A stretch of 64,000 nt of DNA from assembly GCA_038727135.1 (NCBI GenBank), contig JAVYWL010000001.1, positions 416,001-480,000 of the forward strand, in the 5' to 3' direction. Source of the stretch: Candidatus Bathyarchaeia archaeon (GTDB lineage: Archaea > Thermoproteota > Bathyarchaeia > Bathyarchaeales > Bathycorpusculaceae). The position numbers and the translations under genes are program-made. Of this stretch, positions 1-64,000 are shown piece by piece (position 1 is the first letter of the stretch; every line of letters begins with the position of its first letter). The notes beneath the pieces are model-generated. The model saw only the letters and a program-made list of their open reading frames with translations. It did no database searches and was not told where the DNA came from.

Positions 1-710
1 ATATCCCTCGGGCCATAAACTCCGTCGTCAAAGCTTATGGGCGCTTCTTTAATTAAAACCGCCGGGATTGCTTCTGAAGTCTCTCCCATTAGGAGGTGCG
101 CGGCCGATGCTAAGTCATCTGCAACAGCATGCAATGTAATGGCTAATTTTTTCCCAAAAATGTCCTTTTTGCCTCTGCAATCCACGACTGGTTTGAAACC
201 GGCAGTGGCTAAGGCTAATCCTGTTGTGCCAAGCCTTAATGGTCTTAAGCCGCTATCAACGATTAAAACCGCAATCTTCTTTCCAGTTTTGTGCATTAAT
301 TCTTCCCTAATGTTTCCCGCCCATTTCTCCGGGTTTTTAGGCCATAAAACAACAGCGCCGTGAGGAGCGTTTTTATTATCTATCCCAGCATTCGGCGTCA
401 AGACCCCGTTTTTAAGCGTTAAGACAGCCTTTTCCACCCCACCGCAGATTTCCTCCGCCTCTTGCATAATCAGTTCGGCAAGTTCTGGTGATATAGCGAA
501 TTTGTTGGCCAGTTTTTCAGCTTTATCAGATGGTCTAACTTTTCCCAACTCCACTACACGGTTTTCTGCGTAGGCTATGACTTTTGATGCTAACGCCAAG
601 ACATCCTTGTCGTCAAATTTCAGCCCTTGCTTTTCCATTGCCTTTAAGACGATGTCAACTATGGTGCCTCCTCTTTTTATAACATCAGTCTTTATTGGAA
701 AAAGTTTCAA
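1..710 (-). CDS. cofE: Coenzyme F420-0:L-glutamate ligase (CofE family), 3' end runs off the window
   Basis: Manual translation from TTG at 710: MKLFPIKTDVIKRGG...LASKVIAYAENR...TPNAGIDNKN...LIVDSGLRPLRLGTTGLALATAG...VADDLASAAHLLMGE, all CofE-family motifs. Absent from the ORF track because it is open at the window edge. Confidence 0.85.
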   Translation of the reverse strand, partial: MKLFPIKTDVIKRGGTIVDIVLKAMEKQGLKFDDKDVLALASKVIAYAENRVVELGKVRPSDKAEKLANKFAISPELAELIMQEAEEICGGVEKAVLTLKNGVLTPNAGIDNKNAPHGAVVLWPKNPEKWAGNIREELMHKTGKKIAVLIVDSGLRPLRLGTTGLALATAGFKPVVDCRGKKDIFGKKLAITLHAVADDLASAAHLLMGETSEAIPAVLIKEAPISFDDGVYGPRD

Positions 711-714
711 AGGC

Positions 715-999
715 TCATCCTCCGTGAGAAACTGGAACTAAAACCACTTCATCCCCGTCCTTAAGGACTGTCTCTAAACCCTTCAAGACGCTGATTTCGC
801 GGCCATTCACAATTATTAGAGTGTTTGGTCTCGGGTCACCAAGCTCCGGGTCAATTAGGACCCTTTCCATTTTTGGGAACACTTCAGTGATTCGTTTTAA
901 GGCTTCCTTGAGTTGTGCACCTTCACTTAGCTCTAGCGTTACCTTGCCCTTGCTTGTTATGTTGCGGAAACTGCCAACAAATCTAATGTTAACCTTCAT
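715..999 (-). CDS. Ubiquitin-like sulfur carrier / SAMP (MoaD/ThiS family)
   Basis: 94 aa beta-grasp pattern, IIVNGREI...LKDGDEVVLVPVSHGG with a C-terminal di-glycine. Confidence 0.9.
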   Translation of the reverse strand: MKVNIRFVGSFRNITSKGKVTLELSEGAQLKEALKRITEVFPKMERVLIDPELGDPRPNTLIIVNGREISVLKGLETVLKDGDEVVLVPVSHGG

Positions 1000-1030
1000 C
1001 TTTCTCGGTCCTTCCCCCTTATGAAGACGC

Positions 1031-2407
1031 CTATAGTACTATTATGACTGAGATGTCGTTAACGTTTGTGCCCGTTGGACCTGTGAAGATTAGGTCGCCG
1101 AGCTGAGAAAAGAAGTTGTAAGAGTTATTGTCGGCTAGGAATTCCTCAGCCTTAAGCCCCGAGGCTTCTGCCTTTACTATTGTTTTTCCGTCGGCTATTG
1201 CTCCTGCAGCGTCTGTTGGTCCATCCACCCCATCAGTGCTTAATGAAGCTATAACGACGCCTTCAAAGCCTTTAATTTTCAGCGAGGCCGCCAATGCTAT
1301 TTCTTGGTTTCTTCCACCCTTGCCTTTTCCAGCAACTGTAACTGTTGTCTCACCGCCAGCCACTATGCCAGCAGGCTTTTTAACTGGGTTGCCGGATGCC
1401 AAAATTTCTCGAGCTAGCGAAGCCAGCATTGTTCCAACATGTCTTGCTTCACCTTCGAGAAGCGATGTTAACAGAAGCGTATTCAAACCTTCTGATTGTA
1501 GGGTTTCACATGCAGTCATGCTTGCGGCTCTGTTGTTTCCGATAACGACGTTGAAAACCTTTTTGAAGATTTCGTCACCAGTCTTCGGCGTTTCTGAGAT
1601 AAGCCCTTTCTCCCCATCCGTTAAGACTTTCCTTATTGATTTTGGGGCTTTATCCCACAAACCATATTTCTTTAAGACGTTTATGGCGTCGCTGAAAGTT
1701 GTGGAGTCGGGGACCGTCGGTCCAGAGGCAATGAAATCCAGCGGGTCGCCTAAAACATCCGATAGGATAAGGTTTAAGATTGTTGCTGGATAAGCCTTCT
1801 TAGCAAGCCATCCGCCCTTAAACTCTGAAATATGCTTCCTAACAGTGTTTATCTCGTTTATTGTGGCGCCACACTTAAGCAGTTCTTCTGTTATCTGCCT
1901 CTTATCAGCTATTGTTATTTCGCCTCTAGGCATGGGCATTAAGCTGGAGCCACCGCCCGAAATCAAGCATATAATTAAGTCTTCTTCTCCAGCTTTTTCG
2001 GCTATTTCTAGCATTTTTCTTGTTCCTTCAACTCCGGATTCGTCGGGGATGGGGTGACTTGCTTCGTGAAGTCTAATTATTCCTGTTTTATGCTTGTTCC
2101 CTTTTGGAACATTTACAAGTCCATCTGTGATTTTGTCACCTAAAACTTCCTCTAAGGCCTCAGCCATTGAGCCGCTTGCCTTCCCTCCACCTATCACATA
2201 TATGTTCTTGAACTTTCCAATGTTGAAAGCTCGCCCGTTAACGTGGAGAATTGAGCCTTCTAGCTTAAGTTTTGATTTAATTAATGATTTTGGGTCTACT
2301 GCTTTTATGGCGGCTTCAAGGCTTTTTAAGGCTAATTCTCTAGCCCTTTTATCGAGAAGTGTCTCGCCGTTCTGAATTAATTGCTCCATATTCTTAATAA
2401 TCGCCAT
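1031..2407 (-). CDS. gck: Glycerate 2-kinase (class II, MOFRL family)
   Basis: GGGKASGSMA, LISGGGSSL, SDVLGDPLDFIASGPT, GGETTV, GGRNQE, TDGVDG, TGTNVND motifs. Confidence 0.92.
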   Translation of the reverse strand: MAIIKNMEQLIQNGETLLDKRARELALKSLEAAIKAVDPKSLIKSKLKLEGSILHVNGRAFNIGKFKNIYVIGGGKASGSMAEALEEVLGDKITDGLVNVPKGNKHKTGIIRLHEASHPIPDESGVEGTRKMLEIAEKAGEEDLIICLISGGGSSLMPMPRGEITIADKRQITEELLKCGATINEINTVRKHISEFKGGWLAKKAYPATILNLILSDVLGDPLDFIASGPTVPDSTTFSDAINVLKKYGLWDKAPKSIRKVLTDGEKGLISETPKTGDEIFKKVFNVVIGNNRAASMTACETLQSEGLNTLLLTSLLEGEARHVGTMLASLAREILASGNPVKKPAGIVAGGETTVTVAGKGKGGRNQEIALAASLKIKGFEGVVIASLSTDGVDGPTDAAGAIADGKTIVKAEASGLKAEEFLADNNSYNFFSQLGDLIFTGPTGTNVNDISVIIVL

Positions 2408-2499
2408 TCGGAGTACCCTTGTAACTTTTAAGGACGGGGAATCGTAAATGTAATAAGTTAAGCGTTAATAAAGTGTTTTGCACCGCGCAGGTGAACATT

Positions 2500-3507
2500 A
2501 TGGCAAAGCCTAAGGTTTACGTAACCCGTGAGCTTCCAGAAAGAGGAATGAAAATAATAAAGGAACGTTTTGACGCTGAAGTTTGGCCGGAGTATGGTCC
2601 GCCGCCGAAGGCGGAAATAATAAGGAAGGCGCGGGATGTTGACGCCTTAGTCACGCTTTTGTCGGATAAGATTGATGCTGAAGTTTTTGATGCTGCGCCG
2701 AAATTGAAAATTGTCGCTCAGATGGCTGTTGGCTTTGATAACATAGATGTTGCTGAAGCCACAAAGAGGGGCATATATGTGACGAACACCCCTGGCGTTT
2801 TAACAGAAACTACAGCGGATTTTGCTTGGGCTTTGTTGATGGCTGTTGCGAGGCGGGTTGTTGAGGCAGACAAATATGTTCGCACAGGACAATGGAAGGT
2901 TAGCTGGCACCCAAGCATGCTTCTAGGCAGAGATGTTTACGGCGCAACACTTGGCATTGTAGGTGCTGGCAGAATAGGAACGGCAGTCGCGAGGAGGGCA
3001 AAAGGCTTCAACATGAGGATTCTCTATTATGATGTTGTGCCTATGCCGCCAGAAGTAGAGAAGGAGTTGGGCGCGAAACGTGTGGATTTGGACACGCTTC
3101 TAAGGGAATCCGACTTTGTCAGCATTCACGTGCCTTTAATGAAGGAGACATATCATCTAATCAACGAAGAGAAGCTTAGGCTGATGAAGAAGACAGCCTA
3201 CCTAATCAACAACTCCAGAGGACCGGTGGTGGATGAAAAAGCCCTTTACAAAGCGTTGAAGGAAGGATGGATTGCTGGCGCAGCCTTAGACGTTTTTGAG
3301 CAGGAGCCCACGCCGGTGGATAATCCCTTGCTTAGGCTTGACAATGTCGTTGTGGCGCCCCACATTTCGAGTGCCAGCTATGAAACCCGCTCAAGGATGG
3401 CTGAGATGGTTGCGGAAAATTTGGTTGCCTTCTTTGAGGGAAAAACTCCGCCGAACCTCGTTAATCCAGACGTTGTTAAGGTACGCCCGTTATCCAAGCT
3501 CTTTTAA
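2500..3507 (+). CDS. gyaR: Glyoxylate/hydroxypyruvate reductase (D-2-hydroxyacid dehydrogenase)
   Basis: [52 protein letters not shown]; ATG at 2500 follows an SD-like GGTGA. Confidence 0.9.
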
Positions 3508-3596
3508 ACAATCATTTCACCTTTTTCAACTATAATGGTTAAATATTCCATCCATGTAACTTTAACTTTCAATCCGCCCTTTCAAGACATTGGTGG

Positions 3597-4781
3597 TTGT
3601 TGATGGTTTCCATATTCGCGAAAAGAATGGCGTCCCTCGGAACCGAAACGGCTTTTGAAGTGCTTGCCCGTGCAAAAGCCCTTGAAAGGCAAGGCAAAGA
3701 GATAATCCACTTGGAAATAGGCGAACCGGACTTTGACACGCCTCAAAACATTAAAGAAGCCGCCGTAAAGGCTCTTTATGCTGGCTACACCCACTATGTG
3801 CCAGCGGCTGGCATCCCGGAATTGCGGGAAGCCATAGCCGAGTACATTTCAAAAACTAGGAAAATTCCCGTTGATCCGGAAGAGGTTGTTGTCACACCCG
3901 GAGCTAAGCCAATAATGTTTTTCGCCATACTGGCATGTGTTGAGCGCGGCGATGAGGTCTTATATCCAAATCCAGGTTTTCCAATATACGAGTCCATGAT
4001 AAATTTTGTTGGAGCCAAACCAGTACCCATCCCGCTAAAAGAGGAGAACGACTTCCGACTGGACCACGAGTATGTTAAGGCCAAGATAACCAAAAAGACT
4101 AAAATGATTATTTTGAACTCACCTGAAAACCCAACCGGCGGCGTTTTAACAAAGGAAGATTTGAAGGTTATAGCCGACTGCATATCCAAAAGGGACGACG
4201 TCATAGTGCTTTCAGACGAGATTTACAGCAGAATAATCTATGAGGGAACCCATGAAAGCATCGCCTCGCTTCCGGGAATGAAGGAAAAAACCATAATATT
4301 GGATGGATTTTCGAAAACCTATGCCATGACAGGCTGGAGGCTCGGCTACGGGGTTATGCGAAAAGACCTAGCTGAAAAAATCACGCAGCTGATGATTAAT
4401 TCGAACTCTTGCACGTGCGCTTTTGTCCAAATGGCTGGAGTTGAAGCCCTTAAAGGTCCGCAAGACTCCGTTGACAAAATGGTCGCAGAATTCAAGAAGA
4501 GAAGAGAAATCATCGTTTCCGGCTTGAACAACATTAAGGGCATAACATGCAAAAAGCCTAAGGGGGCCTTCTACGTCTTCCCAAACATAAAGGAGGTTGG
4601 AAAGACAGCCAAAGAATTTTCAGATTATTTGCTCAACGAGGCTGGTGTGGCTGTTCTGCCAGGCACTTCCTTCGGGAAATATGGTGAGGGATATCTACGT
4701 ATATCCTTTGCAAACTCCATTGAGAACATCAAGAAGGCTTTAGACCGCATAAGCAAGGCTATTGAAAAACTGAAAAGTTAA
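3597..4781 (+). CDS. Class I PLP-dependent aminotransferase (aspartate/aromatic type)
   Basis: IGEPDFDTP, NSPENPTG, SDEIY, DGFSKTYAMTGWRLG (PLP lysine), YLRISFA. Confidence 0.92.
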   Translation: MLMVSIFAKRMASLGTETAFEVLARAKALERQGKEIIHLEIGEPDFDTPQNIKEAAVKALYAGYTHYVPAAGIPELREAIAEYISKTRKIPVDPEEVVVTPGAKPIMFFAILACVERGDEVLYPNPGFPIYESMINFVGAKPVPIPLKEENDFRLDHEYVKAKITKKTKMIILNSPENPTGGVLTKEDLKVIADCISKRDDVIVLSDEIYSRIIYEGTHESIASLPGMKEKTIILDGFSKTYAMTGWRLGYGVMRKDLAEKITQLMINSNSCTCAFVQMAGVEALKGPQDSVDKMVAEFKKRREIIVSGLNNIKGITCKKPKGAFYVFPNIKEVGKTAKEFSDYLLNEAGVAVLPGTSFGKYGEGYLRISFANSIENIKKALDRISKAIEKLKS

Positions 4782-4790
4782 GTTTAACCT

Positions 4791-5165
4791 TTAATCCTCC
4801 ACTTTTTCTCCTATCATTGTTTCAACGATTTCCGAGGCTAGCTGTATTAGGTTGTCAGCCTGCTTTACGACTTTTTCCTCATTCACCTCTTCTAGCTGTG
4901 CCATCTGCTGCATCATCCCCTCAATTTCCACTAAACATCTCAGAACTGGATCGTTTCCAAACTGCATTTTTTCAAAGGCCTCTTTGACGACGCTTTCTAT
5001 AAAGGCGGGCTCTCCTAGGCTGTAGTATATGGCGTTTCTAGCCTTTCTTATAGCTTCTAGAATTAGGCTTGGAGCCATGTAGGGCATTTTCCTTGCAGCT
5101 TCAAGCTCTGCTTTTGCCTCACGTAAGTATCTTAAAGCCCATCCGCGTCTATACTGGTCTATCAT
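4791..5165 (-). CDS. Hypothetical all-helical protein, weakly HEPN-like
   Basis: 124 aa ORF downstream of rps17e; N-terminus WALRYLREAKAELEAA resembles HEPN helix 1. Confidence 0.6.
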   Translation of the reverse strand: MIDQYRRGWALRYLREAKAELEAARKMPYMAPSLILEAIRKARNAIYYSLGEPAFIESVVKEAFEKMQFGNDPVLRCLVEIEGMMQQMAQLEEVNEEKVVKQADNLIQLASEIVETMIGEKVED

Positions 5166-5215
5166 AGCCTACAGCCTCGCCCCGCCTTTTTAAAATGGAA
5201 GGCGGTCTAATAAAG

Positions 5216-5440
5216 TTACTCGCCCTCTTCTTGGCTTTCGTTTGATGTTGGTGTTTCCATTCCGGAATAAATGTGGGTTATGTATCCAGCAATCTGGTTT
5301 CGCACACGAGTTGTTGTTCCCTGCAAAAGCACGGTTACAACACGCTTGTTCTCTTCAAAGTTGCTGGAAAACTTGTTGGGAAAACGCCTAACAAGTTCTT
5401 TGGCTATGCGTTTAATATGTTCTGTGCGAACTTTTCCCAA
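5216..5440 (-). CDS. rps17e: 30S ribosomal protein S17e
   Basis: MGKVRTEHIKRIAKEL...FEENK...RVRNQIAGYIT. Confidence 0.96.
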   Translation of the reverse strand: MGKVRTEHIKRIAKELVRRFPNKFSSNFEENKRVVTVLLQGTTTRVRNQIAGYITHIYSGMETPTSNESQEEGE

Positions 5441-5540
5441 GCTTCATTGTCCCCCAAGCACCCTCTCTATGCCGTTCCACATTGCACATGTTTAAAGTGT
5501 ACACTCATAACAAAAAGGCTAAATTTAAATTTACGCGTCG

Positions 5541-6338
5541 CTATTTCTTCGAATTTATCTTCACCCCGAAAAATTCCTCAAAATTCCTCGCTATTTGATC
5601 TGCGGTTTCCTCAACACTTATCCCTTTAACTTCAGCTATTGCACCCACAACTGTTGGAATAAAAGCTGGAGTTGTCATTTTCCCATTAAAGGGGCTTTTA
5701 AAGTAGCGCACTGGTCCATCAGTTTCTGTTAGCAGATTTGTTAATGGGACTTTCTTGACAATCTCGCGTATACCGTTTGAATAGGCTATTGGCGGTCCCT
5801 CACTGATGTAATATCCCCTTTCAATGGCTTTTGGCAATACGCTTATTGGATTGCTGAACCAGTGTAAAAGAACCCTTCTCAAATTGTAGGATGGGAGCAT
5901 ATCAACAATTTGCGCGGTGGTTCCACGAGAATGAACTATCACTGGCAAGCTTAGTTTTTCGGCTAGACGCAGCATTTCATCAAAAACCTTCAGCTGTTTT
6001 TCCCAGATTTTCTCATACTTGTAGTCTAAGCCCACCTCGCCTATGGCTATTAGAGCTTTATTTTGCCTCTGTTTTATTATAAGCTCTGTTGTTTGTTGTA
6101 GCTCTTCCTCAGTTAACGTGTTTACATTCCATGGGTGAATCCCCAAAGCAGCATAAACCATCCCGTTATAGCGTTCGGCAAGCTCGAGGCTTTTTATGCT
6201 TGTCTCTAGGTTCATGGAGTTAGAAACTAAAGCCACCACATTGGAGTTTTTGGCGTCTAGAATGATTTCTTCAATTTTTTCAGCGTATTCATCGTCTGAT
6301 AGGTGGATGTGGGCGTCGATAAACTTTAGGGAGTTCAT
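5541..6338 (-). CDS. tatD: TatD family deoxyribonuclease
   Basis: DAHIHL, GIHPW, IGEVGLDY, VHSR, LHWF, LTETDGP. Confidence 0.93.
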   Translation of the reverse strand: MNSLKFIDAHIHLSDDEYAEKIEEIILDAKNSNVVALVSNSMNLETSIKSLELAERYNGMVYAALGIHPWNVNTLTEEELQQTTELIIKQRQNKALIAIGEVGLDYKYEKIWEKQLKVFDEMLRLAEKLSLPVIVHSRGTTAQIVDMLPSYNLRRVLLHWFSNPISVLPKAIERGYYISEGPPIAYSNGIREIVKKVPLTNLLTETDGPVRYFKSPFNGKMTTPAFIPTVVGAIAEVKGISVEETADQIARNFEEFFGVKINSKK

Positions 6339-6500
6339 AGCTTATGCCACTTTGAGCATAAAACTACAAGCCTAGGCATTTTTATAATTTCCTCTCTTAA
6401 ATAAAAGAAGGCTAGTTTTTGATGCCAAAATTTGGAAGATAGGTTGCAATAAACGTTAAATATTGCTTTAAATAGAGAAAGAGGCTACGGAGGAGTCTTT

Positions 6501-6722
6501 ATGGCAGATTTAGAGTTGGCAATCGCCCCCATGCATAGGTTATGTAAGAAGGCTGGGGCTGACCGGGTAAGCGAGGCAGCCGCAAGAGAACTAGCAAAAG
6601 CCCTAGAGGAAATAGGAATAAAGATAGCTAAGGAAGCACTAGACTTTGCAATGCACACTGGAAGAAAGACTATAAAGGCTGAAGACATCGAGATTGCCGC
6701 CAGAAAAGTTATGGGCAGATAA
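6501..6722 (+). CDS. Archaeal histone (HMf family)
   Basis: ELAIAPMHRLCKKAGADRVS...AMHTGRKTIKAEDIE histone-fold signature, no tail. Confidence 0.95.
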   Translation: MADLELAIAPMHRLCKKAGADRVSEAAARELAKALEEIGIKIAKEALDFAMHTGRKTIKAEDIEIAARKVMGR

Positions 6723-6833
6723 CACTGCTTCTCCCTTCTTTCTTTTTAAATATGCCGCTAGAGCTAGCAATGTATATAAGAAGCGAGTCTGGAATCTATC
6801 CATAGCCAAAACGGTTAAGGGAGATGCCGATTA

Positions 6834-7163
6834 ATGGGTGGGAAAAAGAAGCTCAGCCTAAAACAGATGGAACGCATGCAGATGCGGAAGGCTGAAGAGG
6901 AGAAAAAGAAGAAGGAAAAGGAGAAAGAAAAAGCAGCGGCTAAGGAAAAGAAGCTGGCTGGGATATTTGTTCCGAACGTGAAAGGCGAGAAGATTCTTGA
7001 CGAATTGAAAAAGATGAGGGTTTTAACGCCTTACACTGTGGCAACCCGCTTTAACATAAGGATAAGCGCGGCGAAAGACTTTCTTGAGCAGCTTGAGGAA
7101 GATGGTTTGGTTCAGCTGGTTTCTGGAAACCATGACATCAAAATTTACAAGGCTATAGACTAA
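6834..7163 (+). CDS. rps25e: 30S ribosomal protein S25e
   Basis: MGGKKK N-terminus and VLTPYTVATRFNIRISAAKDFLEQL winged helix. Confidence 0.88.
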   Translation: MGGKKKLSLKQMERMQMRKAEEEKKKKEKEKEKAAAKEKKLAGIFVPNVKGEKILDELKKMRVLTPYTVATRFNIRISAAKDFLEQLEEDGLVQLVSGNHDIKIYKAID

Positions 7164-7212
7164 ACCATTTTGCGTGACGCCATTTACATAAATTTTTGCG
7201 GTTGGAATCTGT

Positions 7213-7689
7213 TTGGCTTATCCGAAAAGAGTGTACACCACCGACGAGGTCAAGGAAGCAGAAAAACTTGTTAAGAAAGGCTATAAGCACCGCCTAGCAG
7301 TCAAGGGAAGCCCGAATTTTAAACATAAGGTTAGAGCCGCATTGAAGCTTGTTAAGACTGCTGGTTACTACGATTTTTTGAGGTCATACATTAAAGGCAT
7401 AATTGAAATTGACGGCTTTACACAGCTTCGGGAGTCTGAAGCCTCCATTTGGGCGAACAAGTATGCGGTGGCAAATCCCGTTGACGCCGCTAGTCTTTTC
7501 GTGCAAAAAGCACATCACATGAAGGAGTATCTTGAAGGAAAAATGTATTACGGTGGGGAAGCAGAAAGACGCTCGGTGGAGAAACGCATAGAATTCCTTG
7601 AAACATTGAAAAAGAAAACCCGCAAAAAAGACGTCAAAGAAGAGTGCGAAAAACTTTTAAAAAGTTGGAGCGAAAGCGTATACTTATAA
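7213..7689 (+). CDS. Hypothetical protein
   Basis: 158 aa basic ORF following rps25e; no family recognised. Confidence 0.7.
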   Translation: MAYPKRVYTTDEVKEAEKLVKKGYKHRLAVKGSPNFKHKVRAALKLVKTAGYYDFLRSYIKGIIEIDGFTQLRESEASIWANKYAVANPVDAASLFVQKAHHMKEYLEGKMYYGGEAERRSVEKRIEFLETLKKKTRKKDVKEECEKLLKSWSESVYL

Positions 7690-8085
7690 CTTTTCAACCT
7701 TAATAGTTGCTCCACTTTTTATCTTGCTGAAAAGTTCAAGATTTTTAGTAACTTTGCCTAAAACGTTAACTGGACTATAAGGCTGGGACTCGCCGAAAAA
7801 AATGCATAATGCGCTTCCCATAGGCCAGAAGGCTATTGTGCCTTTTTCAACAGTGCTTTTTGCTTTTTCTTCACCCATTTTCACAGGGATTTCGAAGTAG
7901 ACTTCCTCTTTCCATAGGGCTGTTCTCCCCTCTATTGGTAGTTTTCGAACTATCATGTCCACTGTTCTTGGGGCTAGGTGGCGGACAAGCTCGCCTTCGG
8001 CTTCACCTAACCCCTCAACAATGAATTTTATTTTTACTCTTGAGATTTCGCCCTCTTCATTTCCCATGCGTATGCACTTTCCCAA
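7684..8085 (-). CDS. Cyclophilin-like fold protein (TM1367/DUF369 type)
   Basis: LAPRTV...LPIEG...WKEEVYF...GTIAFWPMGSALCIFFG...SPVNVLGKV. Confidence 0.85.
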   Translation of the reverse strand: MGKCIRMGNEEGEISRVKIKFIVEGLGEAEGELVRHLAPRTVDMIVRKLPIEGRTALWKEEVYFEIPVKMGEEKAKSTVEKGTIAFWPMGSALCIFFGESQPYSPVNVLGKVTKNLELFSKIKSGATIKVEKL

Positions 8086-9394
8086 GAAAGTCTTCTAAAA
8101 TTTGCTCCAAGGACAATGGTCCCAAAACCTTGAGCTCGTACCTCACCCTTACCGTTGGCTTGTTGATTTCCATAACTCTTCTTAGGTCTACTGGTGTTCC
8201 GATGACCACAACGTCGCATGGTGTACGCATAATCGTTTCATTGAGCTCCTCAATCTGCTTTTCTCCATAGCCTAGGGCTGGCAGAACCGCTCCTAGGTGA
8301 GGGTACTTTTCATAAGCCTCCTTTATTGAGCCTACTGCGTATGGCCTTGGGTCGGCTAATTCGCTGGCTCCAAGCTGCTTAGCCAATATCGTCGCTGCAC
8401 CAAATGGCATGTCACCATGAGTTAATGTTGGACCGTCCTCAATCACAAGCACCCGCTTACCCTTAATCAGCTCCGGCTTGTCAGCGATTATTGGCGAAGA
8501 AGCCTCAAGTATAATTGCGTCTGGATTAACCCTCCTTATGTTCTCCTTAACGAGACTGACATTCTTGGGATCTGCGGTGTCAACTTTATTTATTATCACC
8601 ACATTTGCCATTCTGAGGTTGGCTTCTCCGGGATGATATGCAACCTCGTGTCCTGCCCTATGGGGGTCTGCCACAACTATGTGGAGGTCTGGCTTGTAGA
8701 AGGGTATGTCATTGTTTCCCCCGTCCCAAACAATAATGTCTGCTTCTTTTTCGGCTTCCCTTAAAATCCTCTCGTAGTCAACCCCGGCGTATACAACTAC
8801 TCCATTGTCTATGTGAGGTTCATATTCTTCTCTCTCCTCGATGGTGCACTCGTGTCTGTCGAGATCTTCGTAGGAGGCGAAGCGTTGGCACACCTGTTTG
8901 CGCAAGTCGCCATATGGCATTGGATGCCTAACAACCACAACGTTTAAGCCTTTGCCTTTCAGGATTTTGGCTACTTGCCGTGATGTTTGGCTTTTTCCAG
9001 AACCAGTTCTTACAGCGCCAACGGAGATTACAGGAACCTTAGCCTTAAGCATCGTCGTCTTTGGTCCCATAAGCCTAAAGTCTGCGCCGTTTGCCAGCGC
9101 TATTGACGCCTTATGCATAACGTACTCGTGGGAGACGTCGCTGTAGGCGAAAACAACCTGATCGACGTCAAAATCCCTTATTAGCCTTGCAAGCTCTTCT
9201 TCTGGATAAATCGGTATACCATTCGGATAATTTCTGCCAGCCAGTTCCGGCGGATATATTCTTCCCTCTATGCCTGGAATCTGTGTGGCAGTGAAAGCCA
9301 CAACATCGTAGGCATCGTTGTCTCTAAAATAGACGTTAAAATTGTGAAAGTCCCTGCCAGCTGCGCCCATTATAATAACCTTTGTTTTTGCCAT
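8057..9394 (-). CDS. P-loop protein of the cDPG synthetase-like / arginine synthetase (ArcE) family
   Basis: GAAGRDFHNFN, AFTATQIP, RTGSGKSQTSR, RHPMPYGDL, EEREEYEPH, WDGGNND, EDGPTLTHG. Confidence 0.85.
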   Translation of the reverse strand: MAKTKVIIMGAAGRDFHNFNVYFRDNDAYDVVAFTATQIPGIEGRIYPPELAGRNYPNGIPIYPEEELARLIRDFDVDQVVFAYSDVSHEYVMHKASIALANGADFRLMGPKTTMLKAKVPVISVGAVRTGSGKSQTSRQVAKILKGKGLNVVVVRHPMPYGDLRKQVCQRFASYEDLDRHECTIEEREEYEPHIDNGVVVYAGVDYERILREAEKEADIIVWDGGNNDIPFYKPDLHIVVADPHRAGHEVAYHPGEANLRMANVVIINKVDTADPKNVSLVKENIRRVNPDAIILEASSPIIADKPELIKGKRVLVIEDGPTLTHGDMPFGAATILAKQLGASELADPRPYAVGSIKEAYEKYPHLGAVLPALGYGEKQIEELNETIMRTPCDVVVIGTPVDLRRVMEINKPTVRVRYELKVLGPLSLEQILEDFLGKVHTHGK

Positions 9395-9474
9395 AAAGCG
9401 GGTGCCCCCGCAAAACCACCAAATTCGGTGAAGGCACTATACTAGACTGGTGTAAATATAAAAACCTAGCTGTT

Positions 9475-10584
9475 TCAACGTCGCCCAATCAAACGAGAAA
9501 CAGCCTCGCCTATAAATTCTATCTGCTCCGCCGTAACTCCGGGATGAACTGGCAGAGAAAGCACTTGCTCTGATGCTTTCTCCGTTTCTGGAAGCTTCCT
9601 TTTTCTAAATTTGCGGTAATATGGCATCAAGTGGATGGGCCATGGATAGTAGACTTCGGCGCCTATACCTTTCCTCCTCAAATTTTCAACAACAGCATCA
9701 CGCCTCGCTCTATCCGCATCTTTAATTCTCACCGTGTAGAGATACCAGCTGTTTCTGCAGCCTTCAAGCTCGCATGGAAGCTGAAGGTTTTTAACATCGC
9801 TCAGTTTTGCTGTGAGCCTTTCAGCGTTTTCTCTACGCTTGGCCAGAAAATTGGGCAGCTTCCTTAGCTGTACAATGCCTATTGCTGCTTCAATTTCTGG
9901 CATGCGGTAGTTGTGTCCCAAAAGGACGGACTTGTACTTTTCCTTCTCGCCGTGGCTTCTAATAAGCCTCAAGGTTCCAGCAATTTCATCATCATTTGTG
10001 GTTACCATGCCGCCTTCACCGGTTGTCATATTTTTACTTGCATAGAAACTCCAACATGCAACATCAGCAAAGGAGCCAACTGGCTTCCCTTTATAAACTG
10101 CACCGTGGGCTTGGGCTGCATCCTCAATAACTTTTAACCCGTGTTTGTCGGCTATTTCCCTTATCGGTTTCAGATCCGCTGGAGAACCGTAAAGATCTAC
10201 AGCAATCACAGCTTTAGTCTTCTTTGTTAGCGCTTTTTCAACGGCTTCCGGCGAAACATTATAGGTTTCAGGGTTTATATCTACAAAAACTGGTCTCGCC
10301 CCAGCCAACACAACCGTTTCCGCTGTTGCCACAAAGGTGAAGCTTGGCAAAACCACCTCGTCGCCCTGTTTTACGCCAGCAGCGGCTAAAGCCATGTGCA
10401 AGGCTGCTGTTCCACTGTTTACGGCTATGGCATGCTTCGCCTCAACAAATCTTGCAAACTCTTCTTCAAACTGCTTAACCATTGGTCCAGCGCCAAGCGC
10501 ATGTGTTAGGATGCCGCTTTTCAAAACTTTTGCAACAGCCTCAATTTCTTCTTCGCCTATTTGCGGAGCATTTATCGGAATCAT
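9475..10584 (-). CDS. DegT/DnrJ/EryC1/StrS family sugar aminotransferase
   Basis: NSGTAALH, FTFVATA, EDAAQAHG, SFYASKNMTTGEGG, GHNYRM, LSLPVHP. Confidence 0.93.
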   Translation of the reverse strand: MIPINAPQIGEEEIEAVAKVLKSGILTHALGAGPMVKQFEEEFARFVEAKHAIAVNSGTAALHMALAAAGVKQGDEVVLPSFTFVATAETVVLAGARPVFVDINPETYNVSPEAVEKALTKKTKAVIAVDLYGSPADLKPIREIADKHGLKVIEDAAQAHGAVYKGKPVGSFADVACWSFYASKNMTTGEGGMVTTNDDEIAGTLRLIRSHGEKEKYKSVLLGHNYRMPEIEAAIGIVQLRKLPNFLAKRRENAERLTAKLSDVKNLQLPCELEGCRNSWYLYTVRIKDADRARRDAVVENLRRKGIGAEVYYPWPIHLMPYYRKFRKRKLPETEKASEQVLSLPVHPGVTAEQIEFIGEAVSRLIGRR

Positions 10585-10751
10585 AGCGCATCTTCGCTAT
10601 TATGCTGTTTCCTAAATTTATTAAAACTTGCCAGAAAACATTATGCTCTAGGTCATATTGTAGCTGGCGAGACTTTACAAATGCGATACCCCTCTATAGA
10701 TTTTGCATAGCATAGCTATGAAAAAGAAAATTGTTAGAAACGGATGAGGCA

Positions 10752-11390
10752 TTAGCCGCTGGAATTATTTAAGCTCCTTATTCTGTTGATGAATTCCTCT
10801 CTTTCCTTTTCTACTTCTTTTATTCTCTGTTTTAGGAATTCGAGTTCTTCGGAGATTTCTTCAAGCCAGCCTTTTATGGCTTTCACGCCTTTTTCCGATG
10901 TCATTTCTGCGAGGTATTTGGAAACATCCTGCGGTTTGCGTTTTTCCAGAGCGGTTAGCGGATAGTTGATTTTTGGAGGCTTTAGAAAGGGGAAAAAGTG
11001 TCTTGTAGTTCTTGGTTCCATAAGCTTTCCACTTAGAGCCGCCGTGACCACGTTTTCAGCCGTTATGGGTGAGTTTGAATTTCCAATGTACCGGTGGATG
11101 CGCCTCCTACCGATGCGAATTTGGGGATTTTGAAAAATGTTGACACATAGAACCGGTATTTGTGTGTAGCCCAAGCTTTTTAGGGCGAGCCAACGGTGCA
11201 TACCGTCAAGTATGACATTTGTCTTTTCATCGGCAATTATTGGATATTTTAGAACGCCGTCTCGTAGAATCTCCTTTTTCAGCATCTCCAAATATAGAGG
11301 GGAGCCTTTCTCATGAGGCTTTAATGCGTCAATTGGTAAAAGTACAATTTTGAACGCCTCTGTCTTTTCGGTTTGGGTTGCGGTTGCCAC
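10752..11390 (-). CDS. ParB/Srx-fold protein, SerK-like free serine kinase candidate, with a C-terminal coiled coil
   Basis: LKPHE, PII, ILDGMHRWLALKSLG and PRTTRH match SerK-type motifs; GTG at 11390 is the likely start (track ORF begins at 11453 inside trpB2). Confidence 0.7.
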   Translation of the reverse strand: MATATQTEKTEAFKIVLLPIDALKPHEKGSPLYLEMLKKEILRDGVLKYPIIADEKTNVILDGMHRWLALKSLGYTQIPVLCVNIFQNPQIRIGRRRIHRYIGNSNSPITAENVVTAALSGKLMEPRTTRHFFPFLKPPKINYPLTALEKRKPQDVSKYLAEMTSEKGVKAIKGWLEEISEELEFLKQRIKEVEKEREEFINRIRSLNNSSG

Positions 11391-11412
11391 TTGCCTGTCG
11401 CCCTTAAGGGGG

Positions 11413-12774
11413 TTATTTAACAATTGTTGGAACATCGATTTTTTCCGGCTCATAATCCACCAGTTTTCCTGCCAAGAACTGCTCGTAGGCGCCTAAATCC
11501 AATAGTCCGTGCCCGCTATAGTTCATGGCGATAACCTTCTTCTCACCAGTTTTTCGACACCGCAAGGCTTCGTCTATAACGAATTTCAGGCTGTGGGCTG
11601 TTTCAGGTGCTATTATTAGGCCTTCTGCTTGAGCTAGAATTTGGGCTGCTTGGAAGACTTCAGTTTGGTGGTAGGCAACTGAACGCATATACCCCCTATG
11701 GATTAGATATGATATTGAGGGTGCCATTCCATGGTATCTTAAGCCTCCAGCATGGATTGGGGGGCATGCGTAGCCGTGTCCTATTGTGAGCATTTTAAGC
11801 AGTGGTGTCATTTCAGCCGTGTCGCCGAAATCGTATGTGTAAACTCCTTTGGTTGTGTGGGGAACAGCCTTAGACTCGCAAGCCACGAACTCTGTTTCAG
11901 TTTTGCCCTTAAGCTTGTCCATCATGAACGGGTAGCAGAAGCCGGCATAGTTGGAGCCCCCGCCTATGCATCCGCAAACGATATCCGGGTACTCGCCAAT
12001 GATTTCAAACTGTTTTTTAGCTTCTAAGCCTATTATGGTCTGGTGCAACAGCACATGGTTTAGAACTGAACCCAAAGAATACCTCGTGTCCTCATGTGTC
12101 ATCGTGTCTTCTATGGCTTCACTTATGGCGATTCCCAGCGTTCCCGGATGGTTGGGGTTTTCCTTCAAGAGCTTTCTGCCAAAGTTCGTCTGGTCGCTTG
12201 GTGAAGGAAACATCTCAGCGCCATATAACTGTGCTATGGTTCTTCTTCCGGGCTTCTGCTGGTAGCTAACGCGAACCATGTATATGCGGCACTTTAAACC
12301 GAAAATTGTGCAAGCAAAGGCTAATGCAGTGCCCCACTGTCCAGCACCTGTTTCTGTCACAAGCCTTTTTATGCCTTGTTCCTTGTTGTAGTAGGCTTGG
12401 GCTATAGCAGTATTCGTCTTGTGGCTTCCAGTTGGACTAAAATTCTCGCATTTAAAGTATATCTTTGCCGGAGTTTTCAGAAACTTTTCAAGCCTCCTAG
12501 CCCTATAAAGCGGCGTTGGACGGGGCAATCGCAAATAAGCGTCTAAAACCTCTTCTGGAATTTTTATGAAGCGCTCTGTGGAAACCTCTTGCCTAATCAG
12601 CTCCTTTGCAAATATTCTCTCCAGGAGTTTTGGGTCTATGGGTTTTAGGGTTGTGGGATCCAACGGCGGCGGAAGCGGCTCTGGCAGGTCTGCCTGAATG
12701 TTGTACCACGCGGTGGGGATTTCATCAGCGCCTAGCATTGTGAAGTGTTCGCTTTTCTGAACTTTAAAGTTCAT
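11413..12774 (-). CDS. trpB2: Tryptophan synthase beta chain, TrpB2 type
   Basis: WYNIQADLP, PTGSHKTNTA (PLP Lys), TETGAGQWG, SLGSVLNHV, HAGGLRYHG, SGHGLLDL. Confidence 0.95.
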   Translation of the reverse strand: MNFKVQKSEHFTMLGADEIPTAWYNIQADLPEPLPPPLDPTTLKPIDPKLLERIFAKELIRQEVSTERFIKIPEEVLDAYLRLPRPTPLYRARRLEKFLKTPAKIYFKCENFSPTGSHKTNTAIAQAYYNKEQGIKRLVTETGAGQWGTALAFACTIFGLKCRIYMVRVSYQQKPGRRTIAQLYGAEMFPSPSDQTNFGRKLLKENPNHPGTLGIAISEAIEDTMTHEDTRYSLGSVLNHVLLHQTIIGLEAKKQFEIIGEYPDIVCGCIGGGSNYAGFCYPFMMDKLKGKTETEFVACESKAVPHTTKGVYTYDFGDTAEMTPLLKMLTIGHGYACPPIHAGGLRYHGMAPSISYLIHRGYMRSVAYHQTEVFQAAQILAQAEGLIIAPETAHSLKFVIDEALRCRKTGEKKVIAMNYSGHGLLDLGAYEQFLAGKLVDYEPEKIDVPTIVK

Positions 12775-12787
12775 TATTATTCACCTA

Positions 12788-12860
12788 TGTACATTTTAAT
12801 ACGTTTAAGCACGTAATAAAACATTGAACATATTTATACTTTATTGCACAAAAAAGTACA
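12788..12860. promoter_or_regulatory. Four TRP-box-like hexamers in the divergent trpB2/trpY promoter region
   Basis: TGTACA 12788-12793, TGAACA 12825-12830, TGCACA 12845-12850, AGTACA 12855-12860; TATA-like TTTATA at about 12833-12838. Confidence 0.75.
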
Positions 12861-12876
12861 TTAGGCAGACAGAAAC

Positions 12877-13380
12877 ATGTGGAACACGATAAAAAAGCAT
12901 TTCGAAAACTATCCAGAACGCCTAAAAGTAGCCAGAGTCCTCGTGGAAAATGGACTGAGCATAAAAAATGGAAAAATATACTTGAACGAGATAGAGATTC
13001 CGCCAACACGAATAGCAAGAGTGACAGGAGTAGACAGGAGAACAGTAAACGAAACAATAAACACCATAAGAGCGAACCGCGAACTCCGCCTAATATTCGA
13101 AGGCTTAAGGCCAGCGGGACATTCCCTAAAAGAAATAGCAAAACATTTGGAACTCGGCGTGGTAGAAATAACTCCAGTGGATGCCAGAATACCAGGCATA
13201 TTGGCAAATTCAGCCATGATACTGGCAAAAAACGGCCTAAGTATAAGACAGGCAATAGTTGACGACCCAGAACTCTCGCCAGAACCAAAGCTAACACTTA
13301 TTGTAGAGAAAAAGGTTCCAGGCGAACTTATCCCAGAATTCCTGAAAGTTAAGGGAGTTGCCAAAGTATCAATTTATTAA
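12877..13380 (+). CDS. trpY: TrpY-like tryptophan-responsive regulator (HTH + ACT, COG2150 type)
   Basis: IEIPPTRIARVTGVDRRTV HTH and PGILA...ISIRQAIVDDPE-like ACT segment; divergent from trpB2 across TRP boxes. Confidence 0.8.
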   Translation: MWNTIKKHFENYPERLKVARVLVENGLSIKNGKIYLNEIEIPPTRIARVTGVDRRTVNETINTIRANRELRLIFEGLRPAGHSLKEIAKHLELGVVEITPVDARIPGILANSAMILAKNGLSIRQAIVDDPELSPEPKLTLIVEKKVPGELIPEFLKVKGVAKVSIY

Positions 13381-13414
13381 ACGTTTGGGGTTTTCCCATT
13401 TTCCTCATTTATAA

Positions 13415-14131
13415 GTGCGAAGTCAAAAAATATATGCTGCTTTTAGCAAAATTGTCATGATAATGTTGATGGATATCGTAAAAAGGTTAAGCATTGGATG
13501 TTTATTTCTTATGGTAGCATTTTTCCCGTTAGTGGAGACAGCCTCCAATTTTCCTGAAAATGAACCATGTTTGGTGAAATTTAAATACGTTAATGGACAA
13601 TGGTTTGTAGACGATGAAATTCTAAAGCTTGTTACCCCCTTGCATTTTGAGGGTCCTATAATCCCAATAAGAATTGTTGATTTGGGGAACTTTTTCAAAG
13701 TTCTTGAAGAAGAAAAAACTCAACCTGTTCAAATCAAAATGAAGGCTGAAGGGCCATTTCCATCTAACATTACATTAGAGTTTAAGGGCGAAAAAGCCGT
13801 TCTGATACCTGAAATTATTAAAATAGAAATACCAATTAACGGCACAATTCTACTAGGCTATGCATATAGGTACGGGCCTTATGGAGGAGGCTGCCTTATA
13901 GGAATTCAGATTTCAGTAACATGGACCCCAGATGACCAAGTGCTTTACATTGTTTGTTACGATGCTACCACTGGAGAAGGCCGACTCCACAGAGCTACCG
14001 ATGGTCATGGCTTCGTTATTTTTGACACAAATCCGACAAGAGAATACTATGTTTTAATAGGAAACCCTTCAGAGGAAAATATAGAAGCGATAACTTACAG
14101 CGGTATTATAACCTTATATTACAGACCATAA
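13415..14131 (+). CDS. Hypothetical secreted protein
   Basis: Hydrophobic N-terminal segment (LSIGCLFLMVAFFPLVETA) followed by a beta-rich domain; true start probably an ATG near 13457-13469. Confidence 0.65.
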   Translation: MRSQKIYAAFSKIVMIMLMDIVKRLSIGCLFLMVAFFPLVETASNFPENEPCLVKFKYVNGQWFVDDEILKLVTPLHFEGPIIPIRIVDLGNFFKVLEEEKTQPVQIKMKAEGPFPSNITLEFKGEKAVLIPEIIKIEIPINGTILLGYAYRYGPYGGGCLIGIQISVTWTPDDQVLYIVCYDATTGEGRLHRATDGHGFVIFDTNPTREYYVLIGNPSEENIEAITYSGIITLYYRP

Positions 14132-14133
14132 GT

Positions 14134-15210
14134 TTAACTTTTCTGAGGGTTCTTTTCAATACATTCTTCAGGTTTGATATTTGTTTTTTGATTTTTTAGA
14201 GACTCTGCAATTATTTTCTCCAATTTTTTCTGAGGTATAGTTTGACTGGACTTTTCTTTCAACATACCTGACGGCCTAAAAATCAATATTAAAAGGATTA
14301 TCGAACCCAGTAGGAGATAATCTAACCAAACCACATCGAATGGAAGGAAGGCAAATGAGTATTTATAAAACACTATTAATTTCCGTAACGTAATAAAGAT
14401 TAGGGTGCCCAACGCTACGCCGAAGTTGTTTCCCACTCCTCCAAATATTACCATAAGCCACGGAAGAAAGGTCCACTCCAATTTGCCGTAAACTGCAGGG
14501 CCAACATAACATGTATAAAATGCGTAGAGTGCACCTGCCAAACCGGAGATCATAGAACCAAGCACCAAAACTTCCAGCCTAATCTTCGTCACATCTTTAC
14601 CCATAGATAAAGCTGCAACTTCATTATCTCTCATCGCACGGAAAGCTCTGCATAGAGGAGAACGGGCCAAAAGCTCAAGAAATAATAATGTTCCTATAGC
14701 CGCCGCAAGCAGCACAATTGTGATTAGAGTAAATCGGTTGCGGCCTAGCCAGCTCCATACGTCTGGCACAAGTATCCCTATAACCCCTCCCACCAGTGGA
14801 TCATAATTTCTTCCTATTATCGATAGAGCCTCGCCTAGTGCCAAAAGCGTTATAGCCAAATAATCGGTTCTTAATCTAACTGCAGGATACGATGAAATAA
14901 ACCCCAATAAACCGCCCACACCCATAGCAATTATTAGCGTCAAAATAAATACGCAAAGTCCAATTAAAGGCTGAGTTTGAATATGACTGTTGATTTGAGA
15001 GACAATTATTGCATTATTCTTTACAATGTTCCCTCCGAGTTGTGAGTCTACGTTAAATATCCACATGCAAAGTCTTATGGGAAACCACCCTACAGTGAAA
15101 GCCCCGCCTGTAACGGCTAATACTAAGCCAAAATTGGGTATCCCAGCATAGCCGAGCTGTAAGTTTAAACTCAGATTTAGTATTAGGTATATTGCAAAAA
15201 GTGCTACCAA
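14134..15210 (-). CDS. livM: Branched-chain amino acid type ABC permease (LivM-like)
   Basis: LRTDYLAITLLA, RAMRDNEVAALSMGK, multiple TM helices. Confidence 0.88.
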   Translation of the reverse strand: MVALFAIYLILNLSLNLQLGYAGIPNFGLVLAVTGGAFTVGWFPIRLCMWIFNVDSQLGGNIVKNNAIIVSQINSHIQTQPLIGLCVFILTLIIAMGVGGLLGFISSYPAVRLRTDYLAITLLALGEALSIIGRNYDPLVGGVIGILVPDVWSWLGRNRFTLITIVLLAAAIGTLLFLELLARSPLCRAFRAMRDNEVAALSMGKDVTKIRLEVLVLGSMISGLAGALYAFYTCYVGPAVYGKLEWTFLPWLMVIFGGVGNNFGVALGTLIFITLRKLIVFYKYSFAFLPFDVVWLDYLLLGSIILLILIFRPSGMLKEKSSQTIPQKKLEKIIAESLKNQKTNIKPEECIEKNPQKS

Positions 15211-15227
15211 GTCTATTGTAAATAGGA

Positions 15228-16172
15228 TTAGGCTTTCCGTTTAGATGCACCTCCAAATCTGACAAACGTTAAGATTTTCTTCCAGTTTACTTTCGCAATG
15301 CCGCTTGGGGCAAAAAGTAACGCAAATATCAAGATCACCATAGGCAAAAGCGTCTTATATGGAATTATGGCTGGACCTAAGAATATAGATAAAGCCGCTG
15401 TTCCAAGTATTTGTGTAAAACCTACAAAGAAGCCTCCTAAAACTGTCCCGTATATCTCCTCAACACCACCGACTATGCTAACACAAAACATAATTGCAAG
15501 TAACGAGTCGCCAAGAACAGGTTTCCCTTGAACCCAAAGGGGGAGGAGCCCCCCGGCAACTCCTCCCAATCCGCCAGAAATGAACCACGAAAGTAAATTT
15601 GTATACTTTACATTAATTCCGCTAATGCTTGCCAACGTTGGGTTGCACACACACGCCTTGAGGGCGACGCCTATCTTAGTATAATTTAGAACTACATATA
15701 AGACCGCCAAGAAACCTACCAAAAAGGAAAGAGAAGCCCAAAAAATTCCAGGTTCGTCAAGAAACACAAAATCTAATTCTCTTAAAAGAAAGTTTTTTGA
15801 GGGAAAGTTAAAAGTATATTGCAAGTAGTCTGCATAAATGTTTATTATACTTAACATCATCAAGTCAAAGGCAAGGGTGCTAACAAGCATCATGGTTGTG
15901 GAAGCTTTTCTTTTCCTTAAAGGTTCTATAATTAACATATATTCCATCACAGCGATTATGGCACTTAAAATAAAAGCTAAAGGTAAATAGATATATGGGC
16001 TCCCACCCCAAAAACTTATGCACGTAAAAACTACATATGCGCCCACCGTTACAAGACTGGCGTGTGCAACATTCCATACACCAGTAGTTCTACGTACGAA
16101 GCTCAAGCCAAAAGTCATTACAGCGAGGAGGGAACAATAAGTTATAGAATCCATCAATGTTGGGTCAATCAT
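15228..16172 (-). CDS. livH: Branched-chain amino acid type ABC permease (LivH-like)
   Basis: TTGVWNVAHA, TKIGVALKA...LASISGIN, multiple TM helices. Confidence 0.88.
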   Translation of the reverse strand: MIDPTLMDSITYCSLLAVMTFGLSFVRRTTGVWNVAHASLVTVGAYVVFTCISFWGGSPYIYLPLAFILSAIIAVMEYMLIIEPLRKRKASTTMMLVSTLAFDLMMLSIINIYADYLQYTFNFPSKNFLLRELDFVFLDEPGIFWASLSFLVGFLAVLYVVLNYTKIGVALKACVCNPTLASISGINVKYTNLLSWFISGGLGGVAGGLLPLWVQGKPVLGDSLLAIMFCVSIVGGVEEIYGTVLGGFFVGFTQILGTAALSIFLGPAIIPYKTLLPMVILIFALLFAPSGIAKVNWKKILTFVRFGGASKRKA

Positions 16173-16891
16173 TTTCTCTCCGCCTTTAACCCTAAATAAA
16201 GTTCAACTAGTTCTCCTGTGCTCAAAAGTTCGTCGGGTTTTCCTGAAAAAACATTCTTGCCGCTAACTACCAGGTATGTTCTATCACTTACGCTTAATGC
16301 TTTTTTGGCGTTTTGTTCAACTAAAACTATACCAACACCAAGCTTATCCCTTAGATCAACTATTTTTTCTAAAATTTTTTGGCAAATTACCGGGGCAAGT
16401 CCAGATAACGGTTCATCCAACATAATTAGCCGTGGTTTGCGCACCAGTGTCATCGCTATGGCAAGCATCTGCCTTTCCCCACCACTAAGTGTGCCGGCTT
16501 TTCTAGAAAGAAAGGGTTCAAGAGTTGGAAATACGGAAAGTACCTCGTCCATGGCGTCCTTCAATTCCTTTTTCGAATTTAGAGAATAACCAGCCATCAA
16601 TAAGTTTTCTTTCACCGATAAGTCTGCAAATATGTTGTTCATTTGAGGCAGATAGGCGATTCCTACCTTCGAGATTTCATGTGGCGGCATATTGTTAAGC
16701 TTTCTACCATCAAAAATTATCGAGCCTGAAAAAATGTCTGCCAACCCAAAAATGGAGTTTAAAAGTGTTGTTTTCCCACTTCCATTAGGCCCTATAACAG
16801 ATACTATTTCAGACTTCTCACATTCAAGGCTTATGTCGAACAATACATGGAGTTTTCCGTAGCCTGAATTTAGGTTAGTCACACTTAACAT
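16169..16891 (-). CDS. livF: ABC ATPase (LivF-like)
   Basis: GPNGSGKT, LSGGERQMLA, LDEP, LVEQN. Confidence 0.92.
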   Translation of the reverse strand: MLSVTNLNSGYGKLHVLFDISLECEKSEIVSVIGPNGSGKTTLLNSIFGLADIFSGSIIFDGRKLNNMPPHEISKVGIAYLPQMNNIFADLSVKENLLMAGYSLNSKKELKDAMDEVLSVFPTLEPFLSRKAGTLSGGERQMLAIAMTLVRKPRLIMLDEPLSGLAPVICQKILEKIVDLRDKLGVGIVLVEQNAKKALSVSDRTYLVVSGKNVFSGKPDELLSTGELVELYLGLKAERK

Positions 16892-16893
16892 TG

Positions 16894-17643
16894 TTATTCG
16901 CCTACGTAAACCTTCTTTACAATAGGATCAGCAACTACTTGTTCGGGTGTTCCCTCAGAAATTACTTTGCCATTGTGCATGACATAAACATAGTCGGCAA
17001 ATGGTAGTGCAATGTCAAGTCTATGTTCTACCACAAGAAATGTTAAACCTTGTTTATCCCTTAGTTCTCTGATGTGATGAAATATTTCGTTGGCAAGTTT
17101 TGGAGAAACGCCGCAAATCGGCTCATCTAAAATAACCATCTTAGCATCAGCCATTAAAGCCCTCCCTATTTCAACAAGCTTTAAATGCCCCGCTGGCAAG
17201 GATGTTATCGGGGTATTCCAAAATTCTGTGAGTTGCAAAATTTCCATTACATCCATAGCTTTTTTAACCAATTTTTCTTCATATTCAATCCATCTCTTTT
17301 TAATGAAACTTTTTACAAAAGTTTCTCCTGGATTCCCCCTTCCTGCAACAAGAAGGTTTTCTAAAACTGTTAAACCTAGAAAAAGAGAGGGTATTTGGAA
17401 GGACCTCACGATACGTCTTTCGTATATTTTGTTCATCGGCAGTCCTGTTACGTCTTCTCCTTCAAAGTATACTTTTCCCTCGTCAGGCTTGTAGTAACCC
17501 GTGATAACGTTAATCAGTGTTGTTTTCCCACTTCCATTAGGCCCTATAAGTAGTGTTATCTTTTTCTTTTCAGCACTTAAATCGACGCCATCTACAGCTT
17601 TTAGTCCACCGAAGTATTTTTTGACCCCTTCGGTTTTTAGCAT
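16894..17643 (-). CDS. livG: ABC ATPase (LivG-like)
   Basis: FGGLKAVDGV, GPNGSGKT, LDEP, VVEH; the signature motif is degenerate (LPAGHLK). Confidence 0.9.
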   Translation of the reverse strand: MLKTEGVKKYFGGLKAVDGVDLSAEKKKITLLIGPNGSGKTTLINVITGYYKPDEGKVYFEGEDVTGLPMNKIYERRIVRSFQIPSLFLGLTVLENLLVAGRGNPGETFVKSFIKKRWIEYEEKLVKKAMDVMEILQLTEFWNTPITSLPAGHLKLVEIGRALMADAKMVILDEPICGVSPKLANEIFHHIRELRDKQGLTFLVVEHRLDIALPFADYVYVMHNGKVISEGTPEQVVADPIVKKVYVGE

Positions 17644-17660
17644 CTCTGGTTATTCCTCAT

Positions 17661-18905
17661 CTAGGTGAGCCATTCAACACTACCAGTCGCTGCAGAATAC
17701 TTAGCAACTACAACCCATCTGTATTCGCTATCTACGACTTGTACTTGATAGAATATTATGTCTAAACCTGTTCTATCGCCCGTTTCGTCTAGCTCGGTCC
17801 ATCCGCTTGCGCCAAAGTAGTTGTTCGCTACATATGGAACAACTTTCTGAATAACTTCTCCGTCGTTTACACCTGCTTGAAGAACCGACAGGGCTGCAAC
17901 CCAAGCACAGTCGTAGGCTATGAGGCTGTATATGTCAGGTTCTTCTCCAAGTTTAGTTTGAACATAATCCACCACTCTGGCTTTTTTGGGCGACTCTGGA
18001 GCATAGTAAAATCCGGCGAGCAATTGTGTTTGTGCAGCAACATCACCAGCATCCTCTAATATGACGGTGCTTAGAGCTACTGCGTCGCCCCCAAACCATC
18101 TCACAGAAAGTGTTACGCTGTTGCGAGCTTTGGCCTGCGCCAGTACTTGAGCTAAGTCTTCCCATGTCAGAGTTTGAATTGCAACCTTATCAACACCATA
18201 CTGTTCGATGGCTGGTCCGACGGCGTTTTCTAGCGCTTGCAGTTCAGAGGTAAACTCGCTGGTTCCAGGCTCATATTCTACATACGTGAGGATTTCACCG
18301 CCGAATTCCTCAAATTTCTCCTTAAACATTTGGGCTATAGAAATGTCGCATGGATCTTTTCTTTGCAGTATTGCAACGTGACGGAAGCCTAAGCCGTATA
18401 CAAGTTTAGCTAGCGCTATGCCTTCCATGTCATCGTGCGGAATGAGCCTAAAAATATAATCACCGGCCACGCCGAGTTCTGCAACCGTCGAAAATGGAGT
18501 GATCACAACTATCTTATTAGTGTCCGCGTATCCTTTAACGGCTTGGATGTCAGCGCTGCATAGCAAGCCCGTCACAACTTTTACGCCCTTCGCAGCTAAT
18601 GTTTGCATCTTCTGTAATGCTATATCTGCCTTTGTTTCAGTATCCTCATAATAAAACTTGAAAGTCACAGGTAAACCGGCACTTTGAACGAAATCATTAA
18701 TGTCATCTTCGGCAAGTTCAACACAGGCTTTTCCCCTTGCACCATAGCTTGCAAAATCTCCTGTTAAAGGCAGCAAAACACCGATTGGTATTTCACCCTG
18801 CAAACCCCCTGCAGGTCCAGCTTCTCTTGGAATTACATACCCAATACCCACACCCGCAAGCAATGCTATCAGAACAACCACTACAAGGATTTTTGAGGAC
18901 ACCAT
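17661..18905 (-). CDS. ABC substrate-binding protein (LivJ/K-like), N-terminally membrane anchored
   Basis: N-terminal TM helix, IGVLLPLTGDFASYG, YIFRLIP, AYDCAW, FGASG. Confidence 0.9.
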   Translation of the reverse strand: MVSSKILVVVVLIALLAGVGIGYVIPREAGPAGGLQGEIPIGVLLPLTGDFASYGARGKACVELAEDDINDFVQSAGLPVTFKFYYEDTETKADIALQKMQTLAAKGVKVVTGLLCSADIQAVKGYADTNKIVVITPFSTVAELGVAGDYIFRLIPHDDMEGIALAKLVYGLGFRHVAILQRKDPCDISIAQMFKEKFEEFGGEILTYVEYEPGTSEFTSELQALENAVGPAIEQYGVDKVAIQTLTWEDLAQVLAQAKARNSVTLSVRWFGGDAVALSTVILEDAGDVAAQTQLLAGFYYAPESPKKARVVDYVQTKLGEEPDIYSLIAYDCAWVAALSVLQAGVNDGEVIQKVVPYVANNYFGASGWTELDETGDRTGLDIIFYQVQVVDSEYRWVVVAKYSAATGSVEWLT

Positions 18906-19052
18906 CCTTTACGCCTCGAAAATTGTATCATGACTAAGCATTTTTAAGTTTTATGGCCTGCGTAAAGTTTTAAATAAAAATTTGAAGGGTGGAACAAAAA
19001 GAATTACCCTTTTTAATCATCCTTTGTGCATTAGAAATAAAGGATAGGGAAA

Positions 19053-20009
19053 TTAATGTTTAAAGCGTGTACCAAACTTCTTAACGACGAGTTTTGCGAC
19101 GGCGGCGTCTTGTATTGCCAGACCAACAGCCTTAAAGATTGTTATTTCCTTATTGTCAGTTCGTCCGGGTTTTTTGTGTGTAACGATTTCGCCTAAATCG
19201 GCGTAAATGTGTTCTTCCGTGATGGCTCCTTCTTTGATGGGTATTATTATGTCGCCAGCCTCTTCTAATGCTGCCCTTTTCAGGTCTACGACAACCTTTG
19301 ATTTTACTATGGTTTCTGTGTCCAGCTCTCTAGCGTGTGGGTAATATGAGCCTATGGCGTTGATGTGGGTCCCTTCCCCTATCCATTCGCCTTTGACCAC
19401 CGGGTCAGCGGATGTTGTGGCTGTTATTATTATGTCGACATCTTTAACAGCGTCGACGGGTGAATTTACAGGTGTCACGTCTACGCCTAGTCTTTTGGAC
19501 ATCTCATCGGCGAAAGTTCTTTTTGCATTTTCTATTTTGTCGTATGCGTAAACTTTCTCTATGTCTCTAACTTCTTTAACAGCCCACAATTGAGTTCTGC
19601 CTTGCACCCCACAGCCTATTATTCCAACCTTCCTTGAGTCTTTCCGCGCCAGATATTTTGTGGCAACTCCGCTGACTGCTCCCGTTCTAATTGCGGTTAA
19701 GTATGTGGCATCCATCACAGCGGTTACTTTTCCTGTTTCCAAGTCGTAAACCAAGAGAGTGGCTACTGTTGTTGGAAGATTATACTTCACGTTATTCGGG
19801 AATATTCCAAAAACCTTTGTGACGGCTATTTTTGTCTCTTCTAAGTATGCGCTCATTTGGGAGATGCTTCCATTTTTCAACATGAGGGTTGTTCGTTCCG
19901 GCAGAATTGCCTTTCCCAAATATAGCTCTTTAAAGGCTTCTTCGACGGCGTCTATGGCCTCTTGCATAGTTATGAGACGTTGTATGTCAGCGTCGCTCAG
20001 AAAAAGCAT
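19053..20009 (-). CDS. Ornithine cyclodeaminase / mu-crystallin family protein (alanine dehydrogenase or ketimine reductase-like)
   Basis: LTAIRTGAVSGVATKYLAR, IIGCGVQG, HINAIGS, FKAVGLAIQD; start taken at ATG 20009. Confidence 0.9.
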   Translation of the reverse strand: MLFLSDADIQRLITMQEAIDAVEEAFKELYLGKAILPERTTLMLKNGSISQMSAYLEETKIAVTKVFGIFPNNVKYNLPTTVATLLVYDLETGKVTAVMDATYLTAIRTGAVSGVATKYLARKDSRKVGIIGCGVQGRTQLWAVKEVRDIEKVYAYDKIENAKRTFADEMSKRLGVDVTPVNSPVDAVKDVDIIITATTSADPVVKGEWIGEGTHINAIGSYYPHARELDTETIVKSKVVVDLKRAALEEAGDIIIPIKEGAITEEHIYADLGEIVTHKKPGRTDNKEITIFKAVGLAIQDAAVAKLVVKKFGTRFKH

Positions 20010-20023
20010 TGGGAAATTGGCAC

Positions 20024-21031
20024 CTAGCTCAGTAGGAAGCCATATTTTATCGGGTCGTCTCTTTCTAGTATGCATTGTTGTAAACCTATTATGTATGCCC
20101 TTGCAGAGAGCTTTGGCACTACCGCTTTATATTTGCCGACTTTTGTCTCCCGGCAGATTTCGCCAATCATTGTTAAGTCTGGATGGACTAGGCTTTCGAC
20201 GATTAGGCGCTCTCCCACCTTAAATTTTCCTTTAGCCCAAAGCGTGGCTAACTTGGCGCTTACTGAAGTTCCGGCTGGTGAAACACATATTGTGTCCGCG
20301 TAGACATTTGCGTGTCTGGTGTTGTGTTCGGGTTTAATGGGTTTGGCTGAGAAGGTTACAAGTTCAATTTTGTTTAATTCTGGGTTTTCCGGGTGCTCCA
20401 CTTTTATTTGCTTGTTTGCCGCATTAAGTATTTTCATGCCAACTTGGATTAGTTCACGTGCATTTTCCGGCTTAACTTGGACGCCGACATCATCTGGGTC
20501 AACAAATACGTAGTAAAGCCCACCGAAAGCTACGTCCACGTTGATTTCGCCGATATCTGGAACCTTAACTTTCTTTGCGCCTTCATAGAAGGATGGGATG
20601 CCTTCAAAGGATATTTCCTGGACTTCGCCATTCTCAACTTTTGCCTCCACCTTAACGAGTCCTGCGGCGGTGTCAAGGGTTATTTCTGTTATTGGTTCTT
20701 TAACTTCAACCATTCCCTGTTCAATTAAGACTTTTGTCACGCTGAATGTGCTGTCTCCACAAGAGTTGAAGTAGCCGCCGGTATATGTAAATATCACACC
20801 ATAATCTGCCTTTGGATTGGCTGGTTCGGTGATTATAGCGCCCAATATTCCCGAGAAGCCTCTCGGCTGCATCATTAGGGCTTTTCTCCAGCTGTCAAGA
20901 TGCTCTTTACAGTACTGCGTCTTCTCCCACATTGTTTTACCTGGAATCCGTGGGAAGCCGCTCACAACAACCTTGGTTGTTTCACCAGAAGAATGAGTTT
21001 CAACAACCGTTATCACTTTTCCAACCTTCAT
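20024..21031 (-). CDS. Proline racemase superfamily protein with non-canonical active site
   Basis: H-SSGE, LMMQPRG, SCGD, LDTAAGLV, DVAFGGLYY, SPAGTSVSAKLA; start taken at ATG 21031. Confidence 0.85.
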   Translation of the reverse strand: MKVGKVITVVETHSSGETTKVVVSGFPRIPGKTMWEKTQYCKEHLDSWRKALMMQPRGFSGILGAIITEPANPKADYGVIFTYTGGYFNSCGDSTFSVTKVLIEQGMVEVKEPITEITLDTAAGLVKVEAKVENGEVQEISFEGIPSFYEGAKKVKVPDIGEINVDVAFGGLYYVFVDPDDVGVQVKPENARELIQVGMKILNAANKQIKVEHPENPELNKIELVTFSAKPIKPEHNTRHANVYADTICVSPAGTSVSAKLATLWAKGKFKVGERLIVESLVHPDLTMIGEICRETKVGKYKAVVPKLSARAYIIGLQQCILERDDPIKYGFLLS

Positions 21032-21141
21032 ACAGATTCCCCGCACGGAGATGACTGTTAAGGGTATGTTGAATATAAAAATCTTGAGCATAAAATTTTA
21101 AAGGTTTAGGAGAAGATATGCGTGCTAAGTGGTGACACGAA

Positions 21142-22980
21142 ATGTATGGATGGAACGGCAGAATTTTAAGGATAAACCTTTCAAAGAAAAAAGTTGAAGT
21201 CGAAGAGTACAACGCTGATTTTGCATTAAAATATATTGGTGGAAGAGGCTTCGCCGCTAAAATCCTCTTCGACGAATTAAAACCGGGAATTGATCCTCTT
21301 GGTCCTGAAAACAAGCTTATAGTTGCCGCTGGTCCGCTGACAGGTCTTCCGGGACCAAGTTTGGGGAAGCTGGTTATAGCCGCTAAAAGCCCGCTTACTG
21401 GGGGTTATGGGGATGGAAATGCTGGAACCATGGCTGCTGTTCAAATGCGCAGAGCTGGATTTGACGCCTTAGTTGTTGATGGAAAAACTGAGAAACCAGT
21501 TTATATTTACGTGGAAGAGGAGAAGGGCTACATTTTAAGCGCAGATGGCTTGTGGGGCAAGACAACTTTTGAGGCAGAGAAGGAGCTTAAAGAGGTGCAT
21601 GGAAAGGACGTTGGAGTACTCGTCATAGGACCCGGCGGGGAAAACATAGTTAGATACGCAACAGTTGTTTCACAAGAGGGACGTGCTGGCGGTAGACCAG
21701 GAATGGGTGCTGTTATGGGTTCTAAAAAGGTTAAGGCCATAGTCTTTAAAGGAACAAAAGACATCCCTTTGGCAGATCCTGAGAGTTACAATAAGCTTGT
21801 TAAGGAAGCTTATGACGATATCAAGAGCAGAGATTATTATAGTTTCTGGATAAGACAGGGAACAATGGCAACGATAGATTGGGCTAATGAAAACGGCGTC
21901 TTGCCCACCTATAACTTTAGAGAAGGCATCTTTGAATTTGGCAATCTTATCAACGGGTTTGCAATGGAGGCGGCTAAGGTTAAACGCAGAGGATGCCCCT
22001 ACTGCAATATGGCGTGTGGAAACGTTGTCCTCGACTGCGAAGGAAGGGAGTCTGAGCTGGACTACGAGAATGTCGCCATGCTGGGCTCAAATATCGGATT
22101 GGGGCATCTTGGAAAAGTCTCTGTTCTAAACAGGATTGCAGATGAACTGGGCATAGACACCATTTCTTTGGGCAACACCATAGGATTCGCAATGGAAGCA
22201 ACCGAGAAAGGACTGATTAAAGACGGAGTGGAATGGGGAGACTTTGAAAAAGTAAAAGCCCTAATTTACGATATTGCATACCGACGGGGGGAGCTAGGAA
22301 ACCTATTAGCTGAAGGAGTTATGCGAATAAGTCAAAAACTCGGTGGAGACTCGCAAAACTGGGCTATGCATGTTAAGGGGCTGGAAGCATCAGCTTATGA
22401 CTGCCACACGGTCCCCGGGATGGCCCTTGCCTTTGCAACATCTTCTATAGGGGCTCACCATAAAGAGGCTTGGGTCATTGCGTGGGAAATAAGAACGGAC
22501 AGGGAAGGATACACGGAGGCCAAAGTGAATAAGGTAATAGAGTTCCAGAGGATAAGGGGAGGAATGTTCGAATCCCTTGTTGCATGCCGCCTCCCATGGA
22601 TTGAGCTCGGCTTCCAGCTGGAGTGGTACCAGAGGCTTATGAAAGCGGCTACTGGCATGGAAGTAACCCTTGAAGACATGCTTTACAACGTGGCTGATAG
22701 AATATACGCCCTAATAAGGGCCTTCTGGGTAAGGGAATTCGGCCAAAACTGGAGCCGCCTAATGGATTATCCGCCAAAACGCTGGTTCACAGAGCCCATA
22801 ACGAAGGGTCCCCACAAGGGGAAAATGCTTGATCAAACAAGGTTTGATATGCTTCTTGACATGTATTATGCGAAACGCGGATGGGATAAGAGGGGGATAC
22901 CAATGCTGACAACTTTTGAGAGGCTTGGCTTAAAGGATGTGGCGCAACAACTATCGAAAACTGTCGCTTTAACTCAGTAA
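21142..22980 (+). CDS. aor: Tungsten-dependent aldehyde:ferredoxin oxidoreductase
   Basis: [65 protein letters not shown]. Confidence 0.93.
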
Positions 22981-22996
22981 CCTTTTCATTTTTAAA

Positions 22997-24784
22997 TTAG
23001 ATGTTTGGGTTTTCGAAGGCTGTTATTATCCATTTTTCTCCACGTTTTTCAATTTGTAAAGTCACAATGTGATCTTTTTCTGTTGCCATTAACTTGTTCC
23101 ACTGGATTGCTGGAAGATCCTTTGGGGTTGCCTCCACCCACTCGTATGTGGCGTTATCCAAGCGAAGAACTATGTGAGTTGTTCCATCCTCCACATACTC
23201 ATACTTGCCCAAAACCTTGGCGCTAACTTTTATTTCAGTTATAACTCCAAAGAGTTTTAGGAATTCCAGCCGAGTGCTGCGTACAAGCTGTTCACTTGTC
23301 ATGCCCTCCTCGTGCATCTTTATTGCTATTCTACTTGTCTCCTCTGCATCGACTATGGCAAAACCCGCAAGATAGATGGTTTCCTCTTTCCCTGCGGCTT
23401 CGCGCCAGTAAATGGGTACATACCATGCAAGTCGATAGTTGCCAGGTGATATTTGCACTGGATATAGGAGAGGCATCTCAGCGTCGTACATGCCTGCAGC
23501 GGGTTTAGGAAGTCTTCCCTCAACGAGGTCTTCTGCTGTCATGCCTGAGATGTAATTGGCTTGCCTAAAATCGTAGAAGAATATGCTGTTTCTTGTGGCT
23601 TTAAAAACGCCAGAAAGGGTCCGTTTATTGCCAATAGGGTTCACACAGATTAAGGCTACAACATCACCTGTTTCCGGGTCTACGATGTAGCGTGTGTCCT
23701 CCGTCATTTCGAAGCGTTCTCGGCTGGGCGGGATAAGCCACAAAAAGCCTCCAGCCCAGTAGTCAAAGCCTGCGCCTCTTCTGAAGTTTCCCATCTCGTT
23801 TATCATTTCTTCAAGCCAGTCTTCATCGTAGACTTGCGTAACCCAGTTAGGCATCTGAAGTAGCGACTCCGCTTGCGGGTAGAGGTTTCCCTTTTCATCA
23901 TAGATTATTGGGGTTTCATAGCGCCTTATTAGGTCAAAGCCGACACTATAGCGGGTTACAACGTACACTGTTTCGTTTGTTTCAAAATTCCATGTTATGT
24001 AAGCGACGCCGTAACGCTTTGACATGTCATTTATGTAGGAGCGGAAGTGGATGTTATGATCAAACCATAAGGATTCGCCGACGGCAAATTCCCTTTTCAA
24101 AATTTTAGGGGGCGCCAATGGATCTGTAGCGTCTATTATCACAAAACCCTTCACATAGTTCTCAGCTATAACGTTTGTTGAGCCTATGACGGCAACCCAG
24201 ACCAGTTTGCCTTCCGGGGTTTTTGTGATGTGGCATCCCAAAACTTGGGTGTTACTTCCAAACTCTGACATGTGACGTCGGGCTACTGAAATGGCAAGAT
24301 CCTCAGTTACGAGGCGCACCATGTTGTCTGGAATTTCGGTATTGAAGGGCAATCCAGACCCCATATGGATAAAGTTGTTAAAGTATGCGGCGTTAGCTAC
24401 CCTCTGAACCTGCCAAAAGACAACCATTGTGGAAGCTGCAAGCAAGTAAACTAGAAACAAGATGCCCAAAAGCCCCGCCCCAGTCCTTAACGAAATTTTC
24501 CACGGTAAACGCCTATGAGGATAATAATAGTTCCTTTCAGCTTTCTCTAAATCGATGGGTTTTATGGAAAAGGCAGACTCCACAAAGGCGACAAACATTC
24601 TAAGGAGAATAAGGAGATAAATGAAAACGCTTAATGGAGTCTGAAAAAACTGGATTATGAAGAATAGAAATAAGCCTAAAAAAAGCGAAATTATCCTTCT
24701 AGATTTTCTCCAGCTATCTTTCCGCGGGGGCATTGGAATATACCACACTATTGCCCAAATTAAAAGGAATGCGAAGAGATTCAC
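22997..24784 (-). CDS. Hypothetical membrane protein (N-terminal TM helices, large extramembrane domain)
   Basis: 595 aa ORF with about four hydrophobic segments in the first 125 aa. Confidence 0.75.
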   Translation of the reverse strand: MNLFAFLLIWAIVWYIPMPPRKDSWRKSRRIISLFLGLFLFFIIQFFQTPLSVFIYLLILLRMFVAFVESAFSIKPIDLEKAERNYYYPHRRLPWKISLRTGAGLLGILFLVYLLAASTMVVFWQVQRVANAAYFNNFIHMGSGLPFNTEIPDNMVRLVTEDLAISVARRHMSEFGSNTQVLGCHITKTPEGKLVWVAVIGSTNVIAENYVKGFVIIDATDPLAPPKILKREFAVGESLWFDHNIHFRSYINDMSKRYGVAYITWNFETNETVYVVTRYSVGFDLIRRYETPIIYDEKGNLYPQAESLLQMPNWVTQVYDEDWLEEMINEMGNFRRGAGFDYWAGGFLWLIPPSRERFEMTEDTRYIVDPETGDVVALICVNPIGNKRTLSGVFKATRNSIFFYDFRQANYISGMTAEDLVEGRLPKPAAGMYDAEMPLLYPVQISPGNYRLAWYVPIYWREAAGKEETIYLAGFAIVDAEETSRIAIKMHEEGMTSEQLVRSTRLEFLKLFGVITEIKVSAKVLGKYEYVEDGTTHIVLRLDNATYEWVEATPKDLPAIQWNKLMATEKDHIVTLQIEKRGEKWIITAFENPNI

Positions 24785-24941
24785 AACAAATCACCTTACC
24801 TAAATTTTACCACGCCTTGCTTGAAAGGTTTTGCCATCTCTGCCACACAACACAAAAGTCGTTAATTTAGGCAAAACTCTTAATACCCCATTAAAGCCCC
24901 CCTAAATGCAAGAGTATTAAATCCTTTGAACGGGTGCCGAA

Positions 24942-26078
24942 ATGGATAGCAAAAATGGGACAAGAACCTTCCTACAAGGAAGCGAGGCATGCGTTGAGGC
25001 CGCGCTAATTGTCGGCTGCAGGTTTTTCGCTGGCTACCCTATATCGCCAGCTAATGAAATTGCTGAGCATATGGCGGCACGTCTTCCAAAAGTTGGCGGC
25101 ATATTCCTACAAATGGAGGATGAATTGGCTTCCATGGGGGCTGTTGTTGGCGCGAGCTGGTGCGGTGTTAAGGCTATGACTGCCACTTCTGGTCCAGGGT
25201 TTAGTTTGATGCAGGAAACCATAGGCTGGGCTTTTATGACTGAAACACCATGCGTGATCATTGACGTCCAGAGGGTTGGTCCCGGCACTGGGCAGGCGAC
25301 TAAATGTGCACAGGGCGATGTTATGCAGGCTCGCTGGGGAACCCATGGCGATTACATGGCTATTTCGCTGTGCCCTAATTCCGTCCAGGAAATTTTTGAA
25401 CTTACCATTAGGGCGTTTAACCTTGCAGAAAAATATCGCACTCCAGTCACTTTGCTTACGGATGAGACTACAGTGCATCTCCGGGAGCATTTGGTTATAC
25501 CGCCCTTGGAAAGCATAGAAGTAGTTAACCGCAAAAAGCCCCAAGCTGGAGAGCAAGTTTTCTTCGGCTTGGAAAGTGTGGCGCCCATGCCGTCCATAGG
25601 CGAAGGGTTTAATGTGGCTGTTACCGGCTCAACCCACGACGAGAAGGGGGTTAGGTTTACCGCCGATCCAATGGTGCATAGGCGGGTGATAGAGGCAATT
25701 AACAACAAGATAAGGAAAAATGTCGACGACATTGTGGAGGTGGAAAGCCACAACATTGAAGATTGCAAGGTAGGCATAGTAGCCTACGGCATCACTTCAA
25801 GGGCAATCTACGAGGCTGTTGAAGAAGCTGAGAAACATGGCGTAAAAGTTGGCTATGTCCGCCTAAAAACCATTTGGCCTTTCCCGGAAAAACCGGTGCA
25901 AAGGCTTGCGGAAAACGCCGAAAAAATAATTGTGCCAGAAATGAATTTGGGGCAAATAGTCAACGAGGTTAAGAGGGTTGCAGGCTGCACAGCGGTTGTT
26001 CCACTTAACAAGATAGGCGGCGGCGAACTGATCACACCAGAAGAAATTTTGGAAAAAATTCTGAAGGAGGCAAAATAA
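24942..26078 (+). CDS. korA: 2-oxoacid:ferredoxin oxidoreductase alpha subunit
   Basis: FAGYPISPA, QMEDELAS, TATSGPGFSLM, QRVGPGTG, PEMNLGQ. Confidence 0.92.
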   Translation: MDSKNGTRTFLQGSEACVEAALIVGCRFFAGYPISPANEIAEHMAARLPKVGGIFLQMEDELASMGAVVGASWCGVKAMTATSGPGFSLMQETIGWAFMTETPCVIIDVQRVGPGTGQATKCAQGDVMQARWGTHGDYMAISLCPNSVQEIFELTIRAFNLAEKYRTPVTLLTDETTVHLREHLVIPPLESIEVVNRKKPQAGEQVFFGLESVAPMPSIGEGFNVAVTGSTHDEKGVRFTADPMVHRRVIEAINNKIRKNVDDIVEVESHNIEDCKVGIVAYGITSRAIYEAVEEAEKHGVKVGYVRLKTIWPFPEKPVQRLAENAEKIIVPEMNLGQIVNEVKRVAGCTAVVPLNKIGGGELITPEEILEKILKEAK

Positions 26079-26080
26079 GA

Positions 26081-26911
26081 ATGAGCGAAAGAACATTTTC
26101 ACCTAGCAACTATTTGAGGTCGGGATTACGTTTTCCTTTCTGCCCGGGCTGCGGTTTATACGCTTTAAGCGACGCATTTTTAAGGGCTGTTTTTGAGCTT
26201 GGCTACGACGATTTTAGAAGGTTCTGTTTTGTCAGCGGGATTGGCTGCTCTTCGTGGATACCTTCGCCCTACTATTTGGCGGATTCCGTCCACACGTTAC
26301 ATGGAAGAAGCATACCAGTGGCTACAAGTATAAAGCTTCTACGACCTGAACTCCATGTTGTCGTTTTCGGCGGTGATGGAGACATCGTCGGGATTGGCAT
26401 GGGACACTTCATACATGCGGCAAGGAGAAACACCGACATCCTCGTCATAATGGGCAACAATATGATTTATGGCATGACCGGCGGCCAAGTAGCCCCTACA
26501 ACACCTTTAAAGACGAGGACAACCACAACTCCTTATGGAAGTTTTGAGCATCCGTTGGACGCCGCCAAACTTGCAGCTGTGGCCGGAGCCAACTACTCAG
26601 CGAGGTGGACAACCGCCCATCCAAAAGAGCTTAAAGAATGTTTTAAGAAGGCGCTTCAAATGGACGGTTTCAGATTCGTCGAGGTTGTCACCCAATGCCC
26701 AACAGCCTATGGCAGAAGAGCTGGATTCAAAGATATTGGAGAAATGCTGAAGTGGTTTAGGGAAAACGCCATTTCAGTGGTGGAGGCGGAGAAAATGGGC
26801 GAAGAAGAGCTGGAAGGTAAAATTGTTGTTGGCGAGTTCATCCAGAGGAGAAGGCTGACCCTTGTTGAAAGTGTTTATGCTGTTTTGAAGGAAGCGCGGA
26901 AAAATGCCTAA
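26081..26911 (+). CDS. korB: 2-oxoacid:ferredoxin oxidoreductase beta subunit
   Basis: FCPGCG, SGIGCS, TLHGR, GGDGD, NNMIYGMTGGQ, TQCPT. Confidence 0.93.
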   Translation: MSERTFSPSNYLRSGLRFPFCPGCGLYALSDAFLRAVFELGYDDFRRFCFVSGIGCSSWIPSPYYLADSVHTLHGRSIPVATSIKLLRPELHVVVFGGDGDIVGIGMGHFIHAARRNTDILVIMGNNMIYGMTGGQVAPTTPLKTRTTTTPYGSFEHPLDAAKLAAVAGANYSARWTTAHPKELKECFKKALQMDGFRFVEVVTQCPTAYGRRAGFKDIGEMLKWFRENAISVVEAEKMGEEELEGKIVVGEFIQRRRLTLVESVYAVLKEARKNA

Positions 26912-27431
26912 AAAAATTGAAATTATAATTGGTGGACATGGCGGTCAAGGCGTCGTCTTAGCAGGGCAAATCTTGGGCAAAGCAGCTGCCCTTGAAGGGA
27001 AGAACGTTGTGCAAACCCAAAGTTACGGTGCAGAAGCCCGTGGAAGCCTAGCAAAAAGCGAAGTAATAATCTCCGACAGCCGAATAGGTTTCCCAGCAGT
27101 CCGAAGATGCGATGTGCTTGTGGCTATGAACCAAGAGTCCCTTGACAAATACCTATCCCTCTTGAAAGATGATGGTACACTAATAGTTGACAGCAGCATC
27201 GAAAAAATCCCAGAAGTAAAAGCCAAAATATATAAGGTGCCAGCTGTTGAAACAGCCAAAAAAGCCTTTGGAGAAAGCCTTTTCGCTAACATGGTCATCC
27301 TAGGTGCACTAACAAAAATAACACAGCTGTTTAGCGTTGAATCTATGGAAAAGAGTATAAGAGAAAGTGTTTCAGAAAAAACATTGGAAACAAACTTGAA
27401 CGCTTTTAGAAAAGGCTTGCAGCTTGTTTAG
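26904..27431 (+). CDS. korC: 2-oxoacid:ferredoxin oxidoreductase gamma subunit
   Basis: GHGGQGVVLAG, QSYGAEARG, NMVILGA. Confidence 0.92.
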   Translation: MPKKIEIIIGGHGGQGVVLAGQILGKAAALEGKNVVQTQSYGAEARGSLAKSEVIISDSRIGFPAVRRCDVLVAMNQESLDKYLSLLKDDGTLIVDSSIEKIPEVKAKIYKVPAVETAKKAFGESLFANMVILGALTKITQLFSVESMEKSIRESVSEKTLETNLNAFRKGLQLV

Positions 27432-27502
27432 ACAATAGAAGGTTTGCCGAACCTTCAAAATAAGTTTTATATGCCTTCAACTGTTTAGGTTAGGCTTAAA
27501 AG

Positions 27503-28729
27503 GTGAATGTTATGGTGGATTTCAGCTTCACCGAAGAGCAGGAACTTTTCCGCAAAGCTGTCCGCGAGTGGTGCCAAAAAGAACTGCCGTTGGAAAAGGT
27601 TAGGGAAATGGACAGCAAAGGCGAAATTCCAAGGGAAATAATCAAGGGCTTGGCTGATTTAGGGCTCCTCTTGATGACTGTGCCAGAAGAACATGGCGGA
27701 GCAGGTGCCGACTGGGTTACGACCTGCATTGCAGCCGAGGAGTTGGGCTATGCCGACATAAGCATTGCAGTGCCAGTGCTCTTCCTAGTTGAGGCTTCAT
27801 GGGGCTTCGTAACCGACAAGTACTGCACAGAACAAGTCCGAGAAGAAGTCATAAGAAAAGCCGCTAGAGGCGAAGCCTTCATAGGCATAGCCTCAACAGA
27901 AGCTGGCGGAGGCTCAGATGTTGCAGCTATAAAGTCAACAGGCACAAAAGACGGGGATCACTGGATCTTGAACGGGGAGAAGACCTACATAAGCGGAACA
28001 GAAGAAGCGAAAAAACTGGGCGGAGGACACTTTACGCTAGTTAGAACCGCGCCGCCGCCTCCCGGAGCAGCCCACCGAGGCATGACAGCCTTCTACCTAC
28101 CAATAAATGCGCCAGGCGTGGAGGTTGGCAAACGCTTCGAGGAGATGGGGCGCATGGCAATTTCAACAGGAAGCATAGTTATGGACAATGTTAAGCTTTC
28201 CGATGCCTATCGCATAGGCGAAGAGGGAAGGGGCTTCTACCTAACAATGGAGGGCTTTGATAATGCAAGACTGCTGATAGGCGCCACCTGTTTGGGTGCT
28301 GCCCAAAGAGCCTTGGAACTTGGAATGAATTACATTAAGGAGAGGAAAGCCTTTGGAAACCCCATTGGCAAGTATGAAGGCATCCAGTTTGACTTGGCTG
28401 ACATGTGGGCTGAACTTGAGGCTTTAAGGTCTCTTGTCTACCGCACAGCGTGGATGAACGACGAAAAGTATAAGCGGGGACGCTTCACACCACTAGAAGT
28501 CACAAAATATATTTCAGCGGTTAAGCTGAGGGTTCCGCCCTTCGCCTTCAAAGTTTTTGAGCATGTCCTCCTATGGATGGGGGCATGGGGCTACACAAAA
28601 GACTGCCCACTAGAGATGGGACTACGGGGCATAATGTCCTACTATATAGGGGCTGAGGGCGCTATGAACATCCAAAGAATAATCATAGCCAGAGAACTGC
28701 TAGGCAGAGATTACATACCATACAAATAA
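27503..28729 (+). CDS. Acyl-CoA dehydrogenase
   Basis: FTEEQELFR, STEAGGGSD, LNGEKTYIS, GEEGRGF, RKAFGNPI, GAEGAMNIQR. Confidence 0.93.
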   Translation: MNVMVDFSFTEEQELFRKAVREWCQKELPLEKVREMDSKGEIPREIIKGLADLGLLLMTVPEEHGGAGADWVTTCIAAEELGYADISIAVPVLFLVEASWGFVTDKYCTEQVREEVIRKAARGEAFIGIASTEAGGGSDVAAIKSTGTKDGDHWILNGEKTYISGTEEAKKLGGGHFTLVRTAPPPPGAAHRGMTAFYLPINAPGVEVGKRFEEMGRMAISTGSIVMDNVKLSDAYRIGEEGRGFYLTMEGFDNARLLIGATCLGAAQRALELGMNYIKERKAFGNPIGKYEGIQFDLADMWAELEALRSLVYRTAWMNDEKYKRGRFTPLEVTKYISAVKLRVPPFAFKVFEHVLLWMGAWGYTKDCPLEMGLRGIMSYYIGAEGAMNIQRIIIARELLGRDYIPYK

Positions 28730-28765
28730 TCCTTGTTTCTACCATTATGAAGTAAGGCTGCCTTA

Positions 28766-29875
28766 ATGAGCCATGAAATAAGATGCACCGCATGCGGGCA
28801 AGAAGCCCAAAGCCCAATAGACTATAAGTGTCGGAAATGCGGAAGCCCGCTGAATGTAAAACTTAACATAGCCTTCAACATAGAAGATATTCGAACAAGC
28901 ACCCATGGAGTTTGGCGTTACGCGAAATTCTTCCCCTACGTAAAAGCCTCGGAAATTGTCACCCTTGGCGAGGGCTGGACACCGCTAGTGAAGTTTTCGG
29001 AAAGCCTCTACTTTAAGCTTGAAAACCTAAACCCAACGGGCTCTTTCAAGGATAGAGGCTCAACCGTGCTAATATCAGCCATTCAAAAGCAGATTAAAGC
29101 TTGTGCCGGCTACATTGCTGAGGACTCTTCTGGAAACGCTGGAGCATCAATAGCGGCTTATGCCGCCCGCGCCGGAATAAAAGCCAAAATATACGTGCCA
29201 GAAAACATTTCTGGACCAAAATTCAACCAAATAATGTTTTATGGCGCAGAAGCCGTGAAAGTGACTGGTTCAAGAAGCCATGTGGCGGCTGAAGCTCAAA
29301 AGCCAGAAACCGGAAAGTTCTATGTTGGACATACTTTGCACCCCCTCTTCCGAGATGGAATAAGGAGCCTAGCCTACGAAATAGCCGAACAATTGAACTG
29401 GGAGCCTCCGGAAGGGGTTTACCTCCCAGTCTCGGCTGGAACACTGCTCTTGGGCGTTATAAACGGTTTTAGACATTTGAAAGAGGCTGGCACAATCAAA
29501 GATTTGCCCAAAATCGTAGCTTGCCAAACGAGGCAAGTCTCGCCTTTATACCACCGCTTTAAAGGCTTGCCTTACCATCCTCCTGAACAGATAGATTCTA
29601 TCGCGGACGCGCTAGTGAGTACAAACCCGCCGCTTTTGGGACTTATGGTTAAAAGTTTAAGAGAGGTTAACGGTGACGCCGTACTGGTTGAAGAAGATGA
29701 AATCATCCGATCCTTCAAAGAGCTGGCTAAAATGGGATTTTACGTGGAGCCAAGTTCAGCGGTGGCTTACGCAGCCTACCAAAAACAACTAAAGAAAGAG
29801 GCAACAGCACAAAAAGAGAAAACAGTAATAATCCTAACCGGAATGGGACTAAAAACATCCATAAAACCAAGCTAA
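28766..29875 (+). CDS. Threonine synthase-like PLP enzyme with N-terminal Zn ribbon
   Basis: CxxC...CxxC, TLGEGWTPL, NPTGSFKDRG, DSSGNAGAS, VEPSSA, LTGMGLK. Confidence 0.85.
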   Translation: MSHEIRCTACGQEAQSPIDYKCRKCGSPLNVKLNIAFNIEDIRTSTHGVWRYAKFFPYVKASEIVTLGEGWTPLVKFSESLYFKLENLNPTGSFKDRGSTVLISAIQKQIKACAGYIAEDSSGNAGASIAAYAARAGIKAKIYVPENISGPKFNQIMFYGAEAVKVTGSRSHVAAEAQKPETGKFYVGHTLHPLFRDGIRSLAYEIAEQLNWEPPEGVYLPVSAGTLLLGVINGFRHLKEAGTIKDLPKIVACQTRQVSPLYHRFKGLPYHPPEQIDSIADALVSTNPPLLGLMVKSLREVNGDAVLVEEDEIIRSFKELAKMGFYVEPSSAVAYAAYQKQLKKEATAQKEKTVIILTGMGLKTSIKPS

Positions 29876-30434
29876 AACATCGGCCTATACGGAGATTATT
29901 GCAAAAATGATAGATAAGTTTGCACGTTATGAGTTATTCTGGGATTTTATGAAGCAGGAGTTCTTGGTATTCCGAGTTTACTTTTCCTATTTTCTCTGAT
30001 GTTTCTGCTGACTTCATGCCAATCTTAGACCATTTTCGACCATAGCGCACTGGTCATTAACTGTTTTGCTACGTATTCTTCTAATGGTTTTTCTTGTTTG
30101 ATTGTTTTGGCGCCAGTTGAAGCTTATGAGCCCAGCGCATTTCAAGAATTAGATTATGCAGCCTAATTGGTAGTGGTCGAATGGGTATCCCATGCTTCTT
30201 TCAACGTTCACGGTGCTGAGCTTATTAACATGATTGACATAGGAATTGACAGCAAGAAGGCCGCGGGTTGCCTACTGAGTTTCAAAAATGATGACTGGCT
30301 TTGGAACACATGATTTTCCAAAAAGCTTGAAAAACGTACATTGTAAAGGGGCGGTTTTCTCGGCCCCTTAACGCCGCCTAGAAGCTTCTTTAAGCTTAAA
30401 TTTTTGAATGGCTTGAGAAGATGGTAGATTTTAG

Positions 30435-30759
30435 TTAGGGCTGGCGTGTTGGCTGTAACCCGCCTTCTGTTTTATGTGGCATTCGGCTAATCGGGCTACC
30501 TGCGCTTCGGGTAGAGGCTTCATCAGCGCTTGTTTGCCCTTTCCACGCGCAGGACGGCCGTTTCACCGTTTCCACCCAGCATTCTCGACAACTTAGCATG
30601 CCTCATTGGCATCTGTCTGGGTGGACGTTTCGTTTCTGCTCCGTTGCCAAGGCTCTCGCCTTACGCCCTTGCGGGCGTTGCACTTCTACATGTGGGCGGA
30701 GTTTCCTCAAGCCTCATGATTTTCGGCTCGAAAGCCACACGCCAACTCGCCAGCCCTAA
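30435..30759 (-). ncRNA. rnpB: RNase P RNA (archaeal)
   Basis: On the minus strand: GAGGAAACTCCGCCC (P4 5' motif) and AAAACAGAAGGCGGGTTA (P4 3' motif); the ends TTAGGGCTGGCG / CGCCAGCCCTAA pair as P1. Confidence 0.93.
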
Positions 30760-30845
30760 GACTTCATGTATCACGCTGTGCAATAAAAGTTTTGGAAAAC
30801 TTATCTCATTGTAAAACATTTATGCTAATGATGACGGTGTCTAAT

Positions 30846-31436
30846 TTGAGTAAGCTTGTTATCCTAATCACTGGAACTCCTTGTGTTGGGAAAACTTCCG
30901 TGGCACGTTTGCTTGCCGCGAGGCTTAATGCCGTTTATGTGAATTTAACGGAATTTGCCACGAAAAATAACCTTGTTATAGGTGCGGATGAAAGGAGGGG
31001 CGGCTCTCTAATAGTTGATGAAAGACGCTTAAAAAAGGGGGTAACTAAGCTGATAGAAGATGCCGGCGAACAAAGCGTTATTATAGATGGGCATTACGCT
31101 GCAAATGTAGTTCCGGAAAAGCTTGTAACACATGCTTTTGTTTTGCGACGCGACCCAGTTGAGCTGCGGGGTTTTATGGAAAAAGCTGGGTTTTCCGGCA
31201 ATAAGTTATGGGAGAATTTGGCTTCTGAAATTCTGGATGTCTGCTTGGTTGATGCATTAAACGCGTATGGAAAAGAAAAGGTCTGCGAAATCGATGTTAC
31301 CGGGAAAAGCGTTGAAGATACCATTGAAAAGATTCTGTCAATCTTAAATGGTTCTAAAAAGTGCCGTGTAGGCGTGGTTGATTGGCTCGGGAAACTGGAA
31401 AGCGAAGGGTTACTAAATGAATATTTGAGGATTTAG
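30846..31436 (+). CDS. Adenylate kinase isoenzyme 6 / Fap7-like P-loop kinase
   Basis: ITGTPCVGKT, IIDGHY, VLRRDP, KLWENLASE, EIDVTGK. Confidence 0.88.
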   Translation: MSKLVILITGTPCVGKTSVARLLAARLNAVYVNLTEFATKNNLVIGADERRGGSLIVDERRLKKGVTKLIEDAGEQSVIIDGHYAANVVPEKLVTHAFVLRRDPVELRGFMEKAGFSGNKLWENLASEILDVCLVDALNAYGKEKVCEIDVTGKSVEDTIEKILSILNGSKKCRVGVVDWLGKLESEGLLNEYLRI

Positions 31437-31457
31437 GAAAGCTTATTGCTTTGTCTT

Positions 31458-31823
31458 TTATGCTTTTAGGCTCTGTAAAATCTGCCTTGTCGTTAAAATC
31501 ATTATTTTTCGCCTGTTTGCGTATGCTTTTGCGTGATCGCTGAATTTTTCTCCGACTATAACTGGGTTGGGCAGCCCCACCTCTTCTGAGGCTTTATCAA
31601 GGTTTATTATGATGTTTATGCCTATCGTTCTTTTCCAGTCTTTTATCCAAACGCCTTGTGTTAGGCGCCCTTTCTGAATTATTAGGTCAAAGTTTCGAGG
31701 TATCCCCCTGTAACCTTCGAGGCTGACGTTTTCCTCTACTTTGTAGCCTTTCTTTCTGAAGTATTGTATTACTGACTGTTTTAAGTCGGATGATTTTTCC
31801 GGCTTTGTCTTTTCGCTGTCCAT
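31458..31823 (-). CDS. Stand-alone PD-(D/E)xK (Mrr-cat-like) domain protein
   Basis: YFRKKGYKVEEN...FDLII...VWIKDW...FSDHAKAYA pattern. Confidence 0.7.
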   Translation of the reverse strand: MDSEKTKPEKSSDLKQSVIQYFRKKGYKVEENVSLEGYRGIPRNFDLIIQKGRLTQGVWIKDWKRTIGINIIINLDKASEEVGLPNPVIVGEKFSDHAKAYANRRKIMILTTRQILQSLKA

Positions 31824-31888
31824 CGAAATCCTCTTGTATTAAGCGTTATTTACCAGTTTAGTGAAAAGGTTTTCGGAGCGAGCAAGCA

Positions 31889-32113
31889 TTGACAGACTAC
31901 ATAATTGTTGTCTGTGAGTGTGGAGGCTACCTTCTCGCTAAAGCGAGTCAAAAATCGAGAACTTGCCCTCACTGCGGGTCAAGAGTTTTGCTGGAAAAGG
32001 CTCGAAAGGTTGCCTCTGCCGAAAAAGCTGATGAAGCATCAATGATACTGCGTAGGTTAAAGGAGAAAGCCGCCGCAAAACATGGAAAGGCTAAGCTTCA
32101 AAGGCTACTTTGA
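31889..32113 (+). CDS. Small Zn-ribbon protein (DUF1922-like)
   Basis: CECGGYL...RTCPHCG. Confidence 0.75.
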   Translation: MTDYIIVVCECGGYLLAKASQKSRTCPHCGSRVLLEKARKVASAEKADEASMILRRLKEKAAAKHGKAKLQRLL

Positions 32114-32837
32114 GGAAAGCCATAAGCCCTATTCCAAGAAGGATTACAAAGAGTTGAATAATAGACTCGCCAGCATGTGATTTTTTATGAAGTTCTGGCA
32201 TAAGGTCCGTAGCCGCTATATAAATGAAGCCGCCAGCAGCAAAAGGAACTAGAAGAGTTTCTATGCTTCTAAGGTAAGCCAGAAAATAGGTTGCCAACGC
32301 TCCCAGAATAGCTGTCACGGCTGAAATGAAATTGTAAGTTAGTGCCTTTTTTCTGCTTAATCCTCCATAGACCAGCACGCCAAAGTCGCCTATCTCCTGG
32401 GGGACTTCATGGAAAATCACAGCTAAAGTTGCGGCAAAACCCAGCTCAAAGCTCACCATAAAGGTTGCGGCTATGACCATCCCATCGATGAAGTTGTGGA
32501 TTCCGTCTCCAAGAAGATTTAGGTAAACGAAAGTGTGAGTTGGACATTCTTTTTCGTGGCAGTGGCGCCAATAAAGGAACTTTTCTAACGTGAAGAATGA
32601 TATTATCCCGACTATAACGCACCAGAAGACTGTTGTTGCGTCATTTTCGGGTGTTAGGGATTCTGGAAGTAGATGGAAGAATGCTCCGCCTATAAGAGTG
32701 CCAGAGGCAAAGCCCACTAAAACCATTGTTAGACGTTTTAGTTTATCCTCTTTTAACCCGATGAAGACTATTCCTATGAAGGCGATGAGGCTTACGGCTG
32801 TCACTGATGCCAAAATTGCAATTAAATCGTTCATCAA
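32091..32837 (-). CDS. ZIP family metal transporter
   Basis: HLLPE, HCHEKEC loop, DGIHNFIDG, HEVPQEIGDFG, DLMPEL. Confidence 0.93.
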   Translation of the reverse strand: MMNDLIAILASVTAVSLIAFIGIVFIGLKEDKLKRLTMVLVGFASGTLIGGAFFHLLPESLTPENDATTVFWCVIVGIISFFTLEKFLYWRHCHEKECPTHTFVYLNLLGDGIHNFIDGMVIAATFMVSFELGFAATLAVIFHEVPQEIGDFGVLVYGGLSRKKALTYNFISAVTAILGALATYFLAYLRSIETLLVPFAAGGFIYIAATDLMPELHKKSHAGESIIQLFVILLGIGLMAFLKVAFEA

Positions 32838-32877
32838 TCCTCAATGGTTAAAGCCTAAACTTATTAGAGTATCGGTT

Positions 32878-33852
32878 TCAGTCCCTAACTTTCTGGAGCA
32901 TTTCACAAGCCTTACACAATATTTGCGTTGTTGGCTCCCCGCAATCGCTGCATTCCCTCAAGGTTTCTGTTCTTTCGATTTTTTGTATGGCTAGTCTAAG
33001 TTTTTCCGCCGCCTTGAAAATTGTGTATTTTATGCCAGCGTGTTTTTCCTCCATTCTATTTAGAAAGTTTCGCACATCGTTCCTTAAGGCTTCTGGGGCG
33101 TAGGGACATGGAATACTTTGAAACTTTATCTTTTGGATGTAGGCGTAGAGTGCTGTTTCCTTTTCCGGAATTTCACAGAAGGGCTTTACCCGTACCACAA
33201 GTTTTAGGTGGGTTTCGTCCGTCACTGGTTTTTCCCTCGCGATTCGATAAGGATCGCCATGAAGCATGTTAAGCAGAACTGTTTGGACTTCATCATCCAA
33301 TGTGTGGGCTGTTGCAAGCTTGTCCGCATTAACCTTTCTCGCAATTATGTTTAATGCTTTCCTTCTCAAAACACCACAGTAAGCACACGGCGATAATTCG
33401 CCTTCATTTTTGCTTTTTAACCTTTTAACAATTTCATCAAGCGTAAAACCATAAAGCTCTTTAAAGGAAATTGTGTAATGTTCCACACCAAGTTTTCTGC
33501 AGTTTTCCCCAGCAATTTTTATCGCTTCGTCTCTGTATCCAGCAATTCCTTCATCCACAGAAACCGCAACAAGCGAAGCTTTCGGATAGCCTCGCTCTAT
33601 TTTGGACAAAATGTGCAAGAGGCTCACGCTGTCCTTTCCGCCAGAAACAGCCACAGCTATTCTATCGTAAAACTCAAACATGCCATATTTAGCTATGGTG
33701 GCTCTAACTTTATTTTCAATTGATTTAACGAAGCAGCCTTTACATAGCCTCTCTCCAGAGTATGGTCTAAAGAAAAAGGCTTCCTTTCGCTTGCAGATAC
33801 TACAGAGCGCTTCGTTGCCAGCATTTTCCACTTTAATCAGTCTTCCATGCAT
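32878..33852 (-). CDS. tRNA 2-thiolation protein (TtuA/Ncs6 family)
   Basis: CSIC, SGGKDS PP-loop, CAYCGVLRR, TAHTLDD, PCPY, CSDCGE...CKAC; start position uncertain. Confidence 0.9.
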   Translation of the reverse strand: MHGRLIKVENAGNEALCSICKRKEAFFFRPYSGERLCKGCFVKSIENKVRATIAKYGMFEFYDRIAVAVSGGKDSVSLLHILSKIERGYPKASLVAVSVDEGIAGYRDEAIKIAGENCRKLGVEHYTISFKELYGFTLDEIVKRLKSKNEGELSPCAYCGVLRRKALNIIARKVNADKLATAHTLDDEVQTVLLNMLHGDPYRIAREKPVTDETHLKLVVRVKPFCEIPEKETALYAYIQKIKFQSIPCPYAPEALRNDVRNFLNRMEEKHAGIKYTIFKAAEKLRLAIQKIERTETLRECSDCGEPTTQILCKACEMLQKVRD

Positions 33853-33943
33853 CGTGAAGTTGCTAAGGAAATACTTTTCAAGGCGAAATTTAACGCTTCT
33901 TGAACACAGAAGAGTTTTCAAGGATAAATGGAATATCTAATGG

Positions 33944-34660
33944 TTGGATGCCATGGCTAAGAAACCTTCAAGGCTTCCAGAGGCTCTGGAAGTCGTTTAC
34001 AGCACAGAACGTTGGGCTTTGCTCAAGAAACTTAGGGCAAAGGCTTTGCAATTAATGGGGGTGCTTGCAAAGTTTAATATAGAAGCCATAACCCACGGCA
34101 GCATTGCGAGAGGAGATGTGACAGAGAAAAGCGATGTTGACATTTTCATACCCCATCCACCGTCATCTTTTCTAATTGAAACAGCTCTTGAACAGGCGGG
34201 AATACCGATAAACAGGCGACTCGTTGTGCAAGCAACACCCACATATGCAATGAAAGGCTACATCGAAATTGACGAAAAAACCAGTGTCTCGTTTCCATTA
34301 ATGAATATGCGAAGGATTGAAAGGGAATTTTACAAGTTCGGTGGTGAAGCGACATTTGAAGTTTTGAAATCTGGAGCGCGAGTTGCCGGCGTGGATAAAC
34401 GCCTAATGCTCATTGAGCCCACTGAGAAAGGACATAAAGAAAGCGGGATAGTTGGCCAAGAAGAACATGTTGCCAAAACGTTGAAAATTTCTGTAGAAAC
34501 AGTTCTTGATAGGGTTCACGCCCTTCTGAGAAGGAACGAGGTGGGCAGAACTGGTGTTTTTCTCCAAAAGGAGCTAGCTGAGAGCGAAACCTTCGAGTTA
34601 GCTTTGAAAAAATTGGCAGAAGAAAATCCAGCCATTCGAAGGAGACTAAAAACCCTTTAA
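33944..34660 (+). CDS. Archaeal Pol-beta-type nucleotidyltransferase domain protein
   Basis: HGSIARGDVTEKSDVDIF, EFYKFGG, RVAGVDKRL, GRTGVF. Confidence 0.85.
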   Translation: MDAMAKKPSRLPEALEVVYSTERWALLKKLRAKALQLMGVLAKFNIEAITHGSIARGDVTEKSDVDIFIPHPPSSFLIETALEQAGIPINRRLVVQATPTYAMKGYIEIDEKTSVSFPLMNMRRIEREFYKFGGEATFEVLKSGARVAGVDKRLMLIEPTEKGHKESGIVGQEEHVAKTLKISVETVLDRVHALLRRNEVGRTGVFLQKELAESETFELALKKLAEENPAIRRRLKTL

Positions 34661-35745
34661 GCCAACTGCATTGGCGGTGCAAACCTTAGAAGGGCGGCCA
34701 CACCGCCTAAAGCAACGAGTTTTGCTCCAGCCTCGTGTTCTGTGCTTATAACCATGACTTTTCCGCCTTTCTGCTCCACATCCTTCATTAATCGCTCCAA
34801 GGATAAGCGCTCCTCATCCTCTGCCCCACGCAATGTTGTGTCAGCCAAAACTAGTACATCAACAGCTCCGTACTCCGAGGCCTTACGAGCTTCGTCTAAA
34901 CCGTAAACCACTGTTCGCTCGCCTTTGCCGAGCCTTTTCAGAATTTCCTCAACAACTTCGGTTTCCTCAACGATTCTCAAGTGCTTCATAGTCTTTGTTA
35001 GGACTCCTGAGCGGATAGCCTCATAAATGCCTGCGACACCACTGTTGTTTACGCTTTTCACGTCGGCGACTGATTTGGCCATTTCTGGATCTTCTTTCTC
35101 CAGAAACTTTGCAAAGTCGTTTTTTATGAAGCCTACGCCAATTATGGCGATTGGGCTGCGGGCTTCGCTCCAGATTTGGCGCAAATTGTTAAACACGTTT
35201 TGGAAGAACTCTTTGACCGCCTCGCTTCTTTTTTCAGCCTCAAGTTTTCCCGGAAGCCTTGTATGTTCCTCCACTTTTACTTCAACGCCATACTGAGTCG
35301 TTGTGGCTATTGCGAAGCCTTCATCATCTATCGCCACAATTATTATGGGCTTTTCCGAAGTTTTCTTGGCTATCTCCAATCTTTCAAGCTGGTGACTCGC
35401 CCACTCCTCCTTTACGATAGTTACTGGCGAATTCAAAGTAATATTCAACGTGTGATGTGCACCTGTCGGGATTATTTCTGGTGCATGGCATATTGTTCCA
35501 TGAACCCTAAGTCTTCCAAGGAGCTTGTCCCAAGCAACCTTTTCCACTTTAACGCCCATGAAAACTGAAATCCTTTCGCCCCGCCTCCCCCTAGAATATT
35601 TCTCGTCCTGTTTTATCTCTCGTGACGTGTAGGCGTAAACCTCGTCGCCCACATAGATAATGTTGTAGAGATGCCACAGATCGTCAAAAGTTTCTGGGAT
35701 AACCTTTACAAAGCCCTTTTTTAAGTTCATCTCCAGAATCTTCAA
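34657..35745 (-). CDS. pelA: Pelota (mRNA surveillance, Dom34 homologue)
   Basis: ETFDDLWHLYNII, RLRVHG, GAHHTLNI, HEAGAKLVALGGVAALLRF. Confidence 0.95.
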   Translation of the reverse strand: MKILEMNLKKGFVKVIPETFDDLWHLYNIIYVGDEVYAYTSREIKQDEKYSRGRRGERISVFMGVKVEKVAWDKLLGRLRVHGTICHAPEIIPTGAHHTLNITLNSPVTIVKEEWASHQLERLEIAKKTSEKPIIIVAIDDEGFAIATTTQYGVEVKVEEHTRLPGKLEAEKRSEAVKEFFQNVFNNLRQIWSEARSPIAIIGVGFIKNDFAKFLEKEDPEMAKSVADVKSVNNSGVAGIYEAIRSGVLTKTMKHLRIVEETEVVEEILKRLGKGERTVVYGLDEARKASEYGAVDVLVLADTTLRGAEDEERLSLERLMKDVEQKGGKVMVISTEHEAGAKLVALGGVAALLRFAPPMQLA

Positions 35746-35769
35746 CGATTTTCCTCTTCCGTTAGTCGC

Positions 35770-36243
35770 TTAATTCAATACTTGCGGGTGTGGGGGTCTT
35801 ACAAGCTCTTCTAATATGCTGAGCATGTCTGGAACCTTTGTCACAATGTCGGTAAAAGTGATAATGCCCACAAGCTCATCGTTATTTCTTGTAACAAGGA
35901 GCCGCTTAATGCCTTTTTTCGCCATCAACTTGGCAGCCTCATTTATACTTGCATTCTCATCAATTGTTACCACGGGGCTTGTCATAATCTGCCTAGCCGT
36001 CAAAGTTTCCGGCGCCAAACATGGCTCAACAATCCTCCTTAAAATATCCCGCTCAGTAATTATCCCGACCGGTCTATCGCCTTGAACAACCACAACAGAG
36101 CCTATATCAAACTTGTTCATTGTAGCAACAACCTCTTTAACACTCGAGTCGGGACGCACAACGCGAACGTTCTTTGACATGACATCCCTAACAAGAACAA
36201 TTCCAGCCAAACCAGCAACCTCCAAACTATGGATACTGCCCAA
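35770..36243 (-). CDS. Tandem CBS domain protein
   Basis: VRDVMS...GIITERDI...IMTSPV...GIITFTDI. Confidence 0.9.
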   Translation of the reverse strand: MGSIHSLEVAGLAGIVLVRDVMSKNVRVVRPDSSVKEVVATMNKFDIGSVVVVQGDRPVGIITERDILRRIVEPCLAPETLTARQIMTSPVVTIDENASINEAAKLMAKKGIKRLLVTRNNDELVGIITFTDIVTKVPDMLSILEELVRPPHPQVLN

Positions 36244-36303
36244 AGTATTAAACTATTCCGACAGCAAAATCCTTAATAAACGTCCTCGTAACGTTTACAT
36301 CTT

Positions 36304-36378
36304 GGGCCGGTAGATCAGCCTGGAATGATCGCAGCGTTGGCATCGCTGAGGTCGCGGGTTCAAATCCCGCCCGGTCCA
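36304..36378 (+). tRNA. tRNA-Ala(GGC)
   Basis: GGGCCGG/CCGGTCC acceptor stem with G3:U70, anticodon arm CAGCG-TTGGCAT-CGCTG, T loop GGTTCAAATCC. Confidence 0.95.
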
Positions 36379-36420
36379 TTCTTCTTAACATTTAAAAAAA
36401 AGGCTTTTGACGCGTAAATT

Positions 36421-36451
36421 TTTTATATCCTTGGATGGATAATCCATCCAA
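36421..36451 (+). promoter_or_regulatory. TATA box followed by a perfect 21-bp palindrome (candidate operator)
   Basis: TTTTATAT at 36421-36428, then TTGGATGGAT-A-ATCCATCCAA at 36431-36451, 18 bp before the TTG start at 36469. Confidence 0.75.
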
Positions 36452-36468
36452 CAAAAGGAGAAATTGAC

Positions 36469-37929
36469 TTGAGAGAAAAAATACTTGTATTACTTGCAAT
36501 TGTCTGTTTTTGCACAATGGTGTATTGTCCTCAAGTAAAAATATGCGCCGCACAAGGCCTCGATTTCAAACTAGTGGATGTACTACTCGATTATGGAAAT
36601 GGAACACGCGTGTGGGCCTCATGCATACTGCAATCCGGTGCCTACACCGTATACAATGCAACACGGCTGGTCGCATCATCTTTAAATGTCACATGGTATG
36701 ATGGTTTAGCCTTTGTGGAAGCCATAGATGGTGTTTGGAATAGTTATCCCTACTTTTGGATTTGGTGGTATTGGAACAGTTCTGAATTCCGGTGGGTTAT
36801 GGGACCGGTGGCATGTAACCAGTATGTCCTTGAAGACTGCGACATAGTGGCATGGTACTATGAAGACTGTATCGGTTGGCCTCCTAGCCCTCCACCAGAT
36901 CCTCCCGTGACAAAAGTTGATGTTTTACTGGATTACGGAAATGGAACCATAACTTGGTATGAAAATTTAGAAGTGCTTGGCTTCGCTTCGGTTTTGAAAG
37001 CTACAAAGGCCGTTGCCACTGTGGAATATTCTTTGTGGGGCACCGACGTCTTTGTTGACGCCATAAACAATGTCTGGAACGACTACATCTCATTCGTCTA
37101 CTTCTGGATTTACTGGTACTGGAACCACTCGGCCAAGTGCTGGGAGGCAGGAGCTGTTGCATGCAACAAGCACCTGCTTTCTAGTGGGGACATCATAGCA
37201 TGGTACTATGAAGACTGCACCACGTGGCCGTTGGCACCGCCAACTCTAACACCGCATCCTAAAGCCAGCTTCACATGGGCGCCCGATATTCCCAAGGTTG
37301 GCCAAACTGTAACCTTTGACGCTTCAGCCTCAAAGCCTAACGGAGGCACTATAATTGACTATGCATGGAATTTTGGAGATGGAAGCGTAGCCCATGGCAA
37401 AATTGTTGCCCATACTTACAATAGTCCAGGAACATATATTGTAACGCTAAATGTCACAGACAGCAGCGGCCTATGGGACGTTGAACAGAAACAGATAATG
37501 GTAGTTCAGCCTTACGGCCCTAAAGCGAACTTTGAGGCTTTCCCAGAAACCGCAAAGGTTGGAGAAAAAATAAAGTTTGATGCTTCAGCTTCCCTCTCGG
37601 GATGGAATGGAACACACACGATGCCGATAACAGAGTACCGTTGGAACTTCGGCGACGGAAACATAACAGTCACAAACCAGCCAATAATATACCATAGCTA
37701 TAGCGCGGCGGGAAACTATTACGTAACATTGACTGTTTACGCACCCGGCGCAACCCCAGATACAGATTCTGCAACGGTGAAAGTAACAGTGTTCGCGGTG
37801 CCTGTTGGAGGCCAATCGGTTTCCGTGAAAACACCTGCCGCAGAAAAAGGCCTAGCGGTCTATCTGGTTTTGGTGGCGCTTATTACTGCCACTTTTGCAG
37901 TTTTAAAGCGCAAGTCCATAAGAAGATGA
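36469..37929 (+). CDS. Surface protein: signal peptide, two DUF4430-like domains, two PKD domains, C-terminal TM anchor
   Basis: Repeated VDVLLDYGNGT...FVxAIxxVWN...FWIxWYWN...VACN...DIxAWYY units; WNFGDG...HxY...GxYxVTLxV PKD repeats; TM helix plus KRKSIRR tail. Confidence 0.8.
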   Translation: MREKILVLLAIVCFCTMVYCPQVKICAAQGLDFKLVDVLLDYGNGTRVWASCILQSGAYTVYNATRLVASSLNVTWYDGLAFVEAIDGVWNSYPYFWIWWYWNSSEFRWVMGPVACNQYVLEDCDIVAWYYEDCIGWPPSPPPDPPVTKVDVLLDYGNGTITWYENLEVLGFASVLKATKAVATVEYSLWGTDVFVDAINNVWNDYISFVYFWIYWYWNHSAKCWEAGAVACNKHLLSSGDIIAWYYEDCTTWPLAPPTLTPHPKASFTWAPDIPKVGQTVTFDASASKPNGGTIIDYAWNFGDGSVAHGKIVAHTYNSPGTYIVTLNVTDSSGLWDVEQKQIMVVQPYGPKANFEAFPETAKVGEKIKFDASASLSGWNGTHTMPITEYRWNFGDGNITVTNQPIIYHSYSAAGNYYVTLTVYAPGATPDTDSATVKVTVFAVPVGGQSVSVKTPAAEKGLAVYLVLVALITATFAVLKRKSIRR

Positions 37930-39722
37930 TGCCTATGAAAAAGTCTGGAAACACCCATTACATGGTGGTCCTCGGCTTCCTACTCCTGTTACTGCTTTTC
38001 TCCCTTCTATTTCTTGTTGGAAAGAATAACGGGGCAACATCCGACGTTGGAGGAGAAACTTCACGAGAGAGTGATGCTGAGGATCATGTCTCCGTTTCTG
38101 AAACAACACCATTTAGTGGGGAAAACCCCCTGTCTAAAGCCTTAAACTATTTGAAAAACATTCAACAATCTGATGGCAAAATATCGGATTTCGCAACCTC
38201 ATGTTGGGCGGTTATGGCGATTGCCGCCGCTGGCGAAGACCCCCACAGCTGGAAGGGATCAAGCGGAAAATCCATAGTTGACTACCTAATCGAGAACAGA
38301 GGCCAAGTTAATTTGAACGTTCCCACGGATGTTGCACGGTTTATTTTGGCAATGACCGCCGCTGGAGAGAATCCAAGAAACATAGGCGGCACAAATTATG
38401 TTGAAATTCTTAAAGGCTTCTTTTCCAATGGTCAGATTGGAAGCGAATCGCAATTAAATGACGACTTTTGGGCTATTATGGCGCTGGTTTCAGCTGGCGA
38501 GGCTGCAAACTCAACAATTATTCAAGGGTCAGTTAACTTTATTAAAGCACATCAGAATGCTGATGGTGGTTGGAGTTGGGCTGTTGGCGAGACAAGCGAC
38601 GTGGACGACACTGCTGCAGCGATTATGGCTTTGGTTTCCGCTAGCGAAGACAGTTCAACGAGCAACATTGCAAACGCACTTCAGTATTTAAAAGGCCAAC
38701 AACAACCTAATGGCGGATTTCCATGTTTTGGCGTTATAAACAGCGCTTCCGATTCTTGGGCTATAGGCGCCATATGCAGCGCTGGGCAAAACCCAAGAGA
38801 CTGGAAAGTGAACAACATAAGCGTGATCGACCACCTCTTAAGTCTCCAAAATGCTGATGGCTCGTTCAATTGGACGTCAAGCACTCCAGCCAACAAGGCG
38901 CTTATGACGTCCTATGCCATCGTCGCTCTATGTTCGAGACAGTATCCAACCAACGGCTTACCCGTCTACGTTAGAATTGAAGGAAAGCAAATAACCATTT
39001 GGCGGCGCAAAGTTTTCGTGGCGGCATCCATAATCGTCGACGACGCCGGACAAACACACTATCTGCCAAAGCCAACGGTGCTTGGAGCCTTAGACAAGGC
39101 GTCTGAAATCGGCGGATTCGCTTATAAAGTTAGACAAACAGCCTACGGCTTATACGTCTACTTGATAGCTGGAGAGGAAGCCACTGGACTATCCGGGTGG
39201 ATGTACCGTGTAGACTATTACATGCCTAATGTTGGCATGGCTGATTTTGAATGGAATGTTACATCGCCTCCAAACCCGCCCCACAAGGAACTGCTAATTT
39301 ATTATGGTGATTGGACCAGTATGCCGCTGAAAATTTGGGTGAACAAGACTGAAGTACATCTTGGAGAAAACATAACGGTGCTTGTGATATACTACAATGA
39401 CACAAGCGGTGGTTGGCATCCCCTCCAAGGAGCAGCGGTTCACTTCCTAAACAGAAGATACACAACCAATGCAACAGGCTATGTGACCATTACCGTGAGG
39501 TACGACCCGCCCGTCTGGGCTGAAAAGGAAGGTTTCATACGAAGTGACATAATCGAAGTTAAGATAATCAACAATCCAATAAGCTCTAACACAGCAAGTA
39601 ATCAACAAAATTCTGAAAATACAACTCAAAAGAACGAAATAAACTCCTCCCTTTCTTTCGGATTTCTTGAGAGGCAGCTAGCTTGGCTAACATTTCAGTT
39701 TTGTGAAATAATAATCCGCTGA
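37926..39722 (+). CDS. Membrane-anchored prenyltransferase/squalene-oxidase-repeat (alpha/alpha barrel) protein with a DUF4430-like domain
   Basis: YLKNIQQSDG, FIKAHQNADGGW, YLKGQQQPNGGF, LLSLQNADGSF repeats, then TVLGALD...YGLYVYLIAG...GWMYRVD. Confidence 0.8.
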   Translation: MMPMKKSGNTHYMVVLGFLLLLLLFSLLFLVGKNNGATSDVGGETSRESDAEDHVSVSETTPFSGENPLSKALNYLKNIQQSDGKISDFATSCWAVMAIAAAGEDPHSWKGSSGKSIVDYLIENRGQVNLNVPTDVARFILAMTAAGENPRNIGGTNYVEILKGFFSNGQIGSESQLNDDFWAIMALVSAGEAANSTIIQGSVNFIKAHQNADGGWSWAVGETSDVDDTAAAIMALVSASEDSSTSNIANALQYLKGQQQPNGGFPCFGVINSASDSWAIGAICSAGQNPRDWKVNNISVIDHLLSLQNADGSFNWTSSTPANKALMTSYAIVALCSRQYPTNGLPVYVRIEGKQITIWRRKVFVAASIIVDDAGQTHYLPKPTVLGALDKASEIGGFAYKVRQTAYGLYVYLIAGEEATGLSGWMYRVDYYMPNVGMADFEWNVTSPPNPPHKELLIYYGDWTSMPLKIWVNKTEVHLGENITVLVIYYNDTSGGWHPLQGAAVHFLNRRYTTNATGYVTITVRYDPPVWAEKEGFIRSDIIEVKIINNPISSNTASNQQNSENTTQKNEINSSLSFGFLERQLAWLTFQFCEIIIR

Positions 39723-39746
39723 ATCTAACATGAACTGGTGGGCTGA

Positions 39747-40304
39747 ATGGATTGCAGACGTGTTGCAATGTTGACAATACTAACGGCATTATGCGTTGCG
39801 CTTCAGATAACCCCAAGGCCACCTAACGTTGAGGCCACATCCCTCATCTCCTTTTTGGTTGGATTCTTGTTCGGCGCAAGCTTCGGAGCTATTTTAGGAG
39901 CCTTAACAATGTTTATTAACGGATTTCTTTCGCCATGGGGTCTTGCCGGGATAATAATGCCCTTCCAAATGGTTGGGATGGCCCTAATAGGGCTCGCTGG
40001 AGGAGTTTACCGCAAAGTTTTAGGTGGAAATCCCAAAGAGGTAGTCAATACCACAAAAATTTTAAAATTGGAAGTTTCATTCCTTGCGGCTTTCCTCACC
40101 CTCATATATGATATACTGACGAATATTGGCTGGGCTCTGCCTTCAGAAACACCAATTATTGCCGCATTAATCCAAGGCGTATGGTACAGCGTAATCCACG
40201 TAGTGTCAAATGCCGTGTTTTTCGGAGGAGCATTTTTTATTCTGGTTAGGATTATAGGCAATCTGCTAGGTGAAAATCTATGGATATCACAAAAAGAAGC
40301 TTAG
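39747..40304 (+). CDS. ECF transporter S component (CbrT-like)
   Basis: 185 aa, about six TM helices, LTALCVALQI..PPNVE....FLVG..FG...G, HVVSNAVF. Confidence 0.72.
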   Translation: MDCRRVAMLTILTALCVALQITPRPPNVEATSLISFLVGFLFGASFGAILGALTMFINGFLSPWGLAGIIMPFQMVGMALIGLAGGVYRKVLGGNPKEVVNTTKILKLEVSFLAAFLTLIYDILTNIGWALPSETPIIAALIQGVWYSVIHVVSNAVFFGGAFFILVRIIGNLLGENLWISQKEA

Positions 40305-40744
40305 TGATATTTGGCTTAGGATGGCTAACCTCCCTCGTGCTTATAGGCTGTATTGCCGGATACTATTACGTAGAATACCAAAACTTGCTCAAAAGATTTG
40401 AAGAGTACAAGCGCCAGCCCTTGTTTATGCGCGTCAATATATGCATTAATTACGCTGAGTGGAACGGAACCTCAGTTTGGTATAATAACACGTTTGTACC
40501 TTTAGGGTGCAGCCTTTTAAATGCAACCCAGATGGTTGCAGTTGTAAGCTTCACTTATTGGGAATCGTATGATGCAAGTTTTGTAGACGCTATAAACAAC
40601 ATCGCAAACAGCGGAGGTAGGTACTGGATGTGGTACCGTTGGACAGGTAGCCGTTGGGAATACGGGCATGTCGGTGCAGATAAATATGTTTTATCCCCTG
40701 AAGAGACGGTGATGTGGCGATACGAGACTCCACATTACCCATGA
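40280..40744 (+). CDS. Membrane-anchored single DUF4430-like protein
   Basis: N-terminal TM helix; LLNAT...FVDAINN...YWMWYRW...GADKYVL...WRY, similar to the repeats in 36469..37929. Confidence 0.78.
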   Translation: MDITKRSLVIFGLGWLTSLVLIGCIAGYYYVEYQNLLKRFEEYKRQPLFMRVNICINYAEWNGTSVWYNNTFVPLGCSLLNATQMVAVVSFTYWESYDASFVDAINNIANSGGRYWMWYRWTGSRWEYGHVGADKYVLSPEETVMWRYETPHYP

Positions 40745-40757
40745 GGAGACAATGCTT

Positions 40758-42023
40758 CTACTCTTGCATTTTAAAGCGTAGAATGGCTGCTATTCCACCG
40801 AATGAATTTTTCAGCATCTGTCCCTCTTCAGTTTCTTCAGAGATTATTTCGACGTCTGTGTTTGTGTATTCGGCCAGTTGGGCGAAGTTTTCTATCAACT
40901 CCTGCTTTTCAACAATGCTTAATGATGGGGCTTTACATTTTGGGCATGGTTTCCCAACGAGGCTTTGCTCGAAACTTGTTAGCATGGGGCTTTTAACTGT
41001 ATGCTGCTCCTCATAACCGCATGCGCTGCACTTGACTTTCACACGCGCGATATCGAGACCTTCTGAAAGCAGCAAGGTCTTAACTGCGCCAGCTTCTAAG
41101 GCTTTTCTAACGGCTTCTTCCCCATAAGTGGCAAAACCAGTATCGTGACCAATTTCGTATAGGAACTGCTGCATTATTTGCCTCTCTTCTATGTAACGGA
41201 TTTTCCTCATAATCTCTGGCGCCTTGTCCACTATTTCCTTTACCCCTTGTTCGTCAACGTAAGCCGTGTCAACAGTGTCAATGATTTTCTCCTTCAGCTG
41301 GTAATTTAGGTAGTCGCCTTTCTCGAAGTCGTATTTAGTTGGTCCGGGCCCACCAATAATTATACCCTTCAAATTCTCTATGGGAAGGAAAACTTCGTTT
41401 GCATGTTCGCCTACACGCCTAAAATATTCTTGGAGGCGCATTTCCCTAAGTCTTTCAAACCTTCTGGCAGATTGCCCTCCAGCACGTGTCTTCCCCGGAA
41501 CACCAGAGGTCACTTCCCTAACTATTTCAAGTCTTCTACCTTGAAGAGTTGCAAGAGTCGCGGCTGTCGCGTCTATGAGGAGTATGCCATACGTCTCCTT
41601 TTCCCTTAAAAGCTCTTGCAAATGCTCTGTATGGAAACGAGAGTCGCATCTGTAAAGATATATATTTATGGGCTCCGGCGGTATAATCACATATGTCTCA
41701 ATTTTTTCGCTTCCGGCGCCATTTTGGGGAACCGCCCCACAAAATATTACAAGCCCGTTTTCTGGGGTTTCTTTGAAAAGTTTTAGGCGCTGCTGAACCT
41801 TTATAATGGCGTCTTGGACATTTTTGCGGGTTGTTGTGGATTTTATGTTCGAAGCGGTGCCGTATTCCTCTCTAAGCATGTTCATGACTTCGCTTATCTG
41901 CTTCCCTGGTGGAATGTAAAGCGAAATGAGCTCTGTTCCTCGTCCCTCTTTATTGGCTAGCGTGTTCAGTATCTTTTTTAACCGGAAGAGTTCGAGGGAC
42001 GTCCTTTTTTTAGGGGTGCTCAA
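40758..42023 (-). CDS. prf1: Peptide chain release factor aRF1
   Basis: GTELISLYIP, TASNIKS, YRCD, GGQSARRF, Zn-finger insertion, FGGIAAILRF; start taken at TTG 42023. Confidence 0.96.
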   Translation of the reverse strand: MSTPKKRTSLELFRLKKILNTLANKEGRGTELISLYIPPGKQISEVMNMLREEYGTASNIKSTTTRKNVQDAIIKVQQRLKLFKETPENGLVIFCGAVPQNGAGSEKIETYVIIPPEPINIYLYRCDSRFHTEHLQELLREKETYGILLIDATAATLATLQGRRLEIVREVTSGVPGKTRAGGQSARRFERLREMRLQEYFRRVGEHANEVFLPIENLKGIIIGGPGPTKYDFEKGDYLNYQLKEKIIDTVDTAYVDEQGVKEIVDKAPEIMRKIRYIEERQIMQQFLYEIGHDTGFATYGEEAVRKALEAGAVKTLLLSEGLDIARVKVKCSACGYEEQHTVKSPMLTSFEQSLVGKPCPKCKAPSLSIVEKQELIENFAQLAEYTNTDVEIISEETEEGQMLKNSFGGIAAILRFKMQE

Positions 42024-42097
42024 ATTTTTCACACAAAGTTTAATGCCTATAAGGCTACATGGCAACGGGTCAAATAAAAATATTGGACAAATAAAGG

Positions 42098-43078
42098 TTA
42101 GGACAAGCCTAAAACTTCTCTCAGAAAAGCCTTATATGGTCCAAGTTTTCCGCCGTAGTTGCCAGCGGAGATTCGCAGAACGCCGGGAACATTTATGGCT
42201 GCTTTTATGCCTTCACCCATAGCCTTCTTGACAGCCTCAACTGTCAAGCCGTTAATGACTATTTCATAGACGGCGTTGACATCTTCTGGCAGCTGAGAGT
42301 CTTCCACAACTTTCTTCAGTGTTGGACAGAAGGGATGGTTTGTTGAAGCCTTAAGCTTATATTTTAAGGAGCCAGCCTTAGAGCCAGATCGACAAACTCC
42401 ACCTGGAAAAGGCATTATAACTCCGCTTGCGCCATTTTTTATTGCCTTTACGGCCCCTTCTGCGGCTTGCAGTCCCGAGTTTTTGTCCTTTGCCAGTATG
42501 AGAAAGTTTCCACCGGCTACAGCCTCCACAACACCAAAAGAGTCTTCTACTATGAATTCACCTTCCATAACTGGGATTCTCCAAACCTTCCTGCCACCAA
42601 TGATGCCTTTCTTTTGGAAGCCATCGCCAAAATAGCGGAGACTACGCCCGACTTTAACCCTTCTTTTCGCTTCTGGCAAAGCGTCGAAAGCCGCCGTTGT
42701 CGGGCAAGTCATTATGCACTGTCCAATACGTAAAACCATCTGATTCTTCAGGTCGAAACGGTTCCGGTTGTAGATTTGGATTAAAACACCTACTCGTCCA
42801 TCCGGAGTTTTTTCTTTGGGAACGATTCCTTCAACTCCAGCCTCAGCGGGAGCCATAATGACACTTGTGGCAAAACCAGTTGCCACTTCAGCGGCGGTTA
42901 AAGCCCATTTTTCGCTGTCCGCCGTAATAAGCATTCTTCCAGCCCACAAAGGAAACATCTCGGCGAAAGTATCGGCAATTTTTACAATGTATCCGGCTGA
43001 AGATTTCACTATGAAGCATGGTCCAAACTTATCTTTCTCGTCGTAACCAGCCACTTCGATTTTTGTCATACTTTGCAT
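42098..43078 (-). CDS. ftr: Formylmethanofuran:tetrahydromethanopterin formyltransferase
   Basis: DTFAEMF, TGFATSVI, EAGVE, TPDGR, RIGQCIMTCPTTA, FPGGVCRSGSK, ISAGNYGGKLG. Confidence 0.95.
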   Translation of the reverse strand: MQSMTKIEVAGYDEKDKFGPCFIVKSSAGYIVKIADTFAEMFPLWAGRMLITADSEKWALTAAEVATGFATSVIMAPAEAGVEGIVPKEKTPDGRVGVLIQIYNRNRFDLKNQMVLRIGQCIMTCPTTAAFDALPEAKRRVKVGRSLRYFGDGFQKKGIIGGRKVWRIPVMEGEFIVEDSFGVVEAVAGGNFLILAKDKNSGLQAAEGAVKAIKNGASGVIMPFPGGVCRSGSKAGSLKYKLKASTNHPFCPTLKKVVEDSQLPEDVNAVYEIVINGLTVEAVKKAMGEGIKAAINVPGVLRISAGNYGGKLGPYKAFLREVLGLS

Positions 43079-43168
43079 TGTTTCAGCCCAGCCTTGTGGA
43101 TATTTTAAAATTTAATTTTAAGGCTTTTCACTTTCATGAACAGTTTTAACATGTTAATATCGATTTCC

Positions 43169-44134
43169 TTAGGGAAGCCAATGTGGCTCTGATGAAGTTT
43201 TGCCTTTTACGCTCTCCAGCTTTTTGGTAACAGCTTCTTTGGCTATTTGGTAGGCGATCTTATAGTCAAAGATGCCCTTCGGCTCTTCTGCAGCCATCTT
43301 AATCATTTTGGCTTCTATCACACTTTTTAGGACTCCTATAGCAAGGGCGCCTATGCCAAAAACGTTTGGAATTATTTCTTTCATATCCCATGTAGGTTTT
43401 AAGCCTTCAACACCTAAAGGTGGAATAGCGTTAATGTCAGCTACAATTTTGCAGTTCTTTCCATACTCCTTAAGCGTATTCAATGGTAGAAGCTGAATGC
43501 CAGCAGCCCCAGCCGCCAGAACTATCTCGGCATCTTTTATAGCCGCCCCAATTTCTTCTGGAGTTTTGGCTTCAACCCCTTTTGCTCTTTCCTCTTTAAA
43601 TTCTTCGTTTATTTTTTCCGCCACCGCTGTAGACCTCTTGAGGTCTCTTGACGTGACGATAACTTTCGCCTTCTCAGAAGCATAAAGCCTTGCGGCGGTT
43701 TGCCCCACTGGCCCGGTTCCAGCCAAGACTGTTACTTTTTTTCCTTCAAGGCTTCCGAAGCCCTTAACCATAGAGGCTTCAAGGGTTTTTGCAACAGCGG
43801 CTGAAGCTGTTGTGTAGGCGCCCCTTGGGTCTATTACTACGCTGAGTTCGAAAGGCGGAAACATGCACTTCTTTATTCTCTCTAAAATCTCGTTTGTCAG
43901 CTCAAAGTTGCGTCCGTTAATGAAAATCTTGGTGTGTTTTGTGCCTTCGGGACCACGAGGGAACATGGCGTCATAGACAAGTCTTTCAGCATCTTCCACC
44001 GTGACATTTTCATATTTTAAAATAGCGGCTTCCGGTAGAACATCTATTGTTGCCAAAATATCAAATGGACTCGCGTGCTTATCAGTGTCTAGAAAAATGA
44101 AAACTGTTTTGAACTGTTTTGCCAAAGCCTTCAA
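43169..44134 (-). CDS. NAD(P)-dependent methylene-H4MPT/H4F dehydrogenase (bacterial MtdA/B/C family)
   Basis: DTDKHASPFD, DAMFPRGP, DPRGAYTTASA, LAGTGPVG, AGAAGIQL, DINAIPPLGVEG, IGALAIG. Confidence 0.85.
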   Translation of the reverse strand: MKALAKQFKTVFIFLDTDKHASPFDILATIDVLPEAAILKYENVTVEDAERLVYDAMFPRGPEGTKHTKIFINGRNFELTNEILERIKKCMFPPFELSVVIDPRGAYTTASAAVAKTLEASMVKGFGSLEGKKVTVLAGTGPVGQTAARLYASEKAKVIVTSRDLKRSTAVAEKINEEFKEERAKGVEAKTPEEIGAAIKDAEIVLAAGAAGIQLLPLNTLKEYGKNCKIVADINAIPPLGVEGLKPTWDMKEIIPNVFGIGALAIGVLKSVIEAKMIKMAAEEPKGIFDYKIAYQIAKEAVTKKLESVKGKTSSEPHWLP

Positions 44135-44267
44135 CCTCGCCCCTTGTCTAATGCGGCCTAAACGTTTAAAAATTGCTGTTACAAAACAGTTTCTTTAAAC
44201 ATAAGAGAACACATCTGGAATACTTTAAATATTGAAAATGATTATGAAGTTCTAGAGGTAGGAAGAG

Positions 44268-44483
44268 ATGACAGAAGTCGTCGAAAAAGGTTTAAGGAAA
44301 ATTGGGATAACAGTTTCTAAACCAGTTTTAGCCATTATATGCATAGTTTTTGGCATAATAGTGATAGCGTGGAAGGAGTTCCTAAACATAATAGTTGGCA
44401 TATTTCTGATAATCGAGGGCGTCTTAATGATAACAGAATATCTGGAACTTAAAAGACAGCAACCGCCTCCCCCACCAACATAA
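44268..44483 (+). CDS. Small two-TM membrane protein (DUF3096-like)
   Basis: LAIICIVFGIIVI...LNIIVGIFLIIEG; own TATA-like and SD-like signals upstream. Confidence 0.7.
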   Translation: MTEVVEKGLRKIGITVSKPVLAIICIVFGIIVIAWKEFLNIIVGIFLIIEGVLMITEYLELKRQQPPPPPT

Positions 44484-44501
44484 ATTTACTCTTCCCATTT
44501 T

Positions 44502-45755
44502 TTGGCTCTTCCGTTTCTGCAAAGTGGAGCAAGCTTGCCGTTGACAATCACAAAAATACGGAACTTCTTGGTTATAGGCATAGACACAACTTTTATTGCC
44601 GCTTCTGCAAAAAGCGCCGGATACAACGTTTACGCCGTTGACTATTTCGACGACGTTGACCTACAATGGACTTGCGACGATTACGAGTCCGCAATAAAGC
44701 ATCGCAAAAGCGAAGGTGACGGAGATAAGAGCGCCTTTTTTAACCCACAAGTTCTCTTTAAACTGGCAAAAAATTTTGTGAAAAAGCATAATATAGATGC
44801 AATTTTGCTCTCCTCAGGTCTTGACGACCAGTTCGACATCCTTTACGAGCTGAATCGCATAGCCCCAATATTGGGGAATTCGCCCAACGTTATTAGAAAA
44901 GTTCGCGAAAAGCAGAGATTCTTTAAAGAACTCAAGGCGCTAGGCATTCCCCATCCTGAAACAGTCGTTGTTAAAAGCTTTTTGAAAGCGAAGGAAGCCG
45001 CCGCCAAGATTGGGTACCCTATCGTCATTAAACCAACCAGTGGCTTTGGAGGAATAGGAATAAAAGTTGCATCGAATTTTTCAGAACTATCGGAAGCTTT
45101 GTCATCAGCGTTTAAAACGGCTGGCAGAGTTGTCGTCCAAAAACTGATTAGAGGCTTTCATGCAAGCATATCCCTTTTGGCTAATAAAAAAGAGGTTAAG
45201 ATTTTGTCCATAAATGAGCAACTGTTAGGGTTGCCATCGGTTTTTCAAGAGGAGCCTTTTGGCTATTGCGGTAATATCGTGCCTCTTCAAACAACCGAGT
45301 CACTTTTAGCAAAATGTCAATTTATAGCTGAAAAAATCGCCTTGCACTTTGGTCTTATAGGTTCGAATGGCATTGACATTGTCATTTCAGAAGATGGAAC
45401 ACCTTATGTGATAGAGGTGAATCCGCGGTTTCAGGGAACTTTGGGCTGCATGGAGAGAGTTTTAGGAATAAATCTCGTCGATGCCCATGTCAAAGCTTGC
45501 CTACATAATGAACTGCCAACAGTAAAGCCGCCCTTAAATTTTTGCACACGCCTCGTCTTGTATGCTCCTAAGCGCGCCGTGGTTCCAGACCTTACAACAA
45601 TAAAAGAGGCGCGGAATATTCCTCCTCCTCAAAGCAAAATTGAAAAGGGAGAACCTTTATGCTCAGTTTTGGCTGAAGGGGAAAGCCGAGAAACATCCTT
45701 GCAAAAGGCCAGCGACCTAGCCAAGGCGATTTACAGTAAGTTACAGCCACTTTAA
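44502..45755 (+). CDS. ATP-grasp ligase of the type linked to methanofuran/H4MPT C1 genes (COG2232-like)
   Basis: SAKSAGY..YAVDYF.DVD, ILGNS, IKPTSGFGG, GSNGID, IEVNPRFQG. Confidence 0.82.
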   Translation: MALPFLQSGASLPLTITKIRNFLVIGIDTTFIAASAKSAGYNVYAVDYFDDVDLQWTCDDYESAIKHRKSEGDGDKSAFFNPQVLFKLAKNFVKKHNIDAILLSSGLDDQFDILYELNRIAPILGNSPNVIRKVREKQRFFKELKALGIPHPETVVVKSFLKAKEAAAKIGYPIVIKPTSGFGGIGIKVASNFSELSEALSSAFKTAGRVVVQKLIRGFHASISLLANKKEVKILSINEQLLGLPSVFQEEPFGYCGNIVPLQTTESLLAKCQFIAEKIALHFGLIGSNGIDIVISEDGTPYVIEVNPRFQGTLGCMERVLGINLVDAHVKACLHNELPTVKPPLNFCTRLVLYAPKRAVVPDLTTIKEARNIPPPQSKIEKGEPLCSVLAEGESRETSLQKASDLAKAIYSKLQPL

Positions 45756-46477
45756 ACGGGTAATTTCAATTTACGTGTGGCATTAATTATTGATGGACCT
45801 ACTATGGATGTTATAACAGCGGACAAACCCACTTTTATTGGAGTTTCAACAGCCCCCAGCGCCCATATGGCTTGAAGCCCTCTGACTTCGATGCCGTAAA
45901 ATAAATTATAGGTTTGGCATGGCACAAAAATGAAGATGCGGAAGAGAACATCAGCCTCTAAGCCGATAAACACGCTTAAGGCGAGAATATAAATTAAACG
46001 TTTTTTGGAGTAGGTATCCCACAAACTTTTCCATTTTGACGTAACAACTGCCAAAAAGATTAAAGTGGCAAAGGCTAGGTAGACGTCCCACATCCCCCAA
46101 AATGGAAGTTGCCAAGAAACTGGCGCCGCGAAAAAGCCTCCCAAAAGGGCTAGGTAATATGTTAAAACTATGCCCCATCTTTTCCTAAAAGCAAATGCTG
46201 AAATCATAGCTCCAAGGGGAGCCCCAAGGGTGAAAAGAAACTCGTATACATCAATGTAATTTATGAAGTGCCCAATCATGACTCCGATGATGGTTGAAAG
46301 GAAGCCGGCCCATGGCCCAAGCAATATTCCAGTTATCGACTCAGATATGAAAATCCAGCTTAACCAGACTCCAGAATAGGGTAAAATTGGTGGAACGGCC
46401 AGTGAGTCGCAAATTATATTGAAGGCGGCGCATACAGAAATCAACGCGATGAAAGTTGACTTTTCAAGCTTTCCCAA
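45752..46477 (-). CDS. Membrane protein, probable ECF S-component-like
   Basis: About seven TM helices; IALISVCAA...GILLGPWAGFLSTIIG pattern. Confidence 0.65.
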   Translation of the reverse strand: MGKLEKSTFIALISVCAAFNIICDSLAVPPILPYSGVWLSWIFISESITGILLGPWAGFLSTIIGVMIGHFINYIDVYEFLFTLGAPLGAMISAFAFRKRWGIVLTYYLALLGGFFAAPVSWQLPFWGMWDVYLAFATLIFLAVVTSKWKSLWDTYSKKRLIYILALSVFIGLEADVLFRIFIFVPCQTYNLFYGIEVRGLQAIWALGAVETPIKVGLSAVITSIVGPSIINATRKLKLPV

Positions 46478-46541
46478 TTGAATTCCTTCATCGTCTTATT
46501 TTCTCCAACTAAAACATACCCGCATTTAATAATTTTCAACT

Positions 46542-47159
46542 TCAGCCTAGAAAAAGTTGGATGAGGAATATGATTAGCGCTGTTAATGCACCTACAGTTA
46601 ACATTGCTATTCCGTAGAGCCATCTGTTCTCCTTTGCTATTTTGCCCAAGTATATGCCTAAAAGGAAAAGAACCGTCAAAGAAAGTGGTGTTGAAGCAAT
46701 GTAAGCGTTAAATATGGAGATTATCCTCATGGATGCCAGAATAAAAGGTGTTAGCGAGATTATGGCTGTTAAGGCTGGCGATAATCCATCTATTAACGCT
46801 ACATAGAAAACCACGAAGCGTGCCGCTTCATAATGCACTGAATCAACATGGTTTCTTGTTTTTTCCTCCATTTCCTTTAAGTGACGTTCTCTTTCGGCTT
46901 TTTCAGCCATAAAAGCCCCGAAAAAACCGGAAACTCCCATGGCAAGGCATGCTCCAAATCCGGCTAGCAGAATAACTTCTGGCTTTGCAACTCCAGCCAT
47001 CCATGAGCCTAAAACTATGCCGAAGATTGTCATGGCGCCGTCAAAACCGTTCATTACAAAGTATCTTCTAGCCAATCCACTTGCCTTGGTTACATGGAGG
47101 TAAATCCTAGCTTTCCTAAAGAGCTTTTTAAGAGAACTACCCAACTGTTGACTTTTCAC
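46542..47159 (-). CDS. VIT1/CCC1 family membrane protein
   Basis: RRYFVMNGFDGA, MGVSGFFGAFMAEKAE. Confidence 0.85.
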   Translation of the reverse strand: MKSQQLGSSLKKLFRKARIYLHVTKASGLARRYFVMNGFDGAMTIFGIVLGSWMAGVAKPEVILLAGFGACLAMGVSGFFGAFMAEKAERERHLKEMEEKTRNHVDSVHYEAARFVVFYVALIDGLSPALTAIISLTPFILASMRIISIFNAYIASTPLSLTVLFLLGIYLGKIAKENRWLYGIAMLTVGALTALIIFLIQLFLG

Positions 47160-47269
47160 CCTTTAAGGCGGATAGTTAAAGCCCATGTTTCAAACACGGT
47201 TTTAATACCACAACTGTTTAATATAAAGCTTTAGAATTCTCACTCAACTCTTTAAAAGGAGGAAAAAAT

Positions 47270-48313
47270 GTGACCCTTGCAGAAACTTTGGAAAAACTCT
47301 CAAACGCTTGCGGAGTAGCCGGGAGAGAGGAAGAAGTCAGAAAACTCATGAAAAACATGCTAAAGCCCTATGTGGACGAAGTTAAGGAAGACAAGCTTGG
47401 AAATGTTATAGGCGTTAAAAAGGGCAAAAAAGACGCGCCTAAGGTTATGCTAGCAGCTCATATGGACGAAATCGGACTGTTTGTCAAGACTATTTCAAAA
47501 GAGGGATTTCTCCAATTCACAAAAATCGGCGGCATAGACGATCGAATACTACTCGCCCAAAAAGTGATAGTCCACACGGAAAAAGGTCCCTTGCATGGAA
47601 TAATCGGCTCTAAGCCTCACCACATACAAAAGGAGGAGGAACGCAAAAAGGTCATGACCTACGACGAACTTTTCATAGACATCGGGGCGGAAAACCAGGA
47701 AGAAGCCAAAAAGATGGGCGTAAAAATCGGAGACCCTGTAAGCTTTGACATAAAATTCGCCAAAATGAGCGACGACATAGTTATCGGAAAAGCCTTCGAC
47801 GACCGAGTCGGCTGCGCAGTAATGGTTGAAGCAATGAAACAGCTCAAAGAGGCAGAATGCACAGTTTACGCTGTTGGAACAGTGCAAGAAGAGGTAGGCT
47901 TAAGAGGGGCAACAACAGCGGCATTTGGCATATACCCCGACGTGGGCATAGCCCTAGACGTTACCATAGCCGGCGACGTCCCAGGCGTAAAAGAGGTGGA
48001 AGCTCCGGTAAAGCTTCGGAAAGGTCCATCAATAACCGTTGCTGACTACGGGCTTATAACCCATCCAAAAGTTTTGCGGTTACTGGTTGACGTGGCAGAG
48101 GAAAACAAGATTCCATACCAACTTGAAACTGGTTTACAAGGCTCAACAGACGCTGCCCGCATATCCCTAACAAGGGAAGGAGTCCCTAGTGGCGTCATAT
48201 CGGTCCCGACACGCTACATTCACAGTCCGGCATCCCTATTAAGCCTAAAGGATGCTGAAAATGCCGTCAAGCTAACAGTGGCAGCCATCCAAAAAATTCC
48301 AAAATGCTTCTAA
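47270..48313 (+). CDS. M42 family (TET) aminopeptidase
   Basis: DKLGN, AAHMDEIG, KAFDDRVG, TVQEEVGLRGA, STDA, PTRYIHS. Confidence 0.95.
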   Translation: MTLAETLEKLSNACGVAGREEEVRKLMKNMLKPYVDEVKEDKLGNVIGVKKGKKDAPKVMLAAHMDEIGLFVKTISKEGFLQFTKIGGIDDRILLAQKVIVHTEKGPLHGIIGSKPHHIQKEEERKKVMTYDELFIDIGAENQEEAKKMGVKIGDPVSFDIKFAKMSDDIVIGKAFDDRVGCAVMVEAMKQLKEAECTVYAVGTVQEEVGLRGATTAAFGIYPDVGIALDVTIAGDVPGVKEVEAPVKLRKGPSITVADYGLITHPKVLRLLVDVAEENKIPYQLETGLQGSTDAARISLTREGVPSGVISVPTRYIHSPASLLSLKDAENAVKLTVAAIQKIPKCF

Positions 48314-48400
48314 ACTTCTTCATAAAATCGCCAATCCCCTTCATTTGTTGAACATAAAACAATTTAAAATCACAAGGCTTCTACTAATATCGACAAGGCT

Positions 48401-48838
48401 ATGCCAAGGAAAAGAAACTTTGAGTTTCTTGAACATATGGCAGACGCGTATATCGCTGCCTACGGAAGAGACCTAGCTGAAGCTTTTGAAAACGCTGCCG
48501 CCGCCATGTTTGAGGTGATGACAGACATTGAGAAGGTAAACTCTGAAAACGAGGATTATGTTGAAGTTGAAGCGGCAGATGAGCATGCCCTACTTTATAA
48601 CTGGCTTGAAGAACTCCTTGTTAAATCAGAGATCAACGAAATGCTATATTCAAAATTCAAAATATTTGAGATAGCCAAAACGGCAGATGGTTTTAGGCTC
48701 AAAGCCAAAATATGGGGTGAGAAGTTTAACCCAGAAAAGCACCCTCAGAAGGTTGGCGTCAAAGCTGTCACATACCATCAAATGGAGATAATTCGGGAGC
48801 CAGATAAGACAATTGTGAAGTTCATACTTGACATTTAA
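48401..48838 (+). CDS. Archease
   Basis: FEFLEHMADA, AFENAA, WLEELL, VKAVTYH, FILDI. Confidence 0.94.
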   Translation: MPRKRNFEFLEHMADAYIAAYGRDLAEAFENAAAAMFEVMTDIEKVNSENEDYVEVEAADEHALLYNWLEELLVKSEINEMLYSKFKIFEIAKTADGFRLKAKIWGEKFNPEKHPQKVGVKAVTYHQMEIIREPDKTIVKFILDI

Positions 48839-49491
48839 GCTAGACCCAGCCTCTTCAATCCTTTTAAAATCTCTTGGACTATAACTTCTGGCGGTGTTTC
48901 TAGTTTTTCGCATTTAACTTCCACAAACGGAACCCTTTTCTCTCTATAATAGTCTAGTAGGGGCTGTGTTTGCTTTTCATAAACCTCTATACGCTGTTTA
49001 ACAACTTCGGGCTTGTCGTCTGAACGCTGATATAATGGTCCGCCACAGTGGTCGCAAACCATGTCGTTTTTTGGCTTTAAGAAGAGTAGGTTGTAGATAG
49101 CTCCACAGTTTTTGCATATCCTCCTTGAGGACAAACGTTCAATAATTATCCAGTCAGGCACTATGAGGTGTATTATTGCGTCTATTTTGGCTATTTCGCC
49201 AAGAGCCTTGGCTTGCTCAGTTGTTCTAGGATAGCCATCTAAAATGAAGCCTTTGCTCTTTGGAATCTTAGCCAAGTTCTCCTTTAAAACTTCAAAGGTT
49301 ATGTCATCTGGGACAAGCAAGCCCTTCTCAACATAAGCTTTCACTTTTCTTCCTAACGGCGTATCCTCTTTTATCATTTCCCGAAATATGTCGCCGGTGG
49401 CTATGACTGCAACGTTAAGTACATCTTTTAACCTTGAGGCATACGTCCCTTTCCCTGATCCCGGCGCGCCAAAGATTATTAGATTGACCAT
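48835..49491 (-). CDS. adk: Adenylate kinase, bacterial-type with Zn-binding LID
   Basis: GAPGSGKGT, ATGDIFR, GLLVPD, ILDGYPRT, RRICKNCG...CDHCGG, QRSDD. Confidence 0.93.
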   Translation of the reverse strand: MVNLIIFGAPGSGKGTYASRLKDVLNVAVIATGDIFREMIKEDTPLGRKVKAYVEKGLLVPDDITFEVLKENLAKIPKSKGFILDGYPRTTEQAKALGEIAKIDAIIHLIVPDWIIIERLSSRRICKNCGAIYNLLFLKPKNDMVCDHCGGPLYQRSDDKPEVVKQRIEVYEKQTQPLLDYYREKRVPFVEVKCEKLETPPEVIVQEILKGLKRLGLA

Positions 49492-49575
49492 CGCTTAACC
49501 GTATCCTTTTTAGTAGTCTTGTAAGATATTAGAATAGAATTAAAAATATTTGCTATGACCAGCGTCCCAATTGGG

Positions 49576-50052
49576 TTAACGGATGAGGAAAGATATCTCT
49601 TTAACAAGCGTTTCCGGGATTACTGCTTTACCCTTCTTTTTGCTTAGCTTAACGAAACCCATTTTTCTGAGAACCTGCAAGTCCTGATAGACATTTTTCA
49701 CGTTGCGCCTCAATTTTTTAGCCAAATCGCTTATTGATTCCACTCTTAAAGTTGCCAACTGACAAAGTAGTTCCATCCTTTTTGGCGTGAGAGTCGCCAC
49801 TTGGTCTAGTTTAAGCTCTTTCACTTCCTCAACGGCATAGTCTAAGGTTCCCTCTTCTAAATATCCTTTATAACTGTCTATGAGTTCAGCCCACTCAAAA
49901 AAGGCTCTGGCAAATTTTGTGTTAAGCCTTCCTTTGAGGAATAATTCTTCAAACTTTTCAAAACTCATTCCAAACTCATGTTCGAAATTCTTAACTCTTT
50001 CAGCAACCTCTTCTGGTGTTAAGTTTCGAACAATCCTGATAAGCATAAACAA
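49576..50052 (-). CDS. Putative transcriptional regulator / antitoxin-like protein with C-terminal HTH
   Basis: N-terminal FEHEFGMSFEKF...FFEW; C-terminal LTPKRMELL..ESISDLAKKLRRNVKNVYQDLQVL. Confidence 0.75.
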   Translation of the reverse strand: MFMLIRIVRNLTPEEVAERVKNFEHEFGMSFEKFEELFLKGRLNTKFARAFFEWAELIDSYKGYLEEGTLDYAVEEVKELKLDQVATLTPKRMELLCQLATLRVESISDLAKKLRRNVKNVYQDLQVLRKMGFVKLSKKKGKAVIPETLVKEISFLIR

Positions 50053-50153
50053 TCATCGAAAGATAGAGTGTTTGCTTTCTTAAATTTTCACGCAAAACGT
50101 TTAAGGAGCACAGCAAAGCTTTAAACTTCACTAATAAAGGGATGTAGAAAAGA

Positions 50154-51071
50154 ATGAGTGTATCAAAGATAGACGAGCATATATTCATGATTGACGTTGC
50201 AGTAGCCGGGATACGACATTTTATTGCAAGCTATGTCTTGATAGGTGAAAAAATAGCCATAATCGAGACCGGCCCTACGTCTTCAATCCAAAATCTTGTT
50301 CGCAGCTTAACAAGTTTAGGCATAAAACCCGATAACGTTTCCTACATTGCCGTTTCACACGTTCACCTAGATCATGGTGGAGGCGTTGGCACTCTTGTGA
50401 AGCATTTTCCAAAAGCAAAGGTCATTGTCCATGAAAGGGGGGTGCCACACCTCGCAAATCCTGAAAAGCTTTGGCAACAGTCACAAATGGTCCTTGGAGA
50501 GTTGGCTGAAGTTTATGGGGAACCAGAACCAGTTCCAGCTGACCAAATAATTGCCGCAAAAGATGGCATGACTTTTGAGATTGGGAAAGGCATAGCACTG
50601 CAAGTTGTGGAAACACTCGGGCACGCCTCCCACCATTTAAGCTATTACGAGACGCAAAGCAATGGCATATTCGTGGGAGACGCTGCCGGAATTTATTTGA
50701 ATGATATAGACGTTATAGTTCCAACAACACCTTCGCCTTTCAGATTGGACTTGGCCCTGGCATCCCTGAAAAAGTTGGCGGATCTGGGACCTTCAGTTCT
50801 ATACTACACGCATTTTGGCAAAACGAAAAACGCTACGGAAAAACTCCACATGTATGCTGGGCAGCTTAGGCTTTGGGCTAACATTGCAAAACAATTATTG
50901 GATAAAGGTGAAGATTTAGAAAAAATTAGCCATAAAATTGCAGAAAATGATGGAGCCGTTAAAAAGGCTTTAGAGTATATTAAAGTGCACAGAGTTTTAG
51001 GTGAAACAGTTCTTAAAACAAGCGTTTTAGGCGTAGTGGAGTTTGTAAAGAATTTTGGGCTTCCATTTTAG
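50154..51071 (+). CDS. Metallo-beta-lactamase fold hydrolase
   Basis: SHVHLDHGGG, GHASHH, GDAAG, THFG. Confidence 0.92.
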   Translation: MSVSKIDEHIFMIDVAVAGIRHFIASYVLIGEKIAIIETGPTSSIQNLVRSLTSLGIKPDNVSYIAVSHVHLDHGGGVGTLVKHFPKAKVIVHERGVPHLANPEKLWQQSQMVLGELAEVYGEPEPVPADQIIAAKDGMTFEIGKGIALQVVETLGHASHHLSYYETQSNGIFVGDAAGIYLNDIDVIVPTTPSPFRLDLALASLKKLADLGPSVLYYTHFGKTKNATEKLHMYAGQLRLWANIAKQLLDKGEDLEKISHKIAENDGAVKKALEYIKVHRVLGETVLKTSVLGVVEFVKNFGLPF

Positions 51072-51136
51072 TTATTGGTTTATACGCCAAAATACTTTAT
51101 ATTTAGCGCTTGCTTGAGAGAGGCTTAGGTGAAATT

Positions 51137-52618
51137 ATGGGTGAAGAGGGCGAGGGAAGACCTCCGTCTGAAAAAGTTCCTCTTGAAAAGGTGAACGATT
51201 ATACTTGGCGTATCCCGAAATATAAACCTGGAATGCGGGTTCCAGGTATAATTTTTGCAGATAAAATGTTACTTGAGAAAATGCAGACAGACAGAACACT
51301 TGAACAGTGCGCTAATGTTGCCCACTTGCCAGGCATATACAAGTATTCTATAACTTTGCCGGATGGGCATGAGGGTTACGGTTTTCCAATTGGTGGTGTG
51401 GCGGCAACAGACCATAACGAGGGCGTAATTAGCCCGGGCGGGGTTGGCTACGACATAAACTGTGGTGTGCGCCTCCTAACAACAAACCTTTCAGAACAAG
51501 ATATTAAACCCAAACTTGTGCAGTTGACAAACGCTATTTTTGAAAACGTGCCATGCGGTCTTGGAAGTCGCAGAAAAGACTTCAAAGTGACAATTCATGA
51601 CTTGGACAGGCTTGCAATGGAAGGTGTCCAGTGGGTTATAGATCAGGGTTTGGGTTGGGACGAGGACGCGGAGCACTGCGAAGAGCATGGCTGCATGAAA
51701 AACGCCAACCCAGACAAGGTTTCGACAACTGCCAAGAACAGAGGGCTAACACAAATAGGCACGTTGGGTTCTGGAAACCACTTCTTAGAAATTCAAAAAG
51801 TTGACAAAATTTATGATGAGCGAACAGCCAAAGCCTTTGGAATAGAGCATGAGGGACAAGTAACTGTCATGATCCACTGCGGCTCCAGGGGCTTCGGACA
51901 TCAAATATGCTCAGACTATTTGCGGATCATGGAAAGGGCCGTCCACAAGTACAAGATAGTTTTGCCAGACAGAGAACTTGCATGCGCCCCCGGAAACAGC
52001 AATGAGGCTGAAGACTATTATGAGGCTATGGCATGCGCAGTAAACTATGCTTTTGCAAATAGGCAGGCAATAATGCATTGGGTCCGCCAAAGCTTCCAGC
52101 AAGTTTTCAAGGAAGACCCTGAAAAGTTCGGCCTTAAACTTGTCTATGACGTGGCACACAACATCGCAAAAATAGAAACTCATAGAGTTAATGGCGAACA
52201 GCGAAAAGTTTGGGTTCACAGAAAAGGCGCCACAAGAGCTTTTCCACCAGGACATCCAGAAATCCCAGCAGATTACAGAAGCGTCGGACAGCCGGTAATA
52301 ATACCCGGAAGCATGGGAACAAGCTCATGGGTTCTAGTCGGCACTGAAAAAGCCATGGAAATAAGCTTCGGCTCAACAGCACATGGGGCGGGCAGAATGC
52401 TAAGCCGAGCGGCCGCCAAACGAAGATTTTACGGCGGAGATGTAAAAAGGAGTCTTGAACAGCGGGGGATAGCCGTTAGAGCCGCCAGCGCAGTTGTGCT
52501 AGCCGAAGAGGCAGACCCCGCATACAAAAACGTGGACATAGTGGCAGACGTAAGCCACAAAGTCGGCATAGCCACAAAAGTCGCAAGACTCGTGCCACTA
52601 GCAGTTGTGAAAGGCTAA
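51137..52618 (+). CDS. rtcB: RNA-splicing ligase RtcB
   Basis: PDGHEGYGFPIGG, GYDINCG, GSGNHF, HCGSRG, DVAHN, HRKGAT, PGSMG, HGAGR, EEADPAYK. Confidence 0.97.
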   Translation: MGEEGEGRPPSEKVPLEKVNDYTWRIPKYKPGMRVPGIIFADKMLLEKMQTDRTLEQCANVAHLPGIYKYSITLPDGHEGYGFPIGGVAATDHNEGVISPGGVGYDINCGVRLLTTNLSEQDIKPKLVQLTNAIFENVPCGLGSRRKDFKVTIHDLDRLAMEGVQWVIDQGLGWDEDAEHCEEHGCMKNANPDKVSTTAKNRGLTQIGTLGSGNHFLEIQKVDKIYDERTAKAFGIEHEGQVTVMIHCGSRGFGHQICSDYLRIMERAVHKYKIVLPDRELACAPGNSNEAEDYYEAMACAVNYAFANRQAIMHWVRQSFQQVFKEDPEKFGLKLVYDVAHNIAKIETHRVNGEQRKVWVHRKGATRAFPPGHPEIPADYRSVGQPVIIPGSMGTSSWVLVGTEKAMEISFGSTAHGAGRMLSRAAAKRRFYGGDVKRSLEQRGIAVRAASAVVLAEEADPAYKNVDIVADVSHKVGIATKVARLVPLAVVKG

Positions 52619-52635
52619 ACCCAAATTTATTGCAG

Positions 52636-52713
52636 TGGCGGGCGGGGTGGGATTTGAACCCACGATCACAAGCTTAGGAGGCTTGCGCCCTATCCTTGCT
52701 AGGCTACCCGCCC
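52636..52713 (-). tRNA. tRNA-Arg(CCT), CCA encoded
   Basis: Reverse complement GGGCGGG...CAAGC-CTCCTAA-GCTTG...GGTTCAAATCC...CCCGCCCGCCA. Confidence 0.94.
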
Positions 52714-52806
52714 ACCCAAATAGAAAATAACAACAATCTCAACTTAAATGTATCTTGACACGGAAAACTTAAACATTGGAAAGCCTTTTGAGAATACTTG
52801 CCAGCG

Positions 52807-52926
52807 GCGGGGGTACCCGAGCCAGGTCTAAATAGGCTGTTAGGGGCGTAGACCAGCCTAGGATAAGGGGGAGGACTTAAGATCCTCTGGCGTAGGCCTT
52901 CGTGGGTTCAAATCCCACCCCCCGCA
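52807..52926 (+). tRNA. tRNA-Leu(TAA) with an about 35-nt non-canonical intron in the D-loop region
   Basis: GCGGGGG/CCCCCGC acceptor, GAGGA-CTTAAGA-TCCTC anticodon arm, long variable arm; extra sequence at about 52832-52866 forms TAGGCTG/CAGCCTA stem. Confidence 0.88.
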
Positions 52927-53212
52927 CTTCGATTAAAAAGCTCGGTTTTGCTGTCTTTTCCACGATACGTTTGCAAAGTGCCACATTATAGCCATTAAAT
53001 CTAATTAAGAAATTGAACAAATACCATTTTGAGGCAGTTGCAGATGTATACTTCCTTAGGTCGTGTTGGCTATCCCGTAGCTAAAATTAGACTCTTTATG
53101 TCCATTTTCTCTGCAGCCTTTTTCGGCTTCTTGCTATATTCGGCCTCAGTGTATCTCAAATGGTTTAATGTCCTTCGAGGATTTTATCTCTCCTTGGCAT
53201 TGTTGAGGTTTA

Positions 53213-53983
53213 TTGATGGGAGAGCTTGAAGCTCGAATTATAACCAACAAATTATTGAGGGAAACAGAAGTTATAGTGTGGCAAATACTTTTAATAAGCG
53301 CTGCTTTAATCGGTTTACCGCTCCTATTGGCATTAATCCTTTTTGAGGCTTCAGAGTTTTTACTTTTTGCAGCTTATCTAGTTTTGCCATTCGTCCCAGT
53401 TTATTCTGCCGCAAGCGGCTGGCGCTTTCACAGGTTTGAACAGCAAAACAAGGTTCAAGTTTTCATGTTCATTTACGGATTTAAGTTCTGGACGGAACCC
53501 ATCCTTAGCGATAGCGACAGATTATGCCATTTCATAAACGATGTGGCATCAAAGGATGCTCTAGCAATATTAAGCCAAGCAGGATACTCAAAAAAGTTAA
53601 TAGTTGCACTTCAAGAAAGGCAAGACATTGAAACGTCAACCAAGAAAGAACTGTCCAAAATTCTCCTAGTCATGAACAAATATAAACGTCAAATGTTGAC
53701 AGTATTTGCTGCGTTTTTAATCTCATGCTTTCTTCTTATAGTCTACTTTCTCGTTCTTGCGAGTACAAACATGTTTGGAATAGTGGAAATTGTAAACCAT
53801 AACGTAGTCTCGGGACAGGCTGCCAGCTTGATACTGTTATGTGTTCCAACATTCTCAGTGTTAGGCGGTGTCTTTATAGCAGCATGGCGTTTGAGAAAGC
53901 GGTATCGAAAGGTAATTTTAAGGATTTTGGAAAACTTAAACCTTGATAAGCTGTCTTCCATTTTATCGTACGACGAAATGTAG
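53213..53983 (+). CDS. Hypothetical membrane protein
   Basis: 256 aa, four hydrophobic segments, AT-rich, downstream of tRNA-Leu. Confidence 0.6.
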   Translation: MMGELEARIITNKLLRETEVIVWQILLISAALIGLPLLLALILFEASEFLLFAAYLVLPFVPVYSAASGWRFHRFEQQNKVQVFMFIYGFKFWTEPILSDSDRLCHFINDVASKDALAILSQAGYSKKLIVALQERQDIETSTKKELSKILLVMNKYKRQMLTVFAAFLISCFLLIVYFLVLASTNMFGIVEIVNHNVVSGQAASLILLCVPTFSVLGGVFIAAWRLRKRYRKVILRILENLNLDKLSSILSYDEM

Positions 53984-54009
53984 GTAATTGACGGGCTTAC
54001 TCTTTCTAA

Positions 54010-54591
54010 TTAAAACGGGTACCCTATGGTCTGAGCTAAAACTATTATTTGTTTTGGATTTAAGCCGACGGCTTTGCTGAAGGCTTCCTTGTCTATTAAT
54101 GCTCTAACAACGGTATTTATCCCTTCGGAGGCGCAGTACATGTAAACGTTTTGGGCTTTATGTCCAGCCTCCACATAAACCCACTTCAGTTTTTCTTCTT
54201 CTGAGGCTGGTCTTGGGAGGTTTTCCAGCTTTGCCATATCAGCAATATAGATTAGGTTTAATGGAGCATTGTACACGTATTCTTGTTTTCCAACAAGCCT
54301 TCTATAGTCGCCTTCAGCAACTGGCAGAAGTTGATGCCTAGTCGGGTCATATCGGTAGACGCCTTCAGGAAGCACCGCGTAAACATCTACGGGATGCTTG
54401 TCCATAGCCGAGGGTGCTGTTCGTTTGCCATCCTCCCGGTTTATGCCGTTAGCAGCCCAAAGAATCTCCGACAAGTGTTGAAGACTAAGCCTCTTATCTG
54501 AAAAGTTCCTTTCAGAACGCCTATTTTTTAGGGCTTGCATCACAGGAATTCCTTTGTCAAATCTTGGCGGGTTAAGTTTTATCGGTTCCAT
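54010..54591 (-). CDS. Nitroreductase family protein (SagB-like)
   Basis: ALKNRRSERNF, LWAANG, RTAPSA, EAGHKAQNVY, IGYP. Confidence 0.88.
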   Translation of the reverse strand: MEPIKLNPPRFDKGIPVMQALKNRRSERNFSDKRLSLQHLSEILWAANGINREDGKRTAPSAMDKHPVDVYAVLPEGVYRYDPTRHQLLPVAEGDYRRLVGKQEYVYNAPLNLIYIADMAKLENLPRPASEEEKLKWVYVEAGHKAQNVYMYCASEGINTVVRALIDKEAFSKAVGLNPKQIIVLAQTIGYPF

Positions 54592-54709
54592 GAAAAAGAG
54601 GTATCAGAATCCCCTATGAATTTAATTTTTCTCTGGCCGGCATTTCAGATTAAATATCGGATAAGCCTATAATCTACTAGATAGACCGCCAGTGACAGTG
54701 CCGTTAAAA

Positions 54710-55024
54710 ATGGATGACGCGACAAAGCGCATAGCCCAACAGCGAATTCAAACCCTTTTCCGTTTGGCTAGAGAAACCTATCAGGACGACCCGCTTTTGG
54801 CTCAGCGTTATGTGGATATAGCCCGCCGTGTGGCTATGGCAGCCAAAATTCGCCTCCCAGAAGAATACAGGCGCATGGTTTGCCGCCACTGCAAAGGTTT
54901 TATCTTGCCCGGTGTTAGCTGTCGTGTCCGCATAAAACAACGACGAGAACCCCATGTGGTCATCACGTGCCTAAAGTGCGGAAAACATATGCGTATACCC
55001 CTTAAAAGGAAGAGGAAAGAATGA
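54710..55024 (+). CDS. rnp4: RNase P protein Rpp21
   Basis: IAQQRIQTLF, AQRYV, VCRHC...ITCLKCG. Confidence 0.92.
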   Translation: MDDATKRIAQQRIQTLFRLARETYQDDPLLAQRYVDIARRVAMAAKIRLPEEYRRMVCRHCKGFILPGVSCRVRIKQRREPHVVITCLKCGKHMRIPLKRKRKE

Positions 55025-55314
55025 GCAAACTTACCAGTAAAATGAAACGCCGCATTAAAAGCGGGTTTGGAGAAGAAAAACCCACCATCTGGATTGGTAA
55101 AAAGCAAATCTCCAACGAGTTGATTAAAGAGGTCGAAAAGCAGCTTGAGAAAAGGAAAATAGTCAAAGTCAAAATTTTGAAAAGTGCCCTACAAGAGGCA
55201 AGAGCTAGCGAAATAGCCTCAGCGATTTCCAAGCAGACAGAAGCCGACTTGGTGGAGGTTAGAGGACACACCTTCATCCTTTACAAACGTAGAAGAAAAG
55301 CTCCAAAAGAGTGA
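55021..55314 (+). CDS. YhbY/CRM RNA-binding protein
   Basis: PTIWIGK, IVKVKIL, VRGHTFILY. Confidence 0.9.
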   Translation: MSKLTSKMKRRIKSGFGEEKPTIWIGKKQISNELIKEVEKQLEKRKIVKVKILKSALQEARASEIASAISKQTEADLVEVRGHTFILYKRRRKAPKE

Positions 55315-55371
55315 AAGCCTTTATATCGGGCTTGGTGAATTACTGAAGGAAAACAACGGAGAAAATGAGAA

Positions 55372-55839
55372 TTGCCAACTCCAAACGATGTGCCAGCACC
55401 AGAATTCATCCAAAAACTAGCCAACTATCTAAAGGAAAACGTCGATGAGGTGACGCCTCCAGCATGGGCAAGCATAGTTAAAACTGGTGCCCATACGCAG
55501 AGACCGCCTGACAACCCTGATTGGTGGTATGTACGATGCGCCTCGCTGTTACGGAAAATATACATTCATGGGCCGATAGGAATAGAGAGACTTCGCGCAG
55601 AGTATGGCGGCAGAAAAGACTTCGGCGTTAGACCAGAACACGCCGTCAAGGCGGGCGGAGCAATAATAAGAAAGGCCTTGCAACAGCTTGAGAACGCTGG
55701 GCTTGTTGAAAAGTTTCAGAACAAGGGAAGACGAATAACGAAGGAAGGGAGAAAACTTCTAGAGGAAATAGCTGAAGAAGTGAAGAAGGATTTGCTGAAG
55801 GAAATGCCGGAGCTGGAGAAATACCAGAAGAGTGAGTAA
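55372..55839 (+). CDS. rps19e: 30S ribosomal protein S19e
   Basis: [40 protein letters not shown]. Confidence 0.96.
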
Positions 55840-55841
55840 GA

Positions 55842-56171
55842 ATGTCGGAGGAAGAGCTTGAAGAACTTCGTCAGAAAAAACTTTTGGCGCTCCAGCGAAG
55901 GATAGCCGAAGAACAGCGAAGAGCTCAGATGGAACAGCAGCTTGAAATGCAAAAACAAGCTATATTAAAGAGCATTCTTACGCCGGAAGCGAGACAAAGG
56001 TTAGCAAACCTGAAACTTGTTAAGCCAGAGTTTACAGCGCAGCTGGAACTTCAGCTAATCCAGCTAGCCCAAATGGGAAAACTGCCAATACCCCTAACCG
56101 ACGAGCAGCTCAAGCAAATACTGATTCAGCTGCAGGCCCAAAAGCGTGAAATAAAGATAAGGAGGGTTTAG
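55842..56171 (+). CDS. PDCD5-like DNA-binding protein
   Basis: [34 protein letters not shown]. Confidence 0.93.
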
Positions 56172-56172
56172 T

Positions 56173-56328
56173 ATGGCTAGATTCAAGCCCCCAGCCAAAA
56201 AGAGGAGACTGGCAAAAGCTGGAAAACAGAAAAGGGCTGTTCCAACATGGGTTATAGCAAAGACCGCTGGAAAATTTAGAACTCATCCAAAAAGAAGACA
56301 TTGGAGAACCCGCAAAATAAAAGCCTAA
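56173..56328 (+). CDS. rpl39e: 50S ribosomal protein L39e (below the ORF-track size cutoff)
   Basis: Manual translation [51 protein letters not shown]; conserved position before L31e. Confidence 0.95.
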
Positions 56329-56331
56329 AAG

Positions 56332-56865
56332 GTGAAAGGCATGAAGACAGAAAAAGCTGAAGAAAAGGCAAGCGAGGAAGTTAGGGAAGAAGCCAGCAAA
56401 GGAGAAACCAAACAGAAAGAAGAGAGAATAGTCGAAGAGGCGAAAGAGGAGACTGCAGAGAAACCTTTAGAGGAAGAATTAGAGAAGGGTGAAGCTGAAA
56501 AACCGTTAGAAGAGGAAGCAGCCGAAGAAGAGGTTAAGCCTCCAAGAGAGGAAATTGAAGAAGAAATCGTTGAAGAAAGATTTTACACAATACCGCTTGG
56601 TAAGGCTTGGCTTGTGCCCCCGAACAAGAGGGCGCCAAAAGCCATTAGGATAATACGGGATTTTATTAAGAGGCATATGAAGCTTGAAGCAAAAAGAGAG
56701 GGTGAGGAAGAGGAGGAAGCCGAGCCTAAAAAGCTCATAATAAGTAATGAGGTAAATGAAAAAGTTTGGAGCAGGGGCATAGAAAAGCCTCCACGGAAAA
56801 TACGTGTAAGAGCTGCCAGAGATAAGGATGGAAACGTTACTGTTTATTTGGCTGAAGGAGACTGA
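56332..56865 (+). CDS. rpl31e: 50S ribosomal protein L31e with long acidic N-terminal extension
   Basis: ERFYTIPL, KRAPKAI, RHMK, VNEKVWSRGIEKPPRKIRV. Confidence 0.92.
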   Translation: MKGMKTEKAEEKASEEVREEASKGETKQKEERIVEEAKEETAEKPLEEELEKGEAEKPLEEEAAEEEVKPPREEIEEEIVEERFYTIPLGKAWLVPPNKRAPKAIRIIRDFIKRHMKLEAKREGEEEEEAEPKKLIISNEVNEKVWSRGIEKPPRKIRVRAARDKDGNVTVYLAEGD

Positions 56866-56867
56866 GC

Positions 56868-57548
56868 TTGGCAATTTACCTAGCAAGCCTTTTCGGAAGT
56901 GCAAGTATAGGAGTATACTCACTTGCTACTGAGAAGATGCTCATAATTCCCAAGTTTGTTCCTCTCAAAAAAGCTGAAAGAATTGGAAATTGGCTCAAAG
57001 TCAAACTTGTGCACACAACCATAGGTGGCTCAATACTGGTCGGCGCCTTAGCCTGCGCTAACTCAAACGGAATTCTCTTACCCCATTTTGTAAGGGACGA
57101 TGAAATCGAAGCAATAAAAGCCGCATTCGACGGAAACATAACGGTTATGGAAACCAAAAAGACGGCTTACGGAAACATGGTTTTAGCAAACGATTACGGT
57201 GCAATTGTAGACCCAAGGCTAAAAACTTCCGAAATTAGAAAAATCGCCGACACCCTTGGTGTAGAGGCTGTTCCGGGAGAAATAGCCCAACTTCCATATG
57301 TTGGTTCTTTGGCAGTTGCAACTAATAAAGGTGTATTGGCGCATCCTATGCTGAAGGAAGAAGAGCGCAAACTTTTGGAAGATGTTCTCAAAGTGCCAGT
57401 GGATGTTGGCACCGTTAACTGCGGCATACCATATGTGGGAACCGGTCTTATAGGCAATAGCCACGCTGCTGTTGCTGGTTCTTTGACGACTGGTCCAGAA
57501 ATGTTTATAATTGGACATGCCTTGGGTGTAGTAAAGGAAGATGAGTGA
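56868..57548 (+). CDS. eif6: Translation initiation factor 6 (aIF6)
   Basis: IGVY, ANSNG, GNMVLANDYGA, VGSLAVATNKG, GTVNCG, TTGPE. Confidence 0.95.
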   Translation: MAIYLASLFGSASIGVYSLATEKMLIIPKFVPLKKAERIGNWLKVKLVHTTIGGSILVGALACANSNGILLPHFVRDDEIEAIKAAFDGNITVMETKKTAYGNMVLANDYGAIVDPRLKTSEIRKIADTLGVEAVPGEIAQLPYVGSLAVATNKGVLAHPMLKEEERKLLEDVLKVPVDVGTVNCGIPYVGTGLIGNSHAAVAGSLTTGPEMFIIGHALGVVKEDE

Positions 57549-57780
57549 AGTGAAAGTTTTCAGAGTTACAGGCGAAATCAGAAAGCCAAATCTGAAAACC
57601 CACTTCAGAAAAGAGGTCATAGCAACCAAGCCAGAACACGCCATAGAAAAAGTCTATACCGAGTTGGGCAGCAAACACCGCGTTAAACGCTTCCACATAA
57701 AAATAACCAACGTTGACGAAATCTCACCACAAGAGATTGAGGACCCCTTGATAAGGAAAATGGTTGCAGGGGAAGTATAA
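57541..57780 (+). CDS. rpl18a: 50S ribosomal protein L18a/LX (eL20)
   Basis: FRVTG, FRKEV, AIEKVYTELGSKHRVKR. Confidence 0.92.
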   Translation: MSEVKVFRVTGEIRKPNLKTHFRKEVIATKPEHAIEKVYTELGSKHRVKRFHIKITNVDEISPQEIEDPLIRKMVAGEV

Positions 57781-57781
57781 G

Positions 57782-58228
57782 TTGGCAGCAAAGGCTGAAG
57801 AAGAACTCAGAAGATTAAGTGTTGAAATGCGGATTTTAGAGCAGACAGCAGAAGCCTTGCAATCACGAATAAGCATGATAAACGCCGTAATAACGGATCT
57901 AACCTATGCAAACATGACGTTGGAAGGCTTGGAAAAACAGAAAGAAAACGCGGAACTTCTAGTACCAATAGGGGGGAACTCCTACATAAGGGCGAGGCTC
58001 GAAACCCCGGACAAGGTAACTGTTGGAATTGGAGCCGGTGTCTCAGTTGAGAAAACCTTGCAGGAGGCGAAAGAGATAATTAGGAAAAGGCTTGAAGACT
58101 TGGAAAAGAGTAGGGCTTCTCTCCAGCAGCAATTTTCACAGGTTATTGATCGAATTAACGAAGATAGGGAACGCTTTGAGGAGTTGGCAGCCCAATTAAG
58201 GAAGGAGACCCCCTCAAGGAATGTTTGA
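57782..58228 (+). CDS. pfdA: Prefoldin alpha subunit
   Basis: Coiled coils flanking ELLVPIGGNSYI...VGIGAGVSVEK; start taken at TTG 57782. Confidence 0.93.
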   Translation: MAAKAEEELRRLSVEMRILEQTAEALQSRISMINAVITDLTYANMTLEGLEKQKENAELLVPIGGNSYIRARLETPDKVTVGIGAGVSVEKTLQEAKEIIRKRLEDLEKSRASLQQQFSQVIDRINEDRERFEELAAQLRKETPSRNV

Positions 58229-59126
58229 GAAGCTTAAGTCCGGTTTAAGCAGCCTAATAAACAAGATTACGACAACAGAGCTTAAACCCGAAAACCTCCG
58301 CCCAATACTTTCTGAGTTTAAGCTAAACCTAATAGAAAATGACGTTGCGGTGCCTGTGGCAGAACGCATATGCGAGGAAATGGAAAGACGCCTAAATGGT
58401 GTTCAAGTAAAAAGGCTCGAAGACAAAAAGAAGATTGTGGAACAGCACCTCCGCGAAGTACTCTTGGAAGTCATGCTTACAAACAGCAAAATAGACCTTT
58501 TTAAGGCTATTGAAGAAAAAAGAAAGAAAAAAGAACCTTTTGTTATTGTTTTTGTTGGAATAAATGGCACCGGGAAAACGACGACTATAGCTAAAGTTGC
58601 TAAACTCTTGAACAATAGGGGTTATACTGTTGTGCTTGCGTGCAGCGACACATACAGGGCGGGTTCAATTGAGCAGTTAGAAACCCATGCCAAGCGTTTG
58701 GGCATACGAATGATAAAGCACAAGTACGGCGCAGATCCAGCAGCTGTAGCCTACGACGCAATAAACCACGCAAAGGCTCATGGAATCCACGCTGTTTTGA
58801 TAGATACCGCTGGTCGAATGCAAACAAACCGAAACTTGATGATCGAGCTGGCGAAAATTAAGCGGGTTGTAAATCCCGACCTAACCATTTTGACGGTTGA
58901 CTCCCTAACTGGCAATGATGCAGTAATGCAGGCTGAAGAGTTCCACAAGAGTGTTGGCATAGACGCAACAATACTAACAAAAGTGGACGCCGACATCAAA
59001 GGCGGCTCAGCCCTAAGCGTGACCTATGTCACACAAAAACCCATCTTGTTCGTTGGAACCGGGCAAAAGTATGATGATTTAGAGGAGTTTCAGCCAGAAA
59101 AATTTGTGGACATGATACTGAAATAA
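58221..59126 (+). CDS. ftsY: SRP receptor FtsY
   Basis: GINGTGKTTTIAK, DTYRAG, DTAGR, TKVD, GTGQ. Confidence 0.96.
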   Translation: MFEKLKSGLSSLINKITTTELKPENLRPILSEFKLNLIENDVAVPVAERICEEMERRLNGVQVKRLEDKKKIVEQHLREVLLEVMLTNSKIDLFKAIEEKRKKKEPFVIVFVGINGTGKTTTIAKVAKLLNNRGYTVVLACSDTYRAGSIEQLETHAKRLGIRMIKHKYGADPAAVAYDAINHAKAHGIHAVLIDTAGRMQTNRNLMIELAKIKRVVNPDLTILTVDSLTGNDAVMQAEEFHKSVGIDATILTKVDADIKGGSALSVTYVTQKPILFVGTGQKYDDLEEFQPEKFVDMILK

Positions 59127-59133
59127 GCGGTTA

Positions 59134-59652
59134 TTATTTTTGCTTATGTTTATTCACCGTGAAGCGTAACCGCTTAAAAATCTCTTCAAAGCCCAACTTC
59201 TTAAACAGCTTTAAAGATGGAATATTATTAGAGTAAACGTCGGCTTCTACACATTCTGCGCCTTTATCTATGAACCATTCAAGCATAGCCTTTACAAGCG
59301 CCTTGCCGATGCCACGTCTTCTATAGGATTTTTCAACAAAACAGTCGCATATGTAGCCTCTCTTGCCCTTATAAGCCCAAGGCTGGCTAACCCAGCCGAG
59401 GGAGTAGCCAACTATTTTTCCTTCAACTTCGGCGACAAAAACCACCGTGTTTTCGCCTTTTATGTTCTTAAGAATCCAGCTTGGGCTTTGGAACCCGCTG
59501 GGCATGGGTGAAATCATAGAATCCATGGCGCTTTCATCTCTTCCAAGCTTCTTCGAAAGTCTAACAATCTCCTGCAAATCCTCTTCATTAGCGTGTCGAA
59601 TTTTCACATCTACAAGAGCCCCGCTTGACGACTTTGCTTTATTCGATGGCAT
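59134..59652 (-). CDS. GNAT family N-acetyltransferase
   Basis: FVAEVEGKIVG, YRRRGIGKALV, NIPSLKLFKKLGF; start taken at ATG 59652. Confidence 0.88.
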   Translation of the reverse strand: MPSNKAKSSSGALVDVKIRHANEEDLQEIVRLSKKLGRDESAMDSMISPMPSGFQSPSWILKNIKGENTVVFVAEVEGKIVGYSLGWVSQPWAYKGKRGYICDCFVEKSYRRRGIGKALVKAMLEWFIDKGAECVEADVYSNNIPSLKLFKKLGFEEIFKRLRFTVNKHKQK

Positions 59653-59674
59653 ATAACCACTTCCAAAATCTAGC

Positions 59675-60751
59675 CTACCGCAGCGTCTCGTTGACAACAT
59701 TTAATTTTTTGAGAACCTTGTGGCGTAATTGCGGATGAGTCAAATCCTCATCAAGGTCGATAAACTTAATCCTTAACTTTTTGTCCGCTCCTACTGGCAG
59801 ATTTGCCATGCCAAGCACTTCAAATCGGAACAAGGCGGATTTATACCAGTTGATTCCCGGATTTTTGTCCACTTTAAACCCTAAATTGTAAGCAAATTCT
59901 TCGTAGTTGGCAGTGCCATAATCCATCGGATACACGGAAAAGCCTTGAATAATGTCTGTAATCACACAGTTCATTTTGGCGAGCAATCTCTGAACAGCCA
60001 ACCACTTTTTCAGCGAAGCCTCGTAATTGGTCAAGCCAAAGTAGCCAACACCATTTTCCTTGAGGCAGGCTACACCCCTCATTATGAAAGCCCTTAAGCC
60101 AGAAGTTGTTTCGAGGGGCTCCGAAGAGAATACATCGAACTTTCCTCGAAGTTCTTTTGGCAAGGGTTCAGCCACGTTGTACTCCATGAATTCTATGTTA
60201 AAGCCGTGATCCTTATTGACTTCTTGTAAGAAATCGCCTAACCGCTTGTCAATGTCCAAAACGGTTATGCGGGAAGGCAAACCAGTTAAAGCTAAGGCAA
60301 CGCTCAATAGGTCGTCATCGCCTATCAAAACAATTTCCTTCCCATTCAAGTCCCCATAGTAGTGCATTAAGGCAACCCGCGCAACCACATCTTGCTCAAG
60401 CATGTAACCCTGGAAAAAGTCCAAAGACGGATTCGGTCTTTTTTCAGCAATCTTCTTGAACTTTTCAAGAACCTCTTTGAACCTTGCTTCGGGAATTATC
60501 CGTTTGCCAAGACATGAAGGGCAGATTTTTCCCTCAAAATCTAGACTCTTCGGGTTAATTTTTGCCTTGCCCTTCTCAGTTATGTAGAAGCCGTCCACAT
60601 TGGCGGTTATAAGCCCTTCACTGTTAAGCCTCTTAAGTGTGATCACAAAGTCTCTTAGTGAACAGTTCATTTTGTCAATAAGCTCCCAGAAGGTTCTCCT
60701 CGAAACTGCAAGTTCATGCAGTATTTTTGCTTCTAGTTTCTCCAACAACAT
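59675..60751 (-). CDS. bpsA: Branched-chain polyamine synthase BpsA (N4-bis(aminopropyl)spermidine synthase)
   Basis: N-terminal wHTH, CPSCLG, RP...FFQG, RVALM..YGDL, IGDDDLLS, LDIDKRL, FDVFSSEPLET. Confidence 0.88.
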   Translation of the reverse strand: MLLEKLEAKILHELAVSRRTFWELIDKMNCSLRDFVITLKRLNSEGLITANVDGFYITEKGKAKINPKSLDFEGKICPSCLGKRIIPEARFKEVLEKFKKIAEKRPNPSLDFFQGYMLEQDVVARVALMHYYGDLNGKEIVLIGDDDLLSVALALTGLPSRITVLDIDKRLGDFLQEVNKDHGFNIEFMEYNVAEPLPKELRGKFDVFSSEPLETTSGLRAFIMRGVACLKENGVGYFGLTNYEASLKKWLAVQRLLAKMNCVITDIIQGFSVYPMDYGTANYEEFAYNLGFKVDKNPGINWYKSALFRFEVLGMANLPVGADKKLRIKFIDLDEDLTHPQLRHKVLKKLNVVNETLR

Positions 60752-61079
60752 CCCTCCTAATAACGCGTTTCTCAACGCTTGTAGGCTGAAACGCCTCCAA
60801 CAGCAATTCAAAAGCCCTCAAGGCTGGACCATCATCCCCGCATGTGAAGATGTCCAAAGCCATATAACCATACTCAGGCCATGTGTGAACGCTCAAATGC
60901 GACTCGCTTAAGAGGTAAATGGCAGAAACCCCATGAGGCTCAAACTGATGAAAACTCGAAGAGACAACATGCAAACCAGATTTAGCAACTACCCTATCCA
61001 AAACCACCCGAAGATCTTCCACTCTTGAAATCTTCCGGGGATCCACACCCCGAAATTCGGCGATAATGTGGATGCCCAT
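60714..61079 (-). CDS. speH: S-adenosylmethionine decarboxylase proenzyme (SpeD/SpeH)
   Basis: GIHIIAE, HQFEPHGVS, LSESHLSVHTWPE (pyruvoyl Ser), DIFTCG. Confidence 0.92.
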   Translation of the reverse strand: MGIHIIAEFRGVDPRKISRVEDLRVVLDRVVAKSGLHVVSSSFHQFEPHGVSAIYLLSESHLSVHTWPEYGYMALDIFTCGDDGPALRAFELLLEAFQPTSVEKRVIRRDVVGETRSKNTA

Positions 61080-61240
61080 AGCGAACACCCAACATTATCG
61101 TCGAACTTCGGAAGCATGTTCCGCGTAGTGCCTTAAACCAACTACGCATACGTTTTCTATCCTCTGAAATTTTCCCGAAAAATTTTCCTTTTATAAATTT
61201 TTTGCCGCAAAAGTCAGCGTTTAAAATGCACAAATGGGCC

Positions 61241-61720
61241 TTAAAGTTTAGACATAAACTCTTTAAACTTTAGCAAATCCATCGGGGCGAGAACTTCCCT
61301 CTTCAGCAACTCACATGGCCACTCTTTGCATTCATCGCAGTATCTAATTCCCCTTTTTGCGGCACATAATTTCCTTTTCGCCAGCCACTTTTCTTTGGCT
61401 TTGAGAAAATTTGAGACGCCGCGCCCCTTAATCTTCTTCATGTTACGCCAGACATCTAAAAACCATGCACTTGACTCTAACCTCTCTGCTTTGAAGAGGT
61501 CAAAAATTTTGCATGGAAAACTTGCGCAGTCTAAGCATATTTTAAGGTTTTTGTTAGCCGCGCATTTGTAGATTTTGCAATATTCTTGGTACTCTCTGCT
61601 CAAGCCTTTGCCGCTTCTGCAGCCTCCACATTCGCCACGGAGTAAGCCGGTGCACTCGCCACAATAAAGACCGCAAGGGGCAACAATGTTCCAGTCTGCT
61701 GTTTTCAAACTGCAAACCAC
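61241..61720 (-). CDS. Cys-rich putative Fe-S/Zn protein (DUF3795-like)
   Basis: APCGLYCGEC, CGGC, CKIYKC, CLDC..FPC, CDECKEWPC. Confidence 0.8.
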   Translation of the reverse strand: MVCSLKTADWNIVAPCGLYCGECTGLLRGECGGCRSGKGLSREYQEYCKIYKCAANKNLKICLDCASFPCKIFDLFKAERLESSAWFLDVWRNMKKIKGRGVSNFLKAKEKWLAKRKLCAAKRGIRYCDECKEWPCELLKREVLAPMDLLKFKEFMSKL

Positions 61721-61732
61721 TTGACGTCTAAC

Positions 61733-62647
61733 TTAGAATTTTTCAAGCAGCTTAAGTAATATGGCTTTCGCCGAGTAGAGGCGATTTTCGCTTTGCTCGT
61801 AAATAATTGAGTTTGGGCTTTCTATGACGTCTGCGCTTATCTCGTAGCCTCTGTGGATGGGCATGTCATGCATTATGTAGGCGTTGCTCCCCCGCAGCAG
61901 CTCCTTATTTATTTGATATGGCATCATGATCTTGATGCGCTTTTCCTTTTCAGCAGCGAATTTTGGATCTGTGAAGAATTCCATGTCAACCCATGTGTCG
62001 GTGTAAACAAAGTCCGCATCCCTTAAGGCTTCCTTAACGTCCAACGTGGACTCGTAAAGCCCGGTTTTTTTGGCCTCTTCAAGAAGCTCATCGTCTCTTG
62101 AAGGCTCATTGAAAATTGGCGTAACTGTGGTTATTTTTACCCCTGTTTTGGTGCATCCTTCAATAAGGGAGTTGCACACATTATTGTGAACACCAATGTA
62201 AACCAGCTTTAAGCCCTTCAATTTGCCCTTCTTCTCTTTCATGGTCATCAGGTCTGCTATTGCTTGGCTCGGGTGATATTTTTCGTCGCAACCATTTATT
62301 ACTGGAACTCGAGAGGCTTTAGCCATTACTTGAAGGTCAGCGTTCCGCAGAAGCCTCGCCATTATACAATCGACATTCCTTGATAAGTACTGGGTTTCGT
62401 CGTATATGTCGGCTATTGTAAAGTTTGTTGTCCTCCAATCGATGTAAAGGGCGTGACCTCCAAGCTGCGTCATGGCCACTTCGAAAGAAACCCTTGTACG
62501 CGTAGAAGTCTTCTGGAATATCATGGCTAGGGATTTACCATCCAACGCTCTGCGATATTTTTCCGGGTTCTGCTTCACCTCAATAGCCTTATCAATTATT
62601 TCCAAAAGCTGCTGCCCGGACAAATTTTTAAAGTTGATCAAGTGCAT
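61733..62647 (-). CDS. argF: Ornithine carbamoyltransferase-like transcarbamylase
   Basis: STRTRVSFE, INGC...HPSQ, NNVCNS, EQSENR; atypical DTWVDMEF and HDMP motifs. Confidence 0.82.
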   Translation of the reverse strand: MHLINFKNLSGQQLLEIIDKAIEVKQNPEKYRRALDGKSLAMIFQKTSTRTRVSFEVAMTQLGGHALYIDWRTTNFTIADIYDETQYLSRNVDCIMARLLRNADLQVMAKASRVPVINGCDEKYHPSQAIADLMTMKEKKGKLKGLKLVYIGVHNNVCNSLIEGCTKTGVKITTVTPIFNEPSRDDELLEEAKKTGLYESTLDVKEALRDADFVYTDTWVDMEFFTDPKFAAEKEKRIKIMMPYQINKELLRGSNAYIMHDMPIHRGYEISADVIESPNSIIYEQSENRLYSAKAILLKLLEKF

Positions 62648-62751
62648 TCGTCTTCCACCAGTTCTGAACCTAGAGCTTCAACAGTTTTAAGCATTATAAG
62701 TTTTATGGAAACCTTTATCCCTAAACAAGGCGTCTTGCAATTGGATAAGAG

Positions 62752-63561
62752 ATGATTCTAATAGCCGCGTCAACAAAAGATTTGGCAAGCGTAAACATCG
62801 CAAGACAGATTCTAGGCAAATATCCATTCAAGCAGGTTAAAGAAAAAGTTTACAACGCCGAGGCTTCTGGTCGAAAAGTTGAACTTGTAATGTTGGATGA
62901 GGAGTTGGTTTATGCACAGAACATAACCGCATCATATCTATCACTTGACCTTGTCATCTTCATTTCAAGGCATAGTAGCCAAAGCGGAACCCCAACGCTC
63001 TCGGTGCATACTCCCGGAAACTTCGAAAATGCAGATTTAGGCGGAATCCCAAGAAAAGTGTCTGTTTCACCGGCAAACGCCATGAAAACAGTGCTAAGCA
63101 CAATGGCAAAACTTGTCGAAGAAAAAAGTTTGAAGTATAAAGTTTCATACGAGTGTACCCATCACGGTCCATCACTGGATGTACCGGCAATGTTCGCCGA
63201 ATTAGGAAGCACCCCAAAAGAGTGGAGAGATTTGGAGGCGGCAGAGGTCGTTGCACACGCTACAATAAAAGCAGTGGCAGATTTTGACAAGCAAACTAGC
63301 AGGGCGGTGCTTGGTATCGGGGGACCTCATTATAACGAGAAGTTCACCAGAATGGCTTTGGAGGAAAATATAGCCTTTGGTCACATCGTGCCAAAATACG
63401 CCGTCGCAAAAATTGATGAGGCTATCTTAAGGCAATGTGTTGAAAGAACTTTGGAAAAAGTTGAGTTTGCTGTTTTAGATTGGAAGGGAATAAAGAGCGA
63501 AGACAAGCCAAACATCGTTGAACTGCTTAACAAAATTGGGCTGGAGTTCCAAAAAGTTTAA
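62752..63561 (+). CDS. dtdA: D-aminoacyl-tRNA deacylase (archaeal DTD2)
   Basis: SRHSS, LSVHTPGN, YECTHHGPS, ELGST, GIGGPHY, GHIVPKY, DWKG. Confidence 0.93.
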   Translation: MILIAASTKDLASVNIARQILGKYPFKQVKEKVYNAEASGRKVELVMLDEELVYAQNITASYLSLDLVIFISRHSSQSGTPTLSVHTPGNFENADLGGIPRKVSVSPANAMKTVLSTMAKLVEEKSLKYKVSYECTHHGPSLDVPAMFAELGSTPKEWRDLEAAEVVAHATIKAVADFDKQTSRAVLGIGGPHYNEKFTRMALEENIAFGHIVPKYAVAKIDEAILRQCVERTLEKVEFAVLDWKGIKSEDKPNIVELLNKIGLEFQKV

Positions 63562-63651
63562 CAGCCCAGCGTTGTTACATCGTGTTTGGATAGAAAAGTT
63601 AATAGAAATGCTTGTTTATCTGTATCAAAGCGCAACTTGCTGGTTGGCAAA

Positions 63652-63819
63652 ATGGGTTTAAGATCTTTCCTATCACAATGCGCAAGAACATTAAAACTTG
63701 CAGTTAAACCCGGAAGAAGCGAGCTGTGGCTATCGATAAAAATATGCTTTTTGGGCATCGGTGCCGTCGGACTCATAGGCTTCATAATCGCCATGCTAAC
63801 AAGACTGATACCATTCTAA
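63652..63819 (+). CDS. secE: Preprotein translocase SecE / Sec61 gamma
   Basis: RTLKLAVKPGRSE...KICFLGIGAVGLIGFII. Confidence 0.9.
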   Translation: MGLRSFLSQCARTLKLAVKPGRSELWLSIKICFLGIGAVGLIGFIIAMLTRLIPF

Positions 63820-63843
63820 ACTAAAAGGGAGCGATGGAAAGTC

Positions 63844-64000
63844 TTGGAAAAATTACCCACAAAAATTTTCGCCGTAAGAACCACGACAGGACAGGAGAGA
63901 AACGTGGCTAAGCTTGTTGCAGCAAGAATAGAGATGAACAAAATACCAGTGAAGGCCATTCTTGTTCCAGACACATTGAGGGGCTATATTTTCATGGAAG
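63844..64000 (+). CDS. spt5: Transcription elongation factor Spt5/NusG, 5' part only
   Basis: Manual translation from TTG 63844: MEKLPTKIFAVRTTTGQERNVAKLV...ILVPDTLRGYIFME; follows secE. Confidence 0.9.
   Translation, partial: MEKLPTKIFAVRTTTGQERNVAKLVAARIEMNKIPVKAILVPDTLRGYIFME

Follow-up and report, generated by a model that had tools for sequence, protein, structure and literature searches.

In the archaeon Thermococcus kodakarensis, the free serine kinase SerK supplies O-phospho-L-serine (OPS) to a fold-type-II PLP enzyme for cysteine synthesis, and clear SerK homologues were described by Makino et al., in excerpts of that work, as confined to Thermococcales and Desulfurococcales (PMC5120207). 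Excerpts of a further study report that an archaeal SerK-like protein binds CTP rather than ATP and that the ParB fold is in wide use as a switch (PMC12704722). The DUF1015 proteins named 'SerBK' are presented, in parts of the corresponding paper, as remote structural relatives of SbnI with a gene context of serine metabolism, which complement serB and are proposed to replace phosphoserine phosphatase (PMC13759103). SbnI of Staphylococcus is likewise a ParB/Srx-fold free serine kinase encoded beside an OPS-using fold-type-II PLP enzyme, SbnA; it is about 254 aa long, a bifunctional regulator according to its NCBIfam name, and belongs to a siderophore (staphyloferrin B) pathway, not to tryptophan synthesis.

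Genomes such as that of P. horikoshii retain trpB2 though all other trp genes are lost. To our knowledge, what TrpB2 does in the cell, and where its preferred substrate comes from, has been an open question since the enzyme was first described. TrpB2 enzymes are reported to be OPS-dependent, with high affinity for indole (Busch et al., 2014, as cited in excerpts of PMC11917138). Outside trp operons, trpB2 was found to have no conserved neighbourhood, according to parts of the survey by Merkl (2007; PMC1854888); compared with the picture given in those parts, a conserved neighbourhood is present in the case described here.

The locus lies in a 64,000-nucleotide stretch of a Bathyarchaeial genome (hereafter the window) and, as read from its gene content, appears to comprise a two-gene operon of trpB2 and a short SerK-like putative kinase gene, divergent from its own TrpY-family regulator gene. 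The trpB2 gene (11413..12774, minus strand) encodes a stand-alone TrpB-like PLP enzyme of 453 aa, assigned by family profile scores, and the short gene for a SerK/SbnI-like ParB/Srx-fold protein (10752..11390) follows on the same strand. In its longest form, this kinase-like ORF starts at ATG 11453 and overlaps trpB2, yielding 233 aa; the GTG start at 11390 yields 212 aa and a gap of 22 nt, in agreement with the N-termini of homologues and their lengths of 207-217 aa. The initial annotation had described a ParB/Srx-fold gene close 3' of trpB2 with LKPHE, DGMHRW and PRTTRH motifs, together with a divergent TrpY-like regulator; the ORF coordinates agree with this layout, all three motifs were located in the 212-aa protein, and the regulator corresponds to a plus-strand ORF of 167 aa (12877..13380) divergent from trpB2. 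A T-rich run, TTTTCTTTTT (10721..10730, minus strand), lying 22-31 nt past the kinase-like stop, is predicted from the sequence as a possible archaeal transcription terminator for the trpB2/kinase-like operon.

By sequence comparison and by the fold of its AF2 model (pLDDT 91.3), the 212-aa 'ParB-like' protein is nearest to the free serine kinases SerK and SbnI and is not a ParB. A phmmer search of the PDB returned 5x0b as the top match (7e-9), and only SerK, PF0380 and SbnI fell below an E-value of 1e-6. When the AF2 model was compared with known structures by VIA, Z reached 17.1 for 1vk1 (PF0380; rmsd 1.4 Å over 124 residues) and 15.9 for 5x0j (SerK with phosphoserine and AMP), the SerK/PF0380 structures together spanning 12.6-17.1 with 124-139 of about 240 residues aligned and approximately 27-30% identity over the structurally aligned residues, while the SbnI structures gave 11.8-14.6 (5uje, 14.6). 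Sulfiredoxin, ParB, Noc and KorB did not exceed 7.2 in the comparison, for which Foldseek was also run, and sulfiredoxin (6.0-7.2) has only the core fold in common with the protein. A ParB/Noc-type CTP-dependent DNA clamp was considered and rejected, PF02195 scoring 18.3 bits (cut-off 26.3) and the ParB/Noc structures giving Z values of at most 7.0; a Pfam search found no HTH or DNA-binding family in the protein. The best NCBIfam matches were the SerK equivalog NF053625, with 55.7 bits in two short stretches (cut-off 380), and the SbnI equivalog NF033589, with 32.3 bits over the N-terminal 70 residues only (cut-off 350), so that, both family cut-offs having failed, the protein is a relative of these kinases and not a member of either family. 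The comparison proposed in the initial annotation thus bore out SerK and SbnI as nearest relatives in sequence and fold, in place of the 'ParB-like' label, and did not extend to family membership.

SerK (TK0378, ADP-dependent; 5x0b-5x0k) and PF0380 (1vk1) have the ParB/Srx core and the motifs KPHE, DGxHRW and P[KR]TTRH in common with the 212-aa protein, and these motifs are invariant or nearly so among its relatives (alignments of 41, 35 and 36 rows). Glu27 of LKPHE (11310..11324, minus strand) is aligned with the catalytic Glu30 of SerK, the position that carries A or Q in the E30A/E30Q chains (5x0e, 5x0j), as anticipated when a catalytic Glu was proposed in PHE, and no row of alignments A1, A2, A3 and A5 departs from this Glu. 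DGMHRW (11190..11207, minus strand) is the counterpart of SerK DGHHRW, with D62, G63 and R66 invariant in A1 and A5, and we take it to be the loop that binds nucleotide/phosphate in proteins of the ParB/Srx fold. PRTTRH (10998..11015, minus strand) is the counterpart of PKTTRH at about residues 220-225 of SerK, residues 131-166 of the 233-aa form being aligned with SerK 204-238, and its R130 and H131 are invariant in the same two alignments.

The middle of the protein is shorter than that of SerK and its end is longer, both as first suggested from the sequence. The SerK middle segment (about 100-203, some 100 residues) is absent, the alignment skipping from SerK 99 to 204 over about 16 residues of the query; the lost residues form much of the second domain of SerK, whose two-domain architecture is not kept, and their loss may change how the 212-aa protein binds its substrate or donor. 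At the C-terminus, DSSP on the AF2 model places a long, coiled-coil-like helix of 46 residues (165-210; 10761..10898, minus strand) that SerK does not have. This helix is kept in Bathyarchaeia and in relatives fused to nucleotidyltransferases, and is absent from 'mini' relatives of 125-150 aa, which stop near residue 150. In Bathyarchaeia it may tether the putative kinase for local delivery of OPS; a complex prediction from alignments A4 (TrpB2, 39 rows) and A5 (the kinase-like protein, 36 rows), run without controls, scored 0.00 in both runs and decides neither way, and docking of the coiled coil onto TrpB2, as suggested in the initial annotation, is unsupported.

By its profile scores, the 453-aa protein is a full TrpB2 member, with 700.6 bits against NF009057 (cut-off 366) and 684.8 bits against TIGR01415 (cut-off 518.85), both TrpB-like/TrpB2 families; assignment to TrpB1 was rejected, TIGR00263 scoring only 158 bits against a cut-off of 392. 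Its best PDB chains, all named tryptophan synthase beta, were 6hul (512.7 bits), 4qys (471.1) and 6hte (470.5), TrpB1 chains scoring at most 149 bits, and it belongs to the same stand-alone family as the TrpB2 enzymes of S. solfataricus (4qys, 6hte, 6hul) and T. maritima. The neighbour of the kinase-like protein is TrpB2, whereas the partner of SerK is CysK. The window contains no trpA or further trp genes, as initially reported, and a profile search of the whole genome (1.55 Mb, 94.7% complete) found no trpA, trpB1, trpC or trpD over the cut-offs; no kinase gene adjoins the second TrpB2 paralogue that the genome encodes (55% identity). Among 101 sampled genomes from the class, where kin are not independent, all seven genomes with the long form of the kinase-like gene lacked TrpA over the cut-off, and TrpA was present in 37 of the 94 others. 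Nor did profile searches of the genome find SerB or SepRS above their cut-offs. They did find three short 2-hydroxyacid dehydrogenases, namely a glyoxylate reductase that passes its cut-off and two PGDH-like proteins that fall short of theirs, along with a weak SerC-like match; given the PGDH-like pair and this match, OPS might also come from 3-phosphoglycerate, which leaves the need for a dedicated kinase unproven.

The 167-aa regulator is, by profile, a TrpY-family member, scoring 196 bits against NF053754 (cut-off 180) with 163 of 163 profile positions covered. Between the trpB2 and trpY starts lies a divergent promoter region of 102 bp (12775..12876), which holds a conserved TATA-like block (12827..12843) and two putative TrpY boxes suggested by conservation, TGTACA (12788..12793) and GTACAT (12856..12861). 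In 65 of 67 loci, a GTAC core and the start of trpY are separated by about 17 nt; ATGTAC was present in 60 of 67, and AAAGTATAAATAT hexamers occurred in 66-67 of the 67 divergent promoter regions. The boxes with the GTAC core presumably resemble the TRP box. TrpY of M. thermautotrophicus is also divergent from its target, with short conserved boxes and overlapping promoters (trpY-trpE), as described in excerpts of PMC6737238; it controls trpEGCFBAD, whereas the putative target here is trpB2 with the kinase-like gene. According to the same excerpts, trp genes in T. kodakarensis are not under the control of its TrpY homologue (PMC6737238), and TrpY-family membership is thus no guarantee of control by tryptophan. 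Transcript support is thin: reads were present in one of three raw RNA runs, X5 and X6 giving none when some 3% of either was scanned, which makes them no test; a further run, X1, is probably DNA. In metatranscriptome run X7, 39 reads had the expected sense over trpB2 and the kinase-like gene and the opposite sense over trpY. Depth was unbroken over the 22-nt trpB2/kinase-like junction, where six junction-fragment reads may copy one molecule, and fell to 0 below 10828, at low coverage.

The adjacency is conserved, as a survey of loci with the kinase-like gene established in Bathyarchaeia and, in some cases, beyond them. Every one of the 74 Bathyarchaeia-type loci, with kinase identities as low as 54%, has trpB2 immediately 5' of the kinase-like gene in the same orientation; the gap is at most 31 nt in 67 of the 71 loci measured, and TrpY is divergent in each of the 61 loci with room upstream. 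Outside Bathyarchaeia, TrpB2 is found paired with a kinase-like gene, in one gene order or the other, in Bacillota, Patescibacteria, Nitrososphaerota and further Thermoproteota. In a quick, poorly resolved tree (81 rows, 132 columns, 39 of 78 inner branches open; 7 of 88 rows dropped for stops in their translations), 14 of the 19 TrpB2-linked kinases fell within one 17-row group (SH-aLRT 83) spanning Bathyarchaeia, other Thermoproteota, Nitrososphaerota and Bacillota. An Rfam gathering search of six loci with TrpB2 and the kinase (five Bacillota, one Patescibacteria) detected no T-box; the only matches were a piece of a group II intron and a tRNA.

The mini relatives were surveyed in the best 80 loci, from many phyla, of a locus search with alignment A3. 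TrpB2 was adjacent in 11, TrpA and TrpB1 were alongside in 6, and a CysK/M-like enzyme was adjacent in 24, while 22 preceded GcvH and GcvP, in some cases together with an ACT protein and a 2-hydroxyacid dehydrogenase; the remaining 17 had none of these neighbours (TrpB2, TrpBA, CysK/M-like or glycine cleavage), and 63 of the 80 had neither TrpB2 nor TrpB1 nearby. The genome studied here also carries a paralogue (38% identity across residues 14-171) in fusion with a CysK/M-like PLP enzyme. Outside Bathyarchaeia, the nearest full-length relatives (30-38% identity) have the same C-terminal helix and are not paired with TrpB2; they are fusion proteins that carry a nucleotidyltransferase (NMNAT-like or sugar-phosphate) or an Asn-synthase-like domain. 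Such fusions fit a small-molecule kinase, though serine is not necessarily its substrate. A locus search with one nucleotidyltransferase-fused relative (P0128) returned a single locus (L178). Another relative, P0151, has a faint DUF1015 match (15.8 bits); DUF1015 'SerBK' is a different and larger family than that of the 212-aa protein. Close relatives numbered 615 and representative relatives 1238, for which the annotation 'ParB N-terminal domain' is at stake.

In the proposed mechanism, the 212-aa ParB/Srx-fold enzyme would convert free L-serine into OPS with Glu27 as the base, a nucleotide donor being needed, and TrpB2 would use OPS and indole to form L-tryptophan, with TrpY probably shutting both promoters when tryptophan is plentiful; the operon would then give an archaeon that lacks the rest of the trp pathway its own, self-contained way of making tryptophan from salvaged indole. 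We consider it fairly probable that trpB2 and the SerK-like gene are such a tryptophan-regulated indole-salvage pair, leading from serine through OPS to tryptophan. Serine as the substrate, the nature of the donor, a preference of this TrpB2 for OPS and tryptophan-dependent repression are all points that we infer, the first of them because the closest full-length relatives outside Bathyarchaeia are nucleotidyltransferase fusions lacking a TrpB2 partner. Those fusions, which imply phospho-esters that are then nucleotidylated, together with the absent SerK middle domain and the failed SerK/SbnI cut-offs, would suit a SerK/SbnI-type small-molecule kinase acting on L-threonine, homoserine, glycerate or another hydroxy compound, with TrpB2 producing a tryptophan analogue or using another leaving group; this is unlikely, as KPHE and P[KR]TTRH, common to SerK, are invariant, the regulator is of the TrpY family, and mini forms adjoin serine, glycine, cysteine or tryptophan enzymes in 63 of the best 80 loci. 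It is quite unlikely that the enzyme runs in the reverse direction or balances OPS and serine in the manner of SerBK, supplying serine rather than OPS: a general supplier would be unexpected in a TrpY-linked operon strictly kept with trpB2, and excerpts of PMC13759103 describe the reverse reaction as unfavourable in thermodynamic terms, even though SerB was not found over its cut-off in a genome with PGDH-like genes, the structurally SbnI-like DUF1015 'SerBK' proteins complement serB (same excerpts), and mini relatives stand beside dehydrogenase/glycine-cleavage genes in 22 of the best 80 loci.

A long C-terminal helix is typical of oligomerising proteins, SbnI is named a bifunctional regulator in NCBIfam and the ParB fold is widely a switch (excerpts of PMC12704722), all of which would accord with a non-catalytic partner, either a regulatory or scaffold subunit of TrpB2 in place of TrpA or a co-regulator that binds DNA, as in the regulatory role of SbnI/ParB; with every catalytic-site motif strictly conserved, no DNA-binding domain found by Pfam, and TrpB2 still paired with mini relatives that have no helix, such a role appears very unlikely. 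Inherited synteny with no functional link between trpB2 and the kinase gene is highly improbable: relatives do often keep a wider block as well, including a DegT aminotransferase and a 445-aa P-loop protein, but the downstream DegT gene is close in just 44 of 66 loci and the pair is intact in the other 22, where DegT is displaced or absent; the pair also recurs across the phyla named above in both gene orders, and its 22-nt gap is crossed by continuous RNA in X7.

A search of the literature available to us found no description of a trpB2/short SerK-like kinase pairing, in line with the view of the initial annotation. More broadly, and tentatively, the short relatives or 'mini-SerK' proteins could be widespread, unrecognised serine activators, acting as neighbours or fusions of fold-type-II PLP beta-replacement enzymes (TrpB2, CysK/M-like), with the TrpY-controlled kinase-TrpB2 pair being the sole route to tryptophan, from environmental indole, in Bathyarchaeia without a trp operon; we regard this wider proposal as plausible without being probable. 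If true, it would explain both the survival of TrpB2 in reductive evolution and the origin of its phosphoserine. A dedicated kinase partner would define a testable two-enzyme pathway from serine and indole to tryptophan via phosphoserine; it would lead to the re-annotation of hundreds of 'ParB N-terminal domain' proteins, carry the free-serine-kinase family far past the known four archaeal genera and staphylococci, and bear on the dependence of uncultured Bathyarchaeia on the indole of their neighbours.

The arrangement described in the initial annotation, in which trpB2 is followed about 20 bp on by a same-strand ParB/Srx-fold gene and flanked by a divergent TrpY-like regulator, was recovered in full. 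By sequence, the 453-aa product of 11413..12774 (minus strand) is clearly assignable to TrpB2, scoring above cut-off against NF009057 (700.6 bits) and TIGR01415 (684.8 bits); among the NCBIfam profiles, the TrpB1 model TIGR00263 gave 158 bits, below its cut-off of 392. Its closest solved relatives among PDB sequences were the 6hul, 4qys and 6hte chains (470-513 bits), with TrpB1 chains reaching at most 149 bits. The kinase-like gene (10752..11390, minus strand; 212 aa) starts with GTG at 11390, 22 nt past the trpB2 stop codon, and carries all three motifs attributed to it (LKPHE, DGMHRW and PRTTRH). Its longest ORF runs from an ATG at 11453, overlapping trpB2, and in the alignment of relatives homologues of 207-217 aa start where GTG 11390 falls; a T-rich run (10721..10730, minus strand) lies past the stop codon. 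The TrpY-family gene (12877..13380, plus strand; 167 aa) matched NF053754 with 196 bits (cut-off 180) and is separated from trpB2 by a 102-bp spacer. Beside it, a 238-aa ORF (13415..14131, plus strand) had no Pfam or NCBIfam match and was seen only in the near-identical locus L069, being absent from the other 73 related loci.

Transcription was assessed in three raw metatranscriptome runs: X7 yielded 39 reads placed at ≥92% identity, and the other two yielded none and are uninformative. The first mate mapped to the plus strand for every read over the kinase-like gene and trpB2 and to the minus strand for reads over trpY, as a strand-specific library should show for divergently transcribed genes. 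Depth was unbroken across the trpB2-kinase junction (3.4-5.5), where the six reads covering 11184-11556 are possibly copies of one fragment.

The proposed adjacency extended to related genomes. A locus scan with one genome per species yielded 80 loci, comprising 74 of Bathyarchaeia type (including one record titled Acidiferrales and two titled 'uncultured archaeon') and six weaker matches from Thermofilaceae, Thermoprotei and Thermoplasmata, with neither trpB2 nor trpY in the flank. The gene immediately upstream, in the same orientation, is trpB2 in 74/74 Bathyarchaeia-type loci, across kinase identities from 96% down to 54%, and the gap is no more than about 31 nt in 67 of the 71 measurable loci. 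TrpY is divergent in 61/61 loci where 650 nt or more of sequence was available for it; the other 13 lacked such room. Downstream of the module, most relatives carry a DegT/DnrJ-type aminotransferase (window 9475..10584, minus strand) and a 445-aa P-loop protein (8057..9394, minus strand), the latter weakly matching cyclic 2,3-diphosphoglycerate synthetase (PDB 9sxb, E 3.5e-5). Of the 66 loci with enough room, only 44 have the DegT-type gene within 300 nt (9 have it at a greater distance, 13 not at all), as against 61/61 for TrpY and 74/74 for trpB2; the three-gene core is therefore tighter than general synteny. The trpB2-trpY spacer is also conserved, with a GTAC core in 65/67 loci at a distance of about 17 nt from the start of trpY, ATGTAC in 60/67, and a TATA-like block near-invariant among the loci compared. 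The available text of Merkl (2007; PMC1854888) reports no conserved trpB2 neighbourhood, and that of Makino (2016; PMC5120207) clear SerK homologues in four genera only; in line with the initial annotation, the literature searched on TrpB2, SbnI and ADP-dependent serine kinase contained no description of a TrpB2-serine kinase pairing.

The comparison of the kinase-like protein with SerK and SbnI, both free serine kinases, was borne out in terms of kinship by sequence and fold, whereas membership of either curated family was ruled out: these were its top NCBIfam matches, with 55.7 and 32.3 bits, respectively, far short of the 380 and 350 that the equivalog models require. In Pfam the sole match was ParB_N (18.3 bits, under the cut-off of 26.3), and no PDB sequence other than those of SerK, PF0380 (the orthologue in P. 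furiosus) and SbnI reached E < 1e-6. In a 233-aa form, residues 33-114 align with SerK 15-99, including KPHE and DGxHRW, and residues 131-166 with SerK 204-238, including P[KR]TTRH; the chains deposited in the PDB as E30A and E30Q depart from wild type precisely where the kinase-like protein has its Glu. A confident AlphaFold2 model, built from 41 sequences (pLDDT 91.3, pTM 0.84), placed nine SerK, PF0380 and SbnI entries on top in Foldseek (E 9e-9 to 2e-7). After re-alignment of the model with VIA, Z was 17.1 for 1vk1 (PF0380; rmsd 1.4 Å, 124 aligned residues), 15.9 for 5x0j (SerK with phosphoserine and AMP; rmsd 1.9 Å, 126 aligned residues), 11.8-14.6 for SbnI entries, and at most 7.2 for sulfiredoxin, ParB, Noc, KorB and PadC. 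Between the two aligned stretches, about 100 SerK residues are reduced to about 16, as the reported shortening of the middle implied, and the noted C-terminal coiled coil corresponds in the model to one long coiled-coil-like helix (residues 165-210) that SerK lacks. The missing SerK middle and the added helix, together with the SerK/SbnI top matches, therefore identify the protein, as judged from sequence and model, as a truncated free-serine-kinase relative with a coiled-coil-like tail. The N-terminal ~75 residues of Aeropyrum pernix O-phosphoserine sulfhydrylase (1wkv, 3vsc, 6l0q) also align weakly with the model (Z 4.9-5.3), which could be either the remnant of a SerK-like domain joined to an enzyme using O-phospho-L-serine (OPS) or chance resemblance.

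A representative library contained 1,238 relatives at E ≤ 0.001, many of them mini forms of 125-150 aa aligned over residues 14-150 and retaining HE, DGHHR and PKT[TS][RK]H. Among the best 80 mini-form loci, obtained with a 10-sequence alignment and spanning many bacterial and archaeal phyla, 11 have an adjacent TrpB2 in either gene order, 6 have TrpA and TrpB1 nearby, 24 an adjacent CysK/M-like PLP enzyme (16 being close Caldiserica kin), 22 downstream GcvH and GcvP, partly with a 2-hydroxyacid dehydrogenase and an ACT protein, and 17 none of these neighbours. The 22 gcv-linked loci (among L092-L164) belong to Thermodesulfobacteriota and related taxa, the mini gene being directly upstream of gcvH and gcvP and preceded in some cases by genes for a glyoxylate-reductase/PGDH-like dehydrogenase and an ACT-domain protein; the context may be serine/glycine catabolic or serB-replacing. 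In a quick, poorly resolved tree of 81 rows (seven rows with stops left out), 14 of the 19 TrpB2-linked kinases cluster with three unlinked ones (support 83), in a group including Bathyarchaeia, other Thermoproteota, Nitrososphaerota and Bacillota; this tree leaves both answers possible as to a single origin of the kinase-TrpB2 link.

The most economical reading, and a fairly probable one, is that the module constitutes a Trp-regulated indole-salvage pair: the putative kinase would convert serine into OPS, which TrpB2 would then combine with indole to yield tryptophan. This fits the logic shared by SerK with CysK (PMC5120207, in part) and SbnI with SbnA (PMC12704722, in part), in which a ParB/Srx-fold kinase gives OPS to a fold-type-II PLP enzyme, although SerK has the middle domain that the kinase-like protein lacks. 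OPS dependence of TrpB2 is attributed to Busch et al. (2014) in the available portion of PMC11917138. Elsewhere in the genome that contains the window lies a gene for a 574-aa fusion (G000:C4:101791-103515; L088:5792-7516, plus strand) of a short SerK-like domain (38% identity with the kinase-like protein; motifs HE, DGEHRF and PPKTTCH), a degenerate second kinase-like copy (residues ~162-266) and a CysK/CysM-like PLP domain (TIGR01136, 192 bits), which looks like a Ser-to-OPS-to-Cys enzyme in one chain. As a caution to this reading, the closest relatives that align end to end carry fused nucleotidyltransferase or Asn-synthase-like domains. These proteins (P0126, P0128, P0132, P0135, P0138 and P0145) show 30-38% identity along the whole sequence, C-terminal helix included, and their partners are NMNAT/PPAT-like cytidylyltransferase-fold (at either end), sugar-phosphate nucleotidyltransferase or Asn-synthase-like domains, which suggests enzymes coupling a kinase to nucleotidyl activation; the sole genome locus found for the nucleotidyltransferase-fused relatives was L178:2143-3111. 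An archaeal SerK-like protein is reported to bind CTP in the accessible part of PMC12704722, and, according to that of PMC6737238, not every TrpY homologue regulates trp genes.

The statement that the window holds no trpA or other trp gene besides trpB2 applies genome-wide to trpA, trpB1, trpC and trpD, none of which was found in the 1.55-Mb genome (94.7% complete), with matches in 14/14 control genomes. A second TrpB2 paralogue (434 aa; identity 55%; G000:C1:615006-616310, L087:7006-8310) has a FEN1-type nuclease on one side and a protein-isoaspartate methyltransferase fragment on the other, with neither kinase nor TrpY at that locus. Across 101 sampled genomes of the class, nine had a kinase match at E ≤ 1e-20, seven of them in the long form; TrpA exceeded the cut-off in 0/7 long-form genomes versus 37/94 others, a count that is no more than suggestive because the sampled genomes are kin. 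OPS may additionally be produced from 3-phosphoglycerate in this organism. About 6 kb from the module, window 1031..4781 carries a glycerate 2-kinase-like gene (minus strand), a glyoxylate/hydroxypyruvate reductase (545.7 bits, cut-off 455) and a class-I aminotransferase, the enzyme set of a non-phosphorylated glycerate/hydroxypyruvate/serine route. Should serine be made chiefly in this way, no free OPS would arise as an intermediate.
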